Notes under the pieces: generated by a model | What the model was told of the DNA's origin: nothing | The model's database searches: none | Seen by the model: the letters and a program-made list of their open reading frames with translations, nothing else | Origin: Lytechinus pictus | Lineage: Eukaryota | Direction of reading: 5' to 3' | DNA: 60,000 bases | NCBI RefSeq assembly: GCF_037042905.1 | Contig: NC_087245.1 | Span: forward strand, 17,362,001 to 17,422,000 | Translations under genes and position numbers: made by a program | Shown: positions 1 through 60,000 of the stretch, piece by piece | Position numbering within the stretch: the first letter of the stretch is position 1 | Layout: every line of letters begins with the position of its first letter

Positions 1-497
1 TCGTCAAAATGTAATGTGATATATACAGCATTTGAAATTTAAAAACAGTAACAAGCGATTTGAAAACGATAGAACCGTTGACGTCACCTACTCACTATTT
101 ATTTTGTATTTCATTATACTGTTATATGAAACGTGAAAACATTCAGATCTTTCTTCTGAAAGTAAAAATAGAATGATTTTCACGCCACTTTAGGCATCAT
201 ATGCAATCGAAGTAATAGTATCTCAAGTTTCAATCAACAGCTTTTTTATTATCGAACCTACAAACTCTGTAAACAATTGATCTTTCATATAATATGATAA
301 AAAAGGAAAGTTGAGTGTTTGATATCATCGCTCCTCTTATTTAGATGTTGCCCGTAATATAAATGAGAGTCTTGTGATAAACTTTTTAGTGTCGTTGCTT
401 ACTCTTATTCTTACTTTAAATCCAAGTTTGATTGCCTGTTGGATTTTTGTTTCTCTATTCAAATTGAAATGTAGTTTGGATGAACTTGACCTTTTAA
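1..497. mobile_element. Partial degenerate Kolobok-like MITE (same family as 44732-45571)
   Basis: Shares ctcactattt...ttgtattt and ends TGAACTTGACCT-TTTAA. Confidence 0.65.
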
Positions 498-1965
498 GCA
501 TTACAAATATGTTCAGCAGCTTCTAAGACAATGATAAAGAGTATACATGTAATTGCAGGAGTAACAGTTGTAGTATCAATTGCTGATTGTTGTGTTGTGT
601 ATATAAATTAGTAAATCATGTTCACAATTAATATCGAACATATAAATCAATTAAATGCTAACATTGTTATCATTATCCTTTAATTATCGTGATTATGTTC
701 ATCAGTTTTGTTATTCTTTACTATTGTGGATGACAAGATTTGGAAAAAATAATAATTAAAGATCAACAATTATTACCAAAACGAAGGAGCTCATTCGATG
801 CTCGAATCCTTTGGAACATAGATAATCCGAGAAATCAAATAAATTAGAATATCTCTTCTTTTTTTTCTTTAAAAAATTTTCTTTCAGCATAAGAATTTTA
901 AATTTCACTGCCATTCAGCAACGTTACGAAACCAACAAATCTGGCGAGGACTTGCTTGGTCATGGTGTATAATTTGAGGGGAAATTGTGAGCGAACGACG
1001 TGAGCGAGCCAAAATATAAGGCAACGTAATAAAATCAAAGATTAATTTCATAATTTAATCGCGGTAAGATATTTAGGAAAATTCGATGAAAATTATGACA
1101 CTGACAAATAAAATGAATTAACCCCCTCAAAATAGAATATGAGCGCCAGTAGCCTCCTCGAATTCCCACCAGTATTATTATTATCATTTTAATTGATTTT
1201 TTTTATTCAAGGGCACTTCACGTCTATCCCGTATACTCATTATGTAGTGATGTATTGGAATATCGTCACCTAAGCATTCTATGACTTCTTATAAGTTCAC
1301 ACATAATTCATTGTGTCTATTAATGTCGATTGTTTTAATTCGGTTGCTTTTTATCTGTTAACAGCGGATGTGGGGTTATGAACTGCCGGTATAATAGGCA
1401 CGAACTGATAATCGGATGTCCGATGTGGTTTAACATTACTAATCATTCCGCTGCATGCCCTTCTGGAATATTTACAGAAAATAAACAAATGACAAATCAT
1501 AAACAATGTTTCAGTTTGCTATAAAGTGTAATGGACTCCAGGTCTCCCCTCTATTGTAAACACCTAACGTGAGGGGGTGGTAGGTGATTCATTAAGTGGG
1601 ACAGCATGGACATGGTTTTATCATCATTACTACGCTCAAAAGGACAAAATGTTTCAACTTTGCACCTTTGAAATATGTATCCCGATGCCACACGGGGCAC
1701 TTTGCATGTTTCTGGTCTTGGTGCAAATATGCATCTTAGCAATCATACCCAAAAGGTGGGAAATTCCACCTGAAAAAAAAAAGACGTGCTCCCGGCACGG
1801 GGACATGTGCTCTTCATTGTTGGCATTAGCTCCCTGTCTGGTATATGTTCTCTCCGGTCTGGTGTTGGTTGCATATTTATATGTAGTGACTCTTGTATCT
1901 GTATGATCAATTGATCTTGTATCTATTGATCAGGCGCAGATCTTTATCCTAAAATCGGTCTGATG

Positions 1966-3024
1966 CAGTCAGTCCGCAAGCCCCTGTGTTAATGAGCAAA
2001 TGAGCAAGATTTATCCAAGTCCTCTCGTGGCTGAACTCATGTCCCTGCAAAATCTCGTGAATTGTGAGACTTTCTTTCTCAAAGAATTTAACCAATTTCT
2101 CCTTGAGTAATATTGATTATTTTTGTACCATGAGCAAGGGTAAATGTTACCCTTTTATATTGGTCATTTCTTTTGAATGAAATATTTTGATAAATAAGTG
2201 AATTTTTTACCTGAAAAGATGCATCAAACAGAATTTTCTTCCTCTGTTTTCACTTGCAAATTGTGCAACATTTTGTGTTTTAGGCACCAACATTATTTAT
2301 ATCATCAGAAAGCTCAAACTCTATACTTTCTTAAAATGTCACTCTTGATATGTGGCATCTTTTAGATGGGTCAGCAGCCAGTTATTTCCATCAAGATGCA
2401 AGACGAGATTTCTGAAATTTCTGAGTAACATAAAATCCAGAGTTCTGATTGGCTGAATACTGTTTTCAAAACAAACAGGCGCGGGTAATTTGAAGAGATT
2501 ACCACATGGTGAGTGTGACCTTGCAGAGGCCCAGTGTGGGAACATTGGAATTTGCGTGGGTGTGTGGTCACTATGACCAATCAGAGCGCAGTATTCTTGT
2601 TTTTGAGCTGCAAAATGTACTTGGCCTATGAAAAGCTGGCTGCTGACCCATCTAAAATACATCTTCTTATAAAAATTATATCATATTAAAGCTTAGATCT
2701 TCAGCTTTGTGCCCAAACAGAAATTAAGTGTGAAAACAACAACTTTTGTTGCATGAAAAAAAATATTTTGTTTCATGTTTTAGATCAAAAGTTTTTCCTA
2801 TATTACATTCTTTTAAAAATCCAAACACATGACCTAAAAGAATGATTCTTCTTCTTTACAAAGATACCAAAAACATGAAATTTTGTCAATATTTAGAGCA
2901 GCAATGGCCGAATAAAAAGAGGTATTTTGGTTCGCACCAAGCTCATTAACTATGCAAAAACCCTCTTGTCATGAATATCACTTGGATAAAAGAAGCTACT
3001 TTTTCAGGGCTTGCGGACTGACTG
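1966..3024. mobile_element. Non-autonomous TIR element with 4-bp TSD (GATG)
   Basis: TIR CAGTCAGTCCGCAAGCCC / GGGCTTGCGGACTGACTG; GATG at 1962-1965 and 3025-3028; internal perfect 22-bp inverted repeat at 2360-2381 / 2636-2657. Confidence 0.85.
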
Positions 3025-4919
3025 GATGCTGGTTAAAGATGCGTTCTCGTGTCTTTGTCATGTCGGGATCACGCTAGCCTGATGCCAGTATTCTATTGGT
3101 CTGGCGCCGGTTTGTTAAAGTCTGATGGTGGTTTGGTGTCAGTCTGGTAGTGTCTTGATATCACTCTGCAGTTAGTCTGTTGCTGGTTAGAAATCGGTTC
3201 GCTGACGGCCCGATGTCAATCTGGTCAGGATGGCGGCTGGCACATGCTCTATACTATCTGCCTCTTTCTGCATATAGATTTTAAGACAACTAAACGGAAT
3301 CACAACGTTTTTTTTCCCTTTTTAAATATTCACTTAGATAATCATTTTAAGTCAAATACACGTACTAACATGATTAATAAATTTCATTCATAGAACTAAA
3401 TAAAATCACTTCTCTATTGTTTTACAGTTATAATATAGATTTTCCCGCTCAATTTCGGATTCAAATCATTATGATCATTAATTTTTTTATGATCTTCAAT
3501 TTCGCGATAGCCATGATCGCTTAGGCAATTTGTCATTGTATTTCATTATTTGTCACTTCGAAAGCATAACAATTATCCGCATGTGGGTTCATTATCTCTG
3601 CAAAACATTCTTCAAGTAAATCACTTGAATTTTTACAAAGAGCATGCATTTTTTTTAGGTTGTCAAAACTTTCCTAACAAAATTCCCCCCCCCCCCCCAC
3701 CTGAAAAATCAATGATCCGCCCTTGGGACTTGTAAAAACGTTGAAAAGAACAAAAAAGAAGTAAGCATTAATGAAAATGCTCACATAGTCAGCATTGTCG
3801 GGTGAAACGGAAAACATAGAGTTGCCCTTAACACCTTTGTAAACGAAACGTAAAAACCCCAAAAGATGACCCCCAAAAGAAATATGGTGAGAATTAAGGA
3901 AATTGTAGAATTCAAATTTGGGTTAAATTATCTAATTTAGCCTCAATGCATAAAAATTATATTATAAATACGTTTATACATTTACATATTAGATACAAAT
4001 GCCATGCAAAACAAACAAATTACATATTATTAATTTGAAATTTCAAAAATAAAATTGGTTGCTCAAGCAATCCCATCGGCCATTGTTGATTACATTGAGT
4101 GCGCAATCCCTGAATTTCATTGCCCAACATTATGAATTTAAAAGTACATTCGCCAACTTGTGATAACATTGACGAACCTCTTTGCCATAGAAAGAAAACA
4201 AAATCACGTGACAAATATTGAAATGATCAAATTTTAGAGAGTCTAGACCATAGATTTATTGAAATGATTATAAATGAATTATAGTGTCTTTAAATGAATC
4301 TCATTGTCTGATTTCAAAATTTGAAATACCGATATCTCCGGGAAAACAATAACGCGTGAATTGAAATGCACATTAATAAATTTAAGTGACTCCTTTATGA
4401 AATTGGACGGGAAAACCTATAATAGTAATAATAATAACCAGCATTTATATCACATGGTTTACAAACGATAAGCATCAAATACATAATAATTACAATACAA
4501 ATGCATATACAAAAGATATAAAGGGAAATGACTAATTGGAAAAGAGGTATGTTTGAAGAACATTGTAACGTTTCTATAAACAATGGAAAAGATCAGATTC
4601 GTCAGCTTTTCATAATTGACTGTCACATTCATAACATAGAAATGTAACGTGTTTCTCGGCCCTGTCAAACTATTCTTAAATTTCGTCTTAAAAAGTCTTT
4701 GTAACTCTGTGGAAACGCTTAATAAGCACAGTTTCTGCTATTCGTTTGTTTGTGGTATAGAATCTTGTTGATTCTTGATTCTTTTCGCATTGATTTTCCT
4801 TGGGATCATCTTTGCACTGACATGATTTCGGGGCATGCACAACCACTTAGCGCATATGTAACGTAACGTAATCAATCAACAACAAAAAATAGGTCTAAGG
4901 GATGACTTCTTGCATCTTA

Positions 4920-5335
4920 AGGCCACCGCACACCTTACGACTGGTCTCCGACCCGATTTCAGAATAAAATGTAATATAATTTGATGCTAATATTGAGACT
5001 TGGAATAAGTTACTGTGTAATGTTCGAAATCATCGTACGAATACCTATGATCAAATTTGTGACTATGCTATCATCATTCTTAGAATAAAAGCGAATTTAA
5101 TATCTAGTCGTAATGACGTCACAGCAGTCTTACGATTGGCTACGATTTGAAACTAATTTGGACTTTACTCCAAAATAAGGGCTTGCAATTTTTCAAAATT
5201 GTTATAATATAATTATTTCAATTAATTCTAACCTCAAATAAAATGATATGTTCCATTCACATCTTCAGATAATGAGCAAAACGTGATTTGTTCCAAAATC
5301 GGGTCGCAGACCAGTCGTAAGGTGTGCGGTCGCCT
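4920..5335. mobile_element. PIF/Harbinger-like MITE
   Basis: TIRs of about 40 bp AGGCCACCGCACACCTTACGACTGGTCT...; TTA on both flanks. Confidence 0.85.
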
Positions 5336-5672
5336 TTATGTTGGATGATATTTAACAACCTTTTTAGGAAAATGCTCCCAAAGAGAGAACGTATTAATAA
5401 TATCGATTTAGAGTGGCACAATTCTTTTTACGATCAAAATGCATGGTGACAAAAATGTGTATTTTTAGCTAAAACTGGTTACCTTTACGGCATAAAATGA
5501 TGTTGAAATGTCAGTTTGAATAGTATAATTGTGGGCTACTGCCGTGAAAATACCAGATTAATATGTCACAACATAATGAAGGAATTACACTCAAAGTTCA
5601 TTTCGTTTTAATTCATTCGTAATAAAGCCAATCTACGGGGGTTTTGGTTGGTACATACATACATGTGAGGAA

Positions 5673-5820
5673 TGTGTGTCAGGGTATGTGTGTGTGAGGG
5701 AGTGTGTGTGTGTGGGTGGGTGGGTGAGGGTGTGTGTGTGTGTGAGAGAGAGAGTGTGTGTGTGTGTTTGTATGTGGTGTGTGGGTTGGAGTTATGAGAG
5801 CGTGAGTGTGTGTGCGTGAG
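5673..5820. repeat. Imperfect (GT)n/(GA)n microsatellite
   Basis: Directly visible. Confidence 0.9.
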
Positions 5821-7229
5821 CGCGATCAAATAGGTTTTCACCCGAAACGTGTATCAAGATGTATTGGTTTGCATCTAGGGACCAAACTTAACCGTCCTTA
5901 TTCAAAAGAACACAGGTTCAATGATTTTGTTTGAGGCGGCAGCTCGCTTACACTGCTAGTAGATGACATGCACAAACTACTCGTGTTTGTGCTTTTCGAA
6001 AATTGTCTGCAATGTCCAGGTTACATTCGTCAAATGTTCAAATGAATATAAGATATAGAATCATTAAACAAATCTTCATCAAACTGGATGAGGGAATGCA
6101 CTTGACCATTTTGGGGATAACAATGTCTGTCTGGTCATAAGTATGAACTATTATGATAGGTCAATAGAGCTTTTATATCGTAATCAACAAATGTTTCTAC
6201 TTTGACTAACCACATCTATGGTAGATGTAGACATAGTGTACAAATTTAAGATGAGTGAGATTTTTGGATAGCAGGAAATATGATATTGTATGAATAAAGA
6301 AAATAGTATATTTACGGGTATTATACAAATTTCTACCTTATCTCTGATCAATAGGCTAAGAATAAGCTCTAAACAATACAAACTATTTTAATTTCAAATC
6401 GTGTGGTTAGCTCTTACTTGAGAACGTCTTCATCGATGACTATTTTTTAATTGATGACCATTCCTATTTCCCATGAATAAGTCACGTGAAAATTAGAGCA
6501 TGCATAATCATTTTGATATTCCAATGATATTTATGTTTTATTCAAAACCCATTACTAATTCTTAGTGAAGCTAAATGTTTTCTCTTCTTCATTCTAATGG
6601 ATATCTAGTTTATATCTGTATGCTTTCATGTTAGAACAGGGGCCAGTCTTTCAAATTCCAAAGAATTCGTATCACTGAAGGATATAGGTGATACCTTTCG
6701 ATAATTCAGCTACCTTTAATGTCTTCATAGAAGTTGACATTGATTAGAAACATAATAAAGTTAGTTTTTAAAACTGTCTAAGAATAAAAGAAAAGTTTTC
6801 TCTTGGCAATATAGACAAGATATTAAAAATAAAGTTTTCTATCTAGGTGGAGACGCATTTCGATAAAGGTATCATTACAAGGGTAGTCAATGAACATCTA
6901 GGGGTTACTTTGTAATAATATATAGGAGTGTCCTTTCCAGGTCTGTATTAATCAACCATTGTCAATACTAAGTCGTCATCGAAAACTTAACAAAAATACG
7001 ATTGAAATGTGAAGGTTATTGCTAACCATTTTCATTTTCTTGATATTTGAATAGTATGCCAAGACCAGTAAACAATATTTGCGCAACAAGTTTTATGATA
7101 CTGGGTTTTGCGCAATCATAGACCTTTGCAAATTCCCTTTTATCACCTTTCTCATACCCTTTCATTCCATCCTCGATTCTGTGTAGTTGAGAACTCCCAT
7201 TTTCAATGTTTTGTGGTATTAAAATAAAA

Positions 7230-7570
7230 GGCGTCTCTGATGAGTTATGTGAATGAAACAGGAGCGTATTGAGGATACTTGTTCTCGTGCGTGTGCTTGC
7301 GTCCACGAATCTAAAAGCATACGCACGTCTGGTATTAGCATAACAACGTCTACGTCACAAGCCAAGATGATATGTCGACTCGCTATTAATAGAGTGTTGC
7401 ACACGGCACACTATTCTGGTGAGCTGAGGGCTGCCTAGTACATGTAGTATCACCAACTCTCATCAACTACGCACGCAGATGCTTCATGACGTCATCGGAT
7501 CAATAAGCACGCAGGAGAAGCACACTCGGAGAGCACACTCGCCACACAAAAACATAACAGGGGCACTGGC
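7230..7570. promoter_or_regulatory. Distal enhancer-like island (MEF2 plus CRE)
   Basis: Perfect MEF2 palindrome CTATTAATAG 7383-7392, TACGTCA 7351, TGACGTCA 7487-7494. Confidence 0.45.
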
Positions 7571-8534
7571 AGGGGTCTTCTGGTTCTTCTTTTATTTTTT
7601 ATCAATTTTGAATGCAATAAGAAGAATAAAACTGTAACAACTTGCAATGATATAGTGTTTTTAAATAAAGATATTTCACCAGGTCTCTCGAAAGAAATAT
7701 TTGATAAACAGTTTTATCTGCGATATATCAGGTGACCTATAGAATACTAAAAAATGTAAGTTATGAAGCAAAAACTCTTTATAGAAAAGAAAATTATCCT
7801 ACATATTACCTACGAATATCAGTTTAGAAAGAGGCGAGTACCGTATTTCTTTACGTCAGAGAAAGTACATCTTTGCCTTGACAAGCTGATATTTTTCAAG
7901 ATACTAACCAAAGTAAATATACGCAAACTATAAAAGTTAAGGAACATAAAGTCTTCGATGCAAGTTATTCAATGATCTAATACTCTCTCTCTCTCTCTGG
8001 TGCTGAAACCATGTCTCAGCTTTTAGTATATTTAATTCAGAGAAGCACCTTTTTTTGTTGCTGTAATAGCTGATTAATTTATTTTATTCGCCATGAGCGA
8101 TTGTAGGGCGTTGATCGTAAAGTACTATTTATTGCATTCAGACGAAAAATGAAAAAAAAAAGTATACTCACATAAGTTCTAAATCGATCGTTTGCAGCTT
8201 CGATAATGATTGACCATTAGGTTTAAGATAAATGACACTGTAAAAGTCAATAAATTATCCATCAAACAAAGCCCAGTTTGTGTGTTCATGGCAGTAGGAG
8301 AAAAAATGTTACAAAGAGAAAAAGTATTTGTAAGAGAAAAAGTATTTATCTTAATGAGCACCAGTTAAAACCTCAAACTTTGAAATACAGACATATCTAA
8401 TTTATAAGGCGTTGGGACAGTTATTATCAACAGACTAAGAACTCGTCCATTGGCATTATAACTATAATAGCAATACTGGCTCAACATCCATTCAAAATCA
8501 AGGTCACCACGGTAGTAACCTTAATGGAAAAGTA

Positions 8535-8788
8535 CACTCTAAAAAATATTTGGTAAAAATGTTCCATGAGGGTAATTAAGTGTCCAACCAACAGTGGGGA
8601 TTTTGGGGGGCATTTTTATTTAATTGTGTGATGAAAATTTTGCCCGTTCTAAGGTAATTGCTGCTTATTTTTTTTACCTTACTGGATAATATGTTTCCTG
8701 CATTGGGTAATATACTGCCCCAAAGTGGTTGGAAACATAATTGCCCTCGTGGTGGTGAAAATTTTACCCAATATTTCCTTTTACAGTG
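8535..8788. mobile_element. TA-flanked MITE (CACT...AGTG ends), apparently nested in an older Harbinger-like remnant (~8405-8822)
   Basis: TA|CACTCTAAAAAATATTTGGTAAAAAT ... ATTTTACCCAATATTTCCTTTTACAGTG|TA. Confidence 0.7.
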
Positions 8789-9179
8789 TATAGCTCAATC
8801 GTCTTTATGAAAAGGGCCCCTGATGTAATACTGAATATACAATAAGTGAAACAAATTTGAGTGTACAGAATCAGGAAATAACATCCAAAATTCCCAAACG
8901 ACACATATCTTTTATGGATATTTTAAATAAAAAATGGGAAATATATACATCAGAGCACATTGATTCAAGTGAAGAGATACGAGGTTAAGTAGTTTCATGA
9001 ACGAATTTGTTTTGATTTAATCAGTAAACCAATTAGTCACAAACGTAACACTGACTCACTAAAGCCGAAACATGATGGAATCAAGGGAAAAGTAACGACT
9101 TCTTATCGTGCTTATGAAGGATTAAGGTATTTCTCTCAAGGAAAGCTCGTCTTTGTATGATTTCATAATTTAAGAATTT

Positions 9180-9990
9180 GAGCGAAGAGCAAATCCCTCG
9201 ACCCTGTTTTCCCCGGAACTTTCCACGATCCTGTATCGTGGTTTTGTTTCGGTGTGATAGGGGGCAAAAGTGACACCGAGGGCATCATGGTGGTTCATTA
9301 TTAATTTTTAGGCATGTTGGAAAGGTTCCGGGGCGAGAAATTGATAAGTTCCCTCCGGGAGCTAAATGGGTAACTGGTCCTGCTATTTTAAGGGCCAGTC
9401 TGCCGGAGGTTAAAGTGAAGACAACCTGTTCCTACACGATGGAAAAGATATGAGGGCTAACTTTGGAACAAAGCGGAACCTACAAGTTCCACCACGTGAC
9501 CTCATAGAGTCTCGTGACGTCATCATGCTGTGACTGAGTAATGTAGGATAGACCGGAGGAAGTTTTGATCCACAGAGTCATGAACTTAGTTCACTTTATC
9601 AACCAATCATATCGCGGATGCCAGAGCAGTACTCGTCTCCTTGCGATTGTACACGTAATTATGGGAGAGAAGGGAGTACTATTTTAAAACTTTGTTTTTC
9701 TTCCTCGATCTTTCTACTCCTGGTCCCCTGCTGTATTGTATCAATCTCCTTTCAATGTTGTATCTTCGTTTAGGCGGATAAGAGATAGGACGGGAAAGCA
9801 GTTACAGTGATGACGTACTCGGGACTTGCTGTAAACCGCTTCGAGACTTGCACAAACTTCCACTCTGTCTTGCGCGTGATTTCCGACCTCCACCTTACCC
9901 CTCTCTCCCCCCGGAACTTTATCAAGTTATAGAGGCGGGGATATACCCGTATATATTTAGCGGGACTTCACATGAACGAGCCTCAATTAC
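9180..9990 (+). promoter_or_regulatory. Promoter/enhancer island upstream of the candidate exon at 10082
   Basis: CACGTG 9493, TGACGTCA 9515-9522, CCAAT ~9603, TGACGTA ~9811, GC box ~9932, TATA 9950; GC-richer than flanks. Confidence 0.55.
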
Positions 9991-10081
9991 TTGGGATTAC
10001 TTCGTTGTTTAATACCATCCCATTTGGGGGCGCAAATGTTGGACGTAGTTTAGTGATTAACATTGATGTCAAGCTGCTTCC

Positions 10082-10220
10082 ATGTACTGTCAACGTTCGG
10101 ATAATGGATACAATCCTCAGTTGGAACTATCTTACATGGCATACTTAGCCTGGTCAACTGCCCTCGACAATTATGACTGGTATGATCTGTCAATCTTCGA
10201 AGATCCGTATTACGCAACAG
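10082..10220 (+). CDS. Candidate distal alternative first coding exon of NR4A (MYCQRSDNGYNPQLELSYMAYLAWSTALDNYDWYDLSIFEDPYYAT-G)
   Basis: ATG at 10082, open for 46 codons + 1 nt to ACAG|gtgggc (phase 1, matches acceptor 26856). Preceded by GC box (~9932) and TATATATTTAG (9950). Confidence 0.6.
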
Positions 10221-12040
10221 GTGGGCTTAGCCGAAGAGTTGCTTTCATCCTGCATTGACATCAAATATCAAATCTGCTGAATTATGAATTTTATTCATTG
10301 CGGTTACGCTTATTCTTATTTGCTTTTATACGCATGTCCATATGCAGATTAATTCAATAACATTCGTAGTGCTTTAAGATGAATAATTTTCACATGCATC
10401 ATTTGCTTCTTTCAAAAAAGTACTTTTAATAACTTCAATAGTTAGAATTAATTTCGCATGTTTATTTACAAATATAGATCTTCTGTTGTTAACTTATACT
10501 AGTTTTTTTCTTTCAGATCACTTTCGATTTGAGGAAAAATTGTATCTTATTTTTGTTTAATTTTGTTGAATATAGCCAACAGGGCCATTCTATATACATT
10601 GTGTTACTTTCGTGGACCTCTCTTCCTTCCCTAATGTCTCTTTTCGTGTCACCGGGCCCCATCGCACTATAAATCTACAGTTATTTTGTCATAATGTTGC
10701 TACAAAACTTAAGGTGGCTTAATGTGTAAATGAAGATCTGCCGTGGTTAACTTGAAATGTAGTAAGAAACGATTAGGCAACCTGTCTCTTTATGTACAAC
10801 CTACTTCAGAGTGTAAATCATATTCACATCTCTGTATAATGACCAACTTGAGAATCGTTTCAGTTAGGACTTATATGGGGAAAACAATTAAGCTTAATGA
10901 TCGTAATGATAATGATGATAATAAAACTAATGATGATGATAATAAGAACAAAAACAATATGGATAGTAATTTTTAAACTATAATATTAATTAGTATTTAA
11001 TGATAACTATAATTATAGTAATAACAGTAGTTACATAGAATGAAAACTGCAAATATGAAGGCAGATATTTTCTCAATTGAAGCAAGTTCTAATACGAGGA
11101 AGACATCATATGATGTTAACTCTGTTTTTACGCGCAAATTTTAAAGCGCGTGTTAAATTAAAAAAATATATACTATAGCTCCGTCTCAGATTTCTGATCT
11201 GTCTTCAAATCGGCCAAAACTTTTTGAAATGCTATTACACATTAACTATTGTTTTAACTATGCGGGTAATCTTCCTGAGGATTATTGCCGAAGAAGTAAT
11301 TGCCAAGACATGAGATTGTTAAAACTTTTGATAATATAAAATATTTTGATCTGAAAACAATAGCACTACACACATTATTCGAAACGTCACACTCCGATTC
11401 CTTAAAAAAGCCTTTAAAATGGGCATGAGTTGTCACTATTGATTCAAAGTTGCGATAATAATATGTATCCTCAAACATTCCCATAAATTGTTCCTAAACC
11501 TCATACAAAATGACATTAATAACCGCTGACCCCAAGCGAAATCTTTGTAGTTGAAAGCAAATCTAAAATTGAGAAAGAAGTTGAAGGTTCAAAACCTCTT
11601 GCGGGTAATGAATTTAAAATATAACAGAATCAACTCATCATTGACAATATACGAAATTAACCAAGACTTCGAAAATAACACCATATTACAAATAAAATTT
11701 AGTATCATCAATAAAAGCACAGTAGAAAAAATATGTTCAGACTAGTGGCAGTCAGAAAGACAGAATTAAGTATATACGAGGATTTTTTCACTTAGAAATC
11801 GATAAACCAAGTACGTATCAATTAATGTCTTTTGTAAATGCTCTTGAAATAATTATATTTTTGTTGGTATTTGATTAATCATGTTAACGGCGAAACCATC
11901 CATGAATTCATACATTTTGGTACTTGGTTTAGAGCTTAAAACTTTTAGATTTTAAAGAATCATTAACAAATATTATATGGCTTTGATTCACAAGAAGTTT
12001 AAATAACTATTCATGGAATACTGCATAATTATTTCTAATA

Positions 12041-12610
12041 TGCCAAGTCCACCTCGACTCAAGTTTTTTTTTTTGAATAAGTACAAAAATCAAACCATTA
12101 TAACAATGGAAATTTTTGCTAATCAGATGCAAAATAAGAAAGTTATGATATTTTAAAATTCGCTTATATTTATGTATGTAATAAAGAGAGAGAAACTCAC
12201 AATCAACATCTTGAGCGATATGCAAATAAGAGAACAAATGACAAACACACTATCTGTGTTGTATTTTAATTATAAAATATGAAATATTCAAGTTTCTCCT
12301 CCAATAATGTCAGGATTGGTTTGATTTACCCATGGAACATTTAAAATCGTCATTATCACAATTCCATAAAGCAATGAGGATCCTATTTATCATCAAATCG
12401 ATTGAAAATATAGAATTTTAAACACATTTCATGTAATGAAAAAAAAAATGTAATTGCGTCATTAACCTCCTGATTTGCATACCGACCATACTAACGAAAA
12501 TATGCTTAAATTGGAATAGCATAAGTTTATTATTATATTTTCAGTTCTATGCGTGTATACGGTCTTTTTTATTCAAATCAACATACTGTTGGGTGAACAT
12601 GTCCTCATAA
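12041..12610. mobile_element. Degenerate Kolobok-like MITE copy
   Basis: CAAGTCCACC ... aaaataagaaagttatga ... GGGTGAACATGTCCT, similar to 44732-45571. Confidence 0.6.
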
Positions 12611-13379
12611 GATGATATCACTCATTTATTTATCCCTTTTAGCTGAAAAGACGAATTGATTATTAGCCACATAAAAACAATGTAAGAAATCAATTCGATA
12701 TAAATGTGACTTAACATTTACTGAATAATATCGCATATGTCAAAAAATCAAGGCTTATTTCACTTAGAACACATTTTATTATTTGTTTTGGTCATTGTCT
12801 TTTCCCTTTATTTTCCTTCGCCAACATGTTTTTTTTTTATTTGGTAATATAACAATTATCAATCCAATCATTCTGTAGTAAGAAAATATGATATTAGTGT
12901 ATCGAATCCATTCTAAATCACATTTTCCACTCTGTACTTTTGTTGAGGACAAATCGCAAAGATTTCCATTATTTTTGTAATAGTTTCTCCGCTGACAGTG
13001 TATATTCTCGGTACATAATTATAATACTTTCTGCACTGCAGATACATACACCCCAGCCGCATTGCACTCTATCTACACATTTATAGGTACTGGTGTGTAT
13101 TCACACATACGAGGGAAATGAATGCCCATTTCTGCCGTTCGTGTGTATGGTACATGGACATAGTAGTTGTTTGATCATTTATGCTATCCTTGAAATCTAA
13201 CGTAGATATTGAATAAGCGGGGATAGGGATTTGTATTTTCTCTTGTTTTTAGCAGTTTTTCATTAGTAGCTATAATTTGGTTTGTTCTATCTGACCGGTC
13301 ATTATTTCTTCTAACAGGTGCTAGGTATGTGTGTATCACCTATTAGCTATTCTTGCACACCGTGTTATTTTTGGAGGGG

Positions 13380-14090
13380 TAGATGAAGAGAGATGTTTCT
13401 TTCATGATTAGTTCAGATTGGGACGAACAGACACCAGATTTAGCCACTAATAACATGCTAATGCAATCCAGGCCGCATTTAGCCAGTGCGACGTTGAATA
13501 ATTACTCACATTGCTGCATGGTCGAAAGCAGGCAATGTGACGTCACACTTCGTCGTTTAGCTCCAATCCCGTCTGGTCGTCGTGCACGGGAGAAGCAATT
13601 AGATCGGTGCGCGCTGATTGGCTGGCGGCGATATTAAGGAATGCATGACGACAATTCTCGCTCACGATGACGTCGATCGGGGCGCCTTTCGGGGGGTCTT
13701 CGTATTTTTTTCTCGTCAACCACAGCGATGAATTGCCTTCTATACATATACACAGCGATGTATTGATATAGGTCCGGAGTTGCAAGCCGATGAGCTTGGG
13801 AGAAGCGTCGTTGTTCGCGAGCCCGCTCTCAAGGCAAGTTACAAGTGAGCCCCATACCGTTAGCACTGCGATACCATTGTATCAGTCTGTGTTGTGTGGT
13901 TCAGAGGGTTCCTTCGTAGCTTCGCCGTGCGGCTCAGTACGGGAGGAGATTCGAAACCCCCTCTCGCACTTTCTCTCCCTCTCTCAGGCGAGGCAAGCTG
14001 GATTATCCTAGCCGAGCACTGTCCTGTAGTTGGCTGCTGATTTGTCCTCAAAATATCGGATCTTGGAAGTGGGCCAGGTTCCGCCCGTAT
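13380..14090 (+). promoter_or_regulatory. CpG-rich promoter-like island
   Basis: TGACGTCA 13538-13545, TGACGTCG ~13668, CCAAT/ATTGG at ~13417, 13563 and 13617; high CpG density. Confidence 0.55.
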
Positions 14091-14208
14091 ATGGCGAGCT
14101 CCATGCACGTGTTACTTCCACCGTTACAACTGAAGTTTGGAACATTCTTAAACAAGGAGTCTGAAGAAGAGTGGGCAACAGTGGACCGAAACGGAACCAG
14201 GCGTTCGG
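14091..14208 (+). CDS. Candidate alternative first coding exon of NR4A (MASSMHVLLPPLQLKFGTFLNKESEEEWATVDRNGTRRS-G)
   Basis: ATGG at 14091, 39 codons + 1 nt to TCGG|gtgagg (phase 1); at the 3' end of a CpG-rich island with CRE and CCAAT boxes. Confidence 0.55.
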
Positions 14209-17200
14209 GTGAGGCATTCAGTCAAATTGGCTTGGTTAATTAATGCACAGATGCCGTGATTGCTGCGATCAAATATTTTGTTATAGGCATGTGACTTTTT
14301 TTTTCAAGTGCCCTTTTGTCTCGGGTTGTCGTGAATCATCCCGTGTATTTTAAAATACCTTAAGTGAACTGTTTGCAACCTGTAAGATGTTTTGCAGCAC
14401 GTAAAGCTATTATTTTGTAAACTTGCTACAGGTTATTTGCTTTTTGCCTGTTTTGTGTCTTAGTTTAGTAGGCTATTTAGATTGACTCCGCGATATATTG
14501 AGAAATCAAATTATATTTAATCTTGCATGATGTTCTTTTCAAATTCGCAGAATTCATCTACATAAAAGCAAGAAGTTAATCGATTGCTTTGTCCTTAAAT
14601 TATGGTACTTTGTTTTCCCCCCTCCATCGTCTTCATGTTATAAAGTACTCTGATCCAAAGAAGGATTACAGTGGGGATGATGTCCATTTGTTTACTCTCA
14701 GACAACGATATTCCAAGATTAGATTTTTCGATTTTTTTAATATATGTCCACTTTGTGTCAATCTTAGGCAGTCCATGCATGCTCCCGGATCAAAGAAGAC
14801 CGCATACTTAATAAAAGTACGTCTACTGTAGTAAAAAGTGAAAGTACGTTCACAGTCGTGGACTCACTTATCCTCTGCAATGCATTCAACTGCCCCGGTC
14901 AAACAGTGTTCCTGCATGCAATCATGCATACTAAGAATATAGTGTGCTTGGCATGAGGTGTGTGTGTGTGTCTATGTGTGCGGGGAGGGTGGGAGAGGGT
15001 TGTTTGTATGTTGATGTACATGATGCTTATCAGCGCCGAGGCCAATATATGGAAGTTGTATCGAGGATAGATTGGATCGGGATTCCTTCAGTGTGTAGGC
15101 GGCTATCTTTTTAAGGGAGGTTTAACTTAGCGCTCGTGTGTGTATAAAAAAAGTCTCATCTAGTAGCTTAGCTTAGCAATGGAAATTATTCTCAGAGAGA
15201 TCATTCCATACAATACGATGTGATTAATTTATATAAAACGAGCCAAGGGCGATTTGCCTCAAGATGTTTGATGACCTAATGACAAGAATTAACTCACGAA
15301 TACAGGAAAGTTAATTTTTAAAAAAACATGGTTTGAGAGAGAAGTGATGGATTTCTCTTCTTCGCAAAGGAATATCATTGATCATTCCTTTTCTGGGGTA
15401 TTTCTCTTTATCATTATGGATTTGGAGCATTTTTTGACGGATATACCTCTTCTTCTTCTTCTTCAGAACACAATGTAGCTAGCATTGCAAATAATGGTGG
15501 ATGTTTAAAACTTAAAAGCGGAAAAACAAGCATTCTACAGGCCTATAAGAATATAATTCTCAAGGAATGTATTTTCATCTCCTGCATATTCAACCAGATG
15601 ACAAACCCGGAAATCCAGATAACAGGTATTTTACAAGAAGATGATATTCCTCCTTTGTAATACTGATACAGGAAATGATAAAGGGAATAATTCTGATGAT
15701 TTGTTACCCAAGGTTTGAGCATTCGTACCTCTGCCAATGTGTTTGCTTATATCCATCGATGACAAGCGGATCTGTTGAGCATTATTACCCAGGATAAATA
15801 GCTTCATCGAGTCACCTTGGATAATTTGTCATGATATGACTCGATTCTAGAGCTTTAAGGATACATGTACTACACACTTTCCCACAAGTGCAAACCGACG
15901 GTATAGGTATGTCTAAAACGAGGGTGCCTGGCAATATGTTGAAGGTATTTACCAGCTGTCTCAATGTAGCTGCTTCGATCATTACCTACTGTATGTGCAA
16001 CACAGCCAAGATGGTCTTCCAACTGGTGTGTGACATAATTAATCTCCCTCGTCCTGAACTCCATTATTCATCAATATTAAGAGAAGGATTTGCCTATACC
16101 TTCAAGTAAAAGTCGGTCATTATGAGAGATATGAATATCCTTCTGGCGAGCAAATTGTGAGTCTTGTCCAGGTAGATTTTGTCTAAATACCTGGCTACAA
16201 GATTTTTCATGGGAGCAATGCAGCATGACTAACGTTGATATAATACCATGGAAGGTCAATACAAGCGTAAGGAATGAAGTTCTATTTGTTTCAGTTATTA
16301 ACAAATTGTTTGCTGTAACACCAATTGATGCATCAAAATACATCAAATAGAAATAACATACTGTAATAATTGAAAAGAACAAAAACAAAATGTCATTGAA
16401 AATGAGTTAAGAAGTATACATTCAATAAAACAAATTTGAAAGGATTAAGCAAATTACACCCCATTGAACATATGCTATATTGCAATAATTCTATGTTATT
16501 TATGATTTCTTGGAAATGATTAAGATGTACATTCTAGTGTAATTATTGTATACCCAGTATTCGGCGCAACTGAAAATCAAATTACTCAAATGCCATTCAC
16601 ATCTCGTTCTTTAAAATATAGTGTCTTTTTAAACATAGTGTCATAAAATGAGTTCTTTCAAGTTTTATTTGAATTTATTTCAAACAATTTTTCTTCACAT
16701 TTCAGTTCTGTAGAGTTTTAAACGGGTTAAAATGAAATATATGTGTTTCTTGCAGAAATCCATTCACGTGTGCTTGAAAAGTTCGGTTATAACAACAACA
16801 AAAAAGAAGTATATGAAGGTGTACTGTGGATGACATCATTTTCTATGATTAAAGAGGAATCAATTTAGTCAACACAATCAAACAAGCCTTCAGTTAACAG
16901 AATTAATGACAACTTTCGTGGAAAGTAATAGAATAAGATTGGATAGGTGTTTGATTATGAATAAAACACAAATGAAATATGCGATGGTTCTTCAGATAAT
17001 GCAGTTTATGTCAGAAAAACATAGATTTAGGGAGGGGGAAATGTAACAATTTGAAATCTATGTCATGAATATACTCTCCAACATAGGTATAGGCTATCGC
17101 CTATTTGTCCTGTTTGATCTTGGAAAGGGAAGTGGAATATTAGTTGAAGTAGAAAATTCAACAATCAAATATTTTGATATCAAAATCAAGTTTTATCATG

Positions 17201-17451
17201 ACAATGCAAAAAGATTTCATTGTATGTCCATGTAGATAGCTGGAAAATCAGCTCAACCCTCTCACCCTTGGCATAATTATTGTTAAAAATATTGAATGAA
17301 GAAACCACGCAGAGCTATATGCTAGGTCTTCTCTTCATGTAATTTTGTCTTGCCCTAAGTGCACATATTCAAAAATGTTAACGTGTTATATGTGATTATG
17401 TGTTGGCCTGGCTAGAAAAATAGGGAAAGTAAACAGATTCTGTTCAAACTA

Positions 17452-17838
17452 GGCCGTATCATACCTTTCGTTTCGCAAAGGCATGACTGATTTCATTTTC
17501 ATATAATCCATTCATTAGTACATTTTACAGAGAAATCATACTGTTCCTGTTATATGATATTTACTATTTCGCATCCAGATATCCGGCGATTTATGCCTCG
17601 TAAAATCTTACGATACCCCCAACTACTTTATATGCATGGGGAAATATAAAGGCCGTTTTATGCCTTTCATTTCGCATAGAAAGGCATAAATGATTTCAGA
17701 TATCCATTCATTAGTATATTTTACAGAGAAATCATAATGTTCCTGTTATATGATATTCACTATTTCGCATTCTGAAGTCGGGCGATTCATAAAGTTTTAC
17801 GATCCCCCAACTACTTTACACAAACATGAGGAAATATA
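17452..17838 (+). repeat. Tandem duplication of about 195 bp
   Basis: GGCCGT...ATCCATTCATTAGTA.ATTTTACAGAGAAATCATA.TGTTCCTGTTATATGATATT...CCCCCAACTACTTTA occurs twice (from 17452 and 17651). Confidence 0.85.
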
Positions 17839-20699
17839 TCACGTCACGGTGTATCGTCCTATAGACATCCGTTAATCTCTACCACACCAACGCCCCCATG
17901 TCGTTATCAACTCATACTTGTCAGGGAAACCATACAACATTTGAAAGTCGCATTGATAGATTCCTATCCACAATGTATACCGTTATGCATTGACTGCTCT
18001 CTGAATTATATATAAAGGCCCAACCGCGAAAACATTTTTCACTTTTTGTTACAACTCCAAGCAGTTGGTGATATCTTCAATATTTTGTTCCATGCCCGCC
18101 TCCTAGACTCGCCTTTCGTTCGAATGGGTGCCGTTGGACATGTTGAATGGTAATGTTACTTTTTGTCTTTCATTAGACTTTTTTTAATTCTTCATTTCAT
18201 TCATGTTGTGATATCATACTTGTTTTTCTTATTTCATCCTTTAATATTTCGACATGTTTATGATATTATTCATGGCTATATTGCTAGAATCCCTGAATTC
18301 CTTGTATTCTTACGGGTTTGATAGATTTACAAATTGATTTTGGTGCCTGGGAATAGCCAAAGTGTTGGCAAATTGTATTAAGGCGAATGCTATAGTGGTC
18401 TCTAAAAATGGAATTATTGAATATATAAACATTTTGAATCCATAAAGTTTCTTACCTTGAAAATACTTTTTTCCCATTTTCAGCATCTTTCAATAATCTG
18501 ATACCATATAAGATCAGACATTTAAATTAAAGACAGAACAGCTAGTTAAAAGTTCATGGTTTCATTGTTTTTGTATGTACCTTTCTCAGTGAATAACTTA
18601 AATTTCTTGATAAGAACGACTTATCTGCATGGGCGTATATGTTTCGAAACACTTCATAATAATTATAGAAATAAATATAATATATCAAACTTGTAATAAA
18701 ACAATATTGGTCTCTTCGTTAGAAATCATTTGCTATCATTTCTTTCGCTCGGTCTTCAATTAAATCGATCCCCTTTTGGATTTCTAGGATTTCTTTTAAT
18801 ATACTCAAAATATATGACAACTTTTATATAACGATGAGACCATGCAAGACATTAGAAAAACTGGCAAAGCATTCGTTATTCTTATTGACCTATTCAAGTG
18901 ATGAAAATATATACAATAATCGCTTAAGATACCAACTTTTCGTTTTGCTTCATTTCCATAACTAGCTTAGTAATCATAGCCGTCATGAATATTAAACTCC
19001 AAACGAAGCTATTGGCATATGAGCTGAATTACTCAAAATAAAACATGAACATAAACAAAATTATTGTGTTTTAAGATATTTGTCGAATTCAATCAACACA
19101 TGCATTTTCGGAGATATGTCGGGTAATACCCTTTACATTGCTTTTAAAAGGAATTACCTCCAAATCGTTAAACTATCCCAGTCAATACCACCGAATGAGA
19201 TTAAGTTATGGGCTAGATGAATTTACGAGAGTTTTCCGTACATGAAAAATAAATTCTTATGATAATACATTCTTTCCTGAGAAGATATATTTTCAATTCA
19301 CATTAATAGCTATATCTGTTTTAAAACAAACATCAAATGAAACAAATTGCACTGACAATTGATAATTAAAAATGAAACTTATAAACATGATGAAAGATCA
19401 AAAAGATGGATGACGACAATAAGGCTCGTGTAAAAGCTTGCTCTGGATATATATAATGCATTGGATATCCATTTCATAATCACTTTCTTCAGTGATTGTT
19501 TTCAAAAGGCGCCATAATTCGTGTAATATTTGACTCTTATTTAACAACGGTATTACATTCCTTTTTTTTAATGTCCAATATCACCCTTACGGATTAAAAT
19601 ATAGCGTTTACTGTGAACGAGATATTAGATGCATTAGATAAGATAGTGAAAAAGTAAACGAACAAAAGATACGAAAGATATATATCATAGAGCTATAATG
19701 TTATCTCGTCATTTGAAATGATCGAAGGGTGACTATATGCTTTGCGATTACCAGAGATGAATATTTTTAAAATACTGTATTCAGAACGAAAATGGTTACA
19801 CTCGGAGAAATAAGGAGTTCCTAACACAAGGGTGATCATCTACTATTTCAAAACTGTGTTCCCTCTTCAGACATTTTACCCCCTTTTATGATTGTATTTT
19901 AGAATATTAACATTTGTAAAATCCTGGATGTAGTTTGAATTTAAAGTTTACTATTAATGATATTAGCAAGATGAAAATCGTGCATTGTCTTACAAAAACA
20001 AGGCATTACATTATGAAGAGGGAAAGAATAGAAACCATACGATTCCTAGGTGACACAATAACTAAAATGTATGGCTTCAGAATTATCTTGGCTGTCAATC
20101 GAATACATACAATAATTTCATAAAAACATTGCAGGCTTCAAAGTTTATTTGTTGTTATGTATTGGAAAGTGCGTTGTTATTAATATCAAATAAGTGAATC
20201 TTATTACGGGGGTGATTCCAGAGTTAACATGACTATTTTCACTCATTTTGAGATAACATTACTCCTTTTTATCGCAAACTCACTCTTAAAAATCACTTCT
20301 TAGAGAGTGAACATAGAGACAAATCAGTATTTTCTATTTGTACATCCCAAATATTTGAAGTTGTTTTATTAACGAAAATTTGATATTCCTTTAAGATTGG
20401 ATTATTTGCCCCCCAAAAATCAAAACAAACATAAATTATGAATAAAAAAACTGAATTTTTCAAGAACACTACGCTTTTAGGATATCTTTCTTTCATTTTT
20501 TTATTATAACACCGACTGATAACATACTCTTCTGTTTTACTGAGGTCTTTAACGAATTTGCAAATACAAGATGTTGTTTTCCGTGAAAAGATGTTCAGGG
20601 ATGAAAGATTATAAAATGTATTATTTGATGATCAAAAAGAATGATTTTTCATAGCGGCATCAACATTTTTATTTTCAATTCGTTAGAATAAAAACTTGT

Positions 20700-21092
20700 C
20701 CTTAGAAATGATCAAGAGAAGCGAACGCCATCTGCATCGCACACTAGCACACTGTAAGGCACACACTCCTATATATCCATATACGAAGTGTATACATCTC
20801 CCAACGCTCCCTCCATCTACCTCAGTAAAGGGGCTGAGTTTATTTATAGCGCCGCTATTTGCGGAGAACTGTACGACAACGTCGATTCTGACGTCATACG
20901 AGGGTAACCCTCGAACCCTTGTGACGTCAAGGCGAGCGGCTTACACGCACAAACCTGTATGATGGTGCAGTCCCAGGTCCGCTTCTAACGAAGCGTACAC
21001 CAGCGCTTTGCTGATGTCATAGCTTCTCAATTCGATATGAGGCTCGCCCGAGTAGGGGTTTATACTTTTGTCGCAGAGAAGCAGTGCGTTTC
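20700..21092 (+). promoter_or_regulatory. Immediate-early-type promoter: MEF2 site, two perfect CREs, TATA-like box
   Basis: TTATTTATAG 20840-20849; TGACGTCA 20889-20896 and 20922-20929; TGATGTCA ~21013; CpG-rich. Confidence 0.7.
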
Positions 21093-21391
21093 ACTCTTGC
21101 TTGCTTGTGCCACCAACCAGCATCGTTTCTTCAGTCTTCGTACTCGTCAATGAGACTGAGAACGAGGAGGAGGGCCCGGTGTTTGGGTTTACAGCAAACA
21201 TAAACAAGCAATCATCATCACTTTTTTGCAGTTTAGTCAACTGTGAAAGTTTTCCACTTTGTTTGACATCTTCCAAGTATTTTACTACTTTTTATACTGG
21301 AACACAATTTGTCGTCTGCTACAAGATTGTTTTACCCATCACAGTGTGGTGAAATAAGATCTTGAGAATATTTTTGTACTTCCTGACTCAG
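21093..21391 (+). other. Candidate non-coding first exon of NR4A
   Basis: TTTATA at 21059-21064, Inr-like TTCACTC about 30 nt downstream, strong donor CTCAG|gtaaga at 21391/21392; contains only a short uORF (ATG 21150). Confidence 0.6.
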
Positions 21392-22372
21392 GTAAGAATG
21401 GATAGATTCTTATCAAATCCTTATTCGTTTCATCGTTTTACCTTGTGTGTCATAAAATAAGATTTTAGAGAATATGACCTTGTACAATAGGATCATAATA
21501 GAGAGGAATAACGGTTCACTTGGAGGTGTTATCTTATGTTCTGATCGGACATTGTGAACGTATTTGTATGTCTTCTATCATATTTGTAATAGTTTGTTTT
21601 ATAGGCGGTTGCTGCTGATTACGAATATATCTCAGTATTTCATTTATACTTTCCCCATAAATCGGAATTTTCCTTGTGCGCTAACATACTTTGGGAAACT
21701 TTTTCTTTCAGAACTCGAGTGTTTATCATCTTTTTTATCAATGTTGGTTAATGAAAAAATACATTCTTTTACATTCTTTGCAAACCTCAGTTGGAATTAT
21801 CACTTTTGACTAGTGTTTTTCACTCGATAAAAATATGCAATTATTTTTCACTTCAAAGTTTCAATTCGTTGGTTGTTATCAGAGAGTATGTGGGTGAAAG
21901 TGCCTGTGCGTGAGACTGCGGGTGTGCATGCCTTTGTGCGTGAGAGCGTCTGCGACTGCATATTCATGAGAAAGTCTACTTCTATATTCACAATATTTTT
22001 CTTATTACACTAATAAATAAAGTCAAGTAAATGAAGTCGATTTTACAATGAAGAAAATTCATTAACTAATGATTACTTCTGTTTATAGAGGAATATCTTC
22101 ATTCATTTCCATGTATATCTTTATCCAAAGTGCATAGAGACTTAACTATAGCGTTTTGATGTGTGCTATATAAATACATTTTATTATTGTTTTCCCTAAA
22201 AACACGAAGCCTTCGTGGTATATACTTAATAGTTTATCGTGTTTGTAACAGAATAGTTGATATTTCTTCATCTCAGCCAACCTGTTTCGGGTTTTTAAAG
22301 TTTATTTTAGAGCTTATATAAAAATCTCAATATTGCCGAATTGTCAAAATGGCTCCTGATTTTAGGTATGAC

Positions 22373-22375
<3 letters not shown>

Positions 22376-22441
<66 letters not shown>
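22376..22441. repeat. Compound (TA)n(TG)n microsatellite
   Basis: Directly visible. Confidence 0.95.
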
Positions 22442-22443
<2 letters not shown>

Positions 22444-22877
22444 GTTCATATGCACATACACTGACTAATAACGTATACATATCATATTTACATAGAAGTG
22501 ACGGGTAGCAGTATAGGCTAATATCATTAACCACCGGGCCTCATATAAGCTGGCTGCACATACTTGGAATATTTTCCGCATCTAATTGAAGCCGACACGC
22601 CATGGCCAACGGCAGGCCTGTGCATGGTTGTTGCGATTACTGGCTTCTCATATGCAGTTCTCTTTATTACACTTAATTAAAACTAAATATATGGAGTAGG
22701 TGAATATCGAACCAACTTCATTTTGCATTAGGCCTCATATTCGCTAAGACTACAGAAAAAAATGTATACAGTATATTATTTCACATTGTGTATTTATGTG
22801 AAATAATATCTTCTGGCTTTTTTTTATGAGAAACAATAATGGCATAGTACACATTGTTATGATGCTGACACCACCTA

Positions 22878-23102
22878 CGCTGCAAAAACACCAGCATGGT
22901 ATCTATATCGGTCCACACCAGAGGTGTTGAAAAAACACCGGTTTGGCGTTAGGCTAACACCAATTTGGCATTTAAGCAACACCAATTAGTGTTAAACCAA
23001 TATCGATTTGATGCTTAACTGGTGTTGTTTCAAACGCTTCTCTGGTGTGGACCGATATAGATACTGGGGTGGTGTTAAATCAACACCGGTATTTTTGCAG
23101 TG
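22878..23102. mobile_element. TA-flanked palindromic MITE (CACTGCAAAA family)
   Basis: TA|CGCTGCAAAAACACC ... GGTATTTTTGCAGTG|TA; homologous to 45003-45244. Confidence 0.85.
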
Positions 23103-25659
23103 TATAATTTACACAGTACTATAATATTCAGAAAAAGGATCATCCATCTCTATATTGATGATATTGACCTAGTTGGTTTTCCTTTGCAATTATTAACCTC
23201 ACGAAACTGACATAGATCATAGTATGTTTGCACTTTAAAAAAAAATATTCCATATTCAATATATAATCAGATTCCATTATAAAACAGATACATACATCCC
23301 TTTCTTATACGTTTTACTATGCTAGGAGTATCGGTAAATCCTACAACAATATTAGTACGTAAGTACCGCGGCGCCATGTAATGGTAAGGCATCTAGCAAT
23401 CTCTGTACATTATGCGCGCAGTGGGAGGTACCTGTCCACCTCAATAGTCTTCAATGTAGGGGTTGGGTATGGCAATGTACTATCACCAATGCATTCAATG
23501 CAAGCTTTATACATCTTCATATCAAGGCGAGCGGACAGACTCCGGGGTATTCATAATATACGGATATAAGACGAAATAAGATGGAACGGCCGCTCAATTT
23601 TCATCATCAAAATTCTCAATATATCGGGTAGTAGACATGGCTTCACTTCAAGTATGTAATATTTCTTTTGCTATCATCTGGGGTAGATTAAGAATTGTCC
23701 ACTTGTTTTTTGTGTTTTTATTTCGTTCCCACCAACGTGGCCATATTTCTGTTTTCTATCGCAACCTATTACAGACAATTATGGATGGATGTTTATTGTG
23801 AAGCATGCAAACACTTTGCCCCGCCTTAGCTTCCAGAAATCCAATAGCAAATTCAGTGGATGAGAGGGTAGCGCGATTTGCGTAAGCATCCTGTGTATAT
23901 GTACTCAGCATACATCAATTTTGGTAGCCACTTCAGGGGCGAATTTTCAAGTGTTTAATCGTTTTACTCTCTTTCCTATATCTCCCCAATATATGTGGGG
24001 GTAAATCTCCAGAGCTCAAATAAAAGGCGCTTATTGTGAATATGATTTGCCGCCTTCATACCAAAGAATCTGAAGTGGATATCAAAATTAAACATCTCTA
24101 CCGTTACGTTTACCTCTACCGATCCATCAAAACTTAAAGATAAACTCTTTCAAGTATATAAGTTTGCATGAAGTTGGATAAATGTACACACATCATCACC
24201 ATAAAGAGAGAAAAGAGTGTGTTTGCCTCTGTATTGTACAGCTAAATGAATGAATGGAGCAGGGGGGGGGGGGTGAGTCAAATCGTAACCCGTAACATTA
24301 TAACCCGAAATCTAGGTACACAATTGCAACTTATTTGGTAAGAAGAATCCAACCAACGATTTCACAGACATACTACGTTTTATTTTTTTAAAGCTGGATG
24401 GCAACATTTCAATGTTTAAACTTTCTTTCGAGGGACAAATTTGCTACCAAAAAGACCCCATTTTACCCTTTTTTGTACACAGTCATGAGATGAAACACGC
24501 TTTGTTTGCGTTATTAATATAATAAAAAGTCATAAGTACAGTATATTTAGAAGCTTACGTCAGTTATCATATATCCCCTCGAGTATTCACTAATTCATCC
24601 ATGTAGGCCAAAATGAGTGAATGGTTTTAGTATATACCAGTGATCGTAAGAATACACCCACGTCATTGCATGGTAAATCAGATTTTCCTTTTGATATATT
24701 CTATTTACGTCGCCTCGATGAAGCGAACGGAGTTACGACTTCGTTGACTGCAATTATCTGCATTTTTATTAAGATGTCTCAAAACATGTTGGCCGCAATC
24801 GTTCTCTCTCTCTTTTTTTTTCTCTCTCTCTGTTTCTATCTTTATTCGAAGTATGTCGGACAGCAAATCCTTGCATACATTGTCACAAGTCTACAATTTG
24901 ATCGTTAACATCTCTTTCATGGAATGGAATTCTACCTCTGATTATTGATACTGAAGTCCAAATACATATTCTTTCACGGAAAGTCCACATTGTCATTGAA
25001 TGTTTTCCAAATAAGAATAAAAACAATGCCAACAAAGTAAATGAATGATGATCGATTTCTGTTTAGCGGGAAACATAGCAATGTCTCTATTTCTTGAGCT
25101 AATTAACAATTTAGAATAAAATTATCTTTTAATTCATGTGACATTTTAAATATATTTCCCCATTGTGAATCTATTTGTTGGACGTTTCCAAGAAACTGGA
25201 AATGATTAACCCAAGTGTGGGCACTTTCTAATTTCCTTAAACCAGACCTATGAGTCAAATGTTGTTATTCAAAATATTGAAAAAGGTTGTTGAAATTAAG
25301 TTTCATTTTGGAAACAATTCAGGAAGTTCTTAAAATAATAGTTTTACTGGTCTGGTACTTGGGTAGGCGATAGGAAGCGATAGGATAATGTCCGTCAACA
25401 ACCCTCCCACCAATTATTGATGGTGGATATTTAATGTGTCCCCACCTTTTGATATACATCAGCATATATGAAGCATATCACACTTGACAATAATTGGGGG
25501 TTTTAGAATGTGGAAGTGAAAAAAGGGAAAACACAGGCACGCCTGTAATGATACTACTGCAATCTACTGCAATATCCCAATGATAATGTGCATTTGTGTT
25601 TCAATATGAACATGTAACGGTTGGACACAGTGGTTATAATGTGCCTTCAAATCTGTGCA

Positions 25660-25882
25660 TACAACACAATACAGGCCTTTGGGAGCAGACGATATCACAG
25701 TGAATGCCGGGTGCTTCTCTTGGGTTTGCTGAGATTTGGTGACGTCACATCAGATTTAACCAATTAAAAAACGGAAGCCGTGCTTAAAGCGGGAATCTTC
25801 TGTGTTGCATCCAAGTACGGCAGCCCTTTAAACGGCGTCGCAAAGAGACTTCAAGGGGCGCTACCAATACCCGAGATTGACC
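25660..25882 (+). promoter_or_regulatory. Proximal promoter-like region or 5' UTR of the 25883 exon
   Basis: TGACGTCA 25740-25747, CCAAT ~25760; possible acceptor ccaag| at 25815/25816. Confidence 0.45.
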
Positions 25883-31878
<5,996 letters not shown>

Positions 31879-34800
31879 CTCTGGGTTCAAGAGATATTCG
31901 ACATTTCTACTCAAAAGTTATTCACATTAGTTGTTTGACATGTTTTACTATTCTCACAGTACAAATGATTAGGCTTTACGTTTATTATTGTCATAGATAA
32001 TTCTAAATAATTTATAGATACTGTGCACCTTCGTTTAACGAAACTGGTATTAGCTATTATGTTTTTATTTTATCAAATTTGAGTCACATTTCCATGTCTT
32101 TTCCTTCTTGTTTCTTGTCATTGTATACTGTTTTTTTTCCTCCGGAAGGTCTAATTACTCTTTATGAATGTTGCAATCACCACTTTACTTTTTGCTTGTA
32201 TTTATGTTACATTTCTACCTTTTTTTAGCTTGTAATAATTATGAATTGTGAACAAATTTGTACTATCAAGAAAGCAATGACTTTCTCATATATTTATGTA
32301 ATCATAACCATCTTATACTTTCATACGATTTTACACGAATTTGTCGCAAAATATGCTTAAATCAATTTTATAACAAGCTTTTATCAAATTTGAAGGAAAT
32401 AAGCCTAAATTCAATGTATCCACATAATTAACGCAGAATGCTTTAATTTATTGCTTGTTATCAATCTTATCACACCTATTTTATTTTATATAAATTATGA
32501 AAATGATGCTAACCTGAAAAGCCACGATCAATTGGGAATATTTTGAAATCGGACTCCAAATTTTCAAGACTTTTATTTGATATGTGATGTGTATACCAAT
32601 ATTCACAGGACGAGTATTTAATAAGGAGGTATTTCACCTCGTAGAGTACAATGAAATGCCTTGTTAAATCACATTGTTACGATGGAAATCATTCTCGACT
32701 AATGTGATGTTACACATTATTGGGTAAAGTTTAAATATTATATCCTGGAAAATCATGACGGCATGATCAGCTCGGGTGTCATGAAGGATCGTGAAATAAT
32801 GAATAGACTGAAAGTATAATCGATGATTATTTTACAAGGGAAAAAGATGCCCTTAGATATCGCAATTATCGTAAAACGAAAGTGGTGTAGATTTGAACAG
32901 GAAAGTATACCATGCAAATTGTTACGTTTACCAGTCTTTCACAAGCTCATACCGAATTATATAATTTTGGAGAGAAAACATACAGGATTTTTTTAGCGGC
33001 TAGAGAAGTCATCCATTCCCCCTCCCCTCTCTCTCTTTCTCTCTTTCTTTCCATATTTTCTTTTCTTCCCTCCTTGTTGCTGCATTGAATCGACAATGAT
33101 TCTTCGTGAAATGAGTTTTAGTTAAATATGAAAATCATGAGGCAAGATTTCTAATGTTAATTCAAGCTGAAAATAAAATATAAAGTAGTTAAATATTGCT
33201 AGATAGCAGCTGATAAATTGCTTTTTTAATTGGATGATACAGAAAATTTGGTAGTGTTGCCAATTTGCAGCTGTATGTACTGTTTTCAAGAAAATGGCAC
33301 ACTATTAATCATGTATCGTTAGGTATCATAGAATAATCTACATGATCTAGGTGTAGTATCCGTAATCATGGTAATAGATTTCTTTCTGCACTACCTTCAT
33401 GGCGTTCTTAGGGACCTGAGAACATGTAGAATAGCACTTTTTTATATATAGAAACTATACTTACACCAAAGGCTATGATTTTGAAAGAATTTTAGATGTG
33501 CAAAAAGAAGAGTCTCACAAATATCACTGTACAAAGCTGCAAACCTCTGATGATTATATAGCGAAAATATTCTTGTAAATATTACGAGGTGTTGTGGAAC
33601 TCCACTCGAAAGCGTGAGATTGTAGATAATTTTATAGTTCAGATAATGTATTGCAGTACACAATGTCTATGCTATGATCACTGAAATGTGCTAATTATTG
33701 TGTATACGAAAGGAGATACATGAATATTCATTATACATATAAACTTTGTTACATTTTGTTTACGAGAACATTTTTGTTTACCGATTGTGGAGGAAGGATA
33801 GAGGAGGATAATGATGTCGCACGAGTAGACATGTTTATTGGCAGGTCCACTGCCTCTTTGACACTGAATTCTTACTGGTTCTGTAGACTAGTCATTTTAT
33901 ACCATTTTGCTATGAAGATGAAAAATATAAAACAGGAGATGTTGCAGTCTTTTTACATTATTGCTAACGTGGACATGTTCTGTGGATGTTAAAAAAGTAA
34001 TCATAATTGATGACTTATTTAGATGAATATAAATCTGTGTAGGCCTATGAGTGTTTTGATAATTTGAATAGCATTTATCGTGAGCTCCTTATTCTTCGCT
34101 TCAAAAGTGAGACAGGTCATGTGATCAATTATGGGAGTACGAATTTCGATCATTCAGAGTCAGTTTAGAAAAATCTATTAAATTTTAGCCGTTGTGTCTT
34201 TTCAAATGCATTATGAATGTGAGCACACTTTGATAGCATACTATGCGTTCTTGTGTAACACTTATTCGACCTTATAACTGTTATAACATGATAACATGCA
34301 ATTACGTTGCTAAAGATCTGTCATGAATCATATACTGCCAAAATCTGTTATCTGGATACTTGAAAAAAAATAGACACCGTTGTATATTTTTATAACGTGA
34401 ATGTAGTAGAATTCAGATATGTGAATCTCTAACTATAGCAATTTTGCATTTTAAGTTCGAGTGTTATTATTTGATGTGAGATATTAACACAAGTTTATTT
34501 CCCGAGTATACTGCACGATGAATCATTGACGTAAATTTCCCTTCTAGTGCAAGATTTGCTTTTATATTACTTTGTGATTTTATTTTTTACTTTGGACAAC
34601 AATCCAAGTAGATTATAAGTTAGAATTTTATTTTGAACACACTTTAAATGTTTCTGCCGCAAATCGTGTAATGGATGTTGTTAATTGTGGTAGATGCTTT
34701 AATCTTTATATACAATTTATATATGGTGTTGATTATTCGTATCGCATCTCAACATTTAGTGCAATGTCGTCCTCGTTTTATATGGAATCAGATTGTGTGC

Positions 34801-35390
34801 AAATTTGAGCACGTTTATACAAATTCGTATATCGGAGAGAGAGTGTGAGAGAAAGAAAACTATCAGAAATAAAGCTATTATTTTTCTACGTATACATGTG
34901 CCGATAGTAAATGTACTTAATTATGTTCATTTTGAACGAAAAGTGGTATTATCTGTAATGCTCAAGCCCCAAAAGTCGAATTGAAATCCTAAATCAAAAC
35001 ATTAAAAATCGCATTAACTGGCTGAACAATATTTTTGGACACTGAAAGGATTATGATATTTTTTTTCTATTATGTGAAATCAAAATTTAAAGCATCTATA
35101 CGATCTGAAATAACGATATCGTATATTTATATGTCATAATTTACCTTGCATAAGTCAAGCGATACATGCTATACATAAGTTGGAATGAAGGAGATCATTC
35201 TCGACATGGTTTCGTTTTTTTTTCCTTCAGTAACAAAGAGTTTAATCTATCTTATGTTCAGCGTAGTCTCGATCAGAGGCTCGCACGCTTGTTGTTATGT
35301 CATTGAAATAAATACAAGTACTTTTAGGCTATGCTATATGAGTGTATATGTTCTTCGGAGTTTTATATGATATTACTGCTAAAATAAAAC
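31879..35390 (+). other. Probable long AU-rich 3' UTR of NR4A
   Basis: Repeat-poor U-rich stretch after the stop; ATTTA at 32010, 32200, 32292, 32446 and 32616; AATAAA at 35307 and ~35383 followed by U-rich sequence. Confidence 0.5.
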
Positions 35391-35459
35391 GTCCACTGAC
35401 ACGATAACTTTTTGCTCAGTCTTACTTTATTTTATTTTGATCTTGCCATGTTCGTTTAT

Positions 35460-35592
35460 CTGATTGATGATCGATATTGATTGGTTGATTGATTGAATGA
35501 ATGATTGATTGATTGATTGATTGATGGATGGACGGATGGATTGATGGATGGACGGATGGATTGATTGATTGATTGATCGATCAATCGATTGA
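35460..35592. repeat. (GATT)n/(GATG)n tetranucleotide microsatellite
   Basis: Directly visible. Confidence 0.9.
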
Positions 35593-35828
35593 CATTCAGA
35601 TATTACGGTAGTGTAATGGACTTGATAAATCTTAAGACTAAGATTAAATTAACAGGAAAGGTGAAGCTTACAGAGAGAAAGAAAGAGAAAGAGATAGAAT
35701 GGATTGGTTTGAAAAATAGAATTATTGGGAAATGAGTGAATAATTACAAAAACAAAAATCACCTCTTGCCCACTAATTTGTCTATTTTGAAATTTAAACT
35801 AGCCTAATTAAAACTTGAAACTAATTGT

Positions 35829-36090
35829 AGAGGTGTTGTGGCTCAGTTGATAGGTCTCCAGACTTTGAACCAAAAGGTCAGGAATTCGAATTCCAACGCA
35901 GCACTCGCGTCAAGGCGTTTATCTTCATTTGCCACTCTCCACCCAAGTATAGTAAATCATGGGTACCCGGTATGAAGAATTTTCTTGAACGTTCGAGCGT
36001 CCGATCAGAGTAGCCTAGCCAAGTCCTCGGTAATGGTACGCAGTTTTTATATCAACATTACGGCGCTATACAGATGCATATTATTATATA
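35829..36090 (+). mobile_element. tRNA-derived SINE
   Basis: A-box TGGCTCAGTTG, B-box-like ATTCGAATTCC, core TTTGCCACTCTCCACCCA...ATGGGTACCCGG, tail GCGCTATAC...ATTATTA. Confidence 0.8.
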
Positions 36091-37048
36091 ATCCTGGCAA
36101 TTATTTCTCATACTGGAAACCAATATACTAATAAACCCCTACTAGGCCTACAACAGATAATTCTAGTCTATGAATTATCAAGTACAGAGTCATGTACTAT
36201 AAACTAATCTCATATTCTAAACACCCAACCTCCTGTCATTATCTCTTAGTATCCACAACCATTTCTTTCTGTAGTGTTTATTGTCTGTTGGATCGTCTGT
36301 TTACTTACTTCATTAATAATCATAGGAAAATCAAGTTATCTAATTATCATAATCGCAATGGTGAAAATTATCAGGAATCAGACTGCTTAAATCAACGACA
36401 TAATCGTGATGAATACTGCTGCATGGACGTTCTCAATTTCGAGGTACAAAATACTGTAACAAGACATCGATAATTGGCAGAAGGCCTAAAATGTCCCGTT
36501 CAAGATCATTGTTTAAAAAATGACTTTTATGTTATATACAAACATAACTCGCCGATTACACTAACAGTTTCATTTAGAGATCAAGAGATCAAGTGTGTGT
36601 GTGTATGCGTGGGTGGGTGTAAGAGAGTGTTTACATGTGGGTAGGCGTGTGTGTGCGCTCCTGTATTTGATGTTACAGACGAGGAATGCGTGCGTGTGTG
36701 TTTGACATAGGAATACTTGTACATTTCAAGTGCCTATAAACTTGTACAAAAAATATTGGGATAGCCTAAGAATGAGTTGCAAGAAAATTTTTACGGAATT
36801 ATAGCAAACAAATATTATACTAAATCATTTATACTGTATATACAAGTTGATTGAATTACATGTGATTGATTTTTCAGAAAAAAAGAGACAATTAAATTTG
36901 GTTACACAATTATTGGGGGATGTTGGGTGAAGGCTCGCTATTCCAATATTTAATGATTCCACATACAGGTTTATAATTCCGAATGCTCGTTACTCCTAAA
37001 TACAGATAATGAATCAACCAAGATGTTCGCTCATGTGAGTCTGAAAAT

Positions 37049-37586
37049 AACAAGTGTAACGCCACTGGCAGCCCGTCTCGCCTGTTTAACGCGATTCATA
37101 TGGCAGCAGAGCTCACTTAAAAAAAAACTAAGATTAAATATTATTCACAAAAAACATCATTTACATGATAATAAAACATTAACTTCATTGATGTAAAAAG
37201 ACCTTTGACCTCGATCATGTGACCTGAAACTCGTGCAAAAAAAAAATCAGTGATACTTGATTACCCTTATTACAAGTTTCATGCAATAGATCCATTTATT
37301 TTCAAAGTTATGATAACATTTAAGATTTCAATGTTGATAAGATCATTGACCTACATGTACATGACCTTTGACCTATGTGACCTGAAACTCGTGTAAGACG
37401 ATCAGTGGTAATTTATTAACCTTATGTCCAAGTTTCATGAACTAGGTCCATGATTATAATTTTTTTTAGCTAAGATGAAATTTCCAAAACTCAACTTTGG
37501 TTAGGATTTCAATGTTGACGACTCTGCCACCGTCGGAAAAAACGACGCAAATATAGTCTTGCTCCGCTATGCATGCAAGACAAAAA
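37049..37586 (-). mobile_element. Helentron-associated (HINE/DINE-1-like) element, shorter copy, inserted in a foldback-arm remnant (~36930-37745)
   Basis: Same ends as 49695-51155 (AACAAGTG...GTCTCGCCTG; ATGCATGCAAGACAAAAA); internal CATGTGACCTGAAACTC repeats. Confidence 0.7.
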
Positions 37587-38310
37587 CTTGTGGCTTTATT
37601 CCGAAGGTTCGTTGGTCCGAAAAGAAAAAAGTGTTTATATTTTCCAAAGGTTCGTTAATCTGACAATGAAATAAGATTCGCTATTTTCGTAGATCCGTTA
37701 GTCCTGACATAAGGGTTCTTTATTCCAAAGGTTGGTTAGTCCAAATGAAAAAAATCACGAGACACTGTCATTAATAAATAAAGTATATCTATAATGTTGC
37801 AAATCAGGTTAAATTACATAGTACAATGAGGCATTGGCATGTGCATAAATTGGTCGAGAAATGAAGGAGAAGCGAGATGCCTATTTTGTACAATTTTCAA
37901 GTAAATTTTTCATGAACATATCTTCAATAATTTTCACGACAATATCGCAAAATTCTATATAGAACATACTGTGCAATAAATAATAATATTCATATTCAGT
38001 TCTTATATAGCGGATATTCCACTCAACGTTTTATTCGCTTTAAAGGGACAAGAAAAGTTAAATCCGGTTGAAAAAATAAACGAGAATGAGGACCATTCTA
38101 TGATTTCAAAAAAAGTGCATAAGCATATATCTGTATAAATAATGATTGATTTGAAATCTAAGTAAGATTGAAATATCTCACATAGTGTTATTATATGATG
38201 CCAACTGAATTTAAACCATTTAAAAAGAAATTTAAAATTCTTGACGGACGACAGACGCCACACCAAGGCATGATCTAATCTATAAATTAAGGCCAGATTC
38301 AAAAACGAAA

Positions 38311-38816
38311 ATGATAATAATAATCCGCATTTATATAGCGCTTAACATATTGGAACGACGTTTCTAAGTGCTTTACACGGGAGCGTTTCATGAAAGGACT
38401 TGTCAGACGTTTTATCCGACAAGTCCTATTTTATCCGACAGTTACCATAGTAACATTGCTTATCAGCCAATCAAAATCAAGGAAAGTTGTCAAATCTGAC
38501 AACATGTCGGACAAAAATGTTGATGAAACGCTCCCCATATATATTATTATCCCGGTCATCGGGTCCTTGCATACCCGCATACAATGTATGCACCGTCTCC
38601 ACTCCCTGGGGAGCATTCCAACAAGAATTCCAAGACTCAATTGCTAGGCATACTACATATGCTTTCGCATCCTACCGGGTACCCATTTGACATCTGGGTG
38701 GAGAGTGGCAAATTGTGGATTGACGCCTTGCCAAAGGACGCTAGGCCATGGTGGGATTCGAACACACGACCCTCTGATTACGAGGCGAGAGTCAGAACCG
38801 CTTCACCACGGTGCTG
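38311..38816 (-). mobile_element. tRNA-derived SINE interrupted by a MITE
   Basis: Minus strand CGTGGTGAAGCGG...GTTCGAATCCC...TGCCACTCTCCACCCAG...GGGTACCCGG; tail AAGCGCTATATAAATGCGG(ATT)n. Confidence 0.85.
38379..38535. mobile_element. Harbinger-like MITE within the SINE tail
   Basis: TIR GGGAGCGTTTCAT / ATGAAACGCTCCC; flanks CAC/CAT. Confidence 0.8.
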
Positions 38817-40599
38817 CGAAAAGATGGGGCGTGGAAAAGGGGACCGTAAGTTGGTGTACTGGTGGAGGTTTGGTGGGATGGTCACTATAAGGGAAAAAAA
38901 TTTATTAAGGATAAAGTTAACTCAGTGCCACTTTAATAATCGAATGTGTAGCATTTTCCAACATGTTTATTTTTCATCAAATTCTCTTTTTCTGACCAAT
39001 TTTACTTTTAGGCACGCCAGAACTATCAATTCGTCATTTACTAAAAATTATTTTAATTCGGGTTCGCTCGCCTGGCTCGATCGCATCATTTCCAAATAGT
39101 GCGCAATTATCTAACATTTATCCCCCTCGAAAGGTTGACCTCGTTACGGCTCTGGGGTGGATAGAAAGCTAATAGAATACTGTGTTGTTTAAAAAATGAC
39201 TAAATATCGCTTCACATTCCTACAGCCAGCCAATTGGAGTCTCATCAACGGCCATATGCAGCGAAGGGAGAGGTGGTGCACTCCCAGAAATTTAGAAAAT
39301 TTATATTCTCACTGAAATGGCAACACATTTTCTTTTTTATAATTCTGTTTTCATTATAACAATTTGAAGTAAATCACAAAATTTACAAATGATTATTAGG
39401 TGATTGCAAATCACATAAACACAAGTTGGTTACAAAAAAGACAAAACAACAACAATAATGATAGGATAATCCCTACCCACTTATCCTTCCCCTCCCCTAA
39501 AAGGAATGTTGCAAAGTGATGACTTCTTACCAGTGTTATCTAAACAGAGATAGGTGATTTGGTAAATAAAGTAGACAAAACAAGATATACAAGCTATGAT
39601 TATGGAGGTTTTTAAACGAACAAGTATAACGAGGAAATATTCCAAGTCTTGTTTTTTTTTTAACAAATGTTTTAAGAAAGCAAAACTTGGAGGATTATTC
39701 TTAAATTTACATGTATGAATAAACTTCAAAAGTAAAAAAAAAAGAAAAAAAAAAGGATGAAATGAACTTATCAGTTGAGAGTCCGAACATTTTTTAAAAT
39801 TAGAACCATTTATTTGAACTTTCACATACACAAAAACAGGTGGACTATTGTTTCCTTACTTTTATCACAAAAAACACAATCATGACATTTGGTGAATCCT
39901 TAAATTTAATCTTATATAAGAAATCATTTAATGCTATGGCTTTATGAAAAATCTTAAAATAGAATGATCTTAATTTAGTATCAATGGTACAAAAAAAATT
40001 GTATAATGTACCTTTTCCCAATTGATAGTCCCTGGTATTGGTAAACGGATCCCAATAAGAGTTTCTTTTGTCAGGTGTGTGTGATCCCTTAAATAAATTG
40101 TATGAATTTCTGGGGACTTTTTTTATAACTCAACAATTTATGTACAATTGTTTAATGAACACGGATAATATCAGGGCCAAAATTCACCAAGCATTCTTCA
40201 GGGATGCACTTAATCAAAAAGATTTATTTCCTTCTGTCTGTTTGGGGGTTCCAAAATCTAACACAGGCTCTTCAAAGAGTTTGTGACCTAAAAGAGGATT
40301 AAACAAGTCTGACATTATTAAGACATTTCTCTCATGCCACACTGGATAATTAAAATACTGTTTAGTTTTTGAACGAATGAATTTGTTATACCACAGAAGT
40401 TGACAACCACTCAAATCTGAAATTTTTTTATTCACTTCATAACCATTGATTTTGGTAGCATATTAGATTAGGAACCTCCTGGACAATTTCTGGACATTCT
40501 TGGTGCCTGGTGTGAGTGTAGTAAGGATACCATTTTCGGGGGTCAGCTAAATCTGAGTCTCACAGCAGCCATACTGGATTTACATTGTACAATCAATGT

Positions 40600-43500
40600 A
40601 CAAGCAAACTCTTTCATGTTCGGCCGGCCATGCCAACATTGGACCCTTCTCTTAGAATGCCCTATTATACTCTGTTATAACAATGGAGATTACCCTTGTC
40701 ATCTGCATTGTTCTCTTTGTGTTGGCTATATTTTTTTTTAATTGGACTTGATGTCTAACATGTATGACTTAGCTACACAACATGGTGTAGGTACACGGCT
40801 TGTCTATGATAGAGAATTTATTCTGCATCTAAACCCACACCGCAGAGAAGTCGACCTTCTCTTACATTCACCGACCTCTCCTCTCCTCTCCTGAAGTCCA
40901 ATCTTTCGACAGGGCAAAAGAGACACAGGAGTCATCGTGGTAAACGCGGAAACAAAGAGAGATTAAAGTTTGCCTATCTCCAAGAGTCTACGTTGACAAT
41001 CGGCCAGGCCGATATGACGTACAAAATGACACAAACAGGAACCTCAACAATCTAGTGAAAGTACCTAAAAAACAAGACCATGATAGTAAACTGAATGTTC
41101 AATTATGGAATTGCAGTTCTGTGATGAATAAGGCTTCCCTCTTGTATGATCATATTCTGGATAGTAATGTTGACATTATGTTCCTAACCGAGACCTGGTT
41201 ACACAGTGATGATCCAGTTGTCATCGGAGAGTGCACACCTGCTGGTTATGCATTCTTGAACGTGGCAAGAGGTGGAAATGATGCCCATGGTGGGCTTGCA
41301 GTAATTTACAAGACTGGATTGAAATTGTCCTCTGTCAACATTTCGTCCTCTCATGACACTTTTGAACTTGCTGCTGTTCTTGATCCCTCAAGTTCTGTAT
41401 GCTATGTTGTCATCTACAGACCTCCTCCCTCAGCAAAGAATGGGAGTTTGAGGAACTGGTTTGTGAGCTGACTACACACACATGGAAGCTCCTCATTCTT
41501 GGCGATTTTAACATGCAGGTGGACACTCCTTCTAAGCCAGATGTATCAGTTTTCTGGAGATCATTGCACAAGCTGGTCTGCAGCAGCACATCACCACACC
41601 AACACACAAACATGGCCACGTCCTTGATCTGGTAATTTCCAGGGGGCCGTTTCATAAAGCTGTTCGTAAGTTAAGAGCGACTTTAAGAACGACTGGTGAT
41701 TCTTTCTTGTGGTAAATGATGCTCACCATTATAATGTTGGTGATTATTTAGCGCGTAAGAAAGGATCACCAGTCGTTCTTAAAGTCGCTCTTAACTTACG
41801 AACAACTTTATGAAACACCCACCAGGATGGATGACTCTCTTGTGTCCAAATGTGAAGTGCTGAATAAACTGTACTCCGATCACTACGTTCTAAGTTGTGT
41901 CATCGACGTAGCTAAACAGCAGCGGTGTGCATCAACATCAATGAGACGTAACTTTCGTGACCTGGACAAGGATTCCTTTCACATCAGTTCACTTTAAGGG
42001 AGGCATTTCGTGATTTCCCTTTTGAAAGTGATGTTAATACCCAGGTGGAGTTCTACAAGAAAACTATTCTGGATGTCCTCAACCAACACTGTCCTGCCAG
42101 CAAGCATGTCCATCGTTTTCGCCCCCATCCTCCTTGGTATACAGATGAGGTCCATCAAGCGAGACGAACACGGCGAAAAATTGAAAGACGTTGGAGAAAG
42201 CTGCGAACACCCGAGAGCCGCCAGCTGTACTTATCTGCAGTTCATGACGTCTGCAACATCATACATAGACAGAAGTCACAGTTCTACACAGACCAGCTAT
42301 GTAGCGCATGTAGCGCGGATATCAAGAATGTGTTCCGTGTTTTCAATACGCTGCTGAACAGATCGCCGACCATTCTTCCTGCAGATACCTCAGCTACATC
42401 GTTACCTGACAGATTTGCCACCTTCTTCACTCAGAAAGTATAGAGAATTAGATCAGATCTTCATGCAGGGAATGCGGAATCTCAAGTTAGTGCCAATGTG
42501 TAACATGAAGATGGAGCAGCGTATCAGCTAAAAGATTTTGATGATGTCACTGCGGAGAGAGTGTACAAGTTCATTCGTTCCGCAACTAATAATTCGTGTT
42601 CGCTAGATCCATTGCCGACATGGCTCTTGAAGGAGAACATTAACACACTACTTCTATATATTGTGTCAATCATCAACACATTTTTGAACAGCGGTCTCTT
42701 TCATGTAGCACTGAGGGAAGCATTGGTTACTCCACTTATCAAGAAATCTAACCTCGATCGTGATAACTTGAAAAACTACAGACCTGTCTCCAATGTACCA
42801 TTTCTTTCCAAAATCATTGAGAGGGCTGCTTTGTCCCAAATCTTGGACTATCTGGATACAAATGATCTGCATGTTAAGAATCGGTCAGCCTACCGACGTG
42901 ACCATAGCACAGAGACTGCTCTCTCAATTGTTCAAAATGACATTCTTCGAGCAATAGACAACAAACTTGTTACATTTGTTGTCTTCCTAGACCTCTCTGC
43001 AGCATTTGACTCCGTCGATCATGACATTCTCCTGAATCTTCTCACTAGTCAATTCGGCATCTTTGGGAATGTGAAGACCTGGTACGACTCTAACCTGAAG
43101 GAACGGAGTTTCAGGCTGAAGGTTGCGAACAAGCTCTCAAAACCAGTTCCTTTGAATTTCGGTGTTCCGCAGGGGTCGGTGGTCGGTCCGCAGCTTTTTA
43201 GTTTGTATACTCAGCCCATGTCAGACATCATCGAACAACATGAAGGTATACATTATCATATCTATGCAGACGACGTGCAGCTGTATATCTCCGCAGACCA
43301 AAAGGACAGACGTGCAGTCGAGCTGGCTCTCACCACATTATCAGTGTGCGTTAGAGGCCTGCAGCGGTGGATGCAGAGCAACATGTTGAAACTGAACTGT
43401 GAAAAAACAGAGTTCCTGGTTGTTGCCAACCCCAGCTATCTCCATCTTGTGTCCGATGTTGGTCTCGTCATTGGTGAAACTGTAGTGCAACCTTCATCTT

Positions 43501-44200
43501 CAGTCAGAAGCCTGGGTGTTGTGATTGACTCCTCCCTGAAGATGAATCGCCACGTTTCATCCCTTTCAAGTTCGCTGCATTTTCATCTCTCAAATATAGC
43601 TCGTATAAGGCCTTTCCTAAGCCAGGCTGCCTGCGAGCATGCTGAGAGCTTTGATCACATCAAGAATTGACTATGCAAACTCCCTGCTATGTGGTACATC
43701 TTCGGCTAACATCCAGCGACTTCAACGAGCTCAGAATCGTGCAGCCAAATTGGTATTCCTTGCCAAGAAGCGTGATCATGCCTCTCCGCTTCTATATCAA
43801 TTACACTGGCTTCCTGTCAAAATCATTGCCTACAAATGCTCCATCCTATCTTAATGACCTAATTTCTCTGTACCAGAATGAAAGGCGTGGACTACGATCA
43901 GGTAATGATACCACTCTGTTGGCAAGGTCAAGAACTGCTACCTCCTCAGGGGACCGATCGTTCGCTGCTGCCGCGCCACGCCTTTGGAACCAGGTCCCCG
44001 CTGCATCCGTGAATCGTCTGGGAGCATTTCTGCGGTCATTAAAGACATTTCTTTTTAATAATTAATTAACTTGCTATTTATGTATGTAAGTATTTTTGCT
44101 TTCTTTCACAATTTTGATTTTGCTCATTTTGTAAAGCGCTGTGATACAATCATTGTGAAGAGTGCTATATAAATACTTATATTGTATTGTATTGTATTGT
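40600..44200 (+). mobile_element. Decayed L2/CR1-group non-LTR retrotransposon (APE endonuclease plus reverse transcriptase); 5' boundary approximate
   Basis: EN motifs LWNCSS, FLTETW, GGLAVIY, IYRPP, LGDFN, SDH; RT motifs NYRPVSN, FLDLSAAFDSVDH, GVPQGSVVGP, YADD; LHWLPV; several stops and frameshifts; 3' GTGCTATATAAAT plus (ATTGT)n tail. Confidence 0.93.
41643..41822. mobile_element. Harbinger-like MITE inserted in the LINE endonuclease
   Basis: TIRs of about 58 bp (GGGGCCGTTTCATAAAG...); CAG target-site duplication at 41640-41642 and 41823-41825. Confidence 0.88.
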
Positions 44201-44731
44201 CAATGCTTCAGATAATTGTATATTACCAAGACTGCTTAGAATGCTCTCAGGAGCATGAGATTTCCACAGAATTCGAATATCATGATTACATTTTTCTAAA
44301 AGCAACACATTTTCTTCAAAATATCTACATAGCATTCTCAAGTGAAACTATATTTACTGAATTTTGCATGATATACTTGTATTTCTTTTTTGTTGTTGTT
44401 TTACTTCTATATTGTATTGCCCCCCCAAAAAAGTATTTTTTTTTTCATTGTCGTATTATCTTATCTTTTTTCAATTTCGGACTATCTATTTAACTTCATT
44501 TGCGGACTAACAAACTTCCGCGGATTAACGAGATGTTGTCAAAAGTTGATATTTTATCAATAGGCGCTGCATATAAAAAGAAACCTTAATTGCAACTGCA
44601 ATGATGCAATAGACAAATCAATACAATAATTATTATCCAAAATATTGTGGCACTTCTGTTTACATTTATAAATACACATCGCAATTACTACACTAAAACA
44701 CATAAATGTACATGTTTATCCAATTTCTTAA

Positions 44732-45571
44732 AGGTCAAGTCCACCCCAGAAAAAAGTAGATTTGAATAAATAGAGAAAAATCTAATTGGCATAACGCAAA
44801 AAATTTCATCAAAGTCGGATGTAAAATAAGAAAGTTATGACATTTTAAAGTTTCGCTTATTTTTCACAAAACAGTGATATGCGCAACTCAGTGACATGCA
44901 AATGAGGCAGTCGATGATGTCCCTCACTCACTATTTCTTTTGTTTTTTATTGTTTGAATTATACAATATTTCATTTTTTACAGATTTGACAATAAGGACC
45001 TACACTGCAAAAACGCCGGTGTTAATTTAACATCAGCCCGGAAAATATATATGTCCACACCGGAGAAGTGTTAAACAACACCAGTTGGGTTTGGTCTAAC
45101 ACCAGATATGTGTTTATACAACACCAATTAGTATTAAAAAAGCATCGGTTTGATTCCAAAGTGGTGTTGTTTTAATACTTCTCTGGTGTGGACATGTATA
45201 GATTCCGGGCTGGTGTTAAATTAACACCAGCATTTTTTGCAGTGTACTTGACTGAACCATAAAGTATTAAACAATGCTAATTCCACATGTTCAGGGAGGA
45301 ATGAATCAATGTTTCACTTGACAATGAGGAGAAAATTAGAATATTTCATATAATAAAATACAAAAGAAACAGTGAGTTAATGACGTCATCAGTCTCCTCA
45401 TTTGCATACCCACCAGGATGTGCATATAACTGTTTTGTGAAATTAAGCGAAACTTTAAAATTTCATAACTTTCTTATTTTACATCCGATTTTGATGAAAT
45501 TTTCAGCGTTATGCTTGTTGGATTTTTCTCTTTTTATTCAAATCAACTTTTTGTTTGGGTGGACTTGTCCT
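44732..45571. mobile_element. Kolobok-like MITE with TTAA TSD
   Basis: TTAA|AGGTCAAGTCCACCC ... GGGTGGACTTGTCCT|TTAA; long imperfect palindromic arms. Confidence 0.88.
45003..45244. mobile_element. CACTGCAAAA MITE nested in the Kolobok-like element
   Basis: TA|CACTGCAAAAACGCCGGTGTT ... AACACCAGCATTTTTTGCAGTG|TA. Confidence 0.88.
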
Positions 45572-46991
45572 TTAACATATTTGATTTTAGCCCTATGTGA
45601 TTTGAACATTCTAAAACTCAAAATGTGATAATTGATCCATTCAATATCCATGTTTATTATTTAATGAAATATCATTTCTTCTAGTCGAATCAAAATCATA
45701 TTAAGGAAAAGTTATTTATATTAGGAGTGGGCTATGATAAATGGGTGATATTTGGTTTTACTTTTACCTTATCTCAACATGAAATGAAAACACTTTTTTC
45801 TCGGAACCGATCGAGACAAAGAATATTGTCATTTCATGTTGAAATACATTACAAGGAATGAAAAAAAAAACTGTTACCATATCAAAACGGCAAAAAAGGG
45901 GCATTTTGACCCATGTACAGCCAACTCCTATTTATATAAAATTTTATGTAAGACGCCGACAGCGGTTAGAAAAACATGCTTGAAAATTTAAACACATTAT
46001 CATAACTGATATTTAACTACATGACCTACAATTGATTTTCGGACAAAAGAATATTTAAAAAAAATGAATATATTTCTTTTATACCCAATTTTATGTTCAT
46101 CTGGTAGGGTATCATGACAATAATACTTTAGCAAGGATATTGCGTTATGGGAGAATAAAAAAATAATTTTCTCGGAATGGTCTAAAGCGGATCTAATCAT
46201 CTAAAGCCTTTTGCAAACAAAATCTTTATGTATCGTATTATGACGGCAGCAGTTTTCAGTGCTCATAACAAAAGAGCTTATAACGTCGTTTTGTAGAGGG
46301 CGCCAATACGCTTTAGAACCGTAAGTAGCATTAAGTGATTCGATAACATATGTAAAAGGTCATATCATTTCATTTTTTCGGGGGGGGGGGGGGTGTCATA
46401 AATCATTTATTGCGGGTCATCGTGTGTTTATAACACTTGGACATACATCAACGTATCATGGGGTGGGTTTTATGGTCTGATGTAGTACATCGAAATTCAT
46501 GTAATATTCGAGAATGAAGCACTCGTCCCCATGGCATAGAACACATATCGATATCAGTGGGGAAGGAAAAAAATGCTGATGGTTTCAATTCGCTTAGGTT
46601 TTATTAATAATTTATTTTTGTGTATTTTGAAAATCTTTCATTTGACACTCAGAAAAAAATTGAATGTGTAGAATTTATTGTAGAAGTGCATTCTTAATGC
46701 ATGTTATCATCATCAATGTTATTTATACTTATGTATTGGAAGATGTCTGATATTGCGTTTTATTGTAACACTCAAGGAAAAAATAGTGTTAAATTTATGA
46801 GTTATCAAGGTATTCAGCAATTTGTAAAGACATCAAGCTTTCATTTGTTATGTCTATTTTATTTTGTATATGAATTGAAGTTGTCAATAAAAACTACCTA
46901 ATACAAAAAAAGAAGCATGCAATTTGCGCCCTCAATAGGACAATAAAAAGAAGTCACGAGAGTTATGTCCTTAGTTTCGCTCTATGATTTC

Positions 46992-47294
46992 GACCGGGCG
47001 TTGTGGCGTGCGCCTGTAATCCAGCTACATGGAGGTCGGGGTTGGTGGATCGTTTGAGAGCGGGAGTTCTGTATGTCGTCGTTCTATGGCGATCGGGCGT
47101 CCGCGCTAAGCTCGGCATCGATATGGTTACTTGGTCGGAGGATCGGGCAACCAGGTCGCCTAAGGAGGGACGTACTGGCCCAGGGCGGAAACGCAGCAGG
47201 CAAAAGTCCCCGTGTGGAGCAGTAGTGGGATAGCGCCTGTGAATAGTCGGCGGCTTGCAGCCCGTTCAACACAGTGAGACCCAATCCTTTTTTT
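46992..47294 (+). ncRNA. RN7SL: 7SL / signal recognition particle RNA gene
   Basis: 5' Alu domain GACCGGGCGTTGTGGCGTGCGCCTGTAATCCAGCTAC; CTAAGCTCGGCATCGATATGG; helix 8 GCCCAGGGCGGAAACGCAGCAGGC; AGTAGTGGGATAGCGCCTGTGAATAG; about 296 nt ending in a T7 Pol III terminator. Confidence 0.95.
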
Positions 47295-47603
47295 CTTTCT
47301 TGTCGTCAGGTTCGAGTCCGCATTGAGGTGTCTCAATCTTTTTTTTTTTTTTTTTTTTTTTTTTGGGGTGTTTTTTTTTGGGCTGTTTACATTTGATTAC
47401 ATTCCGAGTCTCCTCCCTAAGATTAATCTACTTCTTTTTTCAACCGTCACTCAATTTTCCTCTCTGGCTCTGTATGGTGTTCTTCTTTCCCCTTTCCTCA
47501 TGCAATTATCACCTTCAGTCTCTTCATTTTTAACTCCATTTGGTTCTCCACTCCAGGAAGCTAAATTTAAATTGTCTTTTTCTCACGTTGATATAGACAC
47601 TAT

Positions 47604-47915
47604 GGCCCGTATTCTGAAGTCAGGTTTAAGTTAAACTCAGGTTTAAAGTTGTGGTTTAAGTATGGACAGCCAAAAGTATCAATTTTTTTTATTAAGTTGT
47701 ACGTTTCTTATGTTTGCTGTGCTCTTTCCTGATTCATCGATGGTGAAGACAATAATCTTTATATACTTCCTAGACAATTATGAATGATTTGAGAGCCAAA
47801 TGAGCTGAAATATAATATCCCTACTGTTAGTGATTTATGTAACAATTGGCTGTCCATACTTAAACCACAACTTTAAACCTGAGTTTAAGTTAAACCCGAC
47901 TTCAGAATACGGGCC
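47604..47915. mobile_element. Harbinger-like MITE with about 70-bp TIRs
   Basis: TAT|GGCCCGTATTCTGAAGTC ... GACTTCAGAATACGGGCC|TAT. Confidence 0.9.
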
Positions 47916-48379
47916 TATGTCACTATTCCTCATCGTCTCTCTGTATCTCCCTTCCTCTCTCTCTCTCGATCTCTCTTTCTCTAGCATTAACAATAATCTA
48001 TAAGTTTTTTGTTCTCATTACAAAAAAACGGATTAGGTGCCATTCAAAGGGATCTCCCTCCCTTTTAAAAACCTCAAAGTTCATCTTAAGAAGACTTCTC
48101 TCATTTGCATATTCTCCATCAAAGCTCATGACATTTATGACAGAATTTTAAAGCTGTCATCAAATGTATCTTTATATTCTTAGAAAAATAGTTGTGTAAA
48201 TTATAGACCCATTTTCAAATGAATATCTACCCTGTTAACTTTTTATTTTATTTATCCTGTTTTGTAGTTATGTATTTGAATCATATCACATTGACAAGGA
48301 TATAGATATCATCAACCTACTTACATTTAATGCTTACACTTCCTCTCTCTCTCTAATATATATATATGCACATATGTAA

Positions 48380-48415
<36 letters not shown>

Positions 48416-48469
48416 ATATATAAAAGGAGGCAAATTTTTCGGAGGATCCGCCAGTGATATATATATATA

Positions 48470-49447
48470 CAGTGCGTATCAAAAAAAGTTTACACTTTGA
48501 AAAAGCCCTGGGAATTAAAAAATATACATGTGGGTAATTTTTTCACATATAATCTTGGGTTTGGGTCTCATCTATCTAATGAAAGTAAAAGTTTTGACAG
48601 AATGTTACACTTGAGTGAGCACTGTCCATTTTTGTAAAGCTCGCAGAAATCTGTTTGCGCAGAAATGCTTGTTTTTACGATGTGTAAAGGGGAAAGGGCG
48701 AAATCAAACTTACCCTGCAAAACAATTCTCATCCATTTCCCTTGCACTTTTAGTCAATTGAAATAAAACGGATACATTCAAGCATTTTGTAACAATTTTG
48801 CCCCCCAAATTGAAATTTCAACACTTAGTAAGCACAACCTTTACCTTTTTTGTGCCAGCTGGATCTGATGACATAACTGAATCTGAACAAAAGTTTATAT
48901 CAGACATCTCCAGCATTTTTTCACTAAGTTTGTATCATTTAAAGTGGGTTTACATTTCATTTTTCATTTAATACTTGTTTCTCCACTCTTTTCCCAAGCT
49001 TGACAATGATTAACAAAATGAAAATGAAGCCTAATCTATTTCATGTAAATCACAGCTCAGTGTAAAGCATATATCGTCACGATGGCCTTGGTGTGTGGGG
49101 GGAGTGGGGTGGGGCGCAATGCACTCTTCGAAGTGTTTTGGGCAAGGAATCAACTAAAAACAGGTACAAAATATCATCAAATCAATTTTACTAGCTAAAT
49201 TCCACGTGTTCTTCATGATTAAGGTCTACTGTTATTCGCATAACTATTTCAAAGTTCTGCGCAAATCATTTTTCACTAACTTTTCAAAAGTGGTGCTCAC
49301 TCAAGCGGAAATATTTTTTTACAGTTATATCGTCATTTGCTTCAATGGATCTGTACCAATGTTAAAATGTGGAAAAATCTTCAGGATATTACAAATATAT
49401 AATTTTACAGGATTTTTTCTAAGTGTAATTTTTTTTTATACGCACTG
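48470..49447. mobile_element. Tc1/mariner-like non-autonomous element next to a (TA)n tract
   Basis: TA|CAGTGCGTATCAAAAAAAGTTTACACTT ... AAGTGTAATTTTTTTTTATACGCACTG|TA; no transposase ORF. Confidence 0.85.
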
Positions 49448-50171
49448 TATAATGTAATTCAGGCTTTTATAAGTTATGTTTTTATGAGTTACAACGATCT
49501 CTCTGTCTCTTTCAAAGAAATGTATTTGTCAAAGCTATAAAAATTTTACACACGTTTGAGAACTGAAAAAATGTTGTGTCATGTTCAATGTTACATATTT
49601 TTTTTTTGTGTAATGAAAAGACACATATGCCTATGTCTGAAAATTTGTATGGATAATTTAAGAGCACTCTTAATGCTTTCAGTCTCTCTTTCTAAACAAG
49701 TGGAATGCCCCTGGCAGTCTCGCCTGCATTATGCAATTTGATATAACAGCAGTGCTGACTTTGAAAACAGCTATTAAATAATTATTCACAAAAGAAAACA
49801 GTCATATGATAATAAAATACTATGTCCATTGATCCAACATGAACTTTGACCATGATCATGTGACCTAATATATGTGCAAAACAATCATTCATACTTGATT
49901 ACCCTTACATCTATGTTTCAAGAAAGTCATGTGTAGATCCATAAACTTTTTAAGTTATGATGCCAATCCAACAAATACCCCCAACATGGCCAAAGTTCAT
50001 TGACCCTAAATGACCTTTGATTTTGGTCATGTGACCTGAAACATGCACAAGATATTCAGAGATACATGGTTACTCTTATGTCCAAGTTTTACGAACTAAA
50101 TCTATTAACTTTTAAAGTTATGATCACAATTCCACAAACACCCCTAACATTATCAAAGTTTTTTTACCCTA

Positions 50172-50461
50172 TTAATAATTGGCATTTATATAGCGCTTTA
50201 TCAATCTATGACTGTTCAAAGCGCTTCACAATTATTATTACCCGGTCACTGGATTCATAGCATTTCAAGCAGTCTGTTAGCCACACATTTGCTAAACCAA
50301 CCACAATGATGGTTGTTTCCTAACGGTACCCAATTAGCACCTGGGTGAGAGTGGCAATGTGGATTGACGCCTTGCCAAAGGGCGCTAGGCCATGGTGGGA
50401 TTCGAACACACAACCCTCTGATTACAAGGCGAGAGTCAGAACCGCTACACCACGGCGCTTC
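50172..50461 (-). mobile_element. tRNA-derived SINE nested in the HINE-like element
   Basis: Head nearly identical to 38690-38816; tail AAAGCGCTATATAAATGCC. Confidence 0.85.
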
Positions 50462-50482
50462 TAAATGACCTTTGACCTTGCC

Positions 50483-50798
50483 CATGGGCGGAAATCTGTC
50501 CCTAAAGGTAGGGGGGACAAGGGCCTGGAAAATTTTACAAGCAAAAAAAAAAAAAAAAAAGTTTCCCCCCAAAATGTAAGGTAATTTTAATAACAAAAAT
50601 TGACAAGCAAAAAAAAAAAAAGGTTTTCACCAAAAAAGTAAGGTCATTTAGTCCAAAATACATGTATTATTGCGATTGTGATGTAATGTATTTTGCTCCA
50701 TCATAAGATACCAAAAATAGTGGGGGGGACATTTGATATTATGTCCCCCTACTATTTTGGGTAGGGGGGACGCGTCCCCCCTGGGATTTCCGCCCATG
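50483..50798. mobile_element. Short-TIR element nested in the HINE-like element
   Basis: CATGGGCGGAAATC ... GATTTCCGCCCATG; splits the host motif TGACCTTG|GTCATGTGACC. Confidence 0.8.
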
Positions 50799-51771
50799 GT
50801 CATGTGACCTGAAACTCGCACAGGATGTTCAGGGATACTTAATTGCTCTTACGTCTAAGTTTCAAGAACTAGATCCATAAAATTTCAAAGTTATGACAAT
50901 TCCACAAATACCCCCAACATGGTCAAAGTTCGTTGACCCTAAGTGACCTTGACCTTGGTCATGTGACCTGAAACTAAGGCAGGATTTTCAGTGATACATT
51001 ATCACCCTTTATGTCCAAGTTTCATGAACTAGGTCCATATACTTTCTAAGTTATGATGACATTTCAAAAACTTAACCTTGGTTAAGATTTCATAGTTGAA
51101 GACGCCGTCGCTGCGGCGCCTATAATCTCGCTCTGCTATGCAGGCAAGACAAAAAGGGGGTTATCAAGAGGCATATATCACATTCAAGTATCAAACAATA
51201 ATATTAAAAAAACAGAATACAGATTCAAAAGAAATAAAACAGATGAGACAAAGTGAACAGTGAAGAGTATTTACAATTATATCAAATGGGATGTTGATAT
51301 TGACATAGATCTCGTTAATATCTAATGAAAGCAAAACAATAGAACAGCATGCCAATGAAAATTTGGCAGTCATCAAAAGCTAATGATTTAAAAATCTTTA
51401 CGCTTATCCACTGGCTAGCTTCTTTTCAATATATGTTGTGCAATGTGCATTAAAATTAAAAATTCCTTTTTTCCCAAATCAGAAGTCTAAATGTTTTAGC
51501 ATTCAAATATCTATTCATTGATCGTGAAAAGAAATTAAAAATAGATTCACAGCAAGGAGAGAACCTTGCAGCCTTGCAAATTATGTCACAAAGTTAGAAC
51601 TGAAAATTTATAATTATGTATTAATCTATTAATATACTTTTGATGAACTTTTGCTGAACCTTCATAGATATGTTTCTCTCATGTGAATGTTCTTATAAAA
51701 AATCAAAACCATGTTGATATTAGGGTGGATATCACTTTGAAATTCTGATATTGGAAATATCAGTCATCAGC

Positions 51772-53654
51772 GGTTACACTTCGTGATTCCAAAGATTCGT
51801 TATTCCGAAGGTTCGTTATTCCGAAGGTTCGTAATTCCGAAACACGTTAATTGCCTTTACCGGTACCTCAATGTTTGTTAATCCGAAAACGAAAAAGGGT
51901 TTGTAAATCCAAACATTTGTGGCATTATTCCAACGATTCGTTATTCCGAAGGTTCGTCAGTCCGAAAAAGAAATAAGGTTTGTTGTTCCCAAGGTTCGTT
52001 AGTCCGAAAACGAAATAAGATTCGTTGTTCCGAAGGATCGTTAATCCGAAAACGAAATAAGGTTCGTTGTTCCGAAGGTTCGTTAATCCGAAACGAAATA
52101 AGGTTCATTTTTCTGAAGGTTCGATAATCCGAAAACAAAATAAGGTTCTTTATTCCGAACGTTCGTTAATCTGAAAAATGAAATAATCTGTGGCGAAGCC
52201 GCGAAAACCGGAAGGGTAAGCGTGGTGAAGGGGGGGAGGAAAAACACCATTGCTGGTCAATTGTTATGAGGATGGGGAGGCAAAAAGAAGGGCGGCGAGC
52301 AAAATAGAGTAATTAAGTAGAGCAAAGCCCTTTTGAAGTGATTTCTGATTATGGTAAGATATATATTTAGGTTTTATTTTTCGCAAGAGAGTGTAGCAAG
52401 CGAGCGTTATGGAAAAAATTTCAAAGCTGATGTAAAACTTGTTTTTTGGTCAACTGTCAATAGAGCATCATTGGAAGGGGTTGCTAGCGTGAATCGCAAG
52501 CTCAAACTTTTTGAAATTTCAAAAGAAATGAAAATAGAACATTCTGAGCAGTTTTTGCAATCATTAAAAAGATGTGCAACTAACTGAAGAATTAACACGA
52601 GCGCGAAGTGCGAGCTGAAATATACTGACCAGAAAAGGAACCTGTAAAGGACTGCGTTTAGTGACTCATGAATAGGATACATCGAATAATGCGAGTGCGA
52701 AGCGCGAGCTAAAAAGATATTCCAGTCTGAAAACTGGACATTCTAAGCCTCTTATAACTGGAAACAATAAATGATAACAATTACCAAAAAACTTGTGATT
52801 TTCTAATCTAAAATGTATACTTTAAAAAGGGTATTTCATTTCGAAAAGGGCACATTTCATTTTGGAAAAAACAAGGGAATTTCCCATTTTGGAAAAATAG
52901 TATTTCGTTCCTACGGGATTATTGGGGGGTGCAAGTTTAAGAATAAATAAATGTACATGATACAAAGGCACAAGGACCAAACTGAACATGTTTACGATAA
53001 GTACAACTTAAAACACAGACTACAGAACATCAAACAAATAAAATATAAATGCATTCAACAAGAAAAATACTATTAACGAAAACCAGTATAAGAGCAGATA
53101 TAAGTTATCATATCAAATATCGATAGGGGCATGTTGATGCTTTTTGAAATTGTTTTGTCAAAGTTCAAAATGCATACTAAACGAAACATTCTTGATTAAA
53201 TGTTTACTCATTTTACTACTCATAAACTGATAAAAATCGCTCTGCGCAGGGTGGGGGTTGATTGTTTGGACAAGAATAGGGGTGATAAAGACCCCTTTTT
53301 TGTTTTTTTTACATTTTCGGACTAACGAACCTTCGGAATTACGAACCTCATTTTGTTTTCGGAATAACTAACCTTCGGAATTTCAAAACGTATTTCGTTT
53401 TCGGACTAACGAACCTTCGGAATTACGAACCTCATTTCGTTTTCGGACTAACGAACCTTCAGAATTACGAACCTTATTTCGTTTTTGGACCAACAAACCT
53501 TTGGAATTACGAACCTCATTTCGTTTTCGGACTAATGAACCTTCGGAATTATGAACCTTATTTCGTTTTCGGGACTAACGAACCTTCCAAATTACGGACC
53601 TTTGGAATTACAAACCTTCAGAATTACGAAGCGTTGGAATTACGAATGTATGCG
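51772..53654. mobile_element. Foldback/MULE-like element with modular tandem-repeat arms and 9-bp TSD
   Basis: GTCATCAGC at 51763-51771 and 53655-53663; left arm arrays of TTCCGAAGGTTCGTTA.TCCGAAAACGAAATAAGG; right arm is the reverse complement. Confidence 0.88.
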
Positions 53655-54924
53655 GTCATCAGCTACATGTAGGTCCATTGAGGGAGACGGGTATGTATCC
53701 TGCCTGAAATATTTAAAACTACATTTATAACATCTGCTGCTTGCACCAGAGAGAATGTTCAAATAAAAGCTACATTTCTAACACACATGTATCGTTTTGG
53801 AAGAATATTCAAGGCGCCTTAACATTTGACATTCACCGTTATTCAAGAATTATTATTCCCTAAATAATATGTAAAGGTAAGTCTCAACTTTCAACTGATG
53901 ATATATATGGGTAAAATTAATTAGAATACATTGCACTGTTCATTATATTAACAGCAATTCTTATCTCAAAGAAAACTTATGCTAAGACACAAATTGTTAA
54001 TTGTACAATTTAGTGATCATATATATGAACCTGTGTGGTAGATATAATGGAAATATGTTTGATACAACAAATTCTAATCACTTGTTACAAATCAAAATGC
54101 ATAGATGTCTTATGAAACCTTCATCACACAATTAGCTAAAAAATAATGAGGTTAAAAGTCGTACATAGTGTTATGTTCAAGAAAATGTTTCTTTTCTTTT
54201 AAATGCTTGCATTCCCTATGTTTACTCCTCTTTAAACTATTTTCTTTGAAAATCTATGACAAAATACTATTAGTTTGTAAAGGAAATGTAGAAAATTACC
54301 AATCATATTATTCTGATATACATGTACATGTACTGCATTATCTGCATAACCATGGGAGATGTTGCATGATATGTCACAGAGTAGACATATTCTGTGTGAG
54401 TGCATCTAAAATTTTCTGTTTTCATTCTTATTCAAAAATGATTTTTTTTTTTCAAAATTAATAATCCCTTGCTTTTATTATCAATAATATTAACTAGAAA
54501 TATCAGTGAAGGTAACACCCATTTCCTATCAAGACAGCCTCAAGTGATGAACATACCTGTACATAATATATCTTTATTATGATTGGAAATGCATTAACGG
54601 ACCCGTTTAAGAAATGTGGCTTTCTCATTTACTATGTGTGTGCCCTGTCTTATGATTGGGTGGAAACTAAGGAAATAGTTTGCTCAACCAGATTTTTGCT
54701 ATTTACCACCATGTATTCTGTTACCATGGCAAAGCGAGGCCTTACACATTTAATAAGATGTGTCCTCACTTCAGCATAGGGCGTAAACCGAGGAAGTAGT
54801 TAGATCCGCAAGATTTGCAATGGAGCAAGCGACCAAACCCAACAGACCAACTGTGTATATCAATTCTTATGCACATCCTTCAAACTGTGTTTATATTGCC
54901 CAGTCATGTACACTACCTTCTCCA

Positions 54925-55120
54925 CTCCCTAAGGAGCTCATATTGTTAAGCAAACTATAATGATTTTTGGATCCTACTGGGTACCCATTTAAAACCTGGA
55001 TGGAGCGTGGCAAACAGTAGACTGGCATATTGCTGAAGGACAGTGCCACAGCGGAATTCGAACACATGCCCCTGTACTTTCAAGGGGAGAGTCACACAAC
55101 CATTAGGATGTGAAGACTCC
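54925..55120 (-). mobile_element. Degenerate SINE fragment
   Basis: GGGTACCCATTT...CCTGGATGGAGCGTGGCAAA...GGAATTCGAACAC matches the other SINE cores. Confidence 0.65.
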
Positions 55121-55199
55121 TTACAACCAGTTGCTTTTGTCAAATTGAATTCAACACTATGATGGACTTCCTGGTTAACTGGTAAAGAACATACAGTCA

Positions 55200-55356
55200 A
55201 GGCCCCGTAACACAAAGGTTAGCGATTAATCGCTAATTTGAGAGAGCAATTCTGATTGGTTCCAGCAAGTCTAATGAGCAAAATGCGCATGCAACGATGA
55301 TCTTGATAGGCCATTTTATTTAGCGATTAATCGCCAATCTTTGAGTTACGGGGCCC
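55200..55356. mobile_element. Harbinger-like MITE
   Basis: GGCCCCGTAACACAAAGGTTAGCGATTAATCGC / GCGATTAATCGCCAATCTTTGAGTTACGGGGCC. Confidence 0.8.
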
Positions 55357-55924
55357 TGATCTCAATTAAGTTTGGCCCCATTGTTGATCGATGCCCATCC
55401 ATATAATTGAGTTGGTCACATATACAGGTACACCAATAGGGTACCAATGTTACAAAATTTATAAATGATTGTTTAATTAATTTTGAAAAAAGTTTAATTT
55501 ATCAGAAGAATCTCAACAGTGTGTTGTTAATCACAATATTTCAGCGATCATGCTACTTGTCTACTGTGATGCATTATAACAAAAGAACCATAAAGGCATG
55601 TATATTACACATTTTGTTGAAAGACTTAGATTTATGTAACAAAAATATATTCAAATTCAGCCATCACAATATCAACGTTGTATTGTTGATCACATAGCCA
55701 TTAAATTCTATGTTATGATCAACATAATCCTCCATTACTTCAACATACACTTCTTTGGGGTGACTTCAAAAGAACCAATTGGCATGTTCCACTCATGAAA
55801 ACCTTATTTCTAACAAACAATTATAAAATAACTATAAAGAATTATCAAGGTATCAAAATTATTGCATAATTATGTTTCAAATATGAAGTAGTTGTAATAA
55901 GAAATCTGATACCATATGACTGTG

Positions 55925-58900
55925 TCACCTTGTCCCAAGGCTAGATTTTGTCATCACTTCTTGAAGAATATCGGTAAACATTCGGGTGATTCCCTCTCCA
56001 CTGAAAGCTGAAGTCTCATAGTATCTGTGAAAGAAAAACACAAGAAAATGTACTCTCTCAACAGTTTTTACCCTCTACAACACCATGGGCAGCAAATCTC
56101 ACCTAATGATTTTGAGTCATGAACATCATTCTGCTTAGGTTTATAATAGGCCTGAGTCAGTACTGCTGAAACACCTGAATCCACCCAATGCAATTGGATT
56201 CTTGCAACGTTTTTCCCACTTGGCATTTCAACAAAAAGATTGACCACAGCGCAATTCATGCTTATGAATTCTATCTGACAATAAAATATTTAATTCTAGC
56301 ATTCTCACAATAATGAAAATTCAAATTCAACCTGAAATTCAACTATGGAAGAATGTCATACCTCTTCATTTCCAGAGTAGGAAATATCAAGAGGGTGTTG
56401 CCTATGGCCACAAATATATTGAAAGTATAGAAATTGCTACTTTTGCCTGAAAAGTGGCATCCCTTGGCTTAACCCTAAATTACCTGGGCTATTTTGTGAG
56501 CTTGAAGTTCTAGAAGGGCCCTTTCAGGCCCCCTTAATATCTCGGCTGCGGAGGTAAAAAGTAAAAAGGAAAAGTTGGCAAGCGTTGCGGTCAAAAAAAT
56601 TCACACAGTGGATATATCACAAATTTTTTTTAAAGGGGACTGAAAAGGCCCCCCCCCCCCGGTAAGTTAGGGTTAATAATGAGGATTATGTTGATACTTA
56701 CTTGACTTTCTTACCAGTTGCCCATCGCATCGCTTCATCTGACTGGACAACACGCTTTGCTTTAATATCAATCTAAACAAACAAATAGAAAATAAACTCA
56801 AAAAGGCATACTGCATCTAAAAAGTTTTTATAAATACAATACAAAATGTATACAGTTCCTCTCAGTTAACACACTATACCCTAACACTCAGACAATGGAA
56901 AATGAGTATGATAGTAAAAACAAACTATGTTTAACCACAATTCTATGGAATGCTGGGCTTTAAAATAGTTTTTCCATATTCATGGCAATTATATTATAAT
57001 GTATCAAATATCAATTAATTCATTAAATTCATATTTTTCTATGTTCTTATTCTTTGCATCTGTATCAATCAACTTTTTGCAGGATATATTTATAATTATA
57101 ATTATAATTATAATTAGTGAATGAGTTGACAACTGGCACTCAATATAAATGTGGTCTAACTTAAAGGAGAATGAAACTCTTGGAGCAAGTTAGCTTTTGT
57201 GAAAGCAGAAAAATCAAAGAATAAGATCAACAAAAGTTTGAGTAAAATAGGACTAGCAATAGAAGAGTTATGAGCATTTGAATGTCGAGATCACTAATGC
57301 TATGGAGATCCTCCTATTGGCAATGCGACCAAGATCTATGATGTCACAGATGAACAACTCTCCCCTTTTGGACACTGAAAATATACCCCAAAACATCTCT
57401 TTTTGCTCATTCTAATCATATGACAAACGATTCATCAATGATATAATGTTGTGAAACCTCTGTACTTGTCCTCTCATAAAGAGAACACCTCACATTGTGA
57501 TAGACTCTATAAAAGTGAGAATATAAGTGAAATAAGTACTAAAGTAATGAGGGAGTTGTACGTGTGTGACATCACAGATCTTGGTCGCATTGCCAATGGG
57601 AGGATCTACATGGCATTAGTGATCTCAATATTCAAATGCTCATAACTTTCTTATTATTCATTCAATCTTCCTCAAACTTTCAACAATGTTTCTTTGATTT
57701 TTCTCTTTGATATGGATTCAGCTGGTTTCAAGGGTTTCATTCTCCTTTAACACAGGTTAAAGGGGCTTTCACAAATCGCTCTTGCGATCATTTGTGATCA
57801 TTTGGTCACAATATATGTAGCACACAATCGCAACAGTTGTAAGCAGTCAATCCACCAATTGTGAAAGGGGCTTTGACTAAACCATGGCTATCAGAATACC
57901 ACCCATTGGCCCAAACTATTAAAACAAAGGTGGTTTTTAAAACCATCAGTTGAACCCATGGTTTATGCAAATTTCTTATATAATTATAAATTACGCTTAT
58001 TTACTGCGTATATAAAAAAAGGTCCGATGCTAATGCACGCTTTTATCAGTGTGCCAAATTGACGCCTGTTGCCATGGTTAAGTACGCTAAATATTCACCA
58101 GTCCACTGTTTTTAATTAATGGTTCAAATACACAAAGGTGGTTTTTAAAATCATCGGTTTAACCCATGGTTTATGTAAATTTCCTGTATAAATTACGCTT
58201 ATTTACCGCATGTATTAAGAAAAGTTCAATGCTGATGCACGATTTTTTGTCACAGTGAACCAAACTGACGCCTGTTGCCATGGTTAAGTACGCTATTTAA
58301 TTCACGAGTCCACTGTTTTAAATTAATGGTTCGATTTCACAAAGGTGGTTTTAAAAACCATCGGTTGAACCCATGGTTTATGCAGATTTCCTGTATAAAT
58401 TACGCTTATTTACCACGTATATTAAAAAATGTCAAATGCTGATGCGCGATTTTGTCACAGTGCACCAAATTGACCCCTGTTGCCATGGTTAAGTACGCTA
58501 TTTAATTCACGAGTCCACTGTTTTAAATTAATGGTTCGATTTCACAAAGATGGTTTTAAAAACCATCGGTTGAACCCATGGTTTATGCAGATTTCCTGTA
58601 TAAATTACGCTTATTTACCACGTATATTAAAAAATGTCAAATGCTGATGCGCGATTTTGTCACAGTGCACCAAATTGACCCCTGTTGCCATGGTTAAATA
58701 TGCTATTCTATTCAGGAGTCCTCTGTTTGAAGAGTGGACTCATTAATTCAAAACATTGGACTCATGAATAAAATAATGTGGATAACAAAACAAAGGCAAC
58801 AGGCATCAATTTTGTGCACTGTGACAAAAGCGTGCATCAGCATTGGACATTTTTAATATACGCGATAAGTAAGCATAATTTATACAGGAAATCTGCATAA

Positions 58901-59343
58901 ACCATGGGTTCAAATGATGGTTTTAAAAACCACCTTTGTGAATTTGGGCCAATGGGTTTATTCTCAATTAAAGGGGTACTCCACATTGATAAAAAATTAA
59001 TCTACTTTATCTATTAGCCTTCATACTTTATTTGCAAGAGTTCATTGTTAGCTCCAATATTTATTTCAATATTTTAGAAATATATTTCACTTCAAACAAC
59101 ATAAATGTACATCTCGAAAAGAAAAAAGATATTTTATCTATCATACCTTGTTAGCTACTACAACAACATGACTTGGAGATGTGCAGTAGCGGTTCAATTC
59201 CTTCAACCAGAATTCTAGGTTGTCAAAGGAATGTCTGTTTGTCACATCAAACACCAAGAAACACGCCTGCGTATCACTGAATAATTCATTCCGTACTTCT
59301 TGGTAATCAGGATGGCCAGATATATCCCAAAGATGAACTCTTA
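55925..59343 (-). CDS. RJL-family (DNAJC27/Rbj-like) Ras-superfamily GTPase, 3' three coding exons: complement(join(55925-56024,56702-56772,59147-59343)); 5' exons outside the window
   Basis: Spliced frame RVHLWDISGHPDYQEVRNELFSDTQACFLVFDVT...VVANK|IDIKAKRVVQSDEAMRWATGKKVK|YYETSAFSGEGITRMFTDILQEVMTKSSLGTR*. G3 DxxGH followed by EVRNE is the RJL signature; G4 NKID, G5 ETSA; GT-AG junctions are in phase. Confidence 0.88.
56473..56672. mobile_element. piggyBac-like MITE in an intron of the RJL gene
   Basis: TTAA|CCCTAAATTACC ... GGTAAGTTAGGG|TTAA. Confidence 0.75.
57165..57746. mobile_element. Kolobok-like palindromic MITE (second family)
   Basis: TTAA|AGGAGAATGAAAC ... GTTTCATTCTCCT|TTAA; long internal inverted repeat at ~57270-57350 / 57565-57645. 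Confidence 0.88.
57908..58950. mobile_element. Harbinger-like MITE with its left arm amplified as four ~205-bp tandem copies
   Basis: Ends GGCCCAAA / TTTGGGCC; unit ACAAAGGTGGTTTT... starts at ~57923, 58131, 58338 and 58543; one inverted copy at ~58750-58950. Confidence 0.85.
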
Positions 59344-60000
59344 CTGTAAACAAAGAAAAACATATAACTTGAAGATGAACTATATGGCATCTAATAATTG
59401 CTAAGTTTTTTAAGGGATCTGTCCATTTGAAAGTTTTTTGTATATGATGCCACTCAAATGCTGAGAAAAATCTCCCTCAAATCTCACTGCAAAACACTAA
59501 CAAACTTACAGCAAATTACAAATTAACATTAACACTAAACAGATTGCATAGTAAGTGTATTGACCTTTCTTCGATCTGCTATCATTAACTTTATCTACAT
59601 GTAGGCCTACATGATGTACTATTCAAAATTTCAAATTTTATTAGTTTACTCCTGTGGCAAGCAAAAAAGTTATAGTGTTATAAATGTATCACCATGTATG
59701 GCTAGTCTTTTTAGAAGACACCCTCAGACTTCAAATAAGCCTCATCAATTCAGTAATACTGTGTTGAAAAAGAAAAAAATACTTACAATCAACATTAGAT
59801 ATATTCTGTATTTTAAAGCCATAGTCAACTCCAACTGTTGGCTGGTAACCATGAGAAAACTGTTCAAAGAAACATAAAGGAGATGTTTAAAATTTAAACG
59901 AACTTAAAAAAAGATATATTGCTACATGAATTTGTATAATTTATACAAAGTGGAATGCCAGTGTCCAGATATAATAGTCAACTTAATTGTCTACTTTTCT

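Follow-up and report, generated by a model that had tools for sequence, protein, structure and literature searches.

We find that the sole 7SL gene of the window (the whole stretch of DNA analysed here, 60 kb in length) is followed, just past its Pol III terminator, by an exact extragenic B box, GGTTCGAGTCC, and that the same 11 letters recur at nearly the same place behind a 7SL gene of a close relative, organism D. The box is real and far beyond chance; it is probably under selection, and restricted to this lineage. The most plausible reason why the 11-mer was kept while its surroundings diverged is selection for TFIIIC binding, and this applies both to orthologous loci and to boxes gained separately. 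We hold it to be an evenly balanced proposition that GGTTCGAGTCC is a selected, high-affinity extragenic TFIIIC (tauB) site serving the 7SL gene in front of it; its role would most likely be that of an auxiliary booster on some 7SL copies of the lineage, not that of an obligatory part of the promoter.

A 7SL gene whose consensus B box lies beyond its terminator

Rfam matches positions 46993-47290 (+) to Metazoa_SRP (RF00017) at 279.7 bits, against a gathering score of 70, over model positions 1-299 of 299. This is a full-length metazoan 7SL (SRP) RNA gene, present in one copy and the only RNA gene that Rfam finds in the 60 kb. Its 3' end is a Pol III T-run terminator, without the poly-A tail of a retrocopy. 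The elements in and around the gene are collected in Table 1.

Table 1. Elements of the 7SL gene and its flanks, in window coordinates
Feature	Position	Strand	Remarks
-30 to -24 region, TTATGTC	46963..46969	+	TATA not canonical; a weak TATA-like heptamer at best
Internal A-box equivalent, GGCGTTGTGG	46997..47006	+	+5 to +14; 8/10 letters as in human 7SL box A, in the available part of PMC7245038
Degenerate internal B-box position, AGTTCTGTATG	47065..47075	+	7/11 letters as in human 7SL box B, from an excerpted source
Second 9-mer B-box core, GTTCAACAC	47264..47272	+	Within the 3' helix of the gene
Pol III terminator T7	47288..47294	+	From sequence; RNA depth of run X22 ends there
14-nt spacer, unconserved	47295..47308	+	1/14 letters as in the spacer of organism D record 3
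Exact extragenic B box, GGTTCGAGTCC	47309..47319	+ (gene orientation)	+22 from the first terminator T
6-bp hairpin	47322..47337	+	Centroid fold; no stability gain over shuffles, z -0.48 to -0.56
T26 run	47339..47364	+	From sequence

The internal elements of the gene depart from the Pol III consensus. The A-box equivalent is atypical, being unmatched by TRGCNNARYGG at up to one mismatch, and the internal B position lacks the last invariant C, which its human counterpart retains. For comparison, an excerpt of PMC7245038 gives the internal box B of human 7SL as AGTTCTGGGCT and that of hagfish as AGCTCTGCGCT. The second core in the 3' helix may be a chance occurrence, and it varies at 47270 and 47272 among the variants expressed in run X22. 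The only full-consensus box of this gene is the downstream one. Upstream, we found no TATA-like word at about -38 to -19, no TGACGTCA site evident in the sequence at -50 and no strong B box in the 690 nt before the gene. An earlier note on this DNA had described an exact B box about 15 nt past T7 with a long T-run behind it, a degenerate internal B position, the lack of a clear upstream TATA and the lack of a separate tRNA; these descriptions hold, with a distance of 14 nt, a run of T26 and, for the tRNA, the null results given below.

The pattern GGTTCGANTCC has one exact match on both strands of the 60 kb, namely GGTTCGAGTCC at 47309-47319; the seven window matches at one mismatch belong for the most part to copies of SINEs and repeats. 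Exact matches are predicted at 3.6e-7 per position, or 1.8e-5 per 50-nt flank, by a first-order Markov model of the window. The looser 9-mer core GWTCRANNC has a chance of about 1% in 50 nt and shows no enrichment across the window (21 found versus 26.7 expected). The box stands 302 nt after the A-box equivalent and is followed by 19 nt and then T26, which is possibly a back-up terminator or ordinary poly-T.

The box does not match several familiar sources of a B box in the features examined. ARAGORN finds no tRNA gene in the whole window, Rfam returns no tRNA or vault RNA match in 46300-48000 at E up to 10, and the bases around GGTTCGAGTCC form only 3/5 pairs of a T-arm stem, with both mismatches next to the box; these results speak against a tRNA gene or fragment. 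A vault RNA gene does not fit, since T7 precedes the box, there is no Rfam match and no A-box match at one mismatch or fewer occurs in 45890-49826. Nor does the box look like part of a tRNA-derived SINE: no SINE body follows it, only the 19 nt and T26, and it differs from the box of the window's SINE copies, which reads TGTTCGAATCC. By blastn, 47295-47338 has no match and no second copy elsewhere in the 60-kb window. A structured RNA past the terminator is rejected as well (z -0.17 to -0.57 against shuffles).

The window contains other elements of interest. Two copies of a tRNA-headed SINE, 93% alike, lie at 38714-38824 and 50358-50468 (minus strand); the element has A and B boxes as well as a conserved body. 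A MITE-like element at 47593-47926, 270 nt behind the B box, has 81-nt inverted arms that are 91% complementary and an apparent 3-bp target duplication. Nuclear receptor exons with a C4 zinc finger (Pfam zf-C4) lie at 26666-29340 and presumably belong to a receptor resembling the NR4A group; positions 40944-44065 contain a decayed non-LTR retrotransposon whose endonuclease and reverse transcriptase frames are fragmented, and a Ras-family small GTPase exon lies at 59141-59476 (minus strand).

The 7SL RNA ends before the box

Run X22 consists of raw, rRNA-depleted, stranded reads from organism A, of which about 6% were read. In this sample 293,999 reads match 47100-47345, 35,659 of them at 99% likeness or more to the window's gene. 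Through most of the gene portion the depth exceeds 100,000; it drops to 44 across 47289-47297 and to 0 across 47298-47345. No read among the 293,999 extends beyond 47297, which places the box outside the RNA and T26 out of regular use, with the caveat that both hold if organism A is the window's species or very near it, as it probably is (its run X1 holds 0.39 of the words). If organism A is another species, read-through would show only among the 269 loose ends of X22. At 47159, 80% of X22 reads differ from the window, and in 47133-47278 there are about 20 variant positions, each affecting 3-80% of reads; organism A co-expresses several 7SL gene variants.

The same 11-mer behind a 7SL gene of a close relative

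In none of the 24 runs that the search listed did the share of words exceed 0.39, which is roughly what the gene part contributes. Four of the 24 were placed on 47100-47345 at 80% likeness, two 'echinoderm metagenome' rows being among those left out; runs X4 and X5 end at the 3' end of the gene and yield no flank. Run X14 (organism D, probably DNA) gives six contigs that are 95-100% alike to the 3' part of the window's 7SL. All three X14 contigs that cover 47247 have G for T, and no X14 contig follows the window's flank. Near-identity in the gene, the absence of the window's flank and the G at 47247 together indicate that organism D is close and probably a different species.

Three X14 contigs depart from the window at the terminator. 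One of these (record 3; 125 nt, depth 31) is continuous with 50 nt of the 7SL 3' end and has 30 visible flank letters. It carries the 11-mer identical to GGTTCGAGTCC 17 nt past its T-run, at +24 from the first terminator T as against +22 in the window. The spacers of the two flanks agree in 1/14 letters (ungapped, right-aligned), and beyond the box the two visible letters are different as well, both comparisons being made by eye. The exact word would arise by chance in 30 visible letters at about 1e-6 per flank under the window's Markov model; with uniform composition the figure for two flanks is 9.5e-6. The D box, unlike that of the window, is bordered by two additional complementary pairs in the manner of a T-arm (4 visible pairs).

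A second contig (record 5) has TGATCGAGGGC at exactly +22, with 7/11 letters alike and the last invariant C missing; 30 of its 230 flank letters are visible, and 14 letters are readable in record 6. The exact box is therefore present in one of two readable D flanks, the other being without a canonical box in its first 30 nt. The same 11-mer at nearly the same place next to an unrelated spacer points to selection on a TFIIIC site. Such selection on GGTTCGAGTCC would suit a promoter element or an insulator alike, as the two alternatives of the earlier note, TFIIIC recruited from downstream or an insulator, had it.

Distant 7SL genes do without the box

Scans of metagenomes and genomes with the 7SL motif gave 54 + 1 = 55 loci. 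Forty of these were put to Rfam, where 35 matched Metazoa_SRP, mostly at full length, and the remaining 15 loci were assessed on their sequence. All scanned 7SL genes are distant, at most 81% identical to the window's gene. The flank count comprises 44 loci, each of which has a terminator followed by 100 nt or more of flank; 4 of these duplicate another and many come from shared species (29 types at 95% among 40 full genes). The 11 loci left out are L039 (not 7SL), L016, L030, L041 and L033 (gene fragments), L012, L025 and L031 (flank too short), L018 (no terminator) and L004 and L014 (only TTT; divergent 7SL). In L004 and L014 a core does occur about 40-50 nt downstream, within a palindrome.

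None of the 44 distant flanks has a gene-strand B-box core within 100 nt of the terminator. Shuffles predict 0.56 flanks with the core, so that 0/44 means no enrichment and not depletion. L036, the sister of the window's 7SL in the tree (99/99 support, 79% identical), has no canonical downstream box. Inside the gene, GWTCRANNC is absent from all 43 other 7SL genes, and a TATA-like word at about -38 to -19 is present in 9 and missing from 20 of the 29 types. A degenerate internal B and a missing TATA are thus normal for 7SL and neither demonstrates a need for the downstream box; we reject both as proof of need, and the support that the earlier note drew from them is weak. With 0/44 distant flanks carrying the core despite an equally degenerate internal B, 7SL genes work without the box. 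It is not a general animal 7SL requirement, and the comparison of 3' flanks that had been suggested as a check bears out the earlier note in part, with the exact box in one of the two readable D flanks and a core in none of the 44. In viral contigs the 7SL motif has no matches, and eight matches to a 16-mer of the 3' end were rejected as chance words of 15-19 nt.

Other features of these loci deserve mention. L036, at about +50 to +63 past its terminator, and the record 5 flank of X14 have an 8-letter word in common, CGAGGGCC, with GGT three letters before it in both (11/14 alike); this may be a variant form of downstream motif in echinoderm-like 7SL genes, or chance. L036 also has TTCGAGTCC, nine letters of the same B-box word, at about -29 to -21, a TATA-like position; the TATA-like consensus of rodent 4.5SH is TTCGAGTA in the available text of PMC7279448. 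At the contig end of L017 (1100-1125) a tandem pair of B boxes, each within a T-arm-like stem, precedes the 7SL gene by 190 and 216 nt; Rfam calls no tRNA there. A U3 snoRNA gene stands head-to-head with 7SL in L002, L006, L024, L028 and L037, a repeated small-RNA cluster, with 5S rRNA downstream in L006, L024 and L037. L004, L014, L046 and L052 hold divergent 7SL genes (121-125 bits, long branch) beside U6 or U5 and tRNA genes and are probably from a non-animal eukaryote. The animal 7SL gene of L055 comes from a bacterial genome assembly (902-nt contig) and is host contamination.

A model for the downstream box and its alternatives

If the box serves the gene in front of it, tauB of TFIIIC would anchor on the downstream box and tauA would reach the 7SL A box (+5 to +14) over about 300 bp, by looping or around the chromatin of the gene body. 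TFIIIC would place TFIIIB upstream of this TATA-less gene and might keep the locus in an open, reloaded state, the part that the downstream B box plays at yeast SNR6. TFIIIC binding, its action on the 7SL A box and its chromatin role are each steps that we infer. The exact consensus, the gene orientation and the position 14 nt past T7 support a booster. Against it weigh a conservation that consists of one 125-nt contig with 30 flank letters, the T-arm-like pairs around the D box, which allow a tRNA-derived origin, and the 302-nt gap from A to B, far above tRNA spacing and with no TATA to assist as at SNR6. In the available part of PMC10137851, the A-to-B spacing is 32-43 bp in tRNA genes and 52 bp in 7SL. 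Since a canonical box near the terminator is missing from the distant 7SL genes and from one D copy or more, the box is more likely an auxiliary of particular copies than an obligatory element. A stronger version, in which sea urchins rewired 7SL to an SNR6-like split promoter that depends on a B box beyond the terminator, with the best-box copies being the active ones, is tentative and in our judgement rather doubtful; on it, the 7SL head would make a poor promoter by itself.

A selected TFIIIC site need not drive 7SL. It could be an ETC-type barrier or chromatin anchor that shields the gene from its transposon-rich 3' flank, which we consider unlikely. An active Pol III gene acts as a barrier already, and gene orientation and near-equal terminator distance suit a partner of the A box better, though with two cases the argument from orientation is weak. 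The conservation in organism D fits a barrier equally, the MITE-like inverted-repeat element (47593-47926) lies 270 nt downstream and 7SL transcription elsewhere goes on without a box of this kind; as excerpted from PMC3245943, ETC sites are TFIIIC-bound B boxes without Pol III that form boundaries in S. pombe. A functionless remnant of an old tRNA or tRNA-SINE fragment behind the ancestral 7SL is quite unlikely. The T-arm-like stem of the D box, with its 4 visible pairs, and the tRNA-headed SINEs with B boxes that are common in the window (38714-38824, 50358-50468) would agree with such an origin, but neutral sequence would not retain 11/11 letters beside a spacer at 1/14, and the window box has no T-stem, is unlike TGTTCGAATCC, is followed by no SINE body and belongs to a stretch (47295-47338) with no other blastn match in the window.

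Coincidence is very unlikely. It would take a chance motif in the window together with an artefactual match in D, from a chimeric contig or a different neighbouring element, and would have to overcome 1.8e-5 for the window flank alone, about 1e-5 for a second, independent flank, and the continuity of record 3 with 50 nt of the 7SL 3' end at depth 31. In its favour, the D evidence is one contig and 30 letters, the type of run X14 is a guess, no record spans the stretch, and the locus was chosen because the motif was there. We give hardly any weight to the idea that the box is internal to another small Pol III transcript, either vault-like or produced by read-through, that would end at T26. The 3' layout of vault RNA genes is a B box, about 20 nt and then a T-run, which is the layout here, and a 6-bp hairpin precedes T26. 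A transcript from any upstream A box, however, must pass T7, no A-box match within one mismatch occurs in 45890-49826, and neither vault nor any other Rfam family is found there in 46300-48000 at E up to 10. Vault RNA genes have A and B2 boxes in the accessible portion of PMC11185573. The depth of 0 at 47298-47345 also speaks against such an RNA, in one rRNA-depleted run that would miss RNAs too short for the library.

How animal 7SL recruits TFIIIC despite a degenerate internal B is only partly explained, mostly by work on human genes, and a consensus B box behind the terminator provides a natural experiment, with an 11-bp target and a gene three times as long as yeast U6. We found no description of a downstream B box at 7SL in the literature, a weak negative as the classical Pol III journals were mostly outside the scope of the search, and if the stronger version is true, this would to our knowledge be the first animal Pol III gene driven by a downstream extragenic B box. 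A booster would bear on which 7SL copies are active; a barrier would instead amount to a conserved ETC site that keeps a set position next to a Pol III gene.

Comparison with known systems

A second B box just past the terminator is a feature of human vault RNA genes and of Dictyostelium tRNA genes (ex-B), type 2 genes which retain a canonical internal B box, unlike the window's 7SL. Mammalian and hagfish 7SL genes share with it an atypical internal A box, a degenerate internal B and the lack of a canonical TATA; they differ in using upstream sites, and no downstream box is named in the available parts of the sources (PMC7245038, PMC7279448, PMC10137851). The upstream sites of mammalian 7SL genes are given as TATA-like, CRE/ATF and Sp1 sites in an excerpt of PMC7279448. 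ETC sites and isolated B boxes are alike in presenting a consensus B box without tRNA context, to judge from the accessible sections of PMC3245943, PMC5391098 and PMC3159450.

An external promoter of the trypanosome type is ruled out by the lone downstream B box and the lack of a tRNA in the window. Trypanosomatid 7SL genes have boxes supplied by an upstream tRNA or tRNA-like gene. Their snRNA genes, as described in the part of PMC10781861 available, resemble the window's gene in having TFIIIC boxes outside the transcribed gene and differ in drawing both A and B boxes from an upstream tRNA or tRNA-like gene.

The closest parallel is S. cerevisiae SNR6 (U6), which has an internal A box and a B box past the terminator, so that TFIIIC would bridge the gene body in both cases. 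In the available text of PMC13475603, transcription of SNR6 in vivo and on chromatin needs box B and TFIIIC, a positioned nucleosome brings A and B together, and a TATA box lies at -30. SNR6 thus has a TATA and a demonstrated dependence on its box, whereas the window's 7SL is TATA-less and its dependence on the box is putative. The SNR6 B box lies about 120 nt past the terminator; the window's gene is 298 nt long with its box 14 nt past the terminator. On the best reading the window's 7SL would work like the SNR6 promoter, although we do not class it as one, given the missing TATA. If this is true, the SNR6 layout arose again in animals.
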